DNA of 64,000 bases from a virus (taxonomy: Duplodnaviria > Caudoviricetes): positions 107,176-171,175 of IMG/VR virus record IMGVR_UViG_2974666281_000001; one strand, given 5' to 3'. Below are positions 1 through 64,000 of this stretch, piece after piece. Below the pieces are notes generated by a model. It was not told the origin of the DNA, did not search any database, and was given only the letters and a program-made list of their open reading frames with translations. The position numbers were made by a program, and so were the translations under genes. How positions within the stretch are numbered: the stretch's first letter is position 1; the number at the start of each line of letters is the position of its first letter.

Positions 1-137
1 TGAAGGTGTAATAAATACTCCTGAAGATGACGCTGTGAACCTGAACTACGTTTCAGAAGCAGTCGAAGATGAAAAATCAACTAAAGCACCTTCAATCATG
101 GATTCTTACATCCGCGGTGCAGCACGTCTTTCTTAAT
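1..137 (+). CDS. 22: prohead core scaffold protein gp22, 3' end (partial)
   Basis: Open frame ending ...DSYIRGAARLS-stop directly upstream of gene 23; T4 synteny. Confidence 0.85.
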
Positions 138-157
138 TTAACAAGGTTATACAACAC

Positions 158-1717
158 ATGAAAAAGAACGCTCTCTTAGAAAAATGGCAGCCACTGCTGG
201 AAAATGAAGCCCTGCCAGAAATTGTTGGTGCTTCCAAACAACGCCTGATTGCTAAAATTCTGGAAACCCAGGAAAAAGATTTTAGTGAATCTCCTGAATA
301 TCGCGATGAAAAAATCGCTGAAGCTTTTGGTTCATTCCTGAGCGAAGCTGAAGTTGGTGGTGACCATGGTTACGACGCAACTAATATCGCTGCTGGCCAG
401 ACCTCTGGTGCTGTGACCCACATCGGTCCTGCTGTTATGGGTATGGTTCGTCGTGCGATTCCTAACCTGATTGCTTTTGACATCTGTGGTGTTCAGCCTA
501 TGAACAACCCAACTGGTCAGGTATTTGCTCTGCGTGCCGTTTACGGTAAAGACCCAATCGCTGATGGTGCTAAAGAAGCATTCCATCCTAAATTCGCTCC
601 AGATGCAATGTTCTCTGGTCGTGGTGCTGCTGAGAAATTCGCAGTTGTTAAAGCTGGTGATTCTCTGACAGTTGGTGATATCGTGGTTCACGATTTCGTA
701 GAAACTGGTCGTGCTCATCTGCAGGTTGTAGTTGCATTCACTGTTGATGCTGCCGCTACTGATGCTGGTAAACTGGACGCAGAAATCACTAAACGTCTGG
801 AAGCTGGTGAAGTTGCAGAAATCGCTGAAGGTATGGCTACCTCTATCGCCGAACTGCAGGAAGGCTTCAATGGTTCTCAAGATAATGCTTGGAACGAAAT
901 GGGCTTCCGTATCGATAAACAAGTTATCGAAGCTAAATCTCGTCAGCTGAAAGCTGCATATTCTATCGAACTGGCACAGGACCTGCGCGCTGTTCATGGT
1001 ATGGATGCTGATGCCGAACTGAGTGGTATTCTGGCTACTGAAATCATGCTGGAAATTAACCGTGAAGTTATCGACTGGATTAACTACTCTGCTCAGGTTG
1101 GTAAAACCGGTATGACGCAGACCGTTGGTTCTAAAGCTGGTGTGTTTGACTTCCAGGACCCAATCGATACTCGTGGTGCTCGTTGGGCTGGTGAAAGCTT
1201 TAAAGCTCTGTTGTTCCAGATTGACAAAGAAGCAGCTGAAATCGCTCGTCAGACTGGTCGTGGTGCTGGTAACTTCCTGATTGCTTCTCGTAACGTTGTT
1301 AACGTTCTGGCTGCAGTTGATACCAACATTTCTCCTGCTGCACAGGGCCTGGGTAAAGGTTTCGAAACTGATACTACTAAAGCTGTATTCGCTGGTGTAC
1401 TGGGTGGTCGCTACCGTGTCTATATTGACCAGTATGCTCGCCAGGACTACTTCACCATCGGTTACAAAGGTGCTAACGAAATGGATGCTGGTATCTACTA
1501 CGCTCCTTACGTTGCTCTGACCCCACTGCGTGGTTCCGATCCGAAGAACTTCCAGCCAGTAATGGGCTTCAAAACTCGTTACGGTATCGGTATTAACCCG
1601 TTCGCTGACCCAGATGCTCAACAGCCTAAAGGTCGTATCCAATCTGGTATGCCTTCACTGGCTAACAGCGTTGGTAAAAACGGTTACTTCCGTCGTGTAT
1701 TCGTTAAAGGTATCTAA
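158..1717 (+). CDS. 23: major capsid protein gp23
   Basis: 519 aa; EAEVGGDHGY, AVMGMVRRAIPNLIAFDICGVQPM and YAPYVALTPLRGSDPKNFQPVMGFKTRYG as in T4 gp23. Confidence 0.99.
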   Translation: MKKNALLEKWQPLLENEALPEIVGASKQRLIAKILETQEKDFSESPEYRDEKIAEAFGSFLSEAEVGGDHGYDATNIAAGQTSGAVTHIGPAVMGMVRRAIPNLIAFDICGVQPMNNPTGQVFALRAVYGKDPIADGAKEAFHPKFAPDAMFSGRGAAEKFAVVKAGDSLTVGDIVVHDFVETGRAHLQVVVAFTVDAAATDAGKLDAEITKRLEAGEVAEIAEGMATSIAELQEGFNGSQDNAWNEMGFRIDKQVIEAKSRQLKAAYSIELAQDLRAVHGMDADAELSGILATEIMLEINREVIDWINYSAQVGKTGMTQTVGSKAGVFDFQDPIDTRGARWAGESFKALLFQIDKEAAEIARQTGRGAGNFLIASRNVVNVLAAVDTNISPAAQGLGKGFETDTTKAVFAGVLGGRYRVYIDQYARQDYFTIGYKGANEMDAGIYYAPYVALTPLRGSDPKNFQPVMGFKTRYGIGINPFADPDAQQPKGRIQSGMPSLANSVGKNGYFRRVFVKGI

Positions 1718-1731
1718 TACCTACCAAAATT

Positions 1732-1753
1732 ATGGGAGACTTCGGTCTCCCAT
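1732..1753 (+). terminator. UUCG-tetraloop terminator after gene 23
   Basis: ATGGGAGAC-TTCG-GTCTCCCAT followed by a T-rich run. Confidence 0.9.
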
Positions 1754-1770
1754 TCTTGTTTCTATGGCTT

Positions 1771-1778
1771 TATAAATA
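1771..1778 (+). promoter_or_regulatory. T4 late promoter for gene 24
   Basis: TATAAATA consensus upstream of gene 24. Confidence 0.85.
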
Positions 1779-1805
1779 AACTTATAAACCAAAGAGGAAT
1801 GTGCA

Positions 1806-3059
1806 ATGAGCAAAATTCATAACCTGTTGCGCGAATCTACAACTACTGGGACTTCATCAATCGGACGTCCAGATCTCGTTGCATTGACTCGCGCTACAAC
1901 TAATTTAATCTATACTGACCTTGTAGCATCACAACGTACTAGACAGCCAGAAGCAACTCTTTATGGCGTTAAATACCTTAACCATGACAAAGTAATGTCA
2001 TTTATGAGTGCAGCTACTTATGCTGGCGCTATTAGTTCGCGTGACGGTATCCCTGAATTCGAAAATAAAGCTTGGTCCAAAGGCGATTTATTCCAAAACG
2101 AAAAAGTCGTATATAAAGTTCTGAAAGACAATCCTTTTGAAGGGACCTCTGAAACAGAACCATTTGATATTATCAGCGAAGCTATTGTGGATTCTTCTAT
2201 TAGATTAGTGGCAGAAGCTGCTGATACCTCTAAATTTGAATCAGCAGATAGTGATGTTTCTGACGCAAGTTTCCGTATGGACCGTTGGAAAATCCCTGTT
2301 AAGTCTCGTAAACTGCGTACTGATTTAACGGTTGAATTAGCCCAAGATATGGAAGCTAATGGATTTGACGCTGCGGTAACTGTCGAAGACGTATTAGCTA
2401 CTGTTATGGCGGAAGAAGTTAACAAAGACATTGTTCAATCTCTGATTACCGTATCTTCTCGTTTCCGTGTTGAAGGTATTTCTGATAAAGGTATGTTAGA
2501 TTTGACTGGTGTGGATGAAGCTCCTGAAATGGGACGTCGTCTGTATCGATATATTTGTGAAATGAACGCTAATATCCAACGTCAAACTTCTTATTCTGGA
2601 ACTTACGTTTTAGCTTCGTCACGTGTAGCAGCAATGCTTGATGCATCTGGTTGGGTTAAAGAAGACGAAGATTCAGAACTGTCTTATGGTAAGTTGAACA
2701 ATGGTCTGAAACTTTATGTAGATGCTGTTACGCCTGTGGATTATGTCATTGTTGGTGTTAAGGCTACTTTCGGTGAACTCGAATCAGTTGGTTCTTTATT
2801 CTACGCCCCTTATACCGAAGGCTTAGATTTAGAAGACCCAGAACATGTTGGCGCTTTTAAAGTAATCGTTGACCCAGATTCATTACAGCCTACTGTGTGT
2901 CTGCTTGTTCGTTATGGGTTGTCTGTGAATCCGTATACTTTAGGTATTGCTGACAAAGAGGCTCGGGTTATTGATGGGTCTGATATGGACAATCTGGCTG
3001 GATTAAGTAAAATGTCTGTATTACTTGGTGTTAAGTTACCTAAGCTAATAGAAGACTAA
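1806..3059 (+). CDS. 24: capsid vertex protein gp24
   Basis: 417 aa gp23 paralogue, MSKIHNLLRESTT...GRPDLVALTRAT; follows gene 23. Confidence 0.97.
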   Translation: MSKIHNLLRESTTTGTSSIGRPDLVALTRATTNLIYTDLVASQRTRQPEATLYGVKYLNHDKVMSFMSAATYAGAISSRDGIPEFENKAWSKGDLFQNEKVVYKVLKDNPFEGTSETEPFDIISEAIVDSSIRLVAEAADTSKFESADSDVSDASFRMDRWKIPVKSRKLRTDLTVELAQDMEANGFDAAVTVEDVLATVMAEEVNKDIVQSLITVSSRFRVEGISDKGMLDLTGVDEAPEMGRRLYRYICEMNANIQRQTSYSGTYVLASSRVAAMLDASGWVKEDEDSELSYGKLNNGLKLYVDAVTPVDYVIVGVKATFGELESVGSLFYAPYTEGLDLEDPEHVGAFKVIVDPDSLQPTVCLLVRYGLSVNPYTLGIADKEARVIDGSDMDNLAGLSKMSVLLGVKLPKLIED

Positions 3060-3063
3060 AAGA

Positions 3064-3088
3064 AAAGGGAACCCAATGGGTTCCCTTT
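3064..3088. terminator. bidirectional terminator between convergent genes
   Basis: AAAAGGGAACCC-AAT-GGGTTCCCTTT. Confidence 0.8.
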
Positions 3089-3638
3089 ATAGTTTGAAAA
3101 TATCAAATGGCTCTGGTTCATACTTACTTTTGAAGTTTTCAAGCACATTTCTAAAAGCTAAATTAAATGTAGCAATACCGAATTTACGAGCTATATAAAC
3201 AGCTACTCTAGTTCCACCTTTAATCTTTCCGTGTTGTTCTGGCGCCCAATAGAACACTGCATCTACTGGATTATCACACTTCTCGCCTAGCACTTGATTA
3301 GCATCCCTTGCTAGCAATATTTGAACCGTTTTACTCCGGTCTTCATAATCAGGTACAAATTCACGCGCATGTACTACAGATTTAATCTTCCCTTCATTAG
3401 GTAAATCCTGCCACAATATCACCCCTTGCATTTTATTCGTCAATCCGTTGAATCCGTTATGTGGAATAATAATTTGTTTATTACTTCCATATGAAGCTAG
3501 CCACGCAGTATCTGCCCCAGGGGCGCCGCCTGAGATACCGAAACAGCCGGAGGAACTTAATCCATAACCGGCTTTCGACATAAGCCTCAGGATGTGCTGA
3601 GGCGTTTCTCGTGACCCAATTAGAGCCACTCGTTTCAT
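3087..3638 (-). CDS. SLOG/DprA(Smf)-like Rossmann-fold protein
   Basis: VALIGSR, SGGAPGAD and GGT motifs typical of DprA/SLOG proteins. Confidence 0.75.
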   Translation of the reverse strand: MKRVALIGSRETPQHILRLMSKAGYGLSSSGCFGISGGAPGADTAWLASYGSNKQIIIPHNGFNGLTNKMQGVILWQDLPNEGKIKSVVHAREFVPDYEDRSKTVQILLARDANQVLGEKCDNPVDAVFYWAPEQHGKIKGGTRVAVYIARKFGIATFNLAFRNVLENFKSKYEPEPFDIFKL

Positions 3639-4645
3639 TAACTCACCACTTCATGCCATTTTTCACGGATAGTGGCCATCACTACTTGCTGAAGTTCTTT
3701 CTTAACAGCGGTCGGGTTTTCAGCATCAGTTAATACGATACCTTCACGTTCTGCTTCAACGAAAATATCTTGCATCGTTAGACCCATAACTTTACCGAAG
3801 TCTTTAGCACCGACTTCACCGATATGAGAAATAACGTTAGATACACGGTTCCAAGTACTATAATCAGCGAAGGTAGATAATACTACTTTATCTGAAGCAC
3901 TCAGTTCGACTTTGGCTTTAATAGGCTTATCAGATTTAGCCTTTTCACTGAACTTAGAGTTCTTACACTTAATAGCCACACGATTACCATTCGCTAGGAA
4001 CTCAGGATAACAAGGTTTCAGAACATAACCTTCTGCAATATTCTTTTCACCACTAGGTGGATGACCAAAACAATGTGTATTAGCATGGTCTAAATCGGTC
4101 ATGCGAATCAGCTCGTTATAGTAATTGACTTCTGTGTCAAAATCATTAACGATTTTAGACAGTTCTTCAAAAGAACCACGATCTAGAAGTGGGGCTGTTT
4201 TAAAACCAAAAGTACAGCACATATTAGTCATCATAAAATCGTCAACAAATGAGCCTGTAGTATCGTTTTCAGTTTTAACTAAGATGTCGAATACGTAGAA
4301 GTCTTTCTCGCCGTAATCCATACCTTTCTGAATTCCGCCACCAGCAAATTCGCCAAATATCTGATAAGACGAAGCCACACCAGTAATTGCAGACTGTAGA
4401 GCCTTAATAGACTTATCGTATTTCTTCAGAATAATTTCATGTCCAAAGAAACTTTCACCAGGAAGAATAGGACCTGTCCGCTTACACGGAGTGACTGCGT
4501 CACGACTAATAATTAGAGAGAAGTTTGTACCGTGAATCTTTTCACGTGCTACCCATACACCAGAATCTTTACCAGAGAAGCGAATCTTCTCGATGAATTT
4601 ACCGTTGTAGTGGTTCTCTAGGGAGGAGTACTTCTGGAATGTCAT
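3638..4645 (-). CDS. rnlB: RNA ligase 2
   Basis: [18 protein letters not shown] (motif I), [25 protein letters not shown]. Confidence 0.97.
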
Positions 4646-4748
4646 AATGTCACCATATTATAAAAGATTAATTCTTCTATCCCCAGCCGTATAAATAAGG
4701 GCTGGAAACCATTATATCGAATATATCACACTTTCGACTTAAAGCAAA

Positions 4749-5042
4749 TTAGAACTTAATTACTACTAAATGACCATCACGTTGATCATGATTCCATTTG
4801 ACTTCACATCCATTATCTTGGAGCCATTTTGTAATAGCAGCTTCTTCTCGAACAGAATTAGTAGAAGGATACCAAAGTATAGATTTCAAACCTTTAGCAG
4901 CGTTTTTTGCTAAAGATTCTTCGATCTCTCGTTTGGCGGTAGTAATAATATTATTGCGAGCTTGTTCAGCAATTTCACCATAATGCGCTGACAGAGTCTT
5001 CGTTCTAGGTTTACCACCTACCCAACCATCTGGAATAATCAT
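4749..5042 (-). CDS. hypothetical protein, T4 24.2-like
   Basis: Position; C-terminal WNHDQRDG resembles 24.2. Confidence 0.7.
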   Translation of the reverse strand: MIIPDGWVGGKPRTKTLSAHYGEIAEQARNNIITTAKREIEESLAKNAAKGLKSILWYPSTNSVREEAAITKWLQDNGCEVKWNHDQRDGHLVVIKF

Positions 5043-5266
5043 AATGTTCTCATTTTCTTAACTAATTGTTTTTGATGTGAAGTTGACGTAGTCATTCGCT
5101 TGCGATAAACTACCCTTTCACGATTCATGAACTTTTCTTTAAGTTTTTCACCTTCAGCCCAATGCTTCGCTGCTTCAAAAGCAGTAATTGAAAACTTCTC
5201 AGCTACTTCACCAAAAGACATTTTAAAGTCTTCAACCATTGTATAAACCTGAACAGCAATATTCAT
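5039..5266 (-). CDS. hypothetical protein, T4 24.3-like
   Basis: Position; basic C-terminus (RERVVYRKR). Confidence 0.7.
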   Translation of the reverse strand: MNIAVQVYTMVEDFKMSFGEVAEKFSITAFEAAKHWAEGEKLKEKFMNRERVVYRKRMTTSTSHQKQLVKKMRTL

Positions 5267-5314
5267 TTGTCACCTCATGTTTGTATGGCTAATTTAATAT
5301 GTCTTTTAGAAAGC

Positions 5315-5340
5315 AAAAAAGGACTCCCGAAGGAGTCCTT
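5315..5340 (-). terminator. terminator after hoc
   Basis: AAGGACTCC-TTCG-GGAGTCC-TTTTTT on the minus strand. Confidence 0.85.
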
Positions 5341-5343
5341 AAC

Positions 5344-5883
5344 TTAGTAGATGTAGCCAGCTTCGATAGCTTCTTTATTCAAGATATACCCATGACGTGA
5401 TTCTTGAACTTCAACATTAGGATAAGTTTCAAGCATATATGCAAGAGTCTTAAGGTCTACTTTGTATTTTAATTCAGTATCATCTGGATTTTTCCAATCG
5501 ATATCTTCTTTAGAAGCTTTTTCGATCTCGTCCATAACCCACCAACCACACCAAAGATATGCAGATTGACGATGGTCTAATGGATGGATATATTTGAGAT
5601 TTTTAGTGTCGATGATTTTGTTTTCAATAGTCAAAATGGTGGTATCTTCTATTTCTACTGGGTCTCCTTCTTCAGGAGTTAAAGTAACTACAACTCGAAC
5701 AGTTGTAGTTCTTGCGACTAATCCAGGGACTTCTAAAGTAGAATCGGAACCAGAAGATACCCCATCCACTTCCCAGTCATATTTAACTGTATCAGTTCCA
5801 CTATCAGTTACGGTTGCTGTGAAAGTGGTGACATCTCCAACTGTTACTTTTGGGTTCACTGGAGTAATTTTTACACTAGCCAT
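5344..5883 (-). CDS. hoc: head outer capsid protein Hoc (single Ig-like domain)
   Basis: C-terminal YIHPLDHRQSAYLWCGWWVMDEI...QESRHGYI Hoc domain; N-terminal Ig-like segment. Confidence 0.9.
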   Translation of the reverse strand: MASVKITPVNPKVTVGDVTTFTATVTDSGTDTVKYDWEVDGVSSGSDSTLEVPGLVARTTTVRVVVTLTPEEGDPVEIEDTTILTIENKIIDTKNLKYIHPLDHRQSAYLWCGWWVMDEIEKASKEDIDWKNPDDTELKYKVDLKTLAYMLETYPNVEVQESRHGYILNKEAIEAGYIY

Positions 5884-5913
5884 TATTTTTCCTCTAGGGG
5901 CCTTCGGCCCTTA

Positions 5914-6624
5914 TTAATTAAGAATGAAAAATCGAGAGTTACGGGTCTCACGAATACGGACCTGTCCATCACGTTTGATGTAATAAATCAAACTTAACAG
6001 GGTATCAATACCATAATGATGAGGGAAGGAATGAGGGTTAGATTTCCATTCAGGATTTTCTATAATCCACTGATAAATCCACCAAGGAAGAGTTACATAG
6101 CCTGGGGCTTTACCCATAGACATTAACGTCGGACTAAATCCTTTTGGCAATTCAAATAACTCTGATTCGATAATATCTTTGATAGCCTGTTCTAGAACAG
6201 GAACATCTTCTTGGGATAAAGGAGAAGCTTCAACGGTCTCAATACCTTCATTACGAACTACTGTGATGGTTTCACCAATCGGCTCTTCAATTGAAGTAAC
6301 CATTACAGGTGAAACTGTAGGTTCGCCAATAGAATCAATAAGTAAAGATTTAGCTTCTTCTTTAGCTTCATCTTTGAAAATAGAAGCACCTGTCAATTCA
6401 TCATCTGCTTGAATTAAATCAGTGATGCTCATGCCACCTTCATCTTCAGGCATCGGCTCGTTAGCAAGTTCAGCCATTTCAGTTTCAAGATCAATCAACA
6501 TATTGTCAAATGACTTTGTTTTCTTAAGAGTGATGTTGAACCCGGCTGCATATTCGGCTAATTTATCTTTAGCTTCTTTTTTATCAAGCCCACGGAGTTC
6601 GTCAACGTAAATTTTGTCAATCAT
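5914..6624 (-). CDS. inh: inhibitor of prohead protease Inh
   Basis: MIDKIYVDELRGLDKKEAK...LPWWIYQWI...RIRETRNS. Confidence 0.93.
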   Translation of the reverse strand: MIDKIYVDELRGLDKKEAKDKLAEYAAGFNITLKKTKSFDNMLIDLETEMAELANEPMPEDEGGMSITDLIQADDELTGASIFKDEAKEEAKSLLIDSIGEPTVSPVMVTSIEEPIGETITVVRNEGIETVEASPLSQEDVPVLEQAIKDIIESELFELPKGFSPTLMSMGKAPGYVTLPWWIYQWIIENPEWKSNPHSFPHHYGIDTLLSLIYYIKRDGQVRIRETRNSRFFILN

Positions 6625-6643
6625 GTTATAGCCTCAGTGTATG

Positions 6644-6665
6644 TATAAATATAGATGTATTTATA
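6644..6665. promoter_or_regulatory. pair of late promoters for uvsW (+) and inh (-)
   Basis: TATAAATA at 6644-6651 (+) and at 6658-6665 (-). Confidence 0.85.
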
Positions 6666-6680
6666 ACTGAGGATTATTCC

Positions 6681-8183
6681 GTGTACGACATAACTGTAAA
6701 TTTTGAAGATTATAGTCATGTGAGAATTGAATGCTCTGAGAGTGTTTTCTTCGAACTAAGAGACTACTTTAGCTTTGAAGCTGATGGCTATAAATTTAAC
6801 CCGAAATACAAATATGGTCATTGGGATGGACGTATTCGTCTACTTGATTATGACCGTCGTTTACCTTTTGGGCTTTACTCATTCATTTCTAAATTCGCGA
6901 CTAATATGGATTATAAAGTCTATATTGACCCTAAGATTGCAGAAAAAGAAGATATAACCCGAGCTGATTTCGATAAATGGCTGAGTGCTCTTGAGATTTA
7001 TTCCGGGTCTACTAAGATTGACCCACATTGGTATCAGAAAGACGCCGTCTATGAAGGTCTAGTAAATCGTAGAAACATTCTTAATTTACCAACTTCCGCA
7101 GGTAAATCATTGATTCAGGCACTCCTGGCTCGTTATTACGTTGAGAACTATGTAGGCAAAATTTTAATCATTGTTCCTACTACAGCTCTGGTTGACCAGA
7201 TGATTGATGACTTCTGCGATTATCGTTTATTTGGTCGCAACAATATGCTAGGAATCCGTGGTGGTACTGCTCGTGATTCTGACGCAGAAATTTATGTTGC
7301 TACTTGGCAGACTGCGGTAAAACAACCTAAAGAATGGTTTAGTCAGTTTGGTATGATGATGAACGACGAATGTCATTTAGCCACAGGCAAAAGTATTTCA
7401 TCTATTATTTCAGGTCTTAATAACTGTGCCTTTAAATTTGGTCTTTCCGGTTCTTTAAAGGATGGCAAAGCTAATGTCATGCAATATATCGGCATGTTTG
7501 GCAACATCTTTAAACCAGTATCGACTGCCCAGCTTATGGAAGATGGTCAAGTAACTGATTTGAAAATTAACTCTATTTTCTTACGCTATCCTGATAATGT
7601 TTGTGCTGCTATGAAAGGTAAAGATTACCAAGCAGAGATTAAATATATTACATCAGTGAAGAAACGAAATAAATGGATTGCTTCATTAGCTGTTAAACTG
7701 GCCAAGCGCGATGAGAATGCGTTCGTCATGTTTAAAAATATTGCTCATGGCAAAGAGCTCTTTGAAATGATTAAAGAGACAGGCCATAAGGAAGTTTATT
7801 ACGTATCAGGTGAAGTAAATACTGAAGCACGCAATGCCTTAAAGGTTATGGCTGAAAACGGTAAAGGCATCATTATAGTCGCTTCTTACGGTGTGTTCTC
7901 TACTGGTATTAGTGTTAAGAACTTACATCACGTTATTTTGGCTCACCCAGTTAAATCAAAAATCATTGTGCTTCAGACAATTGGTCGTGTTCTCCGTAAA
8001 CACACCTCTAAATCTATTGCTACTGTCTGGGACGTTATCGATGATATGGGTGTTAAACCAAAATCTGCTAATGCTAAAAAGAAATATGTTCATTTGAACT
8101 ATGCATTGAAACATGCTCTTGAACGTATTCAGCGTTATGCAGAAGAAAAATTCAATTATGTAATGAAACAGGTAGACTTATGA
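6681..8183 (+). CDS. uvsW: UvsW SF2 helicase (GTG start)
   Basis: LPTSAGKS Walker A, DECH, QTIGRVLR. Confidence 0.98.
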   Translation: MYDITVNFEDYSHVRIECSESVFFELRDYFSFEADGYKFNPKYKYGHWDGRIRLLDYDRRLPFGLYSFISKFATNMDYKVYIDPKIAEKEDITRADFDKWLSALEIYSGSTKIDPHWYQKDAVYEGLVNRRNILNLPTSAGKSLIQALLARYYVENYVGKILIIVPTTALVDQMIDDFCDYRLFGRNNMLGIRGGTARDSDAEIYVATWQTAVKQPKEWFSQFGMMMNDECHLATGKSISSIISGLNNCAFKFGLSGSLKDGKANVMQYIGMFGNIFKPVSTAQLMEDGQVTDLKINSIFLRYPDNVCAAMKGKDYQAEIKYITSVKKRNKWIASLAVKLAKRDENAFVMFKNIAHGKELFEMIKETGHKEVYYVSGEVNTEARNALKVMAENGKGIIIVASYGVFSTGISVKNLHHVILAHPVKSKIIVLQTIGRVLRKHTSKSIATVWDVIDDMGVKPKSANAKKKYVHLNYALKHALERIQRYAEEKFNYVMKQVDL

Positions 8184-8407
8184 TTGACTTCAAAGAATTT
8201 ATATACGAAGCTGCAATTGAAGGGTTTATGAACAAGATAGCGTCGTGTCAGACGCTTGATGGTCTTAAAGAACTCGAAGGGTATTACAAGAAACGTTCTA
8301 AAGAAGCAGAACTTAAAGATACAGATGATATTAGTGTTCGTGATGCATTAGCAGGTAAACGTACCGAACTTGAGTCAATGAATGACGAAGATGACGAAGA
8401 CTTCTAA
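8180..8407 (+). CDS. uvsW.1: UvsW.1
   Basis: 75 aa acidic protein, DDISVRDALAGKR; overlaps the uvsW stop. Confidence 0.92.
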   Translation: MIDFKEFIYEAAIEGFMNKIASCQTLDGLKELEGYYKKRSKEAELKDTDDISVRDALAGKRTELESMNDEDDEDF

Positions 8408-8470
8408 TACAAAAAAGCCCCAACCATAAGGAAGGGGCAAAAACCAACAAGTGGCTACATCAACACTAGA

Positions 8471-8635
8471 CTAAATTAAAAGCTGCGTTTCATTTAACTG
8501 CTCTTGTGTGTCTTCAGTGACAGGCAGTTCACACGCATAATTATAGCACGGCCCAGGATGAACAGGGCCTTTGTCTGATTGAACAACCAATGCTGAATCG
8601 ATTGGTGTTTTACAGACGACACAAATCTCAGACAT
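8471..8635 (-). CDS. UvsY.-2-like small Cys/His protein (not in ORF track)
   Basis: Read by hand: MSEICVVCKTPIDSALVVQSDKGPVHPGPCYNY...LNETQLLI, 54 aa, AGGAG RBS. Confidence 0.85.
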   Translation of the reverse strand: MSEICVVCKTPIDSALVVQSDKGPVHPGPCYNYACELPVTEDTQEQLNETQLLI

Positions 8636-8670
8636 GATTGTCTCCTTAGTTGTCGTTACATATCTATTTA

Positions 8671-9105
8671 TTACTTGCCACCAGCTTCAAATACACGGAT
8701 ATCAAGGATGTGTTTAATACTGAATCCACGTGCTTTAACAGCATCCATAGCACTTGAACAAAATTCAAGCAAAATACCCCAGTACTGAAGTTGAGTTTCA
8801 ACTTTAAGTACATTACTGTCTGCCGACAGGACCATTTTCATTTCAGACTTCTCATAAGTGTCCATACACACTTCTTCGCCAGGCTCGCCGCGCCCAGTGT
8901 AGTAGTCTAATCTTCTTTTAAGTGCAGTCTTTTTCTGTGCTTCTATTCTTAAAATCTCTTTTCGACAAGTCGAATGCAGACGCAACCATTTTCCGTATAA
9001 AACAGGATTGTTTGCTGCTTCATATTGCAACTTGGTTGAATCTATTCTTAAATCTTTATCCAACTCATCTTGAAAAGCTTCTAATTTAAATTCTAAATCA
9101 CTCAT
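8671..9105 (-). CDS. uvsY: recombination mediator UvsY
   Basis: IDSTKLQYEAANNPVLYGKWL...FEAGGK. Confidence 0.96.
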   Translation of the reverse strand: MSDLEFKLEAFQDELDKDLRIDSTKLQYEAANNPVLYGKWLRLHSTCRKEILRIEAQKKTALKRRLDYYTGRGEPGEEVCMDTYEKSEMKMVLSADSNVLKVETQLQYWGILLEFCSSAMDAVKARGFSIKHILDIRVFEAGGK

Positions 9106-9134
9106 TAATGTTCCTTAGCAATAACCCGTAAACC

Positions 9135-9163
9135 CATTATACACATCATGAAAAGAAAGCATC
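9135..9163 (-). promoter_or_regulatory. MotA-dependent middle promoter of uvsY (ori(uvsY) equivalent)
   Basis: Minus strand ATGCTTT...TATAAT upstream of uvsY; origin role inferred from T4. Confidence 0.65.
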
Positions 9164-9557
9164 AACGGCTGTTACTTAACTGTAGCTTGATTTGCTCTAT
9201 TGTGTCAGGGTTATCTATGATACTGAATTGGACAGTAACGATAAGAGTGTAACTGTCATAAAGAGGTGTGACATCGACTAGTAGTTTATCTATTCGTGGT
9301 TCAAAGTTTCTTATGGCAGCAGTGATGTTTCGCTGAGTTGTGTCTGCTGTTAAAGGGGTCATGTTTTCAAAAAGCTGGTCTGATAATTCGCACCCGAATT
9401 CTGGGTTAAAGGGTCTCGACCCTTTACGAGTTGTGATTATTCCTAATAGGCTGTTTTTAACAGCTCTTGACCCGGCAGCTTTTGCTATATCTTTATCCCA
9501 AGATTTATTCATCTCAGGGTCAATATCTGTATAAAGTGTGTTTATGTTTTGAATCAT
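9162..9557 (-). CDS. 25: baseplate wedge protein gp25
   Basis: AVKNSLLGIITTRKGSRPFNPEFGC, FEPRI. Confidence 0.96.
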   Translation of the reverse strand: MIQNINTLYTDIDPEMNKSWDKDIAKAAGSRAVKNSLLGIITTRKGSRPFNPEFGCELSDQLFENMTPLTADTTQRNITAAIRNFEPRIDKLLVDVTPLYDSYTLIVTVQFSIIDNPDTIEQIKLQLSNSR

Positions 9558-10186
9558 TATAATAGCTTAAAGAATTCTTTAAGTCCTTCGATTACGTGAA
9601 TATTTGATTCGCCGCATTCACATGAAATAGGCACTGCTAATACGACTTTAGGCTTCAGAAGCATAGCGGCAATATCTTTTAAAGCTTCACTAGAAATGGC
9701 TGAATACAAATCATCTAATTCTGCATCAGATAAATCATCCACTTTAATAAGTGAACCATCGACATCAATGAATTCTATACATTTAGCAACCAGCATAGCT
9801 ATGTTAGAATCATCGAATAATTCTGGATATTTGAACTTAACTTTAAAGTTCTCGAATTCCCACACTAGTGGCGCTGAGGGCTCATCTATTTGTGCGTGTG
9901 TAAAGTTAAGTGGTACTTCTTGCTCCCGCCCACAGGAACAAACCCAGGTGTGCTCATGGTTAACTTCACCTAACGAGTATGCCCAAAGTTTGATGAGCAA
10001 GAGTTCTGATTCTTGTCTGTTGAGACCTTGTGCATCAGTACATTTTTTAATCAAATCTTTGATAGCCTGGTCAATAGTCCCTTTAAGTTTTGCTTCCATT
10101 AAATTCTTGTATTCACGTAAAGTAAAAGCTCTACAGTTGACCACTTTATCAGAGACATGTACGGTAAATTTATATTCAAAGTTCAT
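9557..10186 (-). CDS. 26: baseplate hub protein gp26 (start moved to ATG 10186)
   Basis: MNFEYKF...CRAFTLREY; GAGGAG RBS and late promoter upstream. Confidence 0.92.
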   Translation of the reverse strand: MNFEYKFTVHVSDKVVNCRAFTLREYKNLMEAKLKGTIDQAIKDLIKKCTDAQGLNRQESELLLIKLWAYSLGEVNHEHTWVCSCGREQEVPLNFTHAQIDEPSAPLVWEFENFKVKFKYPELFDDSNIAMLVAKCIEFIDVDGSLIKVDDLSDAELDDLYSAISSEALKDIAAMLLKPKVVLAVPISCECGESNIHVIEGLKEFFKLL

Positions 10187-10208
10187 AAAATGGCTCCTCT
10201 TGTATGAG

Positions 10209-10220
10209 TATTTATAAATA
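10209..10220. promoter_or_regulatory. overlapping divergent late promoters (genes 26 and 51)
   Basis: Palindromic TATTTATAAATA gives TATAAATA on both strands. Confidence 0.85.
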
Positions 10221-10237
10221 GATAAAAGGAGATACTC

Positions 10238-10990
10238 ATGGCTAATATTGTTCGTTGTAAATTGCCTGACGGTGTCCATCGTTTCAAACCGTTCACAGTC
10301 GCCGATTATCGAGATTTCTTGTTAGTGCGCAATGACATGAACACTAAATCAAAAGAAGAACAAATAGAACTTATCGATGAACTTCTTGCTGATTATTTCG
10401 ATGAATATCCTAAGTCATGGCGCCCATACATTTTTATATCAGTTTTTACCTCGTCTATAGGTAAGACAAAAATACCCGTTTCTTTTGAATGCCCAACTTG
10501 TGGTGCTAAGAAACGGTTTATGCTTAACTTATCACAAGAACCTTTAGTGGCTCCTGTTATCGAAACATCAGGTATAAAAATAAAGTTCAAATATCCTGAT
10601 GAAATAAATGAGGACCTTGTTGAACTTATTAGTAAAAATATAGACACAGTTCAAGACTCGGATTCTGAGTACAAATGGTCTGAACTCGATGATGAAACTA
10701 AAGTCCAAGTAATAGATTCTATTGATTACAAAGCATTTGAATCTTTGGTTAAAAAATTAAAACCTCTTCATATTGAAGTTTCATTTAAATGCTGCTCAGA
10801 ATATAAATTTGTGTATGATTCTTTAATCGACATTTTTAAAATATTGTTGAACCCTGACGAGGTGTTTAGTTTCTATCAAGTAAATCATTTATTAGTCAAA
10901 AGTCATTACGACTTAAATTCTGTCATGGCTATGATTCCTATTGAAAGAAGTATTGCTTTGTCATTGGTTGAAAAGGACCTTAAGAAATGA
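10238..10990 (+). CDS. 51: baseplate hub assembly protein gp51
   Basis: [21 protein letters not shown]. Confidence 0.95.
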
Positions 10991-12207
10991 GTAAATCAGT
11001 CCAACGTGCTGGATATCCTAACGTTTCTATTAAGCTTTATCAAGATTATGACGCTTGGCTTCAGAACCGTTTTGTTGAACTTGCAGCCACATTCACAACA
11101 CTAACAATGCGAGATGGTCTTTACGGTAATAACGAAGGACTTCTCCAGTTTTATGATAACAAAAATTTGCATACTAAAATGGATGGAGAACAAATTATCC
11201 AGATTTCTGTTGCAAATGCTAATACACAACGTACTATTTCAAGAATTTATGGAAGTAAGCACTTCAGTGTTGGCGTCGACTCTAAAGGGGATAACATCAT
11301 CACTATTCAATTAGCCCCAATCCATATTCTTGAAAATTTAAAGTTCTCTCGTACTTTCTTTGCAAACGCATCTCAAAGTATAGCTGAAATGATTAACGTA
11401 ATATATCAAGATAGACCTTTGATTTCGCCTGTGGTTGAATCATTGAACGTTTATGTTCCTAAGGTTCCTTGGTGTGACAATATTTCTAAATACTTTAACT
11501 TTGTTAGAGATACCGGATTAGCTGTCGATTCAGACCAATTTGTATTTGTTTGGGAAGATATTCAAGGTATAAGATTCATGGATTACCAACAAATGATAGC
11601 TCAAGAAGCTAAACCATTTATTATTGGTGAACCAAGATTGGTCGGGCAATTTGTTAACCAATTAGAAAATCCTATAGCTTTTGATTTTGAATGGCTTACT
11701 AAAGCTAATCAACATACACGCAATCCAATGACTAACGTGACAATTTACGCCCACTCTTTTGTTGATAAAGACGTAACTCGCATTGTTGTTGGTGAAGGAC
11801 AGAACAGTGTATTAGTTTCTAGAAGTGGGGCTTACGCTGAACAAGTATACCGTAATGGGTATGAAGAAGCTTTACGTTTAGGGACTATGGCTCAGTACGA
11901 TGGGTACGCACACGTAAAAACATACGGTGATTTTGAATTGTGTCCAGGTCAAAAACTTAATTTTTATGACCAGAAAAACCAATTTGGAACCGATTTTTAT
12001 ATCGATGAAGTGATTCATGAAATAAGCAACAATCACTCAATCACTAATATCTACGCATTTACAAATGGTAAGCCGATTATTCCGGTAGAACCAATTAAGG
12101 TGAAAAATGAACTTAAAACTTATAATCCCGATGAAAATATTGAAGATGAATGGGAAGGAAGTGAAGATACCGAAACTGGGACTGAAACACCACAAACTGA
12201 TTCGTGA
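10987..12207 (+). CDS. 27: baseplate hub protein gp27
   Basis: [20 protein letters not shown]...[17 protein letters not shown]. Confidence 0.96.
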
Positions 12208-12646
12208 TGTCAGGTCTCCGGATGAAAATCTTAAAATCCTTATGGATTCTATTTACCAGGGTTTAACGGCTGCTGAAACAGATTTAGTAGCTTTACATCT
12301 TTTAGCTTTTAACCACAAATTAAAAGAAGAGGTCATAAAAGATGGCTTCACTTATAAACTATCCGAAGTTTATATCTGCCAACGCTTAGAACAACAATAC
12401 AACGGGCATACTTTTTACTTCCGTTCTAATAAGCCGTTTGAGCAATTTGGCGCTGTTGACGATGTTTTAAAAACGTGCTTTATTAAAGTAGACGAATCTA
12501 CAGAGTATCCTGATTTTATGGACATGCCAGCGTTTGTTACTAAATGGGCAGACGATATTACTTCAACTGTCGCTATTCCTGGGCCTAATGGCCCTATCAA
12601 AGGAATAGGTCATATCATGGACATATTAAATGAAAAAGCCAAGTAA
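12107..12646 (+). CDS. 28: baseplate hub distal subunit gp28
   Basis: [21 protein letters not shown]; overlaps gene 27. Confidence 0.92.
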
Positions 12647-14387
12647 TATGAGTACAATGCGACGTAAACAGATTGAAGATTCAGCGCCTGAGCGAAAAGC
12701 TCAGGCAACTGCCGATTCTCAAGTCGCATCATTAAACGATCTTAATTCAGGCTTAGGGGACCTCCAAGCCTCAAGTGAATTAATTGCTGATACCGTAGAA
12801 AATAAAGGTAATCAGATTCTAGGGAGTATCAGCGAATTAGGAAGTGGAATCCAAGAAGTTGCTGCTGCTTCTGAATTAGCTGCTGAAGCCTCTGAAAAAA
12901 CCACTGAAGAAACTAGAAAATTAAATGATGTTGCAGCTACCATCTCTGATAAACTTTCTAAGTTATCTCAGATGTTTGAACAAAAAATTAGTGGAACAGG
13001 AACAGATGTACCAGCATCTTCTCAGTCTAATGAATCAACTACATTAGCTGCTATTAAAGATGCTATGCCTCTTCAAGTAGAACAGCCTTCATTAAAAGAG
13101 CTTTTAGAAAAATTAATTCCAGATAACCACCCTCTTCCTCCTGCTGACCCATTCCCAGAAGAACCTCAGGCTGAAGATAAACCTTCTAAACAAAAGAAAG
13201 ATGGTGGCGATGGTCTTAAATTGGAAGACCTTTTAAAAGTAACTAAATCTGGGTTCAAAGCTACTATTGGTATAACCGATAAAATAGCAGGAATGTTATT
13301 TAAATTTTCTATAGCTGCTGCCGCAGAAGCAGCTAAAATGGCTGGTATGATATTTGCTGTTATTCTTGGTATAGACTTAATTAAAATTCATTTCAAATAT
13401 TGGAGCGATTTATTCAATAAAAGTTTTGAAGAATTTTTTGAAAAGGCTGAAGAGTGGGGTCCTTTAATACAATCCGTAGTAGAAATGGCTGGTGAAATTT
13501 CTAATATGTGGAGCGAAAAGAACTGGTCTGGATTAGCTATGGCCATTATTAAAGGTATTGGTGATATCACGGTATCATTAGCTGATTTGATGTTTTTAGG
13601 TATCACTAAAATTACTGCGGCTATCCTCAGAGCAATAGGTATGGATGATAAGGCATTGACTGTAGAAGGTTATGGCTTAGAAAAATTCCAAGAATCTGGT
13701 GCAGCTCTTGACGATAAAGACCAAGAAACTCTGGCCCGCTATCAAGATCGTAATATGCTTGAAGATTCTAAAAAACGCCTTGAGTTCGCTGAAAAAATGA
13801 AAGACAAAACAGTACGAACCGTTGCTTTACAATACGGTTCTATTACTCAAGAAGAAGCAGACCAAATCGAAGCTGGGACTTATGTTAGACCTTCTGATAA
13901 AATGGCTGAACTTCCTGAAGATCAACGTATTAATATTCTTAAGGCTCGTAACGAAGCTAAAGCTGCGATTAAACGTACTGAAGATTTAGCAGCTAAAACA
14001 AAACCTGATGATAAATCTAGAATTGAAAATTTAGACAAATCTATTGGTTCTATTTCAGATAGACTGAATGACCCTGCATTAGCAAATGCTCCTGAAGTCC
14101 GTAAAGAACTTCAAGAAGATTTATCTAAACTCACAGGCGAAGTTGAAAAGATTAAAGCTCCTATCAAAGTTGCTCCTGCTCCTGTTGAAGAACAAGAAGA
14201 CGTTCAGAAAACTAAACGAATTGAAGAACAACAAAGAGCTATATCCGCTCCTACAGGCGCAGGCACTGGTGCAGCAAATATAGTGTCTAATACAGTTTTA
14301 AATAAGACTAATAAGACATCATATAATATGCCGCCGCAAAGTTCTACTCCTGCGCCGGGTATGGGTGCATCAGCCCGTGTTAATTAA
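12630..14387 (+). CDS. 29: baseplate hub / tape measure gp29
   Basis: 585 aa, [22 protein letters not shown]; synteny. Confidence 0.92.
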   Translation: MKKPSNMSTMRRKQIEDSAPERKAQATADSQVASLNDLNSGLGDLQASSELIADTVENKGNQILGSISELGSGIQEVAAASELAAEASEKTTEETRKLNDVAATISDKLSKLSQMFEQKISGTGTDVPASSQSNESTTLAAIKDAMPLQVEQPSLKELLEKLIPDNHPLPPADPFPEEPQAEDKPSKQKKDGGDGLKLEDLLKVTKSGFKATIGITDKIAGMLFKFSIAAAAEAAKMAGMIFAVILGIDLIKIHFKYWSDLFNKSFEEFFEKAEEWGPLIQSVVEMAGEISNMWSEKNWSGLAMAIIKGIGDITVSLADLMFLGITKITAAILRAIGMDDKALTVEGYGLEKFQESGAALDDKDQETLARYQDRNMLEDSKKRLEFAEKMKDKTVRTVALQYGSITQEEADQIEAGTYVRPSDKMAELPEDQRINILKARNEAKAAIKRTEDLAAKTKPDDKSRIENLDKSIGSISDRLNDPALANAPEVRKELQEDLSKLTGEVEKIKAPIKVAPAPVEEQEDVQKTKRIEEQQRAISAPTGAGTGAANIVSNTVLNKTNKTSYNMPPQSSTPAPGMGASARVN

Positions 14388-14395
14388 GGAATTTT

Positions 14396-15496
14396 ATGAA
14401 CGTAACATTATTAGATAATCCAGGAGCGGTGAGTTTTACTAAAGCTGCTCCAAGAGATTTAATCCCTGACATTCCTAAATTTGTTAAGGGCGAAACAACC
14501 TCAGCGGGACAGAGTAAACTGTCCCCTATTCGCAAAACTATTACTGCTCAATATCCAGCAGAACGTGCTTCAGGTAATGATGGTATTAATGACTTAAGGA
14601 TTAACGACCTCTATAAAAATGGGCTGTTATTTACAGCCTATGATTATAAATCAAGAACTACTCCTGATATGCGTTCTTTACGAGCGTCAGAAATTGATAA
14701 AGCTCTTGGGTCTTTTAATCCAGTAAAAGGGACTTCTATAGAAAGTGCTAAAACATTTGATAAAAGCCCTATAGCTAATATACTTTTACCACGTTCTAAA
14801 TCTGATGTTGATTCGGTTTCACACAAATTTAATGATGTTGGCGAATCGCTTATTACTCGTGGTGGAGGGACTGCCACTGGAGTATTGAGTAATATCGCAT
14901 CTACTACTGTATTTGGTGCAATTGAATCAATGACCCAAGGTTGGATGTCCGACCACGGTGAACAGATTTATAACACTGCTCGTAGTATGTACGCTGGTCC
15001 AGATAACCGTACGAAGGTATTTACTTGGGATTTAACCCCTCGTAACGTCCAGGATTTAATTCAAATTGTCAACATCTACGAGACTTTTAACTATTTCTCG
15101 TATGGTGAAACAGGCAATAGTAATTTCGCTGCTGAGTTAAAAGAGCAAATCGATACATGGTATAAAACGACCTTTATTGATAAATTAACTCCTGACGGAG
15201 CTGACACAAGCAATACAATGATGGAGCAAGTAACTTCATTCTTGAGTAATGTTATCGTTGTAAGTAACCCTACGGTGTGGTTTATTCGTAACTTTGGTAA
15301 GACTTCTTCATTTGATGGAAGACCAGATGTATTTGGTCCTTGTCAAATCCAAAGTATTCGTTTTGATAAATCGCCTAATGGTAACTTTAATGGATTAGCT
15401 GTTGCTCCTAACCTTCCAAGTTCATTTGTTCTCGAAATCACTTTCCGTGAAATCTTGACCTTGAACCGTGGAACTCTTTATAATGGAGCTTTATAA
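14396..15496 (+). CDS. 48: baseplate-tail tube junction gp48
   Basis: AQYPAERASGND, FGPCQIQSIRFDK, EITFREILTLNR. Confidence 0.95.
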   Translation: MNVTLLDNPGAVSFTKAAPRDLIPDIPKFVKGETTSAGQSKLSPIRKTITAQYPAERASGNDGINDLRINDLYKNGLLFTAYDYKSRTTPDMRSLRASEIDKALGSFNPVKGTSIESAKTFDKSPIANILLPRSKSDVDSVSHKFNDVGESLITRGGGTATGVLSNIASTTVFGAIESMTQGWMSDHGEQIYNTARSMYAGPDNRTKVFTWDLTPRNVQDLIQIVNIYETFNYFSYGETGNSNFAAELKEQIDTWYKTTFIDKLTPDGADTSNTMMEQVTSFLSNVIVVSNPTVWFIRNFGKTSSFDGRPDVFGPCQIQSIRFDKSPNGNFNGLAVAPNLPSSFVLEITFREILTLNRGTLYNGAL

Positions 15497-16461
15497 TGTT
15501 TACATTAGAAGAATTTAAAAACCAAGCTGGTAATATTGACTTCCAACGCACTAACCTTTTTAGTGTTGTATTTGCAACAACTCCATCTAGCAAATCGCAA
15601 CAACTTTTAGACCAATTTGGTGGTACGTTATTCAATAATATTGCAGTGGATTCTGACTGGTTAGGATTAAAGCCTGGGGATATCACCCAGGCAGTAACCG
15701 CTGTGGCCGTAGCTGGCGGCCAGCAGTTAATTCGAAAGTCAGGTATAAGTAAATATCTGATTGGCGCCATGTCTAACAGGGTTGTGCAGAGCTTACTAGG
15801 TGAGTTCGAAGTAGGAACATATTTGTTAGACTTTTTTAATATGGCATTTCCAACTTCAGGTTTAATGGTCTCTGCAGTTAAGATTCCAGAAAACCAATTA
15901 CAACACGAAATGGATTTAAACCATAACGCACCAAACATTAGAATCACTGGGCGTGATTATACCCCATTAATTCTTACTTTCCGAATAGACCCTGAAGCAA
16001 GTAATTTCCGTGCAATGCATGATTGGGTTAACTCTGTTCAAGACCCGGTAACAGGATTAAGAGCATTACCTGAAGATGTTGAAGCTGACATCCAAGTTAA
16101 CCTCCATGCTCGTAATGGATTACCACATACCGTAATGATGTTCCAAGGATGTGTCCCTGTGGGCGTCAGTGCACCTGAATTATCTTATGATGGTGATAAT
16201 CAGATTGCAACATTTGATGTCTCTTTCGCCTACAGGGTTATGTCTGTTGGTGCTGTAGGACGTCAGGCGGCTATGGATTGGTTAGAAGATAAAGCTATAA
16301 ACGTTATCAGTGGAATTAGTTCTGAAATGAGCTTAAACTCTAGTCTTTCTAGATTAAGTCGACTTTCAGGAGCAGGCGGTGGGTTGAGTAGTGTTCTTAC
16401 TGGCGCTGGAAGAAAGACCGGATTATGGTCATCGCAATCGAAGATTTTGGGTGGGATATAA
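15496..16461 (+). CDS. 54: tail tube initiator gp54
   Basis: MFTLEEFKNQAGNIDFQRTNLFSVVF. Confidence 0.96.
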   Translation: MFTLEEFKNQAGNIDFQRTNLFSVVFATTPSSKSQQLLDQFGGTLFNNIAVDSDWLGLKPGDITQAVTAVAVAGGQQLIRKSGISKYLIGAMSNRVVQSLLGEFEVGTYLLDFFNMAFPTSGLMVSAVKIPENQLQHEMDLNHNAPNIRITGRDYTPLILTFRIDPEASNFRAMHDWVNSVQDPVTGLRALPEDVEADIQVNLHARNGLPHTVMMFQGCVPVGVSAPELSYDGDNQIATFDVSFAYRVMSVGAVGRQAAMDWLEDKAINVISGISSEMSLNSSLSRLSRLSGAGGGLSSVLTGAGRKTGLWSSQSKILGGI

Positions 16462-16489
16462 AAAAAGGGAGAGCGAAAGCTCTCCCTTT
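16460..16489. terminator. bidirectional terminator
   Basis: AAAAAAAGGGAGAGC-GAAA-GCTCTCCCTTT. Confidence 0.85.
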
Positions 16490-16494
16490 AGGGT

Positions 16495-16806
16495 TTATTT
16501 ACGGAAGCCGATGAAAGCTGGGAGTTCAAGGAACAGACTAACAAATGAAGTCTCTTCAGACGAACCTTTATGGAAGAACTGTACTGAAACCGGGAATTCA
16601 CCTTCGATATTTCCGTGGAGGATTCCATTTACAATGCTATCAGTTTGGTCTTCTTTACCAAAGACCTCTTGTGGAACCATTACTACATCGTAGAGTTCAG
16701 GATTCTTTAGAATCAAAGCAGTAGCTTTAGTTGCAAACTCTTCTGAGATAGGAGTAACATTTTCAACAGTAAGTTCAGTTTGGTTCAGACGTAAGATAGA
16801 TTTCAT
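16495..16806 (-). CDS. alt.-3-like hypothetical protein (start moved to ATG 16806)
   Basis: MKSILRLN...FLELPAFIGFRK; GAGGA RBS and early promoter upstream. Confidence 0.8.
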   Translation of the reverse strand: MKSILRLNQTELTVENVTPISEEFATKATALILKNPELYDVVMVPQEVFGKEDQTDSIVNGILHGNIEGEFPVSVQFFHKGSSEETSFVSLFLELPAFIGFRK

Positions 16807-16829
16807 ATTAAGTTCCTCATGTTTGTGTA

Positions 16830-16865
16830 GGAACATAGTACCACGTCCTTGTGGTGTTGTAAACT
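16830..16865 (-). promoter_or_regulatory. T4-type early promoter
   Basis: GTTTAC...GTGGTACTAT on the minus strand. Confidence 0.8.
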
Positions 16866-18966
16866 ATCCTTGGATAAATTTCTCAGGAATATCTGAAAGG
16901 TCAATAAATGAAGCTAAAAGGCCAAGTGATTCATTAGCTTTCTTACGTACGTTAGAAGAAGCGAAAGATGCAAATGATACCAGACCTTCCGGTTCATCCA
17001 TAGCAACCAACTCGCCAGATTCTATCAAAGCATCACCGTCATATACTACTGCTTCATCGAGTTGTTCTGAAGTCATGACTTCTGCTTGGATGAATTTTTG
17101 GTTGCTGTATTCAATGCCATCATTATATGAAGCATCGGTGATTTTGTTAATCTTAAGCATAGTACCACGTGGGAGAATGATTTCCATTTCATGAGGCATA
17201 TGACTTACATCACCAGGATAAACCACATTGATTTTATGAGCACCTTCAATAGCCCAACCAACAGAAACTTTAACTTCAGTTTCACCTTTTTCTTGGCTTA
17301 ATCTAATGTTATGACCTTTGATTACAGCGTCTTCAGTACCGCCATCTATATTCAATACGTCTCGAGTATTATCCGAAGTCATCGCTACACCTAAGTTACC
17401 TTTCCAACCACCAAAGATGATAGGCATCAAAGACGTAGAAACATAATTTCGGAAATAGAAAACTCTGTTTTTAACTAACGAATCGTAAATAGGCTTTCTG
17501 ATAGTTTGTGCTCGCCATAAGGTCAAACCTTCTGGAATACGGTCACCCTTTTTAAAAGCGTCATCAAGATTTTTAATTGCAGTAGTGACTTCTTTTGCTT
17601 CCATAGTTTCTCTAGAAGTCTCATCATATCTGCCTAAAAGCATATTGTTAATATCATAATAGCCAGAACCACAATATTCTTTTATACCACGTTTTTCTGC
17701 TGGGGTATATTGTTTAGGGGTACGCATCATAGTAATATGATGAATATTCTGAGATACGTTTTTAGCATAACCTTGAAGAGCATCTTTAATAAGCTTAACT
17801 CGACTTATATTCCACATTTTCAATGCCATAGCTTCTTTATCTTCACGACTAAAATGCATAGGCGCATCATTAAGATGCTTTTCAACAAAGTTGTGTTTAT
17901 ACTCTTCAACTTTATCAAGAATCGTTTGGGTAAAGGCTTGCATACTTTCAACTGAAGTTAAATTGGCATCACCAATTCGTTTTTCTAGCTCTTTTTGAAT
18001 AGTTGGTTCTAGTTTTTCTGCTTGGGATGGTTTAAGACCTGTCAATTCACTGATTCGCCAAGAAATAGAACTAGCCGCTAATGCAGAAGAATGAGATTTG
18101 GCTGCTTTAGACGTCAAATTAATGACAATTTCTTCAGCTTCTGGAATTACTTCAGCCGATGCTGGTCGACTGAATTCGGCAGCTGTAGTTTCGTATTCTT
18201 CAAATTTTGAAGGGTCTAAAATTACATCAGTCGGTAAAGATTGTGAACTAGCAATAGCTCGTCGTGAAACCTTAGTACGATTAATGATTGCACGGTCAGT
18301 ACGATCTTTTTCAATCTCAGCGATAGAACCGGCAATAGCTTCTTCTTTAGTTACGTTATTGCCTGTTTTCTTGGAAACAAACACATCGCCAACTTGGGAT
18401 TCAACTTTAGTATATAAATCAGTATTGATTTCAGGGATGCCAGAGATATCCTCTAGACCACGAGCCTTACGATAGATGAATACATATGCATGCTTAGCTG
18501 TAAAGTTATACAGAGCGTCTAGCACTTTAAATTGTCCACCAGTACGAGCCATCACTAAACGGTTCATGATACGTTGGACTGTTTTCTCTTGCCCTTTCAT
18601 TTTCTTAGCTGGGAATCGGAACATCACAGCATCCATACGATTCTTTTTAACAACTGCATAAACAGTATCGAAAATCGTATTTAACGCACCAACAGGGTCA
18701 GAACCTAAACCACCTTTGAGTTCAGCAGGAGTTCCTTTATCGCTTAATGACATCAGGATAACGTGAGCGTATTTATCACCTTGTTTAACCTGTTTAATAG
18801 CATCGCCTTGGGATAGATATGAAACCATACGTGCAACGAGCTTATCGTTACCTGGAACTTTAACAGCCCATAGCTGTGGTACTTTAGCCTTAGGGTTCAA
18901 GTTAATGACAGGATAATTCTTTTCTGAATCACTATCAAAAACTTCAACCAATAAATTATCAGTCAT
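16864..18966 (-). CDS. alt: Alt ADP-ribosyltransferase
   Basis: 700 aa; RNYVSTSL and EMEIILPRG catalytic motifs. Confidence 0.95.
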   Translation of the reverse strand: MTDNLLVEVFDSDSEKNYPVINLNPKAKVPQLWAVKVPGNDKLVARMVSYLSQGDAIKQVKQGDKYAHVILMSLSDKGTPAELKGGLGSDPVGALNTIFDTVYAVVKKNRMDAVMFRFPAKKMKGQEKTVQRIMNRLVMARTGGQFKVLDALYNFTAKHAYVFIYRKARGLEDISGIPEINTDLYTKVESQVGDVFVSKKTGNNVTKEEAIAGSIAEIEKDRTDRAIINRTKVSRRAIASSQSLPTDVILDPSKFEEYETTAAEFSRPASAEVIPEAEEIVINLTSKAAKSHSSALAASSISWRISELTGLKPSQAEKLEPTIQKELEKRIGDANLTSVESMQAFTQTILDKVEEYKHNFVEKHLNDAPMHFSREDKEAMALKMWNISRVKLIKDALQGYAKNVSQNIHHITMMRTPKQYTPAEKRGIKEYCGSGYYDINNMLLGRYDETSRETMEAKEVTTAIKNLDDAFKKGDRIPEGLTLWRAQTIRKPIYDSLVKNRVFYFRNYVSTSLMPIIFGGWKGNLGVAMTSDNTRDVLNIDGGTEDAVIKGHNIRLSQEKGETEVKVSVGWAIEGAHKINVVYPGDVSHMPHEMEIILPRGTMLKINKITDASYNDGIEYSNQKFIQAEVMTSEQLDEAVVYDGDALIESGELVAMDEPEGLVSFASFASSNVRKKANESLGLLASFIDLSDIPEKFIQG

Positions 18967-19031
18967 AGTGTTACCTTTAGCAGTTTATTATGTACTCGTA
19001 TTTATGCCCGAAAGGAGCCCGAAGGCTCCTA

Positions 19032-19214
19032 TTACATTGGCATTAAAGTTCGATAAACTTCAAAATACATTGTTTTTTCGTATGTATCTAATCGGTCGCT
19101 AAAAGTAATATAAGCATTATAGTCTTTAAAATCTAGAACTATTTGAGAACAAGAGGTGGAAACATCTCCACCTGCTTTACGAGCAACAACAATTGTTTCT
19201 AAGTAAGCTTTCAT
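19032..19214 (-). CDS. alt.1-like hypothetical protein
   Basis: MKAYLETIVVA...GGDVSTS; position. Confidence 0.8.
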   Translation of the reverse strand: MKAYLETIVVARKAGGDVSTSCSQIVLDFKDYNAYITFSDRLDTYEKTMYFEVYRTLMPM

Positions 19215-20707
19215 TTGATACCTGTCGTTTCAGTAAAGTCGCCAAACACTTCGTCGAAGGTATCAGCTTTAGTTTTATCAAAACGCCAGCCTTTAATAAT
19301 CGGCAAGAAGATACCAACAGTACCATCTTTACGACCTTCAGACGTTACCCAACCATTACACTCACAGTCAGCAATACGTCCTACTAATTTACCTTCGCGA
19401 GCTAATTTCATTAGATATTCACGGTCCATTTCATCACGAGCTGAAATAGGAATATCTACCCATTTTTTGGTTTTCTTATCGCGAACACGAGTTGTGTCTG
19501 TGAAACCAGAACCACAGTCAGTAGTAATACGGCCACAAGATGAACGAAGTCGGACACCACCTATTTTGTTAGGGTCTTTGGAATGAGCATAATAATCCAC
19601 TACTTCAAGAGCAATATCGATTACTTCTTTAAACTTAACTAAGTTCTTAGAACGCTTGTTTTCCCAATAAGAAGCCATGTTCTTCAGGATAATACCTTCA
19701 AGCTTCATGTCTACATATTTTTTGTAAACTGCAGCAGCTTCTTCGAGGTTATTAACCCAATGGTTTTCAATCAAGATAACAGAATCATAGCCTTCAATTA
19801 TTAATTCAAGAGCTTTGAATCGAACGTCGTATTTGAAGCCTTTAATTGTTCCTTCAGAATAAACTTCATCAAGAGGAACCAAGTCCCAAACCTGGAACTT
19901 CATACCAGCAGCTTCTTCTTTAGAAATAGTGCCTTTCAGAGACTTATTAGCCAGCCCGTTTGAAGTACTACGGTCGACAACAGCTTCTTCAGTTTCTTCT
20001 TCCTCGCCAAACAAGAAGTCTAACGCAGCATCTGATGTTTTTTTAGCAGGAGCATGATAAACCAATTCACCATCTACCATAACACCACTAGGATGTTTCA
20101 GACGTTCTTCTTTAGTCATTTCCATAAGCTCAGAAGCTAACAGATCAAGACCTTGGTATTCATTACCAGCTCGACTATAGAAAGTTACCCCATCATCAGT
20201 TACTTCAGCAAAACAACGTGCGCCATCGGCTTTAAGTTGGGCAAATGCCGGGAACTTGATATGTTTCTTGATGAGCTTTTCATCATAAGCAGAAGCCAAC
20301 ATCTGAGGCTGCTGTGGAATCAAGTTCTTCCATACACGGTTAGGTAAGGTAACACCTGCACCACACTCAAGGTCACGCATCATTACACGACGCAAGACTT
20401 CAGTGTCGCCTTCTTCAGCATTATTCAGATCATAGATAACCATAGCTAAATGGTCAATAGCCTTTTGCCCAGACAGAGCACGTGTAGCTAATTTTTGTTC
20501 TAAGAAATCTAAAGCTGAAGTTAATGTTTGAATACCACGAGTTGGTATAGCTTCAGGCCATTTCTTGATGCCATAATTGAAGCGTTTAGAATAAGCCATT
20601 AAGAAAACACGTTTCAGCAGTTCATTATCTTTTTCGCGTTCTAAGATAGCTTGTTTTCCGTTAATGGAATCAGTTCCTGCGATTTCATTCAAAATTTGTA
20701 GAATCAT
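19211..20707 (-). CDS. 30: ATP-dependent DNA ligase gp30
   Basis: QLKADGAR, VDGEL, EGIILKN motifs. Confidence 0.98.
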   Translation of the reverse strand: MILQILNEIAGTDSINGKQAILEREKDNELLKRVFLMAYSKRFNYGIKKWPEAIPTRGIQTLTSALDFLEQKLATRALSGQKAIDHLAMVIYDLNNAEEGDTEVLRRVMMRDLECGAGVTLPNRVWKNLIPQQPQMLASAYDEKLIKKHIKFPAFAQLKADGARCFAEVTDDGVTFYSRAGNEYQGLDLLASELMEMTKEERLKHPSGVMVDGELVYHAPAKKTSDAALDFLFGEEEETEEAVVDRSTSNGLANKSLKGTISKEEAAGMKFQVWDLVPLDEVYSEGTIKGFKYDVRFKALELIIEGYDSVILIENHWVNNLEEAAAVYKKYVDMKLEGIILKNMASYWENKRSKNLVKFKEVIDIALEVVDYYAHSKDPNKIGGVRLRSSCGRITTDCGSGFTDTTRVRDKKTKKWVDIPISARDEMDREYLMKLAREGKLVGRIADCECNGWVTSEGRKDGTVGIFLPIIKGWRFDKTKADTFDEVFGDFTETTGIK

Positions 20708-20715
20708 AATATGTC

Positions 20716-20982
20716 CTATCGACCAGATTGATTTCTATTATAAGCCACTTCTTCGTTCAGCAAGTCTAACCGTTTGTGATATGAAATCAACAGTTGGTTG
20801 CCTTCGCGGAACAGTGTACGCTCATATTCACGAATGTAGATGAAGCCTTGTTCAACACATTCTTTGAAGATAGGTTCTTCTTTGGCTTGTCTGAACAATG
20901 GATATTCACGGAAGAATTGATTAACGTGACCGAAGTCACGTGTTGTATTACGACCATTACTTAAATTATGTACTACAAACAT
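20716..20982 (-). CDS. 30.1-like hypothetical protein
   Basis: MFVVHNL...TTRDFGHVNQFFR. Confidence 0.8.
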   Translation of the reverse strand: MFVVHNLSNGRNTTRDFGHVNQFFREYPLFRQAKEEPIFKECVEQGFIYIREYERTLFREGNQLLISYHKRLDLLNEEVAYNRNQSGR

Positions 20983-20983
20983 A

Positions 20984-21724
20984 TTAGTACCCGTTAGGAG
21001 TTCGGTAATAGGCTTTTAATGTATCTTCGCCTATAGGCTTAGTCCATTTAGACATATTGATACGTTCATTCAAAAGAATATCATCAAATATTCTTGAATC
21101 ACGACCTTTTTTAGATTCTAGCTCTGAGATGTGGTCCCAGTCTTTAACTTTAGTCCCTTTAACAGAGACGACATCTCGTTCACCACGAGGCATCCAATAA
21201 ACCGGACAGTTCAAGATATCTGCAGCAGAATCACAATGATGCGCTAAATCATCAACGTAGAATTTAACGCGGCTACCATATTTCAAACGAACTTTAGTCA
21301 GAATGATTTCTTTACTTTCATCATGACCACACATGTAAACGTCCTGGAACGCGCCTGGGAACAGAGCATTTAAATTGAATTGTCTATTCAGACGAGCATC
21401 AATAGAATTGCCTAGCGCCGTGACAGCTACAAAATCATGTGTTTTCTTGAGCTTGTTCACTTGACGCAGTGCATCAATATATGGCGCCAGATAACGAATG
21501 AAATCTGAGCAGTTATACTTCTCAATCAGTTGTTTGCCAAGAGAGTCATCACACCCAAACAACTTACCAGGTTCGACAAATTTATCATCTTGAATCATAT
21601 CAAGAATATGCTCAAGAGGCAAATTATATTTTTGAGCGAAATAAGGTAACCCTGATTGCCAACTCAGTAGAACTCCATCTACATCAGTTGCGATTACTTT
21701 ACGCTCTATTTTCAGATTCTGCAC
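20984..21724 (-). CDS. 30.2-like HAD-superfamily hydrolase
   Basis: TDVDGVLLSWQSGL (DxD) and YVDDL motifs. Confidence 0.88.
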   Translation of the reverse strand: MQNLKIERKVIATDVDGVLLSWQSGLPYFAQKYNLPLEHILDMIQDDKFVEPGKLFGCDDSLGKQLIEKYNCSDFIRYLAPYIDALRQVNKLKKTHDFVAVTALGNSIDARLNRQFNLNALFPGAFQDVYMCGHDESKEIILTKVRLKYGSRVKFYVDDLAHHCDSAADILNCPVYWMPRGERDVVSVKGTKVKDWDHISELESKKGRDSRIFDDILLNERINMSKWTKPIGEDTLKAYYRTPNGY

Positions 21725-21878
21725 GTCGTTTTGCCTCTAAGATTAAATGAAGAACGATATTTGATTTAGGGGTAATGCTTCCAGGCACAGTCATCATAGA
21801 TATTTCACCCAGAGCAAATCCACTTTTATTAGGAGTCTTTACTTCAGGCCAAACTAAAACAGGCCAAGGTTGAGTCAT
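21699..21878 (-). CDS. hypothetical 59-aa protein (not in ORF track)
   Basis: Read by hand: MTQPWPVLVWPEVKTPNK...RRAESENRA; ATG overlaps the upstream stop. Confidence 0.6.
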   Translation of the reverse strand: MTQPWPVLVWPEVKTPNKSGFALGEISMMTVPGSITPKSNIVLHLILEAKRRAESENRA

Positions 21879-22069
21879 CGTTCTTGTACCTCAAATTCAC
21901 CAAATACTGAATTATTAACACTAATATGAGAATACTCACCTTCATCGGTCAAAACGAGAACCATTTGACCATTAGGAGAAATCTTTTCAATTTGATATTG
22001 CTTACCTTCAGTGAAAAGGTCTTTGTACTGAGAGAAAATACGTTTAGCAAGCAGGTTCGAAGCAATCAT
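21875..22069 (-). CDS. hypothetical protein
   Basis: Tightly packed ORF in the minus-strand operon. Confidence 0.65.
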   Translation of the reverse strand: MIASNLLAKRIFSQYKDLFTEGKQYQIEKISPNGQMVLVLTDEGEYSHISVNNSVFGEFEVQER

Positions 22070-22250
22070 CGTTTGCAGCCTTCAAAAGAGTTAATTCTGA
22101 TTCAACATGGACCGATTCATTCCCATCCGACCACGAAACCATATAGCCTGGTTGAGTTTTGTACTCAGGAATTCCAGGTGTATACATTATAACCACACCT
22201 GGAATAGAACCAGACACGTGCTGTACAGGAGTGCCTAATTCGAATTTCAT
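22044..22250 (-). CDS. 30.5-like hypothetical protein
   Basis: MKFELGTPVQHVSG...WSDGNESVH. Confidence 0.7.
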   Translation of the reverse strand: MKFELGTPVQHVSGSIPGVVIMYTPGIPEYKTQPGYMVSWSDGNESVHVESELTLLKAANDDCFEPAC

Positions 22251-22414
22251 TTTATCACTTTAATCCATTCAGGGAAATCGATGAAATCAGGAGCGTCAAC
22301 TTCACAAATCATTACACCTGCGTTAATAGTGATGTTACTAACTTCGACCATTGGGTTGTTTTCTAAAGAAGCCGACAGACGTTTTGCATCAGCAATTTGA
22401 ACATGAAGAATCAT
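22247..22414 (-). CDS. hypothetical 55-aa protein (not in ORF track)
   Basis: Read by hand: MILHVQIADAKRL...DAPDFIDFPEWIKVIK; start/stop overlaps on both sides, GAGG RBS. Confidence 0.7.
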   Translation of the reverse strand: MILHVQIADAKRLSASLENNPMVEVSNITINAGVMICEVDAPDFIDFPEWIKVIK

Positions 22415-22860
22415 TATTTCACCTCGTAAGTAGCGAAAGCTTCGGCAGACTTTTCTAGAACCAGAACACGTACGCCTTCAATAGCATTTTTAATCTGCTT
22501 TACTGCAAAGTCTTTAGCAGCTTGTTCATCAAAAGGACCATGAGCAAAAGGCTGCATACCTTTATTAACTGGGATAGTTAATGTCCAGAACTCTTTCTTT
22601 TCAGGTTCAATAAGCTCAAATTTTTCAGGAATTTCACGAGCTAAGAACAAACACCACAAATCCCAAAACTCCCCAGTGTTGGCACTAAAAGAACCTTTTT
22701 CGTTCATGATAGAAATAATGCAACCGTCAGAGTCCATTTCAGTAACTTCAAAATCACTATACCCAACGTGACGTTCCCAAACGGCACGGAAATTACTACG
22801 AGTACCCATTGATTCGATACCAGCTTTAGTCCACTTGTACTTACGATTTTCAGTAGCCAT
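22414..22860 (-). CDS. hypothetical protein (paralogous accessory family)
   Basis: 148 aa, GAGGA RBS. Confidence 0.75.
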   Translation of the reverse strand: MATENRKYKWTKAGIESMGTRSNFRAVWERHVGYSDFEVTEMDSDGCIISIMNEKGSFSANTGEFWDLWCLFLAREIPEKFELIEPEKKEFWTLTIPVNKGMQPFAHGPFDEQAAKDFAVKQIKNAIEGVRVLVLEKSAEAFATYEVK

Positions 22861-22893
22861 GATATTTTCCTCAAAGGGCCGAAGCCCTGTTTG

Positions 22894-23250
22894 TTAAATG
22901 TTGAATTCGTTCAGAACGATGTCGTAAATTGCTTCGCGTTGTTCTTCAGTAGTTTTCAGACCAAGAATGTGACGAAGATAAAGCTTAACCAGAATTTTAC
23001 GATTCGAGCCATTCCAAGATGGATGGGTACCTAAATCACGAGTACGAACATCGTCATGGAAGCCAATTTTAATTACTGAACCTTTCAGAGAAATATCCAG
23101 CGTAATCCCGTTTTCAAAACTCATGAACACATAGTTATCTTCCCAGAACATATCAATCTGAGCCACTGCACCATCTTTATGTTTCCAGAGTAAGATTGGT
23201 GCTTGTCCTACATCGTTTACATATTTACGTTCGAAGTTATGAAAGTTCAT
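22894..23250 (-). CDS. 30.7-like hypothetical protein
   Basis: NFERKYV, RDLGTHPSWNG, DIVLNEFNI. Confidence 0.85.
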   Translation of the reverse strand: MNFHNFERKYVNDVGQAPILLWKHKDGAVAQIDMFWEDNYVFMSFENGITLDISLKGSVIKIGFHDDVRTRDLGTHPSWNGSNRKILVKLYLRHILGLKTTEEQREAIYDIVLNEFNI

Positions 23251-23308
23251 TTTATTCTCCTTGTTGGTGAGAGTCTAATATACCACAGACCCTCACCGTT
23301 GTAAACAC
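23251..23308 (-). promoter_or_regulatory. early promoter with stem-loop around the -10, plus RBS
   Basis: GTTTAC -35; GGTGAGGGTCT/AGACTCTCACC flank GTGGTATATT; AAGGAG RBS. Confidence 0.8.
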
Positions 23309-23833
23309 TTAAGAGAACTTAATCTCTTTTACAACTTTAGCTGTTGATTGTAAACGGAAAATCTCTACAGAAGCATTTGGGTCGCTAGACTTTTCAAGAA
23401 ATTCTTTTGCAAAATTTTCAGCAGAATGTTTATTGAACATTGTCGGAGCAGGGACACCTACAACACGACGGTCTGAATGTTCATAAGAACTTTCAGTTGA
23501 TTCATTCACAACAACGATATAGTCATGCTCTTCAACTACGTCACCATCTTCTGTAAAATATTTGAATTCTTCTTCGGCATCATAGTAGAACCAGAATTTA
23601 CCATAAGAAGAACTAGTAAATTCTGGGATAGCAGTAATACGGTCGATAAACTCAATTTCGCCTTGAATACGGATCATAACAACATCATTTTCAGAACCAA
23701 GCTGCACTTCAAACGGCTTAGTACCAATATATTCTGCTATGGCTTTGTTGACACCTGGAGCACAGTCGATAAAATCTTCTTTATCAGCTTTATTCAATGT
23801 GTACCATACACCTTCTTTAAAGAATTCGCTCAT
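23309..23833 (-). CDS. hypothetical protein (paralogous accessory family)
   Basis: 174 aa, GAGGA RBS. Confidence 0.75.
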   Translation of the reverse strand: MSEFFKEGVWYTLNKADKEDFIDCAPGVNKAIAEYIGTKPFEVQLGSENDVVMIRIQGEIEFIDRITAIPEFTSSSYGKFWFYYDAEEEFKYFTEDGDVVEEHDYIVVVNESTESSYEHSDRRVVGVPAPTMFNKHSAENFAKEFLEKSSDPNASVEIFRLQSTAKVVKEIKFS

Positions 23834-23840
23834 TATTTCC

Positions 23841-24311
23841 TCAGCACTTTTCAGTTACAACAACAGGTTCATGTTTCAGAGACACTTTAGAGTGCTTCTG
23901 GATGATATAACAATATTCGTACGGATATTGTTCAACATAATCACTTGCAAACGTTTGGGCTGATTCTAAATCAACATCATTCAAGCGAATGTAGAATCCA
24001 TCACCGTCGGTCCCAGCAGTCATTACGCTGAACTTTTCTAATTCAGGTTCAGAAGGAGTCAAAGCTATGTATTGAAGCTCACAAGTTCTGAACCATTCTG
24101 CAGAAATTCCTACCCCATAGATACCAGCTTCACGAGGAGTTTTGAAGTCTTCGCTCTTGTCAAAACGAATGGCCTTTATAGGAGCATCAGCATAAGGACG
24201 ATACGCTTCAAAAGAACGTCCATTGATGTAATCAACAATTGCTTGGTTGATAGCAGCAGTGTTAGACCCAGCATCTTCTACGAAGCCTTTAGCATTAATA
24301 AGTTTATACAT
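23841..24311 (-). CDS. hypothetical protein (paralogous accessory family)
   Basis: 156 aa, GAGGA RBS. Confidence 0.75.
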   Translation of the reverse strand: MYKLINAKGFVEDAGSNTAAINQAIVDYINGRSFEAYRPYADAPIKAIRFDKSEDFKTPREAGIYGVGISAEWFRTCELQYIALTPSEPELEKFSVMTAGTDGDGFYIRLNDVDLESAQTFASDYVEQYPYEYCYIIQKHSKVSLKHEPVVVTEKC

Positions 24312-24347
24312 ATTTTCCTCAGTAGGGCTCTTTAGAGCCCGGTTAAA

Positions 24348-24716
24348 TTACTTGATACGAGTCCAATTAGCCAGGTCAATAATACCTTTAGCTTTTATTT
24401 TCTCAATCAGATTATCAGCACGAGTGCGAGCGTTTTCATACCATGTCACGTCTTCAGAGTAGTCATCTTCATCTTCATAAGTCTCAGAACGAATGTGGCC
24501 ATAAACAGTGCTATTCAGTTTATAGATTTCACCTGTGAAGAAGTTTTCAACGGTGATGTAATAAGAAAAATCGTCTGAAGGACCTTCAGGAGTCATACAA
24601 TGTACAACATCACTTTGGAACTTACTTACCATCCACTGAAGTTCGTTAACTGTTTGGGCTTTGTAACCGTCATGGTCATGACACTTAACAGTAGCTTTCA
24701 GATTGATAGTTGTCAT
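24348..24716 (-). CDS. 30.8-like hypothetical protein
   Basis: MTTINLKATVK...VENFFTG...ARTRADNLIEK. Confidence 0.82.
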   Translation of the reverse strand: MTTINLKATVKCHDHDGYKAQTVNELQWMVSKFQSDVVHCMTPEGPSDDFSYYITVENFFTGEIYKLNSTVYGHIRSETYEDEDDYSEDVTWYENARTRADNLIEKIKAKGIIDLANWTRIK

Positions 24717-24739
24717 TTTATTTCTCCATTTGTTGATTG

Positions 24740-24778
24740 AGTGTACATCATATCACAATCCTAGGAGAAGTAAACACC
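24740..24778 (-). promoter_or_regulatory. early promoter
   Basis: GTTTAC...TGTGATATGAT on the minus strand. Confidence 0.7.
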
Positions 24779-24790
24779 AAAGATACAGAT

Positions 24791-24818
24791 ACAAAAATGG
24801 GAGACCGAAGTCTCCCAT
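24791..24818 (-). terminator. UUCG terminator after 30.9
   Basis: ATGGGAGAC-TTCG-GTCTCCCAT-TTTT. Confidence 0.9.
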
Positions 24819-24821
24819 AAC

Positions 24822-24998
24822 TTATGCTTTCTTGCGTGGATTACCAAAAGCAGCATCGTGAGCAATCACTTTACGTGCACGTGATGCCAACTGATCGCCA
24901 AGAGGGTCAATACGTTTGTTCGAAGCACGCTTGTAGCCAGCGCGTTTAGAGGTACCAACGGTTTCTTTTACTGCAGTTTTTGCTTTAGCTTTTGACAT
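24822..24998 (-). CDS. 30.9-like small basic protein (not in ORF track)
   Basis: Read by hand: MSKAKAKTAVKETVGTSKRAGYKRASNKRID...FGNPRKKA, 58 aa. Confidence 0.88.
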   Translation of the reverse strand: MSKAKAKTAVKETVGTSKRAGYKRASNKRIDPLGDQLASRARKVIAHDAAFGNPRKKA

Positions 24999-25158
24999 TT
25001 CAATTTTCCATAACGGAGTAATAAAAGAGCTCTAAGTCTTACGGTTTCCCAGCATAGAGCCGTTATTTTAACTTCACACTAAGTAGTGACTCACTGAAGG
25101 TTTTAGTTGATTTTACGTCTAGATAACCTACAACTATGACCAAGTCCTCGAAGGGTAC

Positions 25159-25407
25159 TTATTTCAAAGTCACTACAAAGTGACGTACTGCTTTACGAGC
25201 TGCAGAACACAGAGGTTTAGCATATTTCAATTCATCTTGAGAAGCCAGTTCAGTGGCCAGAGCTTTCTGAGAAGGGTTCAGATGTTTGAAATATTCCAGG
25301 ATGTCAAGAGCTTCAGCTTTAACATCGATGCTTGCACCGTAGTTTTCGTGGCCTGCATTCCAAGATTTACGTTGAATGTCGAGAATTGATTTGATGATTT
25401 CGTTCAT
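25159..25407 (-). CDS. rIII: lysis inhibition accessory protein RIII
   Basis: 82 aa, WNAGHENYGASIDVKAEAL...ARKAVRHFVVTLK. Confidence 0.95.
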   Translation of the reverse strand: MNEIIKSILDIQRKSWNAGHENYGASIDVKAEALDILEYFKHLNPSQKALATELASQDELKYAKPLCSAARKAVRHFVVTLK

Positions 25408-25505
25408 TAAAAAGCCTCAATATGAGGTAAATATTAGGAGACAATCATCGGTTAACTAAGTTCCGACTGCCATTGTCTCCACCCATGTAAGTTGTTCTTA
25501 CATTA

Positions 25506-25829
25506 TTATTTATACACGCAAGCCAGAGACTTATAATGACATGTCACAAACTTCTGGCGAATTTCTTTAGATTGTTTCATACCCAATGCAACCAGTGGAT
25601 GAGTTACGTTACGTACGCTACCAACCGGAAGGGGAGTTAAATCACCGATTTCGACGAAACCTTTAGGAACATCTTCACCGATAGAATAAACTTCACACAT
25701 ATCAGGTAATTGTCCTTGGGTTTCTTTACCTAAGAGAATACCACCTGCTGAAATTTTTTCGTCGCCTGCTTGTGCCGGCTCAGAAACCAAAATAACATGC
25801 TCACCAAGAGCCTTAATTGGAAGTTCCAT
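25506..25829 (-). CDS. 31: GroES-like co-chaperonin gp31
   Basis: [22 protein letters not shown]...FVTCHYK. Confidence 0.96.
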
Positions 25830-25886
25830 AAAATCCTACATGTTGTTAGCCATGAATCAATATTATCATCATGGCTTTAAAGCAAA

Positions 25887-26210
25887 TTAACCTACAAACT
25901 TAACCAGGTGTTCCATCTTCATTCCGTTAAAGGAAATCAGTTTGTCAATACTGAACCCACGCCACTGTTTGATTTCAGTATCAAACGCAGGAACCATATC
26001 AACTGCTTCTTTACGAGGTTTACTTGGATTCACATAGCTTTCATAGATAGCTGGGTCAACCAGTTTGCCGATTACGTCTTTATCACGAGAAGCTTTCATG
26101 ACACGCATAGTGCCGTCAGCTTTCTCAAAGACAATTTCAGAAGTACCCATAGCCAGTTTGGTTTTCAGGACTTCACGCAATGCAACTTTCTGTTCATCAG
26201 TTAATTTCAT
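25887..26210 (-). CDS. 31.1-like protein
   Basis: VFEKADGTMR...WRGFSIDKLIS. Confidence 0.85.
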   Translation of the reverse strand: MKLTDEQKVALREVLKTKLAMGTSEIVFEKADGTMRVMKASRDKDVIGKLVDPAIYESYVNPSKPRKEAVDMVPAFDTEIKQWRGFSIDKLISFNGMKMEHLVKFVG

Positions 26211-26774
26211 TTATTCAATTCCACAAAAGTTTTCGATACGAGTCCAATCTAAAGATTTCAGGTTAACTCGGTTATACTTGATAACTTCGATGCCTGAATC
26301 ACGAAGGATTTGGTCCCAGTCAGGTCCATTGTGGTCATAAAGTTCCGCATAGACCAATTTCTTAATACCTGATTGAGCAATAGCTTTAGCGCAATCAGCA
26401 CAAGGCGATAACGTTACATACATTGTAGCGCCATCAATAGAAGAACCATTACGAGCTGCAAATAAGATTGCATTTAGTTCTGCATGGATTTCGTTCTGTT
26501 TAGACCATACGCTGTGTTCGTTTCTGAAATCTGCTTTTAGACCAACTTTCCAGTGGTAACCACTTCCTACACCAGGCGTAATTACTTTCTTTTCACCAAG
26601 CCAACCTTGTTCAAGGGCATGGTCACAACAGTTAACACCACCTGATGGAGAACCGTTGTAGCCAGTAGAAATAATACGCCCATTCTTTTCGATGACTGCA
26701 CCTACCTTCCAGGAACAGCACTTAGACTCTTGAGAAATCAGATACGCGATCTGGAGGTATGTGCTAGCTTTCAT
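26211..26774 (-). CDS. cd: dCMP deaminase
   Basis: HAELNAI and SPCADC zinc motifs. Confidence 0.98.
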   Translation of the reverse strand: MKASTYLQIAYLISQESKCCSWKVGAVIEKNGRIISTGYNGSPSGGVNCCDHALEQGWLGEKKVITPGVGSGYHWKVGLKADFRNEHSVWSKQNEIHAELNAILFAARNGSSIDGATMYVTLSPCADCAKAIAQSGIKKLVYAELYDHNGPDWDQILRDSGIEVIKYNRVNLKSLDWTRIENFCGIE

Positions 26775-27115
26775 TATATCACCAAGTAAGTTGTTCGTTT
26801 AGTAGAAATCAATTGTAACCCATCAATTGGATAAGCAATATTCTGTACCGTACCGATAGTAAGAAATGCACCATCATGGAATCGTTGTTTCTTATCGTTA
26901 AAAACAGTTCCCATGTATTGACGACCCAATTTTACATCAATTCCTTTAACAGCAATTAAGATTGCATCATACTCTTCTTCAGGAATCATGGACACTGCAT
27001 GGTCCATACGGATGGCATCTAAAGCCAGTGCAATACCAGCTTGAGAGATTTCACCACGAATTCCCAGCATGTTGTCTCTGAGAATAGTATCAATTTTATC
27101 GTGAAGCGAAGTCAT
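26774..27115 (-). CDS. cd.1-like hypothetical protein
   Basis: FNDKKQRFHDG motif; position. Confidence 0.75.
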   Translation of the reverse strand: MTSLHDKIDTILRDNMLGIRGEISQAGIALALDAIRMDHAVSMIPEEEYDAILIAVKGIDVKLGRQYMGTVFNDKKQRFHDGAFLTIGTVQNIAYPIDGLQLISTKRTTYLVI

Positions 27116-28112
27116 TGATTTGTCCTAAAGTATTTACAGTTTGGTCCCAACCAATACAACCATCAGTGATTGAAACGCCATATTTCATGTTGTCTGAAAT
27201 CTTCTGAGAACCTTCGTTCAGATGAGATTCAATCATGAAGCCTTTAACACATGGGATACGTGCTTTAAGAACTTCCATCGCAACCGAAGGTTGACGACTG
27301 AAATCTTTCTGACTGTTCGCATGACTACAATCTACCATAATCTGATAGTTCGCAGGATAGTCACTTTTCATTCGACGTAAATCATCAATCACATCAATGA
27401 TATCGTCTTCATGATAGTTAGGGCCGTTGTCTCCACCACGTAGAACAATGTGAGTGTTCTTATTGCCTGGTGCATGAACAACGCCTACTGTTCCGTCTAA
27501 ATCCATACCTAAGTAACGATGTGGATAAGCGGCAGATTTCATAGCGTCGATAGCAACTTGAGCAGAGCCATTTGTACCATTCTTAAAGCCGATACACATA
27601 GGCAGACCTGAAGCAATTTCACGATGTGTCTGAGATTCAGTTGTACGTGCACCGATTGCGACCCATGAGAAAATACCGGTGAGATATTTAATCGTGAATG
27701 AGTCAAGTACTTCAGTCGCTAATGGCAAACCCATTTGCAGAAGATTAATACACAGCTTGCGGGCTTGCTGAAGACCATCATTAATTTCAAACGAACCGTT
27801 AAGCTTAGGGTCGTTAATGAAACCTTTCCAACCTACTGTAGTACGTGGTTTTTCAAAATAAACACGCATCACAAGCAGAACATTAGGGAGTTTCTTTTGG
27901 AGTTCAGCTAATTTTGTACCGTACTGAATTGCTGAAAACGGGTCATGGATAGAACAAGGACCTACGACAACCAGAGTACGTGGGTCTTCACCAGACATAA
28001 TAGCATTAACTTTATCGCGATGCTTTTTAACTTGGGCCTGGATTTCTTCAGTCAAAGGAAGAAGATCGATGATTTCTTTAGGCGAACGTAACTTTTCTAC
28101 AATAGGTAGCAT
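27096..28112 (-). CDS. class I DAHP synthase (AroF/G/H family)
   Basis: VVGPCSIHD, RVYFEKPRTTVGWKG, IGARTTESQTHR, GFKNGT, VDCSHANS, SITDGCIGW. Confidence 0.96.
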   Translation of the reverse strand: MLPIVEKLRSPKEIIDLLPLTEEIQAQVKKHRDKVNAIMSGEDPRTLVVVGPCSIHDPFSAIQYGTKLAELQKKLPNVLLVMRVYFEKPRTTVGWKGFINDPKLNGSFEINDGLQQARKLCINLLQMGLPLATEVLDSFTIKYLTGIFSWVAIGARTTESQTHREIASGLPMCIGFKNGTNGSAQVAIDAMKSAAYPHRYLGMDLDGTVGVVHAPGNKNTHIVLRGGDNGPNYHEDDIIDVIDDLRRMKSDYPANYQIMVDCSHANSQKDFSRQPSVAMEVLKARIPCVKGFMIESHLNEGSQKISDNMKYGVSITDGCIGWDQTVNTLGQINDFASR

Positions 28113-28342
28113 TAAATTTCCCCGAGAATATTATGCATTTCTACAAGCCCATCACGAGCATGCAAAAGTTGAGTGTGCTGAGATTTACCTTCATGTTGAA
28201 TGGAGATAATAACAGCCCGTGGAACTAATGGGTCCTGCATCAGACTTACATCAGCCCCAGGAATACGATTAGCCATTTGTTGTGCGAATTCTTTAACTTT
28301 AGCCACGAACTCTTCACGACTAATAGGTTTTTCAGATACCAT
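28112..28342 (-). CDS. cd.2-like hypothetical protein (start moved to ATG 28342)
   Basis: MVSEKPISREEFVAKVKEFAQ; position. Confidence 0.7.
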   Translation of the reverse strand: MVSEKPISREEFVAKVKEFAQQMANRIPGADVSLMQDPLVPRAVIISIQHEGKSQHTQLLHARDGLVEMHNILGEI

Positions 28343-28343
28343 T

Positions 28344-28610
28344 TTAACCCCAGCTGAAATCGACTCGTACTGGTACACCAGACATATCAGGTTCAGGAAT
28401 AAAGTTGAAATCAAACACCATACCGAAAGAATCAGGTTTGATATCTAATGTAACATCAAATTTATACAGCGCCTTTAAAGCCATCATTAAATCTGCATGG
28501 ATACGAGAAATACAAACTACATCTGCAGGTTGATACATGTAATTACTTACAACTTGACGAACCAAGACACCTGCCACTTCTTTAAAGGTTGGAAACGAAA
28601 ATTCATTCAT
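28344..28610 (-). CDS. cd.3-like hypothetical protein
   Basis: Coupled to the pseT stop; position. Confidence 0.65.
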   Translation of the reverse strand: MNEFSFPTFKEVAGVLVRQVVSNYMYQPADVVCISRIHADLMMALKALYKFDVTLDIKPDSFGMVFDFNFIPEPDMSGVPVRVDFSWG

Positions 28611-29509
28611 TAGAAGTCACCATGATTAACTTGCCAACATTCGATACCAATACGACGCCACATCTCAACTACTTGAGCACGGTCATCTACTGCCAGTACC
28701 ACGTCATAATCTTCTACGATATCGTTCCAGAAGATTTCTTCTTTTACTACATCATCTTTACGAGAATCACCTTGCTTACGCTGGAAGTGCTTATCCGTAT
28801 GGATTTTATTTTCAGCAAGCCAATCAGTAGTAGCATTCATATGCTTCAATGGTTCATCTTTATTACCTGATTCACGGCCAGAGACAGTAAGGATTTTAAA
28901 CCCTTGTTTTTGAAGCAATTTAAGAAGCAGAACAACCATCTCACGAGGAGTATCTTCGCTGAGTTTATCAAGGTCATAAGGTGAGCGGTGTTCGTTATCG
29001 GCTAATGTTCCATCAAGGTCAAAGATAACCGCTTGAGGGCGCCCACTAGGATAATCAGTCGCTACATATGTCATTGGTACAGACATCTTAGCATAGAAAC
29101 TACGCAGAACATCGATAGGAACTGCTTTATCACCACGATACTGATTACGCTTCAGAAGCTCGGTCCATGGCACATCAAAACGCTCAAATTCAATTTTAGC
29201 ATTCAGCTTAGTAGCCAGTTCTTGCCAAGCTTTAATAGTTGTTGGATTCAAGTTCGTATCAGCAATAATTACGCCTTTAGAACCTTCAATAGAAAGCAAA
29301 GCTTCTGCTGAAGCAAACTGAGATTTAGAGACAGCTTTCTCTTTTGACTTAGTGTATTTGTACTGATTACGATAATCTAATCCGAACAGTTTTTCACGGA
29401 AGTCATCGCGTGACAGAATATAGAATCCTGGGTTCTTAGAGACGTATTCATTAGCCCAAGTAGTTTTACCTGAACCTGGTGCGCCTTGTGTCAAAATAAT
29501 CTTTTTCAT
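28610..29509 (-). CDS. pseT: polynucleotide 5'-kinase/3'-phosphatase
   Basis: GAPGSGKT P-loop, DLDGT phosphatase motif, VDDRAQVVEMWRRIG. Confidence 0.98.
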   Translation of the reverse strand: MKKIILTQGAPGSGKTTWANEYVSKNPGFYILSRDDFREKLFGLDYRNQYKYTKSKEKAVSKSQFASAEALLSIEGSKGVIIADTNLNPTTIKAWQELATKLNAKIEFERFDVPWTELLKRNQYRGDKAVPIDVLRSFYAKMSVPMTYVATDYPSGRPQAVIFDLDGTLADNEHRSPYDLDKLSEDTPREMVVLLLKLLQKQGFKILTVSGRESGNKDEPLKHMNATTDWLAENKIHTDKHFQRKQGDSRKDDVVKEEIFWNDIVEDYDVVLAVDDRAQVVEMWRRIGIECWQVNHGDF

Positions 29510-29724
29510 TCTTTCACCAATGAATTAATAAAGTCTTGGAGTTCTTTAGAAGCACGTCCCCAGTTTTCATGATAACGTTTCTCATGCCCTTTACGAGCTT
29601 GAAGAATCTTAGGGTCTGTTCCTTCAAGCATAGCGAGTCGTTGAGATTCACGACCATAATTCATTGCTCTGACTTCAGATTCATAAATCAGACCACGAAG
29701 ATGATACAATTGTTCTTGAGTCAT
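29506..29724 (-). CDS. hypothetical protein
   Basis: Translationally coupled ORF. Confidence 0.7.
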   Translation of the reverse strand: MTQEQLYHLRGLIYESEVRAMNYGRESQRLAMLEGTDPKILQARKGHEKRYHENWGRASKELQDFINSLVKE

Positions 29725-30203
29725 ACACCAAGTTCCTCGTACAAAGCACGACGTGCTTCCTTTAGAATTTTACCAGTTTCGTAAGCAGAATTTTCAGAAA
29801 CATCGCCTAATACAGCCGCTTGTTGCATTTGCCCGTGACGTTTTGCTGATTCTTCAAAGTGTTTAACAATATCACGAATTCGTTTCCTTTCAGTTACTTC
29901 TTCAATAAAGAAAGGATAATCATTAACCGAAGACATGATACGGTACCAATCAGACAAAGGAATATAAGTCTGTTCATTTAGATTGAATACTTTATCTGGG
30001 ATATTACTATTAGGAGAATAAAATGTTACCTGTGTGACCATGTCGCCTTTATCAGTTCGAGTCCAGGTATAGTTGAATGTAGCTTTCTTTTCTAGAGGTG
30101 TATCAAGGCACGCGCCTAACATCATCAACTTACGAAGTTGAGTGCACTTGATTTTAGAGAGATATTCAGGAGAAGAAACAAAACTATTTGTTTGTAAAGC
30201 CAT
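29721..30203 (-). CDS. hypothetical protein
   Basis: 160 aa, GAGGA RBS. Confidence 0.72.
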   Translation of the reverse strand: MALQTNSFVSSPEYLSKIKCTQLRKLMMLGACLDTPLEKKATFNYTWTRTDKGDMVTQVTFYSPNSNIPDKVFNLNEQTYIPLSDWYRIMSSVNDYPFFIEEVTERKRIRDIVKHFEESAKRHGQMQQAAVLGDVSENSAYETGKILKEARRALYEELGV

Positions 30204-30251
30204 GATATTTTCCTCAAATTTAATTATCCGTTAGAGCCCGAAGGCTCTAAT

Positions 30252-30353
30252 TTACACCACTATCACAAAAGCAAATACAGTTACTATTGCCAGTAGAGCT
30301 AACGCAAGACCAGCACAAAACAGAGTAGCACCAAGAGTTAGATTACTTTTCAC
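30252..30353 (-). CDS. 33-aa hydrophobic peptide (not in ORF track)
   Basis: GTG start, AAGGA RBS: MKSNLTLGATLFCAGLALALLAIVTVFAFVIVV. Confidence 0.5.
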   Translation of the reverse strand: MKSNLTLGATLFCAGLALALLAIVTVFAFVIVV

Positions 30354-30642
30354 AACGAGGTTCCTTCAAAGGAGCACGATAATAACAAATGACACCGTTT
30401 GCATCTTTGATGTAACGATTAACGTCATTCAGCCAAACACGAAAGTCTTGTGATTCATTATATGGCATTCCTACAAAAGCAATACCATCAATCATTTTAA
30501 CTTGCCATTTGCCTTGCCAAGTCTTAATCGGGTCCGGCCAACTTGGGTCAACACGAACTATCTCATGAGGAGTCACAGGAACACTTTGAGAACACCCTAC
30601 CATAAAGATAGATAAACATATAGCGAGAGCTTTTAAATTCAC
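30343..30642 (-). CDS. pseT.2: o-spanin (Rz1-like lipoprotein)
   Basis: Lipobox FMVGC; Pro-rich PSWPDPI; C-terminal CYYR...EPRC. Confidence 0.9.
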   Translation of the reverse strand: MNLKALAICLSIFMVGCSQSVPVTPHEIVRVDPSWPDPIKTWQGKWQVKMIDGIAFVGMPYNESQDFRVWLNDVNRYIKDANGVICYYRAPLKEPRCEK

Positions 30643-30995
30643 CTGGTCGCCTCCTGCATATCCTGTGTCAGCTTATCAAAGCTCATGTTAATCTGTTTTT
30701 CGACCAGTTTAGGTTTAGCAACGACTAGATCGCTTCGTTTAGCGTCTTTAGCCATTTTTTGGTCTGATTTGTCTCGTTGACCACGATTTGCTGAACGAGA
30801 CTCATCAATTTTTTTCAAACTATCAAAGCTTTTGACAAGGCCATCAAGCTGGTCGCTTTGGTCTTTAGCCACTTTCTGGATAATTTTTAAATCAGAATTA
30901 AGAGTGTCAATTCTAGATTCTTGATACTTAATAAACCCTAATCCACTAAAGAATACTGCAGCGATTAGGACATGGGTTAATGTTACTTTGAACAT
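30639..30995 (-). CDS. pseT.3: i-spanin (Rz-like)
   Basis: N-terminal TM helix, coiled coil, AKPKLVEKQIN. Confidence 0.9.
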   Translation of the reverse strand: MFKVTLTHVLIAAVFFSGLGFIKYQESRIDTLNSDLKIIQKVAKDQSDQLDGLVKSFDSLKKIDESRSANRGQRDKSDQKMAKDAKRSDLVVAKPKLVEKQINMSFDKLTQDMQEATR

Positions 30996-31483
30996 AGCTT
31001 TTTAATAACCTCGACAATATCGTCTCTGGATAAGCCATTAACTAAAACGTGTCGCGCACTTTCAGATTGGACTTTATGAGAATTGTCAATCATCATGGCT
31101 ACTTCATCAGAAGTTAATTCGCCATGCAGGATACCGAGACGGTTATATTTGTCAGTTAATGGGTCACAAATAATATAAAACTTGTGACCGCCAATACGAA
31201 CGTTTGGCTGAGTAATGTTAATGAACACTTCAGCATTAGGCAGGTTGTTAGTAAGGAATTCAACCATATTATCAACCGCCTGAGGCATTGCTTCACGACG
31301 TTCTTCTGTTTGCTTAGAAGAATATGCTTTAGCTTTAACTTTTGCAGCTGATTTACGACCCAGTGTTAAACGTAAGTCAGAAAGGAATCCGATACGCTTC
31401 TGTCCTTTGTAGACACTGATACCATCATGACGGTCACCATATTCAGCCACAATCATGTCGTTAGAGATAAGTTGCAAGTTCAT
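30983..31483 (-). CDS. alc: Alc, terminator of transcription on dC-DNA
   Basis: MNLQLISNDMIVAEYGDRHDGISV. Confidence 0.93.
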   Translation of the reverse strand: MNLQLISNDMIVAEYGDRHDGISVYKGQKRIGFLSDLRLTLGRKSAAKVKAKAYSSKQTEERREAMPQAVDNMVEFLTNNLPNAEVFINITQPNVRIGGHKFYIICDPLTDKYNRLGILHGELTSDEVAMMIDNSHKVQSESARHVLVNGLSRDDIVEVIKKLCSK

Positions 31484-31490
31484 AATGAAT

Positions 31491-31545
31491 TCCTCATTTC
31501 GTTAGTGTGTAATCATCTTACCACAACGAAATGAGGATGTAAACT
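31491..31545 (-). promoter_or_regulatory. alc early promoter inside a 13-bp inverted repeat that includes the RBS
   Basis: GTTTAC -35, GTGGTAAGAT -10; TCCTCATTTCGTT/AACGAAATGAGGA. Confidence 0.8.
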
Positions 31546-32716
31546 ACTCTTCTTCAATCACAACTTCTTTCTTATACTCATCTGGAACGTAGAACTTGAA
31601 ATTTTTCATGAAGACAGCATTCAACTGGTCTATAATAGTATCTGAGTTAATACCTTTTTCGTATGCTTTCATTAAGATTCCGAAGAAGTAAGGTTGGTCA
31701 CAACCTTTAAGAATCGTTTGAGCTTTGATCGCAAAGTTCTTACGTTCTGTACCACGAAGTTCTTCATAGATGCCTTCAATAAGACCAATACCGTTGCTCA
31801 AGTAGTCAAGATGGATTTTTTCGAAAGCATCAATCTTATTAATAGCCCAATCATCACCAGCGAACATACCACGAAGGTCGTCAGAAGCACCATTCACTAC
31901 GGCATTAAACAGAGCTTCGTTCTTTGTAATTGAGTCTTTAGTACGATGCAATGCAACATACCATTCTGTTTTGATTTTAAACTGAAGACCACTTTCGAGT
32001 TGCATCACAAAACCTTCGATGCCTTCCATCGCTCTAATTTCATCAATATACGTTTCAGTATTAGGCAAATCATATGCTTCTACTAAAAATGGACGCAGAG
32101 CAGGGTCTTTGAATAATTCTTTGTATGGAACATATTCACCAGTAATGTTATTACGAATATTTAGCAGAATAAGAGCTTTTTTCTCGTAAGGAAGAACAAT
32201 ACGATTGTTAGGAGCTACATATTCCATGTTACAAGTATAACCATCTTTAGTGATTTCAGTAACTCTAAGTCTGAATTTTTCGTAAGCTGGAGTATTGATA
32301 ACTTGTAATGCAGAGTTAGCTTGTTCAGAAGAAATAGAAGCTTTAGACTTCATGAACAGAAGATTATTATCAATAAAGGTAGAAATCAAAGAGCCATCAG
32401 CCTTAGCCATAACAACAGAGATTTTATTAAGGTCTAAGTTCATGGTAAATGGAGTTTCGTTCAGATTAAAGAACTTTTCCATAGGACGAGCGGCAATTCG
32501 TGTTGGTTTACCATCTACCATTTCGAACATAATACCACGGCATTCTAAAGCATCAGGTAAACACCAATCTGTGTAAGATGCGTAGTTATAACTAAAAATA
32601 CGATACATACCACCAAAAGCGGTCTGGAAGTCTCTGAAGAAGAATTTAGACTGGTCCTTAGGGTCAGTCAGTTTCATCAAATTTTTGTACAAATTATGTT
32701 CTTTTTTAGAAATCAT
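31544..32716 (-). CDS. rnlA: RNA ligase 1 / tail fibre attachment gp63
   Basis: ALECRGIMFE, MEKFFNLNE, KADGSLIS, EGFV. Confidence 0.97.
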   Translation of the reverse strand: MISKKEHNLYKNLMKLTDPKDQSKFFFRDFQTAFGGMYRIFSYNYASYTDWCLPDALECRGIMFEMVDGKPTRIAARPMEKFFNLNETPFTMNLDLNKISVVMAKADGSLISTFIDNNLLFMKSKASISSEQANSALQVINTPAYEKFRLRVTEITKDGYTCNMEYVAPNNRIVLPYEKKALILLNIRNNITGEYVPYKELFKDPALRPFLVEAYDLPNTETYIDEIRAMEGIEGFVMQLESGLQFKIKTEWYVALHRTKDSITKNEALFNAVVNGASDDLRGMFAGDDWAINKIDAFEKIHLDYLSNGIGLIEGIYEELRGTERKNFAIKAQTILKGCDQPYFFGILMKAYEKGINSDTIIDQLNAVFMKNFKFYVPDEYKKEVVIEEE

Positions 32717-33126
32717 TTCTTTACCTTATGCTGGACATTCCAGGGTGGATTGAATAGTTTAATGAACATCGGCTCTTCGAGGTCCATTGTAGCAACAGAC
32801 ATTGTGCCTAATTCGTTAGTCATGCTTAAATTAAAACATTGACGAGCATAGAATTCGACCTTCTTATCGTCCATCAAAGCTTCATGGATTAAAACTGATT
32901 TGGTAGAATCACTAGTATAACTCGAACGATTTATAGCAGTTCTATAGTAGTTGATGCGTTTACGTAAGTTTTTAGTCTTACCAATATACATCAATTCATC
33001 GTCTACAGCAATTGCATAGATTACGTTTGATTTATTTGGGACTGAAATTAAATCAATCTCTCCGTCTTTGTTCATTTTGAGTTGAGCATATTTTATAAAA
33101 GAATATTCGTCAGCAAATAGTTTCAT
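32713..33126 (-). CDS. denA: endonuclease II (GIY-YIG)
   Basis: VIYAIAVDDELMYIGKTKNLRKRINYYRTAIN. Confidence 0.95.
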   Translation of the reverse strand: MKLFADEYSFIKYAQLKMNKDGEIDLISVPNKSNVIYAIAVDDELMYIGKTKNLRKRINYYRTAINRSSYTSDSTKSVLIHEALMDDKKVEFYARQCFNLSMTNELGTMSVATMDLEEPMFIKLFNPPWNVQHKVKK

Positions 33127-33158
33127 TGCAATAAAGGGAGACCGAAGTCTCCCATCCT

Positions 33159-34337
33159 TTAGAGATATTTACGGAAGCTAGTCAGAACATTTTCGTCAAC
33201 GTCATTATCAATCTGGGCTACAAGATAAGAAGATAAATCAACTTCTTGTGGAGCAGATTGGACTGCATCACTATTTAAGTATTCACGAATCCACGGTAAT
33301 GGATGGCGCTGAGGAGCGTCAGTAATCGGACAAGGCAACCCACAACTACGCATGCGTGATACTGTAAGGTAATCAATAAAGTTGCTCAGGATTTTAATGT
33401 TTAACCCAGGCATACCACCGTTACGGAACAAGTGGACAGCCCACTCTTTTTCCTGGCGATTAACTTCCATGAAAATATCTACTGCTTCCTGTTCGCACTC
33501 TTTAGCAATTTCTACCCATTCATCGCCGTCAGTACCCATCTGCCATTGACGAATAATGAATTGAGTACCTTTAAGATGAAGCTGTTCATCACGAGCGATG
33601 AACTTCATAATCTTACTGTTGCCTTCCATGATTTCCATGTTCTTATGGAAGTTGAAAGTACAAGCGAAAGATACATAGAAACGAATTGCTTCAAGGGCGT
33701 TGATAACGTGCATACACAGATAAAGTGCTTTCATCAATGAACGTTTAGCATCATCTCGAGCCATTACGGCTTCACAATACATGTCGTAATCACGACCTTC
33801 ACGTGAATGAAATTCTACTTCTGCTTTAGCGTTTTCCCAAAGACGAGTCTTAGTCAGAACATCATCATAATAAACACCAATAGATTCGGCACGGGCCATG
33901 ATTGCATCGTCTAATACGATTTCATCAAAAATCTTAGTTGGGTCATTAAACAGGTTACGCATGATATGAGTGTAAGAGCGTGAGTGAATTGTTTCACTGA
34001 ACGTCCAAGTCTGGTTCCAAGTATCAAGGCTTGGGTCAGAAATCAGAGCGGATAATACTGCTGCAGGTGCACGACCTTGAATAGTATCAAGCAAACTCTG
34101 GTATTTCAGGTTGTTAACAAAGATTTCTTGCTGATGAACTGGCAACTTTTCATATTGCGCTCGGTCCATCATCAAATTAACTTCTTCAGGGCGCCAGAAG
34201 AAACTTAATTGCTTTTCAATTAGGTCTTCAAACGTTTTGTGACGTTGAATATCATAACGTGCAATACTTAATCCTGAACCGAAAAACATTGGCTCGTTCA
34301 AGACGTCTACTTGTTCTTTATTAAAAACTGTGCTCAT
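33159..34337 (-). CDS. nrdB: aerobic ribonucleotide reductase beta subunit (no intron)
   Basis: FFWRPEEV, ETIHSRSY, IARDEQLH; continuous ORF. Confidence 0.98.
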   Translation of the reverse strand: MSTVFNKEQVDVLNEPMFFGSGLSIARYDIQRHKTFEDLIEKQLSFFWRPEEVNLMMDRAQYEKLPVHQQEIFVNNLKYQSLLDTIQGRAPAAVLSALISDPSLDTWNQTWTFSETIHSRSYTHIMRNLFNDPTKIFDEIVLDDAIMARAESIGVYYDDVLTKTRLWENAKAEVEFHSREGRDYDMYCEAVMARDDAKRSLMKALYLCMHVINALEAIRFYVSFACTFNFHKNMEIMEGNSKIMKFIARDEQLHLKGTQFIIRQWQMGTDGDEWVEIAKECEQEAVDIFMEVNRQEKEWAVHLFRNGGMPGLNIKILSNFIDYLTVSRMRSCGLPCPITDAPQRHPLPWIREYLNSDAVQSAPQEVDLSSYLVAQIDNDVDENVLTSFRKYL

Positions 34338-34531
34338 TTAACTTCCTCGTATCTGAATTCGACACTGACATATTCTTTAGGTGCAAAAGCTGTGCCAATC
34401 TTGATACCTTCCAGCATATTGTATAATGCAGAATGTTCATTACGTTTGATTGGTACAGATTTCAATTTAGCTATTGTAAGTAGGCGTTCGTTTTTGCCTG
34501 AAAATTTGATATAAATTTTGTATTCTCTCAT
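34334..34531 (-). CDS. hypothetical protein between nrdA and nrdB
   Basis: 65 aa; stop overlaps the nrdB ATG. Confidence 0.65.
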   Translation of the reverse strand: MREYKIYIKFSGKNERLLTIAKLKSVPIKRNEHSALYNMLEGIKIGTAFAPKEYVSVEFRYEEVK

Positions 34532-34569
34532 TTTATTTTTCTCAAAAGGACATCCGTGTCCTCATTATA

Positions 34570-36825
34570 TCAAAGTTTACAAGAAGAGCAATCTTCTTCT
34601 TTTGGAACTTCAATTTCGTAATCATCAGTACCAGAACCATCACGAGTATTGTGGTAATAAGCGGTCTTTCCGCCATAGTACCATAGATGAAGCATATCAT
34701 CTATCATGACTGACATTGGAACCTTACCTTTAGGATAGTTCTGTGGGTCGTAGTATGTGTTAGCTGAAATAGACTGACATACGAACTTCTGCATAATTGC
34801 TACTTGATTCAGGTAACCTTTATTACCAGATTTCGCTAGCTTCCAAGCATAATCGTAAAGGTCAACGTTCGTTTCAACATTAGGTACTACTTGATTAAAT
34901 GCACCTTCTTTAGATTCTTTAATACTTACAGGACCACGTGGCGGCTCGATACCATTGGTACTATTTGATACTTGGCTCGAAGATTCGCAAGGCATAAGGG
35001 CCGAGAGCGTGGAATTACGAATACCGTAACTTCTGAGGTCTTCCCGCAACTGTTCCCAGTCACATACATATTTCGGAGCGGCGAGTTGGTCAATCTTTTT
35101 ATTGTACCAGTCGATAGGTAATTCGCCTCTAGACCAACGAGTGTCTGAATAATATTCGCAAGCGCCTTTTTCTTTTGCGAGAAGAACTGAAGCCCGGATA
35201 AGTGCATATTGTAGTCTTTCCATCATTTCATGAGTTAAATCGTTAGCATCATTGTATGAAGCAAAGTTATCAGTTAACCAAGCTGCATAGTTCGTGATAC
35301 CAACACCAAGTGCACGACGTTTTTTAGCTTTCAGTGCTTCTGCTACTGGATAGCCTTGATAATCTAACAAATTATCTAAAGCACGAACTTGTACTTCAGC
35401 TAATTCATTGATTTCATCTTGGTTCTGCCAATCGAAGTTACCGAGTACATAAGCAGACAAAGTGCAAAGTGCGATTTCTGGGTCTTCACCACCAACGTCT
35501 TTAGTAGGTAGCGCGATTTCACAGCACAAGTTTGATTGCTTAACCGTAGCCACATCACGAATAAAAGGACCATACTCACCGACGTTATCTACAAAGTAAG
35601 GATAAATTCGAGCTGTACCAGAACGTTCAGTAAAGAACAATTCGAAGAGCTCACGAGCTTTAATTCGTTTCTTACGAACCGTAGGGTCTTTTTCTAAAGC
35701 TTCGTAGAAATTACGGAACTTCAGAGGATCAGCAAAATATGCTTCATAGAGTTCGCCTTTCATGATGTCAGGACTGAACAACGTGATGTAATCATTTTTA
35801 ATCAAGCGTTCAAACATCAAGTCATTAATCTGAACACCATAGTCCAGATGACGAATACGGTTTTCATCTACGCCTTTGTTGTTCTTCAGAACTAACAGGT
35901 TTTCTACTTCAAGGTGCCACATAGGATAATACAGAGTGGCTGCTCCACCACGTACACCACCTTGTGAACAACTTTTCACTGCAGTCTGGAAATGTTTCCA
36001 GAATGGAATAACACCTGTGTGTTTGACTTCACCGTGACCAATCTTAGAACCTTCAGCACGAATCATGCCACCATTAATACCAATACCTGCTCGCTTACTG
36101 ATATAACGAATAATAGCTTCAGCACCCTTATTAATCGAAGTCAGTGAATCGCCACCTTCAATAACAACACAACTTGAAAATTGACGAGTTGGAGTACGCA
36201 CACCTGCCATAATAGGGGTAGGCAAAGAAATCTTACGAGTCGATACAGCATTATAAAAACGAATCACGTTCTTAATGCGATGTTCGCCATCATCTTGGTG
36301 CAGACACATACCAATAAGCATAAATGCAAACTGGGGTGTTTCGTAGATTTTACCTGTGCTACGATCTTTTACCAGATATTTTTCAATAAGCTGCATAGTG
36401 CCAGCATAAGTGAATTCGAAATCACGAGAATGTTTGATTTGAGATTCAAACAACTCAATTTCTTCAGCAGACCATTTACTCAGAATCTCAGGGTCATATT
36501 TGTTTTCATTAACACAACGAGAGATATGGTCAATAAAACGAGGCGGTTCGAACTGATTGTAAACATCTTTACGAAGACCAAACATAGCCAGGTTACTTGC
36601 TACATATTGATAATCAGGTTCGTCTATAGTGATACGGTTGGCTGCGACTTTAATAACGGCTTTATGGATTTCTTTAGTAGTCATTCCATCACGCAGATGG
36701 CTCTTTACTTCTTCGTACAAGTCATAAGGGTCAATTGATGTATTTTCACATGACCATTCAAGGACTTGGGTGATTTTACTAGGTGTAAAATCTTGGCTTA
36801 CGCCTGAACTCTTTATTACTTGCAT
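34570..36825 (-). CDS. nrdA: aerobic ribonucleotide reductase alpha subunit
   Basis: ATP cone, QFSSCV, SNLCCEI, C-terminal CSSCKL. Confidence 0.99.
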   Translation of the reverse strand: MQVIKSSGVSQDFTPSKITQVLEWSCENTSIDPYDLYEEVKSHLRDGMTTKEIHKAVIKVAANRITIDEPDYQYVASNLAMFGLRKDVYNQFEPPRFIDHISRCVNENKYDPEILSKWSAEEIELFESQIKHSRDFEFTYAGTMQLIEKYLVKDRSTGKIYETPQFAFMLIGMCLHQDDGEHRIKNVIRFYNAVSTRKISLPTPIMAGVRTPTRQFSSCVVIEGGDSLTSINKGAEAIIRYISKRAGIGINGGMIRAEGSKIGHGEVKHTGVIPFWKHFQTAVKSCSQGGVRGGAATLYYPMWHLEVENLLVLKNNKGVDENRIRHLDYGVQINDLMFERLIKNDYITLFSPDIMKGELYEAYFADPLKFRNFYEALEKDPTVRKKRIKARELFELFFTERSGTARIYPYFVDNVGEYGPFIRDVATVKQSNLCCEIALPTKDVGGEDPEIALCTLSAYVLGNFDWQNQDEINELAEVQVRALDNLLDYQGYPVAEALKAKKRRALGVGITNYAAWLTDNFASYNDANDLTHEMMERLQYALIRASVLLAKEKGACEYYSDTRWSRGELPIDWYNKKIDQLAAPKYVCDWEQLREDLRSYGIRNSTLSALMPCESSSQVSNSTNGIEPPRGPVSIKESKEGAFNQVVPNVETNVDLYDYAWKLAKSGNKGYLNQVAIMQKFVCQSISANTYYDPQNYPKGKVPMSVMIDDMLHLWYYGGKTAYYHNTRDGSGTDDYEIEVPKEEDCSSCKL

Positions 36826-37121
36826 AGGTCCTCTATCTCGAAGGTGTCTTTAAACAATTTATTAACGATATGAGCTATTATATCACCATGACAACGTTTT
36901 AGGTGACATGTGCAGCCCAGGCGCATACCTCTTAATGTTTCGAGATGCGATTTTGTTATTGCTCCGGTTCTTATTTTCTCGACAAATTCAGACTGAAAAG
37001 CCGAGATAGCTTCATCTCGGCTGTCACAATCCTTGCCGATGTAGTTTCCCCACATCGTTCCTCGCTGAATATTAACGTCGAAGTCGGAGTGGTATTTATT
37101 AACTACTCGGCATATCTTCAT
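36816..37121 (-). CDS. nrdA.1 / DUF4326-like protein
   Basis: IQRGTMWGN...LGCTC...CHGDII. Confidence 0.85.
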   Translation of the reverse strand: MKICRVVNKYHSDFDVNIQRGTMWGNYIGKDCDSRDEAISAFQSEFVEKIRTGAITKSHLETLRGMRLGCTCHLKRCHGDIIAHIVNKLFKDTFEIEDLCK

Positions 37122-37978
37122 ACTGCCATTTTACCTTTAATAGAAGGATGGCTTTCATAGTCCTTCAGAACAAAATCTTCGTGCATCATAGCTTCAGTCA
37201 CTTGTTGCAATTGACCTTCTGTTGAAGCAGAATCAAAGTTTTCAGCCCAATCAATTTCTAACTGGCACAACTCTTTTGGTTCGCGGCGCAAGATTTCTTT
37301 ACACTGTTCTACATGATTCAAATAGATGTGTGTATTGCCGCCTGTGAACACGAGTTCGCCAGGTTTAAGATTACACATCTTCGCTACAATATGCACTAGA
37401 GCGGCGTAAGAAGCAATATTAAACGGCAATCCTAAGAACACATCAACTGAGCGTTGATACCATTGCAGGTCAAGGAAACCATTACGGACGTTGAACTGGT
37501 AGAACATATGACAAGGAGGCAGAGCCATCTTATCAATTTCAGCAGGGTTCCATGCTGTAACAATCTGACGTCGATCATTAGGCATTTCTTTAATACGATT
37601 CACAATCTTGACCACTTGGTCAACACCGCCGAAGTCACGCCATTGTTTGCCGTACACAGGACCTAGCTCACCATCATGATAGCCAAGGTCTTTCGCTTGG
37701 TTTTCATAGTTCTCGTCCCAAATAGTTTTACCATCAAGATAAGAACCATGAGTACGGAAACGCAGGTCATTGACATTAGTAGAACCTGACAGGAACCACA
37801 AGAGCTCAGCGATACATGCTTTCCAGGCTAATTTCTTAGTTGTTACTGCTGGGAAGCCTTTTTGGAGATCAAAACGAAGTTGTGTACCGAAAACAGCAAT
37901 AGTGCCTGTTCCGGTACGATCGTCGATTTCGTAACCTTCGTCAAAAATATGCTGAATGAGTTCTTGATATTGTTTCAT
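37118..37978 (-). CDS. td: thymidylate synthase (no intron)
   Basis: DRTGTGT, MALPPCH, YQRSVDVFLGLPFN continuous. Confidence 0.99.
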   Translation of the reverse strand: MKQYQELIQHIFDEGYEIDDRTGTGTIAVFGTQLRFDLQKGFPAVTTKKLAWKACIAELLWFLSGSTNVNDLRFRTHGSYLDGKTIWDENYENQAKDLGYHDGELGPVYGKQWRDFGGVDQVVKIVNRIKEMPNDRRQIVTAWNPAEIDKMALPPCHMFYQFNVRNGFLDLQWYQRSVDVFLGLPFNIASYAALVHIVAKMCNLKPGELVFTGGNTHIYLNHVEQCKEILRREPKELCQLEIDWAENFDSASTEGQLQQVTEAMMHEDFVLKDYESHPSIKGKMAV

Positions 37979-38349
37979 CGGTATTCTTCTTGTAGAGGAT
38001 AAAAGAGGATTTCGCGGCCTTGTTTTTCGAACCGTCCAATCATGATAATAGAATCATTAGTATAATTTATATTACCTAAAGCAGATGCACGAACAATTTG
38101 ACCATAATGTGGGCAAACTTTAATTCGTCCTTGGTTATAAACACCTGGTCCGCCAGAGTAACACCAGAAATAATCAGAGCCACCACGAATAGCTTCTAAG
38201 GCTACTTCAATTTCGTAGATACCATGCTCATATAAATCAGGAGCATATTTCTGTGGGTCCTTTTTATATTCAGCAATAGTAGGAGCTGAAATCAATGGAC
38301 ATAAAGGCCAGTTCTTTTGTTCTTCTAACTCAAGCAATGTTATGTTCAT
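37975..38349 (-). CDS. hypothetical protein, paralogue of next ORF (start moved to ATG 38349)
   Basis: MNITLLELEEQK...IGRFEKQG. Confidence 0.7.
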   Translation of the reverse strand: MNITLLELEEQKNWPLCPLISAPTIAEYKKDPQKYAPDLYEHGIYEIEVALEAIRGGSDYFWCYSGGPGVYNQGRIKVCPHYGQIVRASALGNINYTNDSIIMIGRFEKQGREILFYPLQEEYR

Positions 38350-38671
38350 ATGGATAATCCAATGGGTTGATATAAACTTCTGAACCAGTCTTAGAAAAAC
38401 GGCCAATGATAATCATGACAGGTCCATTCTCAGAATCATAATACTTCACATTGCCTGCAGCATGACCTAAGAACCAAGTTTTAGTCGAATTACCAATATA
38501 AACTGGTTCGTTGCCTTTATGATTATACATACAACAATCTTTAGACCACTGGTATAATTCATTGACTGGAATTTCTACACTATAGATGCCATGTTTATGG
38601 CGCCAGTTTTTCCAGACTTTTTGTTTTTTGTCTTCTTCAAGAAGAAGTAATTTATAGCCGAGTTTTGACAT
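38330..38671 (-). CDS. hypothetical protein, paralogue of previous ORF
   Basis: HGIYSVEI...IGRFSKTG. Confidence 0.72.
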   Translation of the reverse strand: MSKLGYKLLLLEEDKKQKVWKNWRHKHGIYSVEIPVNELYQWSKDCCMYNHKGNEPVYIGNSTKTWFLGHAAGNVKYYDSENGPVMIIIGRFSKTGSEVYINPLDYPYEHNIA

Positions 38672-39254
38672 AAACAGTCTCGCTAATAGAAGTAACTTCG
38701 TCGATTTTATAGAAATGGGTTTCTTTCATTTCGAACCCAGAGTTTTCCCAGGAAGGAGCAATAATAAAAGACATCGGTAGTTGTACGTCAGAATTAACTC
38801 TGTGACGTTTAGTGATTGAGGTCTGTATTACCTTGTCCGCAAAAGGATAAGCTTCCTGGAGTAATCCTGCACCACCTATCACTGAGTATACATTACTTGA
38901 CGACATATAAATCAAGTCACCATTAATATTCTGACAACTTTGTTGCTTAGTACCAAGCCATTCAGAAAAACCTAAAGGACTCATGTAGAGGTCAGCGAAT
39001 AATCCATCTTGAGCTTGAGCGAAATCACGTTTCATATCTTGAACAACGACATGTTTGCGGCCCTTGAGAGGAGAAGGTAAAGACATAAAGGTCTTTGCAC
39101 CCATAATCAAAATAGTGCCTTCAGTACGAGCCTTAAAGTTCTTTAGGTCTTGACTGATATGACCCCATGGAAGACCGCCATTTAGGCCAAAGGCGTATTC
39201 ATTTTTACCTTCGACCGTTTTAGTACCTGCGTATGCATAAATTAATTGAATCAT
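38652..39254 (-). CDS. frd: dihydrofolate reductase
   Basis: GLPWGHISQDLKNFKART, IMGAKTF, VIGGAG. Confidence 0.96.
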   Translation of the reverse strand: MIQLIYAYAGTKTVEGKNEYAFGLNGGLPWGHISQDLKNFKARTEGTILIMGAKTFMSLPSPLKGRKHVVVQDMKRDFAQAQDGLFADLYMSPLGFSEWLGTKQQSCQNINGDLIYMSSSNVYSVIGGAGLLQEAYPFADKVIQTSITKRHRVNSDVQLPMSFIIAPSWENSGFEMKETHFYKIDEVTSISETVYVKTRL

Positions 39255-39475
39255 GATTTTTTCGCCACTATGATGCTGAGGTCAAGGGAATGAATAAGAC
39301 GACGAACAATTTCGATATTCGCTTCTCGTCCCAGACGTGAAAAGAAACCAGAAGTCATTTCGTTATATGATTCTTGGAAGCCGTCTCGCAACTTTTCTAG
39401 AGTCATTATAACACCTTCCTTTTTAGCTTTTTCCATAGCTTCTTGGTACTGTTCAAGTGTCATTTCTAATTTCAT
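39251..39475 (-). CDS. hypothetical protein (start moved to ATG 39475)
   Basis: MKLEMTLEQY; overlaps the upstream TAA. Confidence 0.68.
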   Translation of the reverse strand: MKLEMTLEQYQEAMEKAKKEGVIMTLEKLRDGFQESYNEMTSGFFSRLGREANIEIVRRLIHSLDLSIIVAKKS

Positions 39476-39570
39476 TAACCCTGCCTCATTTTGCAATTAG
39501 GACAAATTCCACCGGCGAACAGAAGTCCACCTCCGCAGTACTTACATTCCCAGTCGGTTAAGATTTTCAT
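39475..39570 (-). CDS. 31-aa zinc-ribbon peptide (not in ORF track)
   Basis: MKILTDWECKYCGGGLLFAGGICPNCKMRQG; two CxxC motifs; coupled at both ends. Confidence 0.75.
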   Translation of the reverse strand: MKILTDWECKYCGGGLLFAGGICPNCKMRQG

Positions 39571-39845
39571 TTTAATTTCTTCGCAATTTTCCAAGCAGCT
39601 TTAAACTCTTCGACTTCTTCAATTTCAATCCAAAAACCAGAGCCAAAACCATCGTTATAACAAGGACAGCCGTCGCAATAATCTTCCCAAGTAAGAACAC
39701 GACCACCAAGAGAAGCGCCAGTTTCCATAGCACAGAGACGCATTTCTGCTTCTTCGATTTCTTCTGGGTTGTTGCCTTCAATAATGAAGTACCATTTTCC
39801 ACGATATTCTTTACCTAAGTTGATAGCTTGACGTTTAAGTTTCAT
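39567..39845 (-). CDS. frd.1-like hypothetical protein (start moved to ATG 39845)
   Basis: MKLKRQAI...CPCYNDGFGSGFWIE. Confidence 0.78.
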   Translation of the reverse strand: MKLKRQAINLGKEYRGKWYFIIEGNNPEEIEEAEMRLCAMETGASLGGRVLTWEDYCDGCPCYNDGFGSGFWIEIEEVEEFKAAWKIAKKLK

Positions 39846-39903
39846 TTTATTCTCCTTGTTGGTGTAGAAGTATAGTAACATGCCTCTACACCGTTGTACA
39901 CTA
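39846..39903 (-). promoter_or_regulatory. early promoter with stem-loop around the -10, plus RBS
   Basis: GTGTAC -35; GGTGTAGAGGCAT/ATACTTCTACACC flank TACTAT; AAGGAG RBS. Confidence 0.75.
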
Positions 39904-40257
39904 CTTATTGAAAGCTTTTTTGATTAGCTCAATCATTTCTTCAGCGTTCTCACGGGTCACTACCAAAGACATAGACTTGGCGCCTTCAGCAGTTGAACCT
40001 ACTTCAACGAAGTATTTGAATTCGCCATTAGAGAGCTCAAAGTATTCATCGCCAGAGCTATTGGCATCGTAGACTTCGCCATTCTTCATACGCACTTTAC
40101 ATACGTACTTGTCAGTGTCTTCAGTGACCATTTCTAGAACACCAAACGACCCACCACCCTCTTCAATAAGGCGAAGCATATTTTCATTTGTACTGTTATC
40201 TTCAATAAAGTCAGCACGGAAAGCTTCGTTAAAGCTATAGAATTTACCTTCTTGCAT
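39901..40257 (-). CDS. frd.2-like hypothetical protein
   Basis: MQEGKFY...EFKYFVE...VTRENAEEMIELIK. Confidence 0.8.
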   Translation of the reverse strand: MQEGKFYSFNEAFRADFIEDNSTNENMLRLIEEGGGSFGVLEMVTEDTDKYVCKVRMKNGEVYDANSSGDEYFELSNGEFKYFVEVGSTAEGAKSMSLVVTRENAEEMIELIKKAFNK

Positions 40258-40266
40258 TTTAGACCT

Positions 40267-40344
40267 CTGAATAGATTAAATCTTTCTAAGTTGTTGAAAT
40301 TGTTACCTATTCTATTAATTATGAATAGGTAACTGAATAGATTA
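40267..40344. repeat. 12-bp direct repeat flanking an 11-bp inverted repeat
   Basis: CTGAATAGATTA at 40267 and 40333; GTTACCTATTC/GAATAGGTAAC inside. Confidence 0.85.
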
Positions 40345-40575
40345 GTGACAGATTGAACGAATTTTATCTTCTACGAGTTTCATATTAGCCATATGTGTGT
40401 CACGAGCCTTACCTACGCCTTCTGGATAAAGACCATTATAAGTTGATTGCTCATTATCACATGCAAGAATAACTAAGTTCCAAGACTGCGCTTGGAGGAT
40501 GCCGTAATCTTCCATCAAGATTTTCTTTTCTGCAGCTTTACCACGTTTAGCACGAAGAGCTTTTAACTGAATCAT
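40342..40575 (-). CDS. hypothetical protein
   Basis: 77 aa coupled ORF. Confidence 0.7.
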   Translation of the reverse strand: MIQLKALRAKRGKAAEKKILMEDYGILQAQSWNLVILACDNEQSTYNGLYPEGVGKARDTHMANMKLVEDKIRSICH

Positions 40576-40796
40576 TCTTCAATTTCCTTCAAAGTGTCAC
40601 GTAAGAAAGTGCCATCTTCATCAGCACCCACACAATACTGTTCACGAAGATAAGCTTCGATTTGAGAACGGTCACCTTCGATGCAGTATTCCCAACCCCA
40701 ACCACATGATTCAGCTGAAATTTCACGAAGTGAGTAGTCAGCAATTGTTGCTTCGAAATGTTCAGTATCAGCAACACCTAAGTAAATACGAGCCAT
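40572..40796 (-). CDS. frd.3-like protein (start moved to ATG 40796)
   Basis: MARIYLGVADTE...IEG...YCVG; GGAG RBS and early promoter. Confidence 0.75.
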   Translation of the reverse strand: MARIYLGVADTEHFEATIADYSLREISAESCGWGWEYCIEGDRSQIEAYLREQYCVGADEDGTFLRDTLKEIEE

Positions 40797-40860
40797 TTTA
40801 GTTCTCCAATCATTTTGTCTGTAGAAGCATAATAACATGCTCTTCATTAGTTGTAAACAC

Positions 40861-41073
40861 TTAAGCAGAAAGAATTTCGTTCATGTAGTTCTGGTGTAAA
40901 TCACGATTCTTAAAGAAGAATTCATCATTGAAATCCATCAAAGCATCTTTAGTACCTTCCAGAACAACTAAATGACATTTGGAAATCAACTTAGCACTTA
41001 CAACTTCACAACCATACTGAACAGCTGCTTCATTCATTTTAACCATGTCTTTAGCTACGATTTCAAGTTTCAT
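40861..41073 (-). CDS. hypothetical protein (start moved to ATG 41073)
   Basis: MKLEIVAKD; GGAG RBS and early promoter. Confidence 0.72.
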   Translation of the reverse strand: MKLEIVAKDMVKMNEAAVQYGCEVVSAKLISKCHLVVLEGTKDALMDFNDEFFFKNRDLHQNYMNEILSA

Positions 41074-41143
41074 TTTATTCTCCGTTTCAACATTTTGTTG
41101 GTGTAGAAGCATAATATCATGTTCTCAGGAGAAGTAAACACTT
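41069..41143 (-). repeat. early promoter/RBS cassette, copy 1 (near-identical to 58861-58933)
   Basis: GTGTTTACTTCTCCTGAGAACATGATATTATGCTTCTACA...CAAAATGTTGAAACGGAGAATAAAATGAA. Confidence 0.9.
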
Positions 41144-41160
41144 TTTGATTAAAACCCCTT

Positions 41161-41219
41161 TGGCACATATATGTTACATAAGCCATTAAAAAGCTTAATA
41201 ATGTAACATATATGTGCCA
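41161..41219. repeat. 19-bp perfect inverted repeat
   Basis: TGGCACATATATGTTACAT / ATGTAACATATATGTGCCA with a 21-nt spacer. Confidence 0.95.
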
Positions 41220-41221
41220 TA

Positions 41222-41249
41222 CAAAAAATGGGAGACCGAAGTCTCCCAT
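41222..41249 (-). terminator. UUCG terminator after gene 32
   Basis: ATGGGAGAC-TTCG-GTCTCCCAT-TTTTT. Confidence 0.9.
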
Positions 41250-41254
41250 CATTA

Positions 41255-42142
41255 TTACATATCAGCTAACAGAGCATCGAGGTCGTCTTCTTCAGCACCA
41301 GATGAAGCTGGAGTAGAAGGCTTACTGTCGAAGGCAGCCATATCTTTGTCGAAAGAATCAAGTGAATCACCGATTGCATCTGCTTGAGCTGCAGCTTTAG
41401 AAGCAGCACCACCCATAGCGGCTACACCCATCACCTGTTCAAATTTCTTCTGGAGAACATCCAGAGCTTTGAACTTATCTTTCGCAGTCAGTTCGCTCAA
41501 ATCAGACATATTTTCTTCGAGGAACTTCTGGAACGTTTCGTCAGTGATGTTAGGAATTTCAGATTGGCCCAGGAACTTAGAATCATCATAGTTCTTGAAA
41601 TCGCCTACTTTCTTAGTTTTCAGTACAAAGTTTGCACCATCAAAAGGACAAGTCACGTCAACTGGAACTTCACCGATAGAAGTATCGACTTCGACCATTG
41701 CAGTGATTTTGTCGTAAACTTTCTGACCAAAACGGAACTTGAATACTTTACCTTCTGTTTCTGGGTTAGCTTTGTCCTGGATAACCAGAATGTTAGCCCA
41801 GTATGAAGTCTTACGCTTCAGGAGTTGATATTCAGGCTTATTCGTGTTGTACGAATCATTTTTGGACAGATGTTGACAAACTGGACAGTTATCGAAATCA
41901 CCGTGAGTTGAAGAACAGTTTTCGATATACCATTTACCATTTTTCTTGAAGCCATGGTTAACCAGTTTTACAAACGGAAGACCTTCATCGCCTTTACCTG
42001 GCAGGAATCGAATAACAGCCATGCCGTTACCATTGTCGTCTTTCAGTTTCCATTCATTCTTATCGTCAGAAGAGAAACCAGAACCACCTTTCAGGGAAGC
42101 CAGTTGTGCTTGCAGAGCTGCTGGGTCTTTACGCTTAAACAT
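41255..42142 (-). CDS. 32: ssDNA-binding protein gp32
   Basis: [32 protein letters not shown], acidic tail. Confidence 0.99.
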
Positions 42143-42223
42143 ATATTTTACCTTATTTAATTTAATTAACAGTTTTTAGTTGATGTGACATAATGCCTCA
42201 CACCTGGCATACTGATATTTATA
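42143..42223 (-). promoter_or_regulatory. gene 32 late promoter, mRNA pseudoknot and AU-rich translational operator
   Basis: TATAAATA at 42216-42223; ATGCC-A-GGTGTGA-GGCAT-TATG-TCACATC H-type pseudoknot; AT-rich run to the ATG. Confidence 0.85.
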
Positions 42224-42224
42224 A

Positions 42225-42878
42225 TCAGATTTTGCAAGCTTTTATAGTTTGTATAAAGAGCTTTTTGGCTTCAAGAGCATCGATATTAAGAATTTTCTTG
42301 TATGCCTTTAGTTTAACCGAGTAATTCGACCAAACTAAATCAGTAGATAACTCATCATGTTTATCTATTATATTCAAAAAAGAATCAAGCAAAATAAACG
42401 TTTCAAAACTGATAACGTTTGATTGAAGAAGTTTAAAGATATAACTCGAGCTGACGTTCTTATTATACTCAAATAATTCATTAAGCGATTTGGTTTCAAC
42501 TTTCTTAGCGAAATAATACATGTTCTTAATATCATCTTCGAACACTGTTTTAACTCGTTTTAGTTTACCAATATATTCACGATAAAACACTAAAGCGTCA
42601 GCATCACTGATGTCGCCAATCCATGCATCTTGGTTAGCGACCAAGTTACTCATGAATATAAGTGTGAGTTCTTTAAGATTGTGTTTATCAGCTAATTTCT
42701 CAAAGAAATATTTGTCGCGACGCTTATTATAGGCGGCATCAGAGATTCGCATGGTCCAATTATACTTTATAACGTCGTAACGACCATTAAAATGATTTTT
42801 TAACATTAAATATAATTGATATACACTTTTACCATTAATAAATCTAGTGCCATTAGGAGGCATGCGAATCGTTATCAT
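42225..42878 (-). CDS. 59: helicase loader gp59 (start moved to ATG 42878, 217 aa)
   Basis: MITIRMPPNGTRFINGKSVYQLYLM...RRDKYFFEKL. Confidence 0.95.
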   Translation of the reverse strand: MITIRMPPNGTRFINGKSVYQLYLMLKNHFNGRYDVIKYNWTMRISDAAYNKRRDKYFFEKLADKHNLKELTLIFMSNLVANQDAWIGDISDADALVFYREYIGKLKRVKTVFEDDIKNMYYFAKKVETKSLNELFEYNKNVSSSYIFKLLQSNVISFETFILLDSFLNIIDKHDELSTDLVWSNYSVKLKAYKKILNIDALEAKKLFIQTIKACKI

Positions 42879-43461
42879 AATATTTCCAATTATCCCATTT
42901 CTTAGAATATATTCTTGCTCTAACAGTCGAAAGAGCAATCCCATATTCTTCAGCCACTTCAGAAGAACTAGAGTAGATTATATCATCAACCAAAATCTTT
43001 TTTAATTTAGCTTTACTTAACGCATCCTTATGAGAAGGAGAAAGAATTTTACCTTTATTAGGCGACGGTATCTTTCTAGACAATCTAGTTTTAGACATCT
43101 TATCTTTAGCTTCTTGAGTTCTAGGAATACCAGTTTTAGTTTCAATTATAATTTTGATATGACTATCACTAAGCTTTTTACCAGGACCGCCTATACCGCC
43201 AGGGACTAAATTATATGTGTCTGGGTCAGATACAAAATCAGAATTTACTAATTCGGCTTCTTTATCATAAGCCTCTTTAGGATTAGAATATTCGAATAAA
43301 ACTTCTTTTGAAAAGCTTTCTCTTCCATACTTCTTAAGTGCAGATTTGAAAGCTTTCCCAGAACCAATATACCAATCCTTGGAACGAGTTTGCTTATGCA
43401 CACCGATATAAATCTTCCCATTAATCAGATTGGTTGTTTTATATACGGTGTACTTAATCAT
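42853..43461 (-). mobile_element. free-standing GIY-YIG (Seg-like) homing endonuclease gene
   Basis: VYKTTNLINGKIYIGVH, YIGSG, YNLVPGG, NUMOD3-like repeats and a C-terminal HTH. Confidence 0.9.
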
Positions 43462-43769
43462 AACAAGAAATCCAAAGTGTTCGTTCGTTGGGTGCGAGCC
43501 ATTGAAGGACGAAGCATATGGTCATCAATAGCTTCACTCATAATCTTGTCAATTATACCTGTTGGAATAAATCGAGCAAATTGTCCTTCTGGGATAGAAT
43601 TTTCTTCAAGCCAGGCCGTAGTAACTTCTAGATAAGAAGAACCAGTTTCAGCAACCAATTTTTCAATATCAAACCCGTTTTGTTGTTTATCTAAAGAAGT
43701 ACTGATATCGTCTTTAGAAGGAAGAGGGGCCGGAGCCCCATTATCATTTAGCAGGGAAAATTGAGTCAT
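43458..43769 (-). CDS. 33: late transcription coactivator gp33 (start moved to ATG 43769)
   Basis: MTQFSL...WLEENSIPE...TNTLDFLL. Confidence 0.93.
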   Translation of the reverse strand: MTQFSLLNDNGAPAPLPSKDDISTSLDKQQNGFDIEKLVAETGSSYLEVTTAWLEENSIPEGQFARFIPTGIIDKIMSEAIDDHMLRPSMARTQRTNTLDFLL

Positions 43770-44031
43770 ACAGTTCAACAACCTCTTCTTTCTCAGATTC
43801 AAAACGATCACGTGTACCTTTGTGATGCAGAGCGAATACCTGGTTGAACAGTTTACCATCTACACCAAGCTCTTTTTTAGCTCGGGTTTTAATTTCTTTA
43901 ATCTGGTCGCCATAGGCTTCCATTTTAAGACGAATATCAGAAGCTTCTTTAACCATTTTAGCTAGGTCAGCACCATGGACGGCTTCGTCAAATTCAACTT
44001 TTTTCTCTTTCTTTTCTTTAACTTCTTTCAT
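43744..44031 (-). CDS. dsbA: dsDNA-binding protein DsbA
   Basis: VEFDEAVHG...AKKELGVDGKLFN. Confidence 0.92.
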   Translation of the reverse strand: MKEVKEKKEKKVEFDEAVHGADLAKMVKEASDIRLKMEAYGDQIKEIKTRAKKELGVDGKLFNQVFALHHKGTRDRFESEKEEVVELYDSIFPAK

Positions 44032-44038
44032 ATTCACC

Positions 44039-44980
44039 TCAAAAATCGTTCAGATTATTCATTAGTTTAGACAGACCAGATTTCACGAAATAAGAATAAA
44101 CTCGTGAACGTGGTGGTACCTTGTAATTATTATAACGTTCCATGATTAAAGCCTTAATGTCATCACGGATGAAGTCCATATCTATAAGAATACGGTTTTC
44201 TTTGAAACGTTCAAACTGAACAGGAGTCAGTAAACTTTCAATTTTTTCTAAGTCATAATAATGCTCAGCGATATCTTCAAGTTCTTTTTGCTTAGTAGGA
44301 GGAGTACGTTCACCTTCTACTTTAGTCAACCAAAAGTCACCACGAACTTTAATTGATGCGACGTTATCTTTCTTATCGCCTTTAACTACTTTAGTCACAC
44401 AATCAAGTAATGGAGAACCTGTTTTAGATTTTACCCATTTCTTGAACATTGGCGCCCATTGCTTAAGATTAGGCAATTTATGGAGCTGTGTAAAGTCACC
44501 ATCAGACGAACAAACTACAACTGGATGTCCTAACATAGTTAGGTGCTGAGCCAGAATAGCAATATGATCATCAGCCTCAATAGTATCAATATTCATGACA
44601 ATATAAGGCATATATTTTTCTAGTTCATCCACAACAATATGGAGAGCTTCAAATAATCCAGCCCAATCAAACATTGATTCTTCACGGTCTAATGCACGGT
44701 TTTTCTTATAATAGTGAGCCTCTTGACGGCGCCAATACCCTGATTTAGAGTTATCTACGCACACAATAAGATTTTCGTAACCTTGTTTCTTGAACATCAT
44801 CTTGTTCTTACGCATAGATTGCAGAACCAGATGTCGCAACATAGGAACAGTTACTTTTGGAAATTTGTTAGCTTCACCAAACTCTGTGAAAGCCGCAGCC
44901 ATGATAATCTGGCTGAAGTCCATAAGAACATAACCTTCTTTAGGACGATCCTCTTCAGGAAGTAAAAAATCTAAACTCAT
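44039..44980 (-). CDS. rnh: RNase H (5'-3' exonuclease)
   Basis: EADDHIA, SSDGDFTQLH, KGDKKDNVAS. Confidence 0.97.
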   Translation of the reverse strand: MSLDFLLPEEDRPKEGYVLMDFSQIIMAAAFTEFGEANKFPKVTVPMLRHLVLQSMRKNKMMFKKQGYENLIVCVDNSKSGYWRRQEAHYYKKNRALDREESMFDWAGLFEALHIVVDELEKYMPYIVMNIDTIEADDHIAILAQHLTMLGHPVVVCSSDGDFTQLHKLPNLKQWAPMFKKWVKSKTGSPLLDCVTKVVKGDKKDNVASIKVRGDFWLTKVEGERTPPTKQKELEDIAEHYYDLEKIESLLTPVQFERFKENRILIDMDFIRDDIKALIMERYNNYKVPPRSRVYSYFVKSGLSKLMNNLNDF

Positions 44981-45044
44981 TTCAATGAACCTTGTTCAAT
45001 TAGTCAACTCAGCTATAGTAACACTTTGTGATGAAAGCGTACAT

Positions 45045-45052
45045 TATAAATA
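45045..45052 (+). promoter_or_regulatory. late promoter for gene 34
   Basis: TATAAATA. Confidence 0.85.
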
Positions 45053-45085
45053 TCTCTATACTCCAAGACCTAAAGGAAACTCAAT

Positions 45086-48000
45086 ATGGCCGATATTTTA
45101 AAACCTGCTTTCCGTGCCACGTCCGGCCTTGATGCAGGTGGCGAAAAAGTTATCAACGTTTCTAAAGCTGATTTCAATACAAAAACTGATGGTGTAAACG
45201 TTGAATTCTTTATTGAAGAAAACACCATCCAAGAATATGATAGTACTCGTGGATATCGTAAGAATTTTGCAGTGATGTTTGATGGACGTATCTGGACTGC
45301 AAAAGAAGATATCGCAGCTCCAGCTGGTACGTTCCAAGAACCTCGTTGGACAGCATTACGTACAGATGCTAAATGGAAGTATGTAACTTCTGGTGCTAAT
45401 AACGCACTTAAATCAGGTGATTACATCTCTGTATCAACCGAAACAAGTGATGTTGGATTTGTTTTACCTAATACTCCACAAGATGGAGACACAATAGTAA
45501 TTAAAGATGTTGGCGGTAAGGTTGGGTATAACTCATTAAAGGTTAAAATTTCTAACCAATCTATTATCCGTTTTAATGTTCCTGTTTCTGAAGTAATTAT
45601 TACTAAAGCACGTGCTGAAAGTATTTTCATTTTTAGTAATAGACAATGGCAATTCTATTCTTATGAAGAAGATGAACATGCTATCAGAGTAACTTCTGCA
45701 GCTGAACATAGAGCAACGGCTGGTGAACATATTTTCCGTACCCATGCAAACCCAGGTCTAGTTAAAGTAATGCTGCCTAAGTTTGCTAATAATGGTGACA
45801 TCATTTATTTTACCGATCTTGACGGGTTAGGTCCTATTCATCATTTACAGCTTCGTACTTTTGACGATAGTACAAGTATTGGTAAAGCTGGGGTTCATCA
45901 GGCTGAATACCGTACTTCAGGTGATGGTTTAGTTGTATTTGATGCTGCTGAAAAAGTTTGGCGCACTTGGGATGGCGATCTCAGGACTCGTCTTCGTATT
46001 ATTCGTGATGATGTTAAACTTATGCCTAACGAAAGTGTTATGGTGTTTGGTACGAATAATGCTATAGAAAAAACTATTAATGTTGAATTGCCATTATCAG
46101 TTGCATTAGGCGATAAAGTTCGTATCGCTATGAACTATATGCGTAAAGGACAGAAAGTTGTTATTAAAGCGGCTGAAGGCGATACAATAGCTACTTCTAA
46201 ATCTTTACTTCAATTCCCTAAACGTTCAGAATATCCACCTGAAGTAGAATGGGTACAAGTTACTTCATTAACCTTTGACGGTACTCAGGATTATGTTCCT
46301 ATTATTGAACTTTCTTATATTGAAGATGGAACTAAACATTATTGGGTAGTTTCAACAAACGATCCAACAGTTGAACGTGTCGATTCTAAAACAGATGAAA
46401 CTCGTAAACGTTTAGGCGTAATTGCACTGGCGAGCCAGACTCAAGCTAACGTTGATAAAGAAAACAATCCAGAAAAAGAACTTGCTATTACTCCTGAAAC
46501 TTTAGCAAATCGTACTTCTACCGAATCAAGACGTGGTATTTCTCGTTTAGCTACTACGGCAGAAGTTGTACAGGATTCTAACTTTGCTTTCTTAGATGAT
46601 GTCATTGTTACTCCTAAAAAACTGAATCAACGTGTTGCTACTGAAACTTCTCGTGGTTTAGCCGAAATAGCTACTCAAACTGAAACCAACCAAGGAACAG
46701 ATGATACAACTATTATAACGCCAAAGAAATTAGAAGCACGTCGTGCAACTGAAAATATGGCTGGTATCGCTAAACTTGTTTCTACAGTTGGAACTACTGC
46801 AGGCGTAGATCGTGCAACTAAAGGAACCAATGTCTATGATTATGACAATAACACTGATATTGTAACTCCTAAGTCCCTGGCACAACAGAAGGCGACTTAT
46901 ACAGAACAGGGTTCATTGTTCATTGCCACAGCTAATGAAGTTATTTCAGGCGTCTCTCAGGAAGGATTCCAGACCGCAGTTACTCCTGTTGAATTGCATA
47001 AGAAAACTGCTACTGAAACTCGTATTGGATTTAGTGAACTTGCTACGCAAGCAGAAACTGATGCTGGTACTGATGATTTTAGAATTGTTACACCTAAGAA
47101 ATTGAATGACCGTAAGGCTCGTGAAGATTTGACTGGTTTGGCAAGAATTGCAACACAAGTTGAATTTGATGCAGGTACTTTAGATAATGTTATTTCAACT
47201 CCGTTGAAAGTTAAAACACATTTCAATGATACTGCCCGTACTTCTGTTGTAACCGATAGTGGTTTAGTAGAACAAGGAACTCTCTGGAACCATTATACCC
47301 TTGATATCCAAGAAGCATCTGAAACCCAACGTGGCACAGCTCGCCTGGCAACTCAAGGTGAAGTTGATACTGGAACAGATGATAAGACTGTTGTTACACC
47401 TTTGAAACTGCATAAGAAGAAAGCAACCGAATCTACTGAAGGTATCGTTAAAATCGCTACCCAAGTTGAAACAGTAGCTGGAACTTCTTCTATTACAGCT
47501 GTTTCTCCTAAAAATCTGAAACACGTTATCCAAGTAGAAAAAACTTGGGAAGCATCGCCAATTCTACGTGGCTTAGTTAAGATTTCAGAAAATGCTATCA
47601 CTTGGGAAGGTAATAATGTAGATGGTTCAACTAAACCTCTTGAAAATTACGAGAAGTCTGGCTATGCTATTTCTCCTTATGAATTAAACAAGACTTTAGC
47701 GAATTATCTCCCTAAAATGGGTCAAGCCGAAGATTCACGTAATTTAGATGGACTAGATTCATCTCAGTTCATTCGTCGTGATATCGACCAAACAGTTAAT
47801 GGTAAATTGACTCTTACTAAAGAAACGACAGTTTCGGCTCCTATTGTTTCAACTTCTACTGCGAAGTTTGATTCTGTAACGAGCGTTAAGAGTGTTACTA
47901 TTGGCGATGGAACGGGTGATGCTGTTTTCAATATGCTAGGTAAAGACAATCCTTGGAATGTTTCTTCACTGACTTCTAAAGAAACCTTGGAATTCAAATC

Positions 48001-48856
48001 AGGAGATACTAACGCATTAGTTATCAATAAAAATGGTAACTTGACTTCAGCAGGACAAATTGCCGCTCCTTCAGTAGATGTTTCAAAATCTTATAAGCTG
48101 AACGGTGTAAACGTTTTAACTTCAGAAACAATTGGTGTTACCCCAGTCGTTTCAGTTGGTTCAACTACTCAAAAATTAGTTATCAAAACAGTTGATGCTG
48201 GAAAAATCGATATCTATGATAAAGATTCTCCATCAACTCCTTATACTGTTCTGACTACTAAAAACGCAGTTGATATTGTTGGCAATAACTTTGTTAAGAA
48301 AATTGGTGATAACATGAGCGGTCGCTTAACAGTGAACGCTGCAATGTCAATCATCATGGACCAAGACAAAGCCATGCTTCCATTATCTTCTGAAACAATC
48401 GGTACTTGGTCTACTGAAATCACTAAGAAAACCCATTACGATAAATTACCTGGTTATGTTGTCCCAGTATTTGTTGAGGGTGAAGAAGGCGGTTCTACCG
48501 GTATAGTTGAGCGTTATGAAGAAGTTAAATCAATAGGAACTATGTCTCAGTTCGGTGTATCTGCAGCATATACTTATCGCATTTGGACTCCTCGTCCACA
48601 GGTTCCACAGGATAACCATAATGCGGTTTCAATGTATATGCAGATGTGGGATTCTGCTCGTAACACATGGGGTCAATGGTCTCGTATGTTTACTTCAGAG
48701 GCTCCTCCTACTGCGGCTGATATCGGTGCTGTTTCTACCGCTGGTTCTGCATTCGATAACTTGAAAATCCATAAATGGCTTCAGATCGGTAATGTACGTA
48801 TTGAACCAGACGAAACAACTCGTACTGTTAAATTCACTTGGGTTGATAATCCATAA
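45086..48856 (+). CDS. 34: long tail fibre proximal subunit gp34
   Basis: FRATSGLDAGGEKVINV; repeated ATQxE...VTPKKL motifs. Confidence 0.97.
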   Translation: MADILKPAFRATSGLDAGGEKVINVSKADFNTKTDGVNVEFFIEENTIQEYDSTRGYRKNFAVMFDGRIWTAKEDIAAPAGTFQEPRWTALRTDAKWKYVTSGANNALKSGDYISVSTETSDVGFVLPNTPQDGDTIVIKDVGGKVGYNSLKVKISNQSIIRFNVPVSEVIITKARAESIFIFSNRQWQFYSYEEDEHAIRVTSAAEHRATAGEHIFRTHANPGLVKVMLPKFANNGDIIYFTDLDGLGPIHHLQLRTFDDSTSIGKAGVHQAEYRTSGDGLVVFDAAEKVWRTWDGDLRTRLRIIRDDVKLMPNESVMVFGTNNAIEKTINVELPLSVALGDKVRIAMNYMRKGQKVVIKAAEGDTIATSKSLLQFPKRSEYPPEVEWVQVTSLTFDGTQDYVPIIELSYIEDGTKHYWVVSTNDPTVERVDSKTDETRKRLGVIALASQTQANVDKENNPEKELAITPETLANRTSTESRRGISRLATTAEVVQDSNFAFLDDVIVTPKKLNQRVATETSRGLAEIATQTETNQGTDDTTIITPKKLEARRATENMAGIAKLVSTVGTTAGVDRATKGTNVYDYDNNTDIVTPKSLAQQKATYTEQGSLFIATANEVISGVSQEGFQTAVTPVELHKKTATETRIGFSELATQAETDAGTDDFRIVTPKKLNDRKAREDLTGLARIATQVEFDAGTLDNVISTPLKVKTHFNDTARTSVVTDSGLVEQGTLWNHYTLDIQEASETQRGTARLATQGEVDTGTDDKTVVTPLKLHKKKATESTEGIVKIATQVETVAGTSSITAVSPKNLKHVIQVEKTWEASPILRGLVKISENAITWEGNNVDGSTKPLENYEKSGYAISPYELNKTLANYLPKMGQAEDSRNLDGLDSSQFIRRDIDQTVNGKLTLTKETTVSAPIVSTSTAKFDSVTSVKSVTIGDGTGDAVFNMLGKDNPWNVSSLTSKETLEFKSGDTNALVINKNGNLTSAGQIAAPSVDVSKSYKLNGVNVLTSETIGVTPVVSVGSTTQKLVIKTVDAGKIDIYDKDSPSTPYTVLTTKNAVDIVGNNFVKKIGDNMSGRLTVNAAMSIIMDQDKAMLPLSSETIGTWSTEITKKTHYDKLPGYVVPVFVEGEEGGSTGIVERYEEVKSIGTMSQFGVSAAYTYRIWTPRPQVPQDNHNAVSMYMQMWDSARNTWGQWSRMFTSEAPPTAADIGAVSTAGSAFDNLKIHKWLQIGNVRIEPDETTRTVKFTWVDNP

Positions 48857-48864
48857 GAGGTATT

Positions 48865-50016
48865 ATGTCTAATATTATGGCAGGTTTTGGCGAAGGATTT
48901 GTCGAAACTCAAATTATGTCAGAAAATAATGCCGTAAGATATAAACTCTCAGTAGCTGCCGGGCTGAAAAGCTCGGCTCCTTCAAATGAATATATTTTAC
49001 TGCAGGATAAGCCATTAGGAGAACAAGGAAATTCTCCTGGGATGAATGTTCGCGAAATAAATCTTTCTACTAATACAGTTATCTCCCGCAAAATATTTGA
49101 TTTCAAAAATGGTGAACTTGTAGGAGCTAATAAAAGCTTTGTCGATTATATGACTTCACTTGTGGCTAAAGATAATACAATTATTGTACTAAGCACTGGG
49201 GATAGACTTTATTCTAGCGAAACTGTTGATAATTGGTTCAAATCTGTTGCATCTCCTAGTTGGCCAGGCACATGGATGTGCTCTAAATATCCATGTTCTT
49301 ATGTTGCGTTTTATTCAGTTCATAAGAAAAAAATCATACAAGAACACACAACTTATTCTGACGGGGTCCTTCGTGATGAAGATGTAAGAGCTCAATTAGA
49401 AGTAGTGTATGACAAGTTTGATGATATTGGAGCCACTGGATTTGTTAAAAGAGCCATAGAAGAAGCTGATGAAGCTTCTAGTGCTACCGAGTATGAATTT
49501 AAACGATATCCTTCTGGAGCGCCTATCATTGCTTCAATGAAAGACTATTCTATTACTCCTGGTTCAAAGCTTAAGGCTTCTTTTGAGCTATTTGCGGATA
49601 AAGCGCTTCTAGATTCAGGACAATCCACTAGATTAAATTTTAGATGGTTTAAAGGAAGTACGATTCTGACGTCTCAGGCTAACGAGGTGCCCATCGGACA
49701 ATCAGATAGATGGATAAAGTACGAACGATATATAGACGTTCCTGCTACTGCTGACGGCTTCACGGTAATTGCTGCTCGATATCCTCGTCAAGATACTAGT
49801 GTAGGACTAGGCGCTGTAAGAAATCTAATCCTTCTTGAAGTTTCTAGACAAGATGAAGCAATTAGTAGATCAGCTGAATTTGGTGTAAATGGTATAAGAA
49901 TGAATAAAGCTATAGATGGACAGAATAGTGAACTTCTTATTCTTCCAGACACTAAAGATGATCCATCCGGTGAAATTAGATCTGCTGAATTTAGAGAATA
50001 CGCGAAAACTGTATAA
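48865..50016 (+). CDS. 35: long tail fibre hinge gp35
   Basis: MAGFGEGFVETQIMSENNAVRYK; FGVNGIRMN. Confidence 0.93.
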   Translation: MSNIMAGFGEGFVETQIMSENNAVRYKLSVAAGLKSSAPSNEYILLQDKPLGEQGNSPGMNVREINLSTNTVISRKIFDFKNGELVGANKSFVDYMTSLVAKDNTIIVLSTGDRLYSSETVDNWFKSVASPSWPGTWMCSKYPCSYVAFYSVHKKKIIQEHTTYSDGVLRDEDVRAQLEVVYDKFDDIGATGFVKRAIEEADEASSATEYEFKRYPSGAPIIASMKDYSITPGSKLKASFELFADKALLDSGQSTRLNFRWFKGSTILTSQANEVPIGQSDRWIKYERYIDVPATADGFTVIAARYPRQDTSVGLGAVRNLILLEVSRQDEAISRSAEFGVNGIRMNKAIDGQNSELLILPDTKDDPSGEIRSAEFREYAKTV

Positions 50017-50020
50017 CATA

Positions 50021-50053
50021 GGGAGACTTCGGTCTCCCATTTTCGTATAAATA
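50021..50053 (+). terminator. UUCG terminator followed by the late promoter for gene 36
   Basis: GGGAGAC-TTCG-GTCTCCC-ATTTT, then TATAAATA at 50046-50053. Confidence 0.88.
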
Positions 50054-50077
50054 CGCTTATTAATAAGAGGACACATC

Positions 50078-50737
50078 ATGGCCGATTTAAAAGCTAGTTC
50101 TACGGTCGGAGGAGCAGTCATTTGGCACCAAGGTAATTTTCCTTTGTTCCCAGTTGGTGACTCTCTTCTGTACAAAACATTTAAGGTTTATACAGAAAAA
50201 GATAAGCCACAAGCAATAGATAATGATTTTGTTTCTAAAGCTCAAGGCGGCGAATATCTTAAAGCAGTGAATTTTGTTGAAGGCTTTGGATTCACAGATA
50301 ATAATGGATACAAGATTAAATTTGGCAAGCCAGGTTCTACCGAGCCTACTGTAAATTATTCAGCGTCTATTAAGATTGAATCACCATTTGCTTTCGAAAC
50401 TAGTGAAAATAAACCATTTATTATTTTTGACCCAAGTCAGGATTTAAGCAATCCACGTTTGACAGTTATGGGTAAAGTTATTGCTGGAGAGGTTTGGGAT
50501 TCTAATACAAGAGTCTTTAGTCCGGCTAACCCACCTACTCCTACAGATGTAAGTCTTGGTAATGTAACTAATGACAAACAGGTCAAGATAAATACTACTG
50601 ACTTACAGACTATGAAAGGTGAGCTTCGAGCCCCTAATATGTCTAGTGAAAATCCGGCAATTGAGCCGAACCAATTAACTCGATACGACCAAACGGTTCT
50701 TCGAGATGCAGACCAAGATTTCGGCTATTACAGCTAA
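50078..50737 (+). CDS. 36: long tail fibre distal connector gp36
   Basis: MADLKASSTVGGAVIWHQGNFPL...QDFGYY. Confidence 0.95.
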   Translation: MADLKASSTVGGAVIWHQGNFPLFPVGDSLLYKTFKVYTEKDKPQAIDNDFVSKAQGGEYLKAVNFVEGFGFTDNNGYKIKFGKPGSTEPTVNYSASIKIESPFAFETSENKPFIIFDPSQDLSNPRLTVMGKVIAGEVWDSNTRVFSPANPPTPTDVSLGNVTNDKQVKINTTDLQTMKGELRAPNMSSENPAIEPNQLTRYDQTVLRDADQDFGYYS

Positions 50738-50745
50738 GAGGACAT

Positions 50746-53490
50746 ATGGCAACTTTAAAACCAATACAATTTAAAAGAAGTAAAACAGCTGGTTCAAGAC
50801 CTTTGCCTGAACAAGTATTAGAAGGTGAATTAGCCCTGAACCTCGAAGATCGTATGATTTTCACTAAAGATGATGAAGGGAATATCATTGACCTTGGTTT
50901 TGCAAAAGGTGGTCGTGTAGACGGCGATATTGTTCAGGTTGGTAATTACACTCAAACCGGGGATTACACTACTTCCGGGGACATCAATGCTAAAACTATA
51001 ACAGCTTCAGCGGGTGTAGTTTCTAATGGCGATTTAAAAGCTTCTACTGGGGTTATTAGGACTAGAGGTGGTAATAGTGGGAACGCTCATCTTTGGTTTG
51101 AAGGTGAAGAAGTAGGCCTAACTAATAATTATGAAAGAGGCGTCATGTACGCTTTACCACAAACCGCTACTGAAGGGACTATTAACCTTAGGGTTATGAA
51201 TGGTTTTGATAATAGCAAAGCCCAATCTTTATTTAGCTTCCGTGGTAACGGTGATTTTTCAGCTCCAAGAGATTTAGTATCTCAACGTGGGCGTTTTTCT
51301 ATCGAAGCTGTGGCCCCTACAATTAACACAACTCGTATTTACACAAGAGATAAACCTTGGCGGTCAAATAGCGATGAATCTTATGGGTGGTTAGATTTAG
51401 TTAATTATGTTCCTGGAGAAAACGGGGCACTAGCATTAAACTATGTCTATAAAGGTCGAGCCATGTCTGGCGGAACCATTTGGCATCAATTGGTTGATGA
51501 AAGAACCGGTCCTGAATGGGCTCTTTATACTGGTAGCGGTCCTGAAAATAAAGCTTTTGCAGTAGGGTCATCCGCAGGTAAAGGTCTCGGTAACTTCACA
51601 GGCAGTTTACATGTAGGTAATCCAGGATATTCTGCTATTGGCAATAACTCTATTACTATTGGCGAAACTAATACTGGTTTAAGACAAACTTCAGCAGGTA
51701 ATTTAGATTTCTTATCGGCTAATAATATGGCTTTCAGATTTTCTGCAGGTGAAGCCATAAACCGTTCTTATAATCGATTACACGTCCAGCATTCTGATGC
51801 TAATGGTAATGCTGTTAATCCACCAGCTAATAATGCTCAACTACAAGTAAATACTTCAGGTGATGAAAATAACGCAGGCGGAAACGGATTAACCTTAATA
51901 GGTTATTATGCTGGAGCTACAGGCGAATACAATCATTATTTCCGTGGTAAAGGTTCTGCATCTTTTGATATGCAACGTGGTATAAACATTAACCAAGGTG
52001 GCCTTAATGTTTATAATGGTTTAACGAATGTAGGCCAAATTAATTTAACAGGTTCAATGAATACTACTAACGTTCCACAAGGAACTTATAAATGGGACGA
52101 TTTGAACACTGTAGCTGCTGATGCTAAATCTTATTTACGTAGATTCCGTTCAAGAAATAACTCAACGATTTGGCATGAAACAGTCGAAGGTGGAATTTGG
52201 CGTTTATCTACTGGTTCTACTGACGCTCAAGAAGAATTACAAATTAGTACTAGTGGTATGTTTAGGGTCAGAGGGGAAGTAGTTGCTCTTGGAAATGGTG
52301 GAGCCTCTGGGACTGGAAACCATTTCCGTGCCGTGTATGGGAATTACGGATTCTTTATTCGTAATGATGGTAGCAACACTTATTTTATGTTGACTAATTC
52401 AGGCGACCAATATGGTACATGGAATAGTTTCCGTCCTTTTACTATCAACAATGTGTCAGGACGTGTTTCAATGGCTAACGGCGTTGGTATTAGTGGCGGA
52501 CTGACTGTTGCTCCAGGCATTGAATCGGAATATGTTAAAACTTATACAGGTAGTATAGGTCATGGCTCTTGGGCTTCACAGAATGATAATGAAGCAATGA
52601 TTTTCCAAAGAATTACTAGTGCTTCTACTTCTGAATACTGTCCTATTCTTAAGCAAAAATATATTGGCGGAAATAGAACTTGGTCAATAGGTACTTTGAT
52701 TAACGTAGGTTCTTTCCACATCCATATGAAAGATTCTGCTGGTAATGACAGAAACTTTGCTTTTCAACCTAACGGTGATTTTAATGGTGCTAATACCATT
52801 AATGCATCAGCTATATCTGTAGGCAGTGCTAGACTTAGTTCTATCGCTACTCCGGGTGGTGGTCAATTTGCTAATGACGGTAACGTTTATATCAATAAAT
52901 CTGGTTTTGCAGGCTGGATAGATGCACTATTTGTTAAGAAAAATGGTGATACCATGTCTAGCACTTTAAACATAAACGCGAACGGCCCGGGCATAAATAT
53001 GGACTGTCCTACAGGTGGTTCTACTTATGTTATAGGTAGGAGAAACGGTGTTAACGGATTTTATGTTGGTATGGGTGGTACTGGTAACGATGCAACGTTC
53101 CATAGTTATTTGAACAACACTACTATTAACTTACGTGCTTCAGATATCCAGTTCAGCCGTACAGTTTATGGTAATGGTGATGCAAACTTCAACAACGTTT
53201 ATATTCGTTCAGATATTCGTTTAAAACGCAACTTCAAGAAAATTGAAAATGCTTTAGATAAAGTTGATAAACTTGATGGTTTAATTTACGAGAAGAAAAA
53301 TACTCGTGAATCTACTGAATATGAAACAACTGAAGCAGGTATCATTGCCCAGACTTTACGATCTGTATTACCTGAAGCCGTTTCAGAGCATGAAGGTACT
53401 CTTAATGTTTCAGCTTCTGGGACTATTGCTCTGTTAGTTAATGCTATCAAAGAACTTAAAGCTCGTGTTGAAGAACTTGAATCAAAATAA
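50746..53490 (+). CDS. 37: long tail fibre distal subunit gp37 with C-terminal intramolecular chaperone
   Basis: MATLKPIQFKRSK...EGELALNL; SDIRLK...AGIIAQ...LVNAIKEL peptidase-S74-type tail. Confidence 0.95.
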   Translation: MATLKPIQFKRSKTAGSRPLPEQVLEGELALNLEDRMIFTKDDEGNIIDLGFAKGGRVDGDIVQVGNYTQTGDYTTSGDINAKTITASAGVVSNGDLKASTGVIRTRGGNSGNAHLWFEGEEVGLTNNYERGVMYALPQTATEGTINLRVMNGFDNSKAQSLFSFRGNGDFSAPRDLVSQRGRFSIEAVAPTINTTRIYTRDKPWRSNSDESYGWLDLVNYVPGENGALALNYVYKGRAMSGGTIWHQLVDERTGPEWALYTGSGPENKAFAVGSSAGKGLGNFTGSLHVGNPGYSAIGNNSITIGETNTGLRQTSAGNLDFLSANNMAFRFSAGEAINRSYNRLHVQHSDANGNAVNPPANNAQLQVNTSGDENNAGGNGLTLIGYYAGATGEYNHYFRGKGSASFDMQRGININQGGLNVYNGLTNVGQINLTGSMNTTNVPQGTYKWDDLNTVAADAKSYLRRFRSRNNSTIWHETVEGGIWRLSTGSTDAQEELQISTSGMFRVRGEVVALGNGGASGTGNHFRAVYGNYGFFIRNDGSNTYFMLTNSGDQYGTWNSFRPFTINNVSGRVSMANGVGISGGLTVAPGIESEYVKTYTGSIGHGSWASQNDNEAMIFQRITSASTSEYCPILKQKYIGGNRTWSIGTLINVGSFHIHMKDSAGNDRNFAFQPNGDFNGANTINASAISVGSARLSSIATPGGGQFANDGNVYINKSGFAGWIDALFVKKNGDTMSSTLNINANGPGINMDCPTGGSTYVIGRRNGVNGFYVGMGGTGNDATFHSYLNNTTINLRASDIQFSRTVYGNGDANFNNVYIRSDIRLKRNFKKIENALDKVDKLDGLIYEKKNTRESTEYETTEAGIIAQTLRSVLPEAVSEHEGTLNVSASGTIALLVNAIKELKARVEELESK

Positions 53491-53521
53491 AATAGGGGCT
53501 TCGGCCCCTTAAGGATTTATT

Positions 53522-54037
53522 ATGGCAATTGTAGGTGTTCCGGGTTGGATTGGAGAATCTGCCGCAGTAGAAACAGGCCAACGATGGATGGCTTCAGCAG
53601 GAAGTGTCCTAGGGATAGGAACTCCTTTTTGGATGAGTAGTTTAGCAGGAAAATCTAGATCATTCTTTCTTACAGTAGGTCGAAATGTTTGGACTACTCC
53701 CCTCGCCGGTGATGCAACTGATGTAGGTCATGGACTTTCTAACTATGGCTCTGTAACTATAGGTAAACTTGAAAACGCTGACGGGATCTGGGGTGGAATA
53801 ACATACTTATTGGCTTCAAGGAGTAGAGTTTCTACTAGTGCTAGTATTACCGGTAAAAACTTACCTAAAAGAAACCTTATTCTTAAGATTGGTGGAACTA
53901 ATTTTCAATTTAATTATCTTAAACAAACTATTTCAGGAACAGTATGGGAAACTTGGGGTGCCGCTGATGTTAATGGGCTTTTTAACTTTTTAAATGCTAG
54001 AGTTAACCAAAGATTAGAATGTATTCCACAAAACTAG
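53522..54037 (+). CDS. 38: gp38-type fibre-tip adhesin A (171 aa)
   Basis: MAIVGVPGWIGESAAVETGQRWM...FWMSSLAGKS is the T2-type gp38 attachment domain. Confidence 0.85.
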   Translation: MAIVGVPGWIGESAAVETGQRWMASAGSVLGIGTPFWMSSLAGKSRSFFLTVGRNVWTTPLAGDATDVGHGLSNYGSVTIGKLENADGIWGGITYLLASRSRVSTSASITGKNLPKRNLILKIGGTNFQFNYLKQTISGTVWETWGAADVNGLFNFLNARVNQRLECIPQN

Positions 54038-54055
54038 TTATTAATTTATCTTTTT

Positions 54056-54118
54056 AATAAATACAATTACCCCATTTTGATGATTTATCGTCAAAATGGG
54101 TCAAAAATTCTATTTATT
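54056..54118. repeat. long imperfect inverted repeat
   Basis: AATAAATACAATT..CCCATTTTGATGA / TCGTCAAAATGGG..AATTCTATTTATT. Confidence 0.85.
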
Positions 54119-54176
54119 CGCCGCGCGCAACGATGCTCACACATCGCCGCGCGCAACGATGCTCACACATCGCCGC
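54118..54176. repeat. GC-rich 26-bp tandem repeat (two full copies plus 7 bp)
   Basis: TCGCCGCGCGCAACGATGCTCACACA x2 followed by TCGCCGC. Confidence 0.97.
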
Positions 54177-54217
54177 TAGCGGTAGAACTGCCAGCGGCCT
54201 CTAAAGAGGATAAATCA

Positions 54218-54724
54218 ATGGCAGTAGTTAACGTACCAGGCTGGATAGGTTCATCTGCAGTCGATGTTACAGGAAAAAGATGGATGACTGAGGCTAGGGT
54301 CGCCTTAAGGCTCCCTGCAGCAGGCTGGATGTCAGAAATGGCTGGTAAATCCGTCCATATAGGCTCATTCACAATTAATATGAATACAAAGGGCGCTAGA
54401 TTTATAGGATGGAAAATAGCTACTAATTCCAATCTTTACGATTATGCAAATGGTGCTTTAGGCTCTTTCTCTGGCAATAGAGAAAATTGTGTAGGAATAG
54501 GTGCTGAACCATTTACAGGCAATAACTGCCATTTAGGCATGAGTGCTCACATGGGTGCAAAACTTAGAGCTGTTTTTAGTACTGGGCACACATATGAATT
54601 CACTTATTCTAGAACCCAAGGCGGAGTCTGGGGGTATTATGTTACTGTAGGTAATAACGCTTTTAGAGATTGGGTCAAAGCTAATGCTAACAAAAATATA
54701 ACGGTAACTATATATCAAATATAA
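54218..54724 (+). CDS. 38: second gp38-type fibre-tip adhesin B (start moved to ATG 54218, 168 aa)
   Basis: MAVVNVPGWIGSSAVDVTGKRWM...WMSEMAGKS; AGAGGA RBS. Confidence 0.85.
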   Translation: MAVVNVPGWIGSSAVDVTGKRWMTEARVALRLPAAGWMSEMAGKSVHIGSFTINMNTKGARFIGWKIATNSNLYDYANGALGSFSGNRENCVGIGAEPFTGNNCHLGMSAHMGAKLRAVFSTGHTYEFTYSRTQGGVWGYYVTVGNNAFRDWVKANANKNITVTIYQI

Positions 54725-54743
54725 ATACCTCTGTTAAAAGAGG
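54720..54743 (+). promoter_or_regulatory. late promoter for t, with a hairpin able to pair the RBS
   Basis: TATAAATA, then CCTCT-GTTAAA-AGAGG. Confidence 0.75.
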
Positions 54744-54751
54744 ACACAAAA

Positions 54752-55408
54752 ATGACAACTCCAAGAACACCTATCCCAATCGTGGATATTCTATTTGGTG
54801 TTCTGGACAGACTCTTCAAAGATAATGCCACTGGACGAGTTCTCGCATCGAGAGTTCTTACAGTGGTTATTTTGTTCATTTTATGCCTGATTTGGTACAA
54901 AGGCGATACCTTCATGGAGACTTATAAGCAGTCTCGTTATGAGACGTATGCTAAAGTTCTTCAACAGGATCGCGATGTGAAATTTGATAGCTCTGCTCTA
55001 GAACAACTTCAAATAGTTCATGTATCAAGTGGTGCAGACTTCTCAGCAGTTTATAGTTTCAGGCCTAAAAACCTTAACTATTTTGTTGATTTAGTTGCAT
55101 ATGAAGGGAGATTACCTACTTCAGTTAACGAAAAAAACTTAGGTGGGTATCCAGTAGACAAGACATCAGGAGAGTATTCAACTCATTTATCAGGTGCAGC
55201 ATTTTCATCTAATAACGAGTTTGTTTTCTTACCTACAAAGAAAAAGGACACTGAACTGAAGTACATGTTCAGTTGCCCTTATTTCAATCTAGACAATGTT
55301 TATTCAGGAACTGTTTCAATGTACTGGTATCAACCACCGATATTATCAGAAACAAGATTAAACGCTATATGTCAACAGGCCGCCCGTACTTTAGGAAGAG
55401 CAAGATAA
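54752..55408 (+). CDS. t: holin T
   Basis: FGVLDRLFKDNATGRVLASR, one TM, FSCPYFNLDN, CQQAARTLGRA. Confidence 0.97.
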   Translation: MTTPRTPIPIVDILFGVLDRLFKDNATGRVLASRVLTVVILFILCLIWYKGDTFMETYKQSRYETYAKVLQQDRDVKFDSSALEQLQIVHVSSGADFSAVYSFRPKNLNYFVDLVAYEGRLPTSVNEKNLGGYPVDKTSGEYSTHLSGAAFSSNNEFVFLPTKKKDTELKYMFSCPYFNLDNVYSGTVSMYWYQPPILSETRLNAICQQAARTLGRAR

Positions 55409-55427
55409 GGAGACTTCGGTCTCCTTT
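55407..55427. terminator. UUCG hairpin between convergent t and asiA
   Basis: AAGGAGAC-TTCG-GTCTCCTT. Confidence 0.8.
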
Positions 55428-55695
55428 ACGCGTTATGCATAGCCAGATGACGATAGATATCTTCAAAACCTTCATTGAATTCTTCTACCAAAGAAGAACG
55501 CTCATCATCATTAAGCCCGTCAATCATCTTCTTGAAATTAGCAAGATTTAGCTCACGCCCATGCTCATTACGAAGACCTAGCTCATTCAAAAATGCAATA
55601 AAGTTTTCACGTTTTTCAAGAATATCTTCACAAGAAGTTTTAATCAGAATAGAAGCAACAGTAACAATTTCACGAACAATTTCAATCTTAGACAT
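55426..55695 (-). CDS. asiA: anti-sigma70 factor AsiA
   Basis: REIVTVASILIK...NFIAFLNELG...EEFNEGFE. Confidence 0.95.
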   Translation of the reverse strand: MSKIEIVREIVTVASILIKTSCEDILEKRENFIAFLNELGLRNEHGRELNLANFKKMIDGLNDDERSSLVEEFNEGFEDIYRHLAMHNA

Positions 55696-55748
55696 TATTT
55701 TTCCTACAGCTTAAAGGATAGTTAACTCAATAGAGCTATTCTACCACG

Positions 55749-56087
55749 TTACAGTTGAGTTGTAAACCCGTTATCTTTAGCTACGGCTTCGATGAATCGC
55801 ATTGCGCTCATAATCTGTGAAGGTGATGGAGATTTAAGCTCGAAGTCACAGTTGATTTTGTCGAGTCGACAATCTTTATATTCACCAATAGACTTAACAC
55901 AATTAAACTGGTTTATGATAGCATTCGCCGCTACGTACGCAGGAACTATGGCTGCATGTGTTCTCTTCAAACCGAACACAATACTATGAGTCGTTTTAAT
56001 GGATTCAACCATCGCTTTCTCTCGCTCATAGGCGTTACGTTCAATTTCACGCTGACTTTGGATTACATTCTCAAGATTGTGGCTCAT
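55749..56087 (-). CDS. asiA.1-like hypothetical protein (start moved to ATG 56087)
   Basis: MSHNLENVI; AAGGA RBS. Confidence 0.7.
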   Translation of the reverse strand: MSHNLENVIQSQREIERNAYEREKAMVESIKTTHSIVFGLKRTHAAIVPAYVAANAIINQFNCVKSIGEYKDCRLDKINCDFELKSPSPSQIMSAMRFIEAVAKDNGFTTQL

Positions 56088-56202
56088 CGTATTTTCCTTT
56101 ATGCTTTTGTTTACGTTTAGATTCTTGTTGTGCTTTCTTTTTATCTTTGTGAACAGAAGCACGGTTAAAATCGTTCTTAGCGACCCAATTTCTCTCTTCC
56201 AT
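56071..56202 (-). CDS. arn.1-like small basic protein (not in ORF track)
   Basis: Read by hand: MEERNWVAKNDFNRASVHKDKKKAQQESKRKQKHKGK..., 43 aa. Confidence 0.78.
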   Translation of the reverse strand: MEERNWVAKNDFNRASVHKDKKKAQQESKRKQKHKGKYDEPQS

Positions 56203-56395
56203 AGTGCTCAATAATCTCTCTTAGACAAGTCGTAGTAATTTCAAAACGTCGAGCAATACGACACTCAACGATATGTGAATCAAGTTCACGAGCATCAGTA
56301 TACCCAAGTTCAACGATAAACCGTTTAATCCTGGCTTTCTCTGAACGATTCAAGCTATTGAAATAATCAGCTTTTTTGTATATTGTTCTCGGCAT
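56177..56395 (-). CDS. conserved hypothetical protein (arn region)
   Basis: DYFNSLN...FIVELGY. Confidence 0.72.
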   Translation of the reverse strand: MPRTIYKKADYFNSLNRSEKARIKRFIVELGYTDARELDSHIVECRIARRFEITTTCLREIIEHYGREKLGR

Positions 56396-56672
56396 TGATC
56401 ACCTTCAGCTTTCGTTCAAGTTCTTTAATCATTTCTTCGTTCATAGCTTTATACATTTCAGCCAAGAAGGGTTTAGCACTACCGTTAAACGGTGAAGTAA
56501 AAGGACACACATATTCTTGGTCAAGAAGCTTCTTAATGAAAGGATGTTCAGCCATCTTGAATCCTGGGTCATTCGTATAAGTTCCCCAGTTTTCATCCAT
56601 CATTTCATTAGCTCGTTTCAGAGCTTGGATTTGATTGTTTAAAGCATCGATTTGAAGAATTTTAACGTTCAT
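56367..56672 (-). CDS. arn.2-like hypothetical protein
   Basis: NWGTYTNDPGF...YVCPFTSP...AMNEEMIKEL. Confidence 0.8.
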   Translation of the reverse strand: MNVKILQIDALNNQIQALKRANEMMDENWGTYTNDPGFKMAEHPFIKKLLDQEYVCPFTSPFNGSAKPFLAEMYKAMNEEMIKELERKLKVINAENNIQKS

Positions 56673-57106
56673 TAATAAAGGTCCTCTGAGAATAATGTGT
56701 CGAGTGGTGCACCTTTCTCACGTACGGTGTTAATCTGGTTAGCGTGAGTGGCAATGATTAAAGCATCTTTGCGATTCCAGTATTCACCCCACTGGTCAAT
56801 AAAGCCTTGGTCATCGCCATGAACGTGGTCAGTGACAACTTTATCACGAATCAAATCGATTACTTCGGCCATGTCTTTAGAATAATGACGAGAACCAGGA
56901 ATAACCACTGTTCCACCATCTTTTAATTTAAAACGGTTCGCTGCACATACGATACGTCGTTGAAGCAAACGTCCGTCCCACCAATCGGCGACCTTAAAAC
57001 AAATTTCTGGGATTTTAAGTTCTTCGACCAGTTCTTCAACTTTAGGCTCTTCAATAGCTTTAAGAGCAAAGCCTTCGCCGTCCCAATCAAGTTCCATAGG
57101 AATCAT
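56672..57106 (-). CDS. arn.3-like hypothetical protein
   Basis: QRRIVCAANRFKLKDGG...QGFIDQ...SEDLY. Confidence 0.85.
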   Translation of the reverse strand: MIPMELDWDGEGFALKAIEEPKVEELVEELKIPEICFKVADWWDGRLLQRRIVCAANRFKLKDGGTVVIPGSRHYSKDMAEVIDLIRDKVVTDHVHGDDQGFIDQWGEYWNRKDALIIATHANQINTVREKGAPLDTLFSEDLY

Positions 57107-57447
57107 TTAAACCAACCTTTAATTTTCTGCCATATTGTTTTAGGTTCACGAATACCAATCTGTTTGAGGTCTGGGGTATTATTCATGGCTTCACGCATAG
57201 CTACAGTAGCTTTTTCGGTCTTAACCTTAATAGCGTTAGGAACGAATGATGAAATCGCAGCCATGAAGTTTTCACGTTGACCTAAAAAGTCATTGCAGTT
57301 TTCGCGAATACAAACATATTGGTTGTTCATATCAGACACTCGAGCAATCTCACCAAGGTATTCGCCTTTATACCATACATCCCAAACATGTTCATTACGA
57401 CGTTCAACACAACGACGGAGTTCGTTAATGATTTCTAATTTATTCAT
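57103..57447 (-). CDS. arn.4-like hypothetical protein
   Basis: MNKLEIINELRRCVE...NFMAAISSF...IKGWFK. Confidence 0.82.
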   Translation of the reverse strand: MNKLEIINELRRCVERRNEHVWDVWYKGEYLGEIARVSDMNNQYVCIRENCNDFLGQRENFMAAISSFVPNAIKVKTEKATVAMREAMNNTPDLKQIGIREPKTIWQKIKGWFK

Positions 57448-57461
57448 GATATTTTCCTCAA

Positions 57462-58097
57462 TTAAGCCAGTACTTTAAGCATTGCTTTAACTTCGACCAG
57501 AGATGCAGTAGAAGTTGTGTCGATGTACACGTTTTTACCACCAATCTTAGTTGCAAAACCTGCATCAGAGAAAGCTTTAATTAAAGCTTCATCCATGTTG
57601 TAGCCAAAGATACGAACTTTACCATCACGGCGAACTTCAATCTGACGAACACCTTTAGTACGTTTAACCAGACGAACTTCTAAGTTACTACGGTTTTCAG
57701 CAATTTCTTTGATTTCGAAATCAGCATCTTCCATCGCAACTTTAACATCATCAGCCATTTTAGTCATTTCAGGAGTAACACCACGAGCACTACGTGTTTT
57801 ACGTACCTTAGTGAGTTCTGGTTTCTCTTCAGCGGCATAGATGTCAGCAGCTTTGTTAATGATGTCCATACCATCTTCAGTTACCATAAATCCATCAGCA
57901 GATTTTTCAATGAAACCTTTCTTAATCAGAACACCAATGTTTGAGTTCACTGAAGAAGCATTCATTGTTTCAGCCAGATTTTCACGGATTTCACTTGAAG
58001 TGATGAAGTTTTGTTTAACAACTTGAATCAGGATAGAAGCAGTTTTTTCGTTCAGTACGTCGTTAGAAGCTTTGATGATGTAAGTAACTTTAGACAT
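57462..58097 (-). CDS. motA: middle transcription activator MotA
   Basis: MSKVTYIIKASNDVLNEKTA...VNSNIGVLIKKG. Confidence 0.97.
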   Translation of the reverse strand: MSKVTYIIKASNDVLNEKTASILIQVVKQNFITSSEIRENLAETMNASSVNSNIGVLIKKGFIEKSADGFMVTEDGMDIINKAADIYAAEEKPELTKVRKTRSARGVTPEMTKMADDVKVAMEDADFEIKEIAENRSNLEVRLVKRTKGVRQIEVRRDGKVRIFGYNMDEALIKAFSDAGFATKIGGKNVYIDTTSTASLVEVKAMLKVLA

Positions 58098-58193
58098 TTT
58101 GTAACTCCATTATGTTTTAATCAAGGTTTTTTTATGTTTCAGCTCATTAGCTGATAGGTCTATAATAACACGTTTAATGCAGAAGTAAACACC

Positions 58194-58865
58194 TTATGCA
58201 AACATTTTTCTGCAAAGGTCCCACTGAACCATTGCGTAGCGTTCATTGTAGCCACAGTTCATGAATTCGCGCTTAAAGTTATCCATCCATAACCAGTTGT
58301 TATCATTAACTTTTTTGTCATGGAAGATACTGATTGCCAACTTAGTAGGCTTGGCTACACGTTTTGCCGGAGCTCCAAAATTTGGAGAAGAAGGTTTCTT
58401 AGAACGTGGTAATTCGCGATCAGTGAAAGCAGTTACGTCGAATTCTGATTCTTGACGAGTATGACCCGAGTTAATCATCCATTCTTCACGGAACCCAGCA
58501 CCACCACGAATGTTTGTAGTAGCACGAGCATGTTTGTCACCAAGTTCAATAGCTTTAGCACGCCATACCTTAGAGTGACCTTCACCTGGGGTTAATGCAT
58601 GTGCCAGTTCATGAAGGATCGTTTCTTCAACCTGAGCAGCCGTCATTGCAAAGAAGAAGTGTGCTTGAATAGCAACTTTCTTTCTCCATGCAGAGCAATA
58701 TCCAATGTTACGTTTTGAGGTAGACGAAACTACATGGAAAGTCCAACCATCAAGATTATGCTCTTTACATTTGGCTTCAAAGAAACCTTTAGCTGAATCA
58801 ACAGAATGATATAAGTGTCCGTTATCATAAAAAGCTTTAGATGCGATACGCTCGATAAGATTCAT
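58194..58865 (-). CDS. SprT-like zinc metalloprotease (start moved to ATG 58865)
   Basis: IGYC, TILHELAHAL, GHSKVWRAKAIELG pattern of the SprT family. Confidence 0.82.
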   Translation of the reverse strand: MNLIERIASKAFYDNGHLYHSVDSAKGFFEAKCKEHNLDGWTFHVVSSTSKRNIGYCSAWRKKVAIQAHFFFAMTAAQVEETILHELAHALTPGEGHSKVWRAKAIELGDKHARATTNIRGGAGFREEWMINSGHTRQESEFDVTAFTDRELPRSKKPSSPNFGAPAKRVAKPTKLAISIFHDKKVNDNNWLWMDNFKREFMNCGYNERYAMVQWDLCRKMFA

Positions 58866-58933
58866 TTTATTCTCCGTTTCAACATTTTGTCTGTAGAAGC
58901 ATAATATCATGTTCTTAGGAGATGTAAACACTT
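58861..58933 (-). repeat. early promoter/RBS cassette, copy 2
   Basis: Near-identical to 41069-41143. Confidence 0.9.
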
Positions 58934-59033
58934 TAAGCAAAAATATTTGGATGCGCAGGATAGCGCCAGGGAGATTTAATTTGAGAGGATGTAGAAACAT
59001 AAAAGGGACCCCTTTCGGAGTCCCTGAGCGTAC

Positions 59034-59174
59034 CTATGACAACAGAGTACGTAAAGAAGCCGCAAGTAACTTCAAAACAGCCCATAGAACTAGACCAGAA
59101 GCACAAGCAATTGACCAAGTGCTTCCAAATAAAACCATAAGTCCTATAGTAAGAACAGAGATAACAAAAGCCAT
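59034..59174 (-). CDS. motA.1-like small membrane protein (not in ORF track)
   Basis: MAFVISVLTIGLMVLFG...LRTLLS, 46 aa; coupled to the gene 52 stop. Confidence 0.7.
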   Translation of the reverse strand: MAFVISVLTIGLMVLFGSTWSIACASGLVLWAVLKLLAASLRTLLS

Positions 59175-60538
59175 TATTTGATTTCCTTTAAGTCATTAGT
59201 ATACTCGGTAACAACATCAGTTGTTTTCCAGTATTCATGTTCTTCTTTTTTAGACTTAGCTTCAAGTGCAAGTTTCTTGGCTTCGTCAGAAGTAATATGA
59301 TAGATGTTCATCGCGACCAGTTTATCTGCATAATCAGGCCATGTTTGAGCCACTTCTTCAAGTAATTGTTTACGAGTTTTACCTTGAAGAACAATTTTGC
59401 CATCAATAACTGTTTTAATGAATTGAGCTTTAGCCAAAGCTAATTTAAAGGCTTCTTCGGTTTCATTAATTTTTGAATCAATACGTTTTTGAACATATTC
59501 TTTACGAACTTCTACGAATCTACGAATCAAATCAGAAGCACAACTAAATTCTTCGAGCTTACCGTTTTCGTTGATAACAGTAATGTTCTGTGTACGACGT
59601 TCAATAAGACCAAAGTCTTTCATGATTTTTTCATGACGTTTTTCGTCATCTTCACCAAGAAAATATTCTTTACGGAATTTAATCTTAAAGCCGAACCCTT
59701 CTTCAGAACAGTCATCATCATAAGTGATGAAACCTTTATCTTCAAGAGGGTCTAATACTTTTTCAACATACTTAGTTCGGTCCCATTTATACGGGATTTC
59801 ACTGATGTACATCTGAGTTCTTGAAGTAAACTTGTATTTACCACGTATTTCATAACGGCCTGGTTCAGGCGAAGTAATGTAACCATCGAATAATGGGAAC
59901 GTTACATCAGGTTCTTTATTAAGCTTACCTTTAAGAGCCAGTTTAGTACATTCAACAATAGAAGCTAAACTATGTGGCATGATATTAGTCGCATAACCTG
60001 TAGCAATACCTGAAACACCATTCAAGAGAACAGTGGGAATTAAAGGCAGGTAAAAACGTGGTGGAATATGCTCTTCATCTTGATGAGCTGGTGCGTATTC
60101 AGTATCTTTGTAAATGCGATAAAAGTTATCAGATACACGCCCAAAGATATAACGTGACGCAGCAGCTTCTTGAACTAGGCGAGAACCAAAGTTACCTTGT
60201 CCATCTAATAATGGAAGGTTGTTGTTCCAATCATTAGCCATCAGAGCGCCTGCATCTTGAGCAGAACCTTCTCCGTGGTGATATCCTAAATCAGCTACAC
60301 CACCTGCAATAGATGCAAGTTTATGGAATTTGTTTTTATTACCACGAGCCAATTCCAATGCACGATGAATAACAAACCGTTGAACTGGTTTAAAACCATC
60401 TACCATATTAGGAATAGCACGTTGTTCTACAGTGTAGAGTGCATACGCTAATGCTTCATTATCAATAATACTTTTAAGGTCTCGAGAGTTCAATGAACCT
60501 AAAGTATCTTGTGCTTGTTTAAGAGTCATTTCTAACAT
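59174..60538 (-). CDS. 52: DNA topoisomerase II medium subunit gp52
   Basis: RAIPNMVDGFKPVQR, YHHGE, GNFGSR, AASRY active-site Tyr. Confidence 0.98.
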   Translation of the reverse strand: MLEMTLKQAQDTLGSLNSRDLKSIIDNEALAYALYTVEQRAIPNMVDGFKPVQRFVIHRALELARGNKNKFHKLASIAGGVADLGYHHGEGSAQDAGALMANDWNNNLPLLDGQGNFGSRLVQEAAASRYIFGRVSDNFYRIYKDTEYAPAHQDEEHIPPRFYLPLIPTVLLNGVSGIATGYATNIMPHSLASIVECTKLALKGKLNKEPDVTFPLFDGYITSPEPGRYEIRGKYKFTSRTQMYISEIPYKWDRTKYVEKVLDPLEDKGFITYDDDCSEEGFGFKIKFRKEYFLGEDDEKRHEKIMKDFGLIERRTQNITVINENGKLEEFSCASDLIRRFVEVRKEYVQKRIDSKINETEEAFKLALAKAQFIKTVIDGKIVLQGKTRKQLLEEVAQTWPDYADKLVAMNIYHITSDEAKKLALEAKSKKEEHEYWKTTDVVTEYTNDLKEIK

Positions 60539-60542
60539 ATTA

Positions 60543-60698
60543 TTACCCTATTAATGAACTGAGTTGTATAATAACATCAGTCAAGAAAAGCATAATAGAA
60601 GTAACGCCATAAGCCACTCCTACTCCAATTGCCATAAAAAGCGCCAATAAGGCGCCTAATATAAGCATACAACGGTTTAATGCTTGACGATAAGTCAT
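60543..60698 (-). CDS. small membrane protein (start moved to ATG 60698)
   Basis: MTYRQALNRCMLILGALLALFMAIGVG..., hydrophobic. Confidence 0.65.
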   Translation of the reverse strand: MTYRQALNRCMLILGALLALFMAIGVGVAYGVTSIMLFLTDVIIQLSSLIG

Positions 60699-60850
60699 GA
60701 TGCGTGTCGTATCCAAGAACAGAACGAAGAAATAATCCAGATGACTAAAAATGAGCCAATAGCAAATGCTGATGGAACCCATACACCAGTGAAATACATG
60801 GTCGTCATAACAATGGCAAGCAAGAACTCTAAGAAACAGAACAGAATCAT
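60695..60850 (-). CDS. small membrane protein, ac/52.x position (not in ORF track)
   Basis: MILFCFLEFLLAIVM...WIRHAS, 51 aa; ATGA coupling at both ends. Confidence 0.65.
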   Translation of the reverse strand: MILFCFLEFLLAIVMTTMYFTGVWVPSAFAIGSFLVIWIISSFCSWIRHAS

Positions 60851-61020
60851 TTAATAACCCCACACAATACGCAAAGACGTTCAAAAGCTAATACAAAGAC
60901 ACCTATGAAAGGAATCAATGCAACTTCTTCGTTAAGTGGTGCACCTAAAAATAAAAATGCACCAGCTACAGTTACAATGCCCAGCACGAAGAGATAGGCC
61001 ATTGCGAAGAATTCACGCAT
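60847..61020 (-). CDS. small membrane protein (not in ORF track)
   Basis: MREFFAMAYLFVLGIV...LCVLCGVIK, 57 aa; coupled to the ndd stop. Confidence 0.65.
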   Translation of the reverse strand: MREFFAMAYLFVLGIVTVAGAFLFLGAPLNEEVALIPFIGVFVLAFERLCVLCGVIK

Positions 61021-61466
61021 TACTGCAGGATGAACTCAAAGTTATCACCTAACATCAGGTTCATTTCAGTCAGGTTCTGGAACTCATCATTGTGGCGACG
61101 AGTGAAAGCTAGAGCCAATTGGCCTTTACCAAAACCAGTAGTCAGAGGTTTCATTTTTTCGATTGGCAGATACAGCACTTCGTACAGAACACCGTTATAG
61201 TGCATAGTGCGGTTAGCTTGGCTACGGTCAGAACGAATGTTACCCAGTACACCACGGAAGCCTTGACCTGAACGTTGACGCCCAATTGCAAAACGAGCAG
61301 CAACTTGGCGATGATCAGCTGCACCTTTAACAACGAAGTAGAAACCAGGCTGAGCAAGAACTTCATTATCTACGTAACCAACTGTGTTACCGTTTTTGAT
61401 GTGACAAACAGTAGTAGCGCCAACAGCTTTAAGAATACCACGGGTCATAGCTTTACGATTAGTCAT
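61020..61466 (-). CDS. ndd: nucleoid disruption protein Ndd
   Basis: PGFYFVVK, MKPLTTGFGKGQLALAFTR. Confidence 0.93.
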   Translation of the reverse strand: MTNRKAMTRGILKAVGATTVCHIKNGNTVGYVDNEVLAQPGFYFVVKGAADHRQVAARFAIGRQRSGQGFRGVLGNIRSDRSQANRTMHYNGVLYEVLYLPIEKMKPLTTGFGKGQLALAFTRRHNDEFQNLTEMNLMLGDNFEFILQ

Positions 61467-61533
61467 GTTAATTTCCTCAATAAGTTTAAGTTTTATACTC
61501 CACGGACATCATATAATGTCCGGTTTAAAGCAA

Positions 61534-61734
61534 TTATTTCTCTTGCCCGTTCCAAATAACTTCTACAACTGATTTTAAACCTTCTTCTTTGATAGCATCG
61601 ACTGCTACGTACAAAACATAAGCTTCAGCGGCGATTCCAGCCACGATCATAAAGAACACAAAGCCAAAGAACCATGGGAACAACTTCCACATCCAGCTTT
61701 GAGATTGACGAGATTGACCAAAGTTTTTACGCAT
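61534..61734 (-). CDS. ndd.x-like membrane protein
   Basis: TM helix; GLKSVVEVIWNG. Confidence 0.75.
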   Translation of the reverse strand: MRKNFGQSRQSQSWMWKLFPWFFGFVFFMIVAGIAAEAYVLYVAVDAIKEEGLKSVVEVIWNGQEK

Positions 61735-61741
61735 ATTTTCC

Positions 61742-61864
61742 TCAGAAGTAATTCAAATTGATAACTATAATATCCCAAATGAAGGCAAAAGTAAAAGCAC
61801 CAAACACTAAAGCAAAGATGAACATTATCTTTATAGCTTTAAAGATCTTTTTGATGAATTCCAT
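61742..61864 (-). CDS. ndd.x-like 40-aa membrane peptide (not in ORF track)
   Basis: MEFIKKIFKAIKIMFIFALVFG...; GGAGG RBS and early promoter. Confidence 0.7.
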   Translation of the reverse strand: MEFIKKIFKAIKIMFIFALVFGAFTFAFIWDIIVINLNYF

Positions 61865-61901
61865 ATTACCTCCATTTTGTCTGTAGGAGTACTATACCAC
61901 G

Positions 61902-62549
61902 TTATTCAGATGATGTAAACACCTTAAAGGCACATGAATCTTCATAGCCCCAATCGATACGTCCTGAGAGATACCAGCCAGTGTAATTGCTCTTTTTAAC
62001 TAGACCTGCTTCTTTCTTGAAGGCCATCTTATCTGCAAGTACGTAAGGGATAAGCTTGTACGCGCCTGGGGCCACTTTTTCAGACCAGAATATAATTATA
62101 ACATCCGCAACAGGGAATTCAATGAACGGCCCCAGGTTAATCCCATAACCACCTGGGTATCGCCCAAACCGACCTGTAGTACATCCTACCCATTGACGTT
62201 CATTATTAGCTTTACGGACCAAATCAACAGAAGAAGTTTTAACTTCAACTCTGAGTCCAGAATACTTAGGGTGGGCTAATACGTCATAAGCATAAGTGTG
62301 TGGGTCTTTTAGATTCTCTTTACCATGGTTTATATAACCATCAAGATGTTCAGCTACGTATCGTTCGGCCATAATAGCTATAGCGCATCGTTCATTAACA
62401 TCACTTTGGTCTTGGTCTGGATTTTGTTCTAACGAATATTTTGCGGTATCTTTAATTTTAACTAAGTCTTCAGAGCTCAAATCCTTGACCATGAAAGTCT
62501 TCGGCTTCAGTTCTGCTAGTCTGGTCCAGCCCGGATTCGTCAATTCCAT
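61902..62549 (-). CDS. denB: endonuclease IV (start moved to ATG 62549)
   Basis: MELTNPG...DTAKYSLEQNP...YAYDVLAHPKYSGLRVEVKT...GINLGP; GAGG RBS. Confidence 0.92.
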   Translation of the reverse strand: MELTNPGWTRLAELKPKTFMVKDLSSEDLVKIKDTAKYSLEQNPDQDQSDVNERCAIAIMAERYVAEHLDGYINHGKENLKDPHTYAYDVLAHPKYSGLRVEVKTSSVDLVRKANNERQWVGCTTGRFGRYPGGYGINLGPFIEFPVADVIIIFWSEKVAPGAYKLIPYVLADKMAFKKEAGLVKKSNYTGWYLSGRIDWGYEDSCAFKVFTSSE

Positions 62550-62772
62550 AGATACCTCTGATGTGTAGTTCGCCTTTGTAGATGCGGTCGTTTTCTGATA
62601 GGGTGGAGGAGTCGTCTGGCGGGAGTTCTTCAACGACTTCGGTACAGTGGAGCCATGCATAGTGGACGTCGCCTGGATGTTTGACGAGTTTTCGACAATA
62701 GACGATGTCGGCGTAGTGGTCACCACGAAGGTTAGAAATTTTCGAATCGCTGATATTAATTTCACGAATCAT
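62470..62772 (-). CDS. conserved hypothetical protein overlapping the denB 5' end
   Basis: GAGGA RBS; RGDHYA...HYAWL...GELHIRGIYG. Confidence 0.78.
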   Translation of the reverse strand: MIREINISDSKISNLRGDHYADIVYCRKLVKHPGDVHYAWLHCTEVVEELPPDDSSTLSENDRIYKGELHIRGIYGIDESGLDQTSRTEAEDFHGQGFEL

Positions 62773-62802
62773 ATTTTCCTCAATAAGGCCTTCAGGCCTT
62801 TA

Positions 62803-63003
62803 TTAAAAGTCGAAGTTGGAAATACGGTCTTCGAGGCAAAGCTCATAAGCTTTCATTGCATCAAGCTGCTGAGTTATTCTAAACTGTTCTTTAACGTCTA
62901 CACTATCGAAGGCTGCAGAAGCAATGAACTTTTCCAGAGCTTTTACTTTAACATGAAGTTCATCATATTCTTCGATTACACATTGTTGGTATGGAGCAAA
63001 CAT
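62803..63003 (-). CDS. rIIB.1/denB.1-like small protein
   Basis: EEYDEL...ALEKF...MKAYELCLEDRI. Confidence 0.8.
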   Translation of the reverse strand: MFAPYQQCVIEEYDELHVKVKALEKFIASAAFDSVDVKEQFRITQQLDAMKAYELCLEDRISNFDF

Positions 63004-63018
63004 AAGGCCTCTTTATAG

Positions 63019-63041
63019 AAAAAGGAGACCGAAGTCTCCTT
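63019..63041 (-). terminator. UUCG terminator after rIIB
   Basis: AAGGAGAC-TTCG-GTCTCC-TTTTT. Confidence 0.88.
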
Positions 63042-63046
63042 ATAAT

Positions 63047-63976
63047 TTACAGTGTACCAGCTTTGAAAGCTTCAGTTTTATCTTCCAGAACCAAGTAACC
63101 AGAAGTACGCATTTTAGCGTTGTTGTAGTCAACTGGAATACTTACAACATCTTTCGGGTGAACCTTAACGGACACAACTTTATTACCTTGGCAACCGCCG
63201 TAGTGACCCAGATAAGATTTAGAGCAAACGTGCAGACCTTGAGAACAAGTTCTGTTGTCGTCTTCATCGACCTGGTTACGTGGAACGCTCAGAGTTTTGC
63301 CTGGGCTGTTGTCCATTTTACCGGTATAGATGTCTAAGAAATCGCCACGAACTTTCTTCCAAGCGATGAAGTAACCATCTGCTGTGATTTCGATATCGTT
63401 GGCTTCCAGGAAGTCGTACAGACGATAAACAGCTTTACGGCTTGGGTTCAACATCAGGTTTTCAAGGAATGGCAGCAGGAAGGTGAATTCTTTACCTTCT
63501 TCCATCAAAGACAGAATACGCTTAGTCAGACCAGAATCGATAGCCAGGTCTTTATAAGTCAGTTCGCCATCTTCAATTTTAACGTTGCCTTTAACGAAGG
63601 CCTTTACAGCACGTTCAACGTTAATCAGGTCAAGTGCAGCCTGTACATCGCCGTCAACCAGTTTCTGCAGAGCTTGTTTGAAATTAGGATGGTCCTTATC
63701 AGCGTTCCAAGTTTCACGACCTTGAGAGATAGAAATGAACTTAGAGTTTGCATTCCAAATAAAGTCTGGTTTAGCTACTGGAGCAATGGTCACATTACCT
63801 GTAATAGTTACATTACCAACTTTAACCAGAGTTGGTTCAGCTTCTTTAATTACACGACGAATAGTGTCAGGAGATACGCCATAATCACGAGCTAGTTCAG
63901 ATTTGTTTTTCAGACCAGACTTAAAGGTCTTCACGATTTTTGCTTTTTCAGTTTTAGACAGAATTGATACGGCCAT
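63047..63976 (-). CDS. rIIB: RIIB protein
   Basis: N-terminal HTH (ELARDYGVSPDTIRRVI), PFLENL, CSQGLHVCS, PKDVVSIPVDY. Confidence 0.97.
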   Translation of the reverse strand: MAVSILSKTEKAKIVKTFKSGLKNKSELARDYGVSPDTIRRVIKEAEPTLVKVGNVTITGNVTIAPVAKPDFIWNANSKFISISQGRETWNADKDHPNFKQALQKLVDGDVQAALDLINVERAVKAFVKGNVKIEDGELTYKDLAIDSGLTKRILSLMEEGKEFTFLLPFLENLMLNPSRKAVYRLYDFLEANDIEITADGYFIAWKKVRGDFLDIYTGKMDNSPGKTLSVPRNQVDEDDNRTCSQGLHVCSKSYLGHYGGCQGNKVVSVKVHPKDVVSIPVDYNNAKMRTSGYLVLEDKTEAFKAGTL

Positions 63977-64000
63977 TATATTTACCTTTAGTAGGGGCTC

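What the first reader, a model, noticed from the sequence alone, without database searches (positions are those of the whole stretch)
53522..54724. Two divergent gp38-type adhesins in tandem behind one gp37: candidate dual or switchable receptor-binding system
Seen: two ORFs of 171 and 168 aa follow a single gp37. Both begin with the Trp-bearing gp38 attachment domain (MAxVxVPGWIGxSA..TGxRWM...WMSxxAGKS). After GKS they show no similarity I can see by eye, and both lack the long glycine-rich motif array of T2-type gp38. Established: in T2/T6/S16-type phages gp37 carries a cleaved C-terminal chaperone, and one gp38 caps the fibre tip and sets receptor specificity. Inference: two interchangeable caps could compete for the same gp37 tip, giving mixed fibres or virions, or regulated host-range switching without an invertase or DGR. 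The shared 5' block could also allow recombinational loss or exchange.
Basis: partly seen in the sequence, partly recalled or inferred. Interest (0 to 1): 0.82.

Follow-up and report, generated by a model that had tools for sequence, protein, structure and literature searches.

The report
Two tip adhesins for one fibre
This T4-like phage of Serratia and Erwinia carries two different small receptor-binding cap proteins behind its only long-tail-fibre tip gene, a rare, conserved and so far unstudied layout that probably gives one virus two receptor specificities.

Summary
The window is a Winklervirus, 99.3% identical to Serratia phage LC53 over 53000-55400. Gene order is gp37, adhesin 1 (53522-54037, 171 aa), a 180-nt spacer, adhesin 2 (54218-54724, 168 aa), then holin t.

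Both adhesins have a strong Gp38_N attachment domain. In the models this domain superposes on S16 gp38 at 1.0-1.3 Å. Neither has the glycine-rich T2/S16 head.

The whole genome has one S74-chaperone fibre and exactly two Gp38_N genes, so both caps must share gp37. The pair recurs in Winkler-, Kanagawa- and Kagamiyamavirus. Slot 1 is one orthologous clade under strong purifying selection. Slot 2 holds unrelated family members.

Either gene can be lost in nature. Adhesin 2 is frameshifted in two Erwinia aphidicola phages. Kosakonia phage 305 lacks slot 1.

The spacer is more conserved than the genes. Its predicted RNA fold hides the adhesin 2 ribosome site.

Best reading: two alternative caps compete for one fibre tip. 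Neither cap has been shown on virions. No paper found discusses this pair.

The parts
50746..53490 (+). gp37, distal long-tail-fibre subunit (914 aa). It is the only fibre in the genome with a Peptidase_S74 intramolecular chaperone.
   Evidence: phrog_1699 E 2.9e-248. Pfam Gp34_trimer, gp37_trimer and Peptidase_S74. One S74 match in the whole genome.
53209..53487 (+). C-terminal chaperone part of gp37 (residues 822-914). It is presumed to be cleaved off after the invariant ..YIR|SD.. site.
   Evidence: Peptidase_S74 at residues 822-879. I820, R821, S822 and D823 are invariant in 28 gp37 relatives. Aligns to S16 gp37 chain 6F45_A. Cleavage is inferred from the family, not tested.
53494..53509 (+). 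GGGGC-UUCG-GCCCC hairpin between gp37 and adhesin 1
   Evidence: Sequence; terminator-like scan.
53522..54037 (+). Adhesin 1 (slot 1), a 171-aa short gp38. The attachment domain is residues 1-45; a beta-sandwich head follows.
   Evidence: Gp38_N E 4.3e-20. phrog_1121 E 4.4e-50. AF2 pLDDT 86.8. N-domain on 6F45_D at rmsd 1.0 Å, VIA Z 7.3. Orthologous clade with 100/99 support. dN/dS 0.10 against PEi20.
54037..54055 (+). 5' arm of a predicted long-range RNA helix. It begins at the last base of the adhesin 1 stop codon and is complementary to the adhesin 2 Shine-Dalgarno and AUG.
   Evidence: RNAalifold keeps the pairs in 5 of 5 sequences from three genera. MFE -70.3 kcal/mol, z -7.5. Prediction only.
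54056..54063 (+). AATAAATA, one mismatch from the T4 late-promoter box TATAAATA. The box is exact in PEi20, PEi26 and KLB31.
   Evidence: Sequence and alignment. Not tested.
54071..54100 (+). 13-bp hairpin, with a compensatory change at one stem position in the Kanagawavirus copies
54118..54176 (+). GC-rich 26-nt unit in 2.3 tandem copies. It is unique in the genome.
   Evidence: TRF. Whole-genome pattern search. There is one copy fewer in Virsaitis27, Gravdalen, Vettismorki and two metagenome contigs.
54203..54222 (+). Adhesin 2 ribosome binding site (AAAGAGGA, then AUG). It is the 3' arm of the long-range helix.
   Evidence: Mean P(unpaired) is 0.09 in the read-through RNA and 0.67 in an RNA starting after the promoter-like box.
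54218..54724 (+). Adhesin 2 (slot 2), a 168-aa short gp38 with an orphan head domain
   Evidence: Gp38_N E 4.3e-19. phrog_1121 E 2.5e-44. AF2 pLDDT 86.0. N-domain on 6F45_D at rmsd 1.3 Å. The nearest non-Winklervirus relative in the phage records is at most 37% identical. Long unplaced branch in the tree.
54720..54727 (+). Exact TATAAATA box overlapping the adhesin 2 stop, 25 nt before holin t
54752..55408 (+). Holin t, the conserved downstream flank of the slot 2 cassette
   Evidence: Phage_holin_T E 3.8e-80. 85% identical to EcS1 t.

Best explanation
The locus encodes two alternative monomeric tip adhesins for one long tail fibre.

How it probably works (inferred by analogy with phage S16). 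gp37 trimerises and cuts off its S74 chaperone. Its tip then accepts one gp38-type cap through the cap's N-terminal Trp-bearing attachment domain. Both caps carry that domain and there is only one such fibre. Each of the six fibres therefore probably ends in either adhesin 1 or adhesin 2, and virions probably carry a mixture with two receptor specificities.

Slot 1 is an old, strongly conserved adhesin shared by three phage genera. This suggests a conserved receptor or a shared constraint.

Slot 2 is an exchangeable cassette. It lies between the conserved spacer and holin t and holds a different family member in each genus.

The ratio of the two caps is probably set at the RNA level. On the read-through 36-37-38 message, the adhesin 2 ribosome site is predicted to pair with the sequence that starts at the adhesin 1 stop codon. 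Adhesin 2 would then be made only when a ribosome terminating on adhesin 1 opens the helix, or from a shorter transcript started at the late-promoter-like box inside the spacer.

Shown here: gene content, domain identity, conservation, selection, natural losses and exchange. Inferred: capping of gp37 by both proteins, competition between them, mixed fibres, and the RNA gate.
For: 1. One S74 fibre and exactly two Gp38_N genes in the 171,175-bp genome.

2. Both N-domains pass Pfam at E about 1e-19 to 1e-20. Both keep W9, W22 and W37. In the models both superpose on S16 gp38 in the 6F45 tip complex: rmsd 1.0 Å over 45 columns and 1.3 Å over 48 columns, Foldseek probability 1.00, VIA Z 7.3 for adhesin 1.

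3. Both fold confidently (pLDDT 86.8 and 86.0) with the same order of helices and strands.

4. The pair is kept in Winklervirus, Kanagawavirus (PEi20, PEi26, KLB31) and Kagamiyamavirus (EcS1). It is intact on at least four further contigs or records.

5. Slot 1 forms one clade (100/99 support) while the slot 2 genes fall in three separate places. Between the window and PEi20, slot 1 has dS 1.69, dN 0.18 and dN/dS 0.10. gp37 has 0.29.

6. Each gene works alone somewhere. Gravdalen and Vettismorki are Illumina assemblies (PMC11780129). They share a G5-to-G4 frameshift that removes the last 26 residues of adhesin 2, and they keep adhesin 1 intact (100% and 98% identical to the window's). Kosakonia phage 305 has only a slot 2-type gene.

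7. Cassette exchange is visible. PEi20 and PEi26 have identical gp37 and t, but their slot 1 genes differ at dS 0.48. PEi20 and K305 slot 2 genes have dS 0.43 against 1.2-1.5 in the flanks.

8. EcS1 adhesin 2 has a head 64% identical to the Pseudotevenvirus leB type. Its N-domain shares EcS1-specific features with EcS1 adhesin 1: a two-residue deletion, FWAS and GRS. This is as expected if both dock on the same gp37.

9. The ends of the spacer are almost invariant across three genera. The fold has z -7.5. The ribosome site is predicted 80-91% paired in the long RNA in all five phages.

10. A short gp38 of a Jiaodavirus was detected in virions by mass spectrometry (PMC13119998, Table 3; same phages as hits H30-H32).
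Against: - There is no direct evidence that either protein is on the virion.
- LC53 loses all adsorption on an ompW mutant of Serratia sp. ATCC 39006, with no escape phages (PMC10132071). On that host the second specificity contributes nothing detectable.
- The adhesin 2 N-domain is only 56% identical to that of adhesin 1. Its second half (LRLPAAGWMSEMAGKS) matches another subtype, 72% identical to P0019. Its fit to this gp37 tip is therefore less certain than for adhesin 1.
- The RNA helix has almost no covariation: one C-G to U-G change, because both arms are nearly invariant. It rests on conservation and thermodynamics only.
- The promoter-like box has one mismatch in this phage and lies 154 nt from the start codon, far for a T4 late promoter.
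- An adhesin that is better conserved than the fibre shaft is unusual. It could mean that slot 1 has a role other than receptor choice.
Confidence: 0.6

Rival explanations
1. Only one of the two is the working fibre cap in this phage. The other is a redundant passenger, kept by linkage or on its way to loss, with no role in infection.
For: Adhesin 2 is frameshifted in two Erwinia aphidicola phages. One public contig shows an extra T in the T5 run of adhesin 1 at 53625 (single contig, depth 12, unverified). Kosakonia phage 305 manages with one gene. LC53 depends on OmpW alone (PMC10132071).
Against: Both genes are intact in at least six independent genomes or contigs of this genus, and in two other genera. 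Slot 1 shows dN/dS 0.10 at saturated dS. Both slots show 0.09-0.31 in closer pairs. Both models are well folded. The spacer that links the two genes is itself conserved.
Confidence: 0.15
2. Slot 1 is not a receptor-binding adhesin. It is instead a conserved accessory of the tip, for example a protective or assembly cap on gp37 or a protein acting off the virion. Slot 2 is the real specificity determinant.
For: Slot 1 is 82% identical between the window and PEi20, while gp37 is 52% and holin 62% identical. Its dN/dS is 0.10. The hosts of these phages span Serratia, Erwinia, Edwardsiella, Klebsiella and E. coli. Slot 2 varies with genus.
Against: The two E. aphidicola phages with truncated adhesin 2 still form plaques with only slot 1 intact. 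Slot 1 heads do vary and are swapped between otherwise identical phages: PEi20 against PEi26, dS 0.48, dN 0.15. That is typical of a specificity element. Slot 1 belongs to the same family as single-copy adhesins of other T4-like phages. Kosakonia phage 305 needs no slot 1.
Confidence: 0.12
3. The two proteins act together on one fibre, as a stacked or heteromeric tip in which one binds the other, rather than as alternatives.
For: They are adjacent, probably co-expressed, and predicted to be translationally linked.
Against: Both keep the same attachment domain, which in S16 occupies the single site on the three-fold gp37 tip (6F45). Either gene exists without the other in relatives. Slot 2 is replaced by unrelated heads while slot 1 stays, which argues against a co-evolved interface.
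Confidence: 0.05
4. The duplication is an assembly or annotation artefact.
For: None. Short-read assemblies do break at the 26-nt tandem repeat in the spacer (run X1).
Against: Four GenBank genomes and two independent long contigs span the whole interval. The two genes are only 29% identical in protein, so they cannot be collapsed or duplicated by an assembler.
Confidence: 0.01

Closest known systems
S16/T2/T6-type gp37-gp38 tip complex (PDB 6F45; Pfam Gp38_N + GP38)
   Same: gp37 has a C-terminal S74 chaperone. The cap is a separately encoded monomer with the same N-terminal attachment domain (rmsd 1.0-1.3 Å in the models). The gene order 37-38-t is the same.
   Different: There are two caps instead of one. 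The head is a roughly 120-residue beta-sandwich with one helix, not the polyglycine-II sandwich with glycine-rich motifs. There is no PF05268 hit, and no PDB fold match for the head (best Z 4.3).
Single-copy short gp38 adhesins (phrog_1121) of Jiaodavirus, Slopekvirus, Pseudotevenvirus and Kosakonia phage 305
   Same: Same family over the full length, same size and same position before t. One member was found in virions by mass spectrometry (PMC13119998).
   Different: Those phages have one such gene. Here two paralogues sit in tandem, with a conserved structured spacer between them.
Duplicated g37 in RB43-like and Aeh1-like phages (Trojet et al. 2011, PMC3157838; Klebsiella phage iPHaGe-KPN-12i)
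   Same: A T4-superfamily fibre locus doubles one component. How the alternatives are used is unknown there too.
   Different: There the fibre subunit is doubled and one short gp38 follows. Here the fibre is single and the cap is doubled.
Invertible tail-fibre segments of Mu (G) and P1 (C), and the DGR of Bordetella phage BPP-1
   Same: One phage genome encodes alternative receptor-binding ends for one fibre.
   Different: Those systems switch by DNA inversion or mutagenic retro-homing, so each virion carries one type. Here both genes are present in the same orientation, and no recombinase or reverse transcriptase is needed.
T4 late-gene translational gating (genes e, soc, I-TevI, 49). This comparison rests on my own knowledge of the T4 literature, not on a paper read here.
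   Same: The ribosome site is buried in a helix on the long transcript. A late-promoter box sits inside the structure, so a shorter transcript would be open.
   Different: In T4 the gate separates early from late expression. Here both transcripts would be late, and the 5' arm starts at the stop codon of the upstream paralogue, which also allows termination-coupled opening. This is prediction only.
Branched fibres with two receptor-binding proteins, such as T5-like DT57C LtfA/LtfB and the multi-tailspike phages CBA120 and K1-5. This comparison rests on my own knowledge.
   Same: Two receptor specificities on one virion.
   Different: Those phages attach both proteins at once through adaptor or branch domains. 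Here both proteins have the same docking domain for one site.

Membership tests
Gp38_N attachment domain (PF21721) | N-terminal domain of about 40 residues scoring above the Pfam gathering cut-off | tested here: met
   71.9 and 68.7 bits against a cut-off of 25, residues 1-42 of both proteins.
Gp38_N attachment domain (PF21721) | Three-helix fold as in S16 gp38 | tested here: met
   AF2 models against 6F45_D: rmsd 1.0 Å over 45 columns and 1.3 Å over 48 columns, probability 1.00; VIA Z 7.3 for adhesin 1.
gp37-gp38 tip complex (S16 type) | Partner gp37 with a C-terminal S74 intramolecular chaperone and a conserved cleavage site | tested here: met
   Peptidase_S74 at E 1e-13. R821, S822 and D823 are invariant in 28 relatives. 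Only one such fibre in the genome. Cleavage itself was not tested.
gp37-gp38 tip complex (S16 type) | One gp38 monomer bound to the processed gp37 trimer tip | not testable with these tools
No proteomics or structure was found for these phages.
T2/S16-type GP38 head (PF05268, glycine-rich motifs, polyglycine-II sandwich) | PF05268 match or glycine-rich motif array | tested here: not met
   No PF05268 hit at E <= 0.1 for either protein. True long gp38s in L040 and L007 hit it at E 7e-49 and 3.6e-41. The PDB profile search and fold searches align only the N-terminal part to 6F45_D (residues 1-65, and 43-48 aligned positions).
Short gp38 adhesins (phrog_1121) | Full-length match, including the head domain | tested here: met
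   E 4.4e-50 (residues 1-170) and 2.5e-44 (residues 1-166). A head-only profile gives E 1.9e-11 and 1.3e-12.
Short gp38 adhesins (phrog_1121) | Receptor binding by the head domain | not testable with these tools
   The name is an annotation. I found no functional test of any short gp38 head. The only support is virion presence in a Jiaodavirus (PMC13119998).
T4 gp38-type tail-fibre assembly chaperone ('distal long tail fiber assembly catalyst', the name given in several GenBank records) | Similarity to a tail-fibre assembly or chaperone family | tested here: inconclusive
   Gp38_N is the only Pfam family at E <= 0.1. The GenBank name appears to be inherited from gene position. I did not compare directly with T4 gp38.
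T4-style RNA gate with an internal late promoter | Ribosome site paired in the long transcript and open in the short one | tested here: met
   In silico only: P(unpaired) 0.09-0.20 against 0.45-0.67 in five phages.
T4-style RNA gate with an internal late promoter | A functional late promoter inside the structure | tested here: inconclusive
   AATAAATA here and in EcS1; exact TATAAATA in PEi20, PEi26 and KLB31. No transcript data: no RNA run holds the stretch.

The most novel reading that the evidence does not exclude
A T4-like phage hedges its host range within single virions, without any DNA rearrangement. Two paralogous caps compete for one fibre tip. A conserved structured RNA spacer, through termination-coupled or promoter-dependent unmasking of the second ribosome site, sets their ratio. 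Slot 1 supplies a conserved 'anchor' specificity. Slot 2 is a plug-in cassette that is swapped between genera.
Probability: 0.3. Interest if true: 0.75.

Novelty: new variant of a known kind. Interest (0 to 1): 0.55.

Why it matters
gp38 caps are the main handle for understanding and re-targeting the host range of T-even-like phages. All structural and engineering work so far assumes one cap per fibre.

A natural system with two caps for one tip would show how a phage can carry two specificities at the cost of fewer fibres per receptor. It would also show how the ratio is controlled and where nature cuts and pastes the modules: at the N-domain/head boundary and at the conserved spacer.

The system comes with natural controls. 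Close relatives have a truncated slot 2 or no slot 1. One host receptor, OmpW, is already known for a relative about 99% identical in this locus.

The short gp38 head also has no solved structural relative.

Tried and rejected
I could not view the 35,517-bp Logan contig. It appears to hold gp37 (P0153), a slot 1-type gene (P0006) and a slot 2-type gene (P0010). This is inferred only from equal contig lengths.
- Fold searches for the head domain found nothing convincing. Foldseek against PDB had no hit at E <= 0.001 beyond the N-domain. VIA wide gave a best Z of 4.3.
- The profile search weakly matched Ig-like and InlB-B repeat proteins (P0137, P0143; E about 1e-5 to 1e-4) and intimin (E 0.076). 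I treat these as generic beta-sandwich similarity.
- The ESM Atlas returned only other Gp38_N clusters, at scores of 0.85.
- Rfam had no family for the spacer; the best match was YenS at 22 bits against a cut-off of 80.
- No RNA holder is listed among public runs, so nothing can be said on expression.
- A direct profile comparison of the slot 1 clade head against the adhesin 2 head was not significant (hhalign probability 4.8%). Homology shows only through the wider family profile.
- A second fibre as partner for adhesin 2 was rejected: there is only one S74 fibre in the genome.
- Literature searches for a described double gp38 found nothing.
- The Pet-CM3-4 adhesin paper concerns a long glycine-rich gp38, so it gives no functional evidence for the short family.
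Full report
**What is there**

The window is part of a 171,175-bp virus record. Over 53000-55400 it is 99.3% identical to Serratia phage vB_SspM_LC53 and 96-97% identical to Erwinia phages Virsaitis27, Gravdalen and Vettismorki. All four are Winklervirus, Tevenvirinae.

The fibre locus reads as follows:
- gp34: 45086-48856
- gp35: 48865-50016
- gp36: 50078-50737
- gp37: 50746-53490
- adhesin 1: 53522-54037, 171 aa
- spacer: 180 nt
- adhesin 2: 54218-54724, 168 aa
- holin t: 54752-55408

gp37 ends in a Peptidase_S74 chaperone (residues 822-879). The junction ..YIR|SD.. is invariant in 28 relatives.

Both small proteins hit Pfam Gp38_N over residues 1-42, at E 4.3e-20 and 4.3e-19. Neither hits the glycine-rich GP38 head PF05268.

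**The heads are related after all**

Pairwise identity is 29% overall and about 22% after the GKS hinge. Even so, three results point to common ancestry:
- Both proteins match phrog_1121 ('tail fiber adhesin') end to end, at E 4.4e-50 and 2.5e-44.
- I built a profile from head domains only, leaving out adhesin 2 and the whole adhesin 1 clade. It finds the adhesin 2 head at E 1.3e-12 and the adhesin 1 head at E 1.9e-11. The best of 4000 shuffled heads scores 14 bits.
- AlphaFold2 with a 57-sequence family alignment gives pLDDT 86.8 and 86.0. Both models have the same order of elements: three short helices, a run of beta strands, one helix and a last strand.

In both models the N-domain superposes on S16 gp38 in the solved tip complex 6F45. 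The figures are rmsd 1.0 Å over 45 columns and 1.3 Å over 48 columns, probability 1.00, and VIA Z 7.3 for adhesin 1. The head has no convincing solved relative (best Z 4.3).

These are two divergent members of a 'short gp38' family. The same family supplies the single adhesin of Jiaodavirus, Slopekvirus, Pseudotevenvirus and others.

**One fibre, two caps**

A whole-genome search finds one S74-bearing fibre and exactly two Gp38_N genes. There is no second fibre for the second cap to sit on.

**The layout is real, rare and conserved**

Two independent public contigs, a 23-kb silage-metagenome contig and a 118-kb contig, cross gp37 to t in one piece.

Among 898 phage records with a match to adhesin 1, there are only 12 more matching places than records. 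The two-place records I saw were:
- the four Winklervirus genomes
- Edwardsiella phages PEi20 and PEi26 and Klebsiella phage KLB31 (Kanagawavirus)
- Escherichia phage EcS1 (Kagamiyamavirus)
- an Ounavirinae record

Both genes are also intact on the X20-sized contig and on a 170,818-bp ENA contig.

Other double layouts exist. An uncultured T4-like contig has gp37, a short gp38, a 202-aa ORF and a long glycine-rich gp38. The Ounavirinae record LPML1 has a long and a short gp38 side by side; in two Hafnia phage records the match spans two adjacent annotated genes and may be the same layout.

The mirror image also exists: two gp37 genes followed by one short gp38. It occurs in a Pseudotevenvirus and was noted for RB43 by Trojet et al. 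(PMC3157838).

**The two slots behave differently**

In a maximum-likelihood tree of 61 short gp38s, the slot 1 genes of all three genera form one clade (100/99 support). The slot 2 genes fall in three unrelated places:
- The window's adhesin 2 is a long orphan branch. It is at most 37% identical to anything in the phage records outside its genus.
- EcS1 slot 2 groups with the Pseudotevenvirus leB type.
- The Kanagawavirus slot 2 groups with the single adhesin of Kosakonia phage 305.

Slot 1 is 82% identical between the window and PEi20, while gp37 is 52% and holin 62% identical. This is not recent transfer. Synonymous sites are saturated (dS 1.69) while dN is 0.18, giving dN/dS 0.10. gp37 gives 0.29.

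Both slots still move as cassettes. PEi20 and PEi26 have identical gp37 and t, but their slot 1 genes differ at dS 0.48. The slot 2 genes of PEi20 and phage 305 are much closer (dS 0.43) than their flanks (1.2-1.5).

EcS1 adhesin 2 is a chimera. Its head is 64% identical to the leB type. Its N-domain shares with EcS1 adhesin 1 a two-residue deletion and the FWAS and GRS signatures. That is what one expects if both must fit the same gp37.

For the window's adhesin 2 this argument is weaker. The second half of its N-domain belongs to another subtype, 72% identical to P0019.

**Natural knock-outs**

Gravdalen and Vettismorki were isolated on two Erwinia aphidicola strains and assembled from Illumina reads (PMC11780129). 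They share a G5-to-G4 deletion in adhesin 2. The reading frame then stops after ..GGVWGIMLL, which removes 26 residues including the conserved last helix and strand. They also share a 2-nt deletion further on. Their adhesin 1 is intact and 98-100% identical to the window's.

Kosakonia phage 305 has no slot 1 and no spacer.

Each gene is thus dispensable somewhere, and each suffices somewhere. This fits two stand-alone adhesins. It does not fit an obligate pair.

**A constraint from experiment**

LC53's two adhesins are each about 99% identical to the window's. On ompW mutants of Serratia sp. ATCC 39006 it loses all adsorption, and no escape phages were seen (PMC10132071). On that host only one receptor counts. 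The other cap must be for other hosts, or be unproductive there. Which cap binds OmpW is unknown. That paper does not discuss the two adhesins.

**The spacer**

Its two ends, a 13-bp hairpin and a GC-rich unit are better conserved across the three genera than the genes around them. A 32-nt stretch is identical between the window and EcS1, although their adhesins are 57% and 32% identical.

As RNA it folds to -70.3 kcal/mol, against -38.9 ± 4.2 for shuffles (z -7.5).

The outer helix pairs 54037-54055, which begins at the last base of the adhesin 1 stop codon, with 54203-54222, which holds the adhesin 2 Shine-Dalgarno and AUG. All pairs are kept in five sequences. There is only one single-sided change (C-G to U-G), so this is conservation rather than covariation.

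Just inside the 5' arm lies AATAAATA. In the Kanagawaviruses this box is an exact TATAAATA.

The predicted probability that the ribosome site is unpaired is 0.09-0.20 on the read-through RNA. It is 0.45-0.67 on an RNA that starts after that box.

Two readings follow, and both are untested:
- A ribosome terminating on adhesin 1 opens the site (coupling).
- Adhesin 2 is translated mainly from its own late transcript, as in the T4 genes e and soc. This comparison rests on my own knowledge.

The 26-nt GC-rich unit is unique in the genome. It varies in copy number: there are 2.3 copies here and in LC53, and one copy fewer in five other sources. The Kanagawaviruses have 2.3 copies of a different 23-nt unit with the same TCGCCGCGCG start.

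**Verdict**

The most likely mechanism is competition of two alternative caps for the single gp37 tip. This would give mixed fibres. Slot 1 would be a conserved specificity, slot 2 an exchangeable one, and the ratio would probably be set by the spacer RNA. I put this at about 0.6.

The main rivals are:
- one gene is a passenger (0.15)
- slot 1 has a conserved role other than receptor choice (0.12)
- the two form a joint tip (0.05)

The arrangement is visible in GenBank annotation as two 'tail fiber adhesin' genes. No paper in the searchable library analyses it.

It is a new variant of the gp37-gp38 system rather than a new kind of system.

Noticed in passing
window 54118-54176: The GC-rich 26-nt unit (TCGCCGCGCGCAACGATGCTCACACA) is present in 2.3 copies here and in LC53. 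There is one copy fewer in Virsaitis27, Gravdalen, Vettismorki and two metagenome contigs. PEi20, PEi26 and KLB31 have 2.3 copies of a different 23-nt unit with the same TCGCCGCGCG start. The unit occurs nowhere else in the genome. Its function is unknown.
   Followed up: partly
L009:2100-2200 and L010:1690-1790 (Gravdalen, Vettismorki; alignment A1 columns 1141 and 1220-1221): Both phages share a 1-nt deletion in a G5 run and a 2-nt TA deletion in adhesin 2. Together these truncate the protein by 26 residues. The genomes are Illumina assemblies from two different E. aphidicola hosts.
   Followed up: yes
window 53625: One public 118-kb contig (run X8, depth about 12) has an extra T in the T5 run of adhesin 1 codons 35-36. 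This would frameshift slot 1. It is a single contig and could be an error.
   Followed up: no
L004 and L005 (PEi20, PEi26), 3501-4016: The two Edwardsiella ictaluri phages have identical gp37 (936 codons) and identical holin. Their slot 1 adhesins differ at dS 0.48 and dN 0.15. PEi26 slot 1 is close to that of Klebsiella phage KLB31. This is a clean cassette replacement.
   Followed up: partly
P0171 (Serratia phage X20 gp37) against window 52783-53487: X20 carries near-identical copies of both adhesins (same 90% clusters). Its gp37 C-terminal 235 residues are only 56% identical to the window's. The same caps therefore appear to serve a rather different fibre end.
   Followed up: no
L051:2542-7519 (Klebsiella phage iPHaGe-KPN-12i, Pseudotevenvirus): Two tandem gp37-like genes (715 and 740 aa) are followed by a single short gp38. 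Both gp37-like proteins have precomputed Peptidase_S74 domains (P0244 and P0209). This is the mirror image of the layout studied here.
   Followed up: partly
L040:3-5292 and L007:3195-4465: Mixed pairs occur. An uncultured T4-like contig has gp37, a short gp38 (185 aa), an unknown 202-aa ORF and a long glycine-rich gp38. The Ounavirinae record LPML1 has a long gp38 (255 aa) directly followed by a short one (160 aa); Hafnia phages Zyzzx and SarahDanielle may be similar. LPML1 is labelled a Listeria phage, which looks doubtful for an Ounavirinae genome with gp38-type adhesins.
   Followed up: partly
window 54077-54217: An in-frame TTG-started extension makes adhesin 2 look like a 215-aa ORF. Gene callers produced 200-, 205- and 175-aa versions in public records. 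The family-wide MA(V/I) start and the AAAGAGGA site 7 nt upstream place the true start at 54218.
   Followed up: yes
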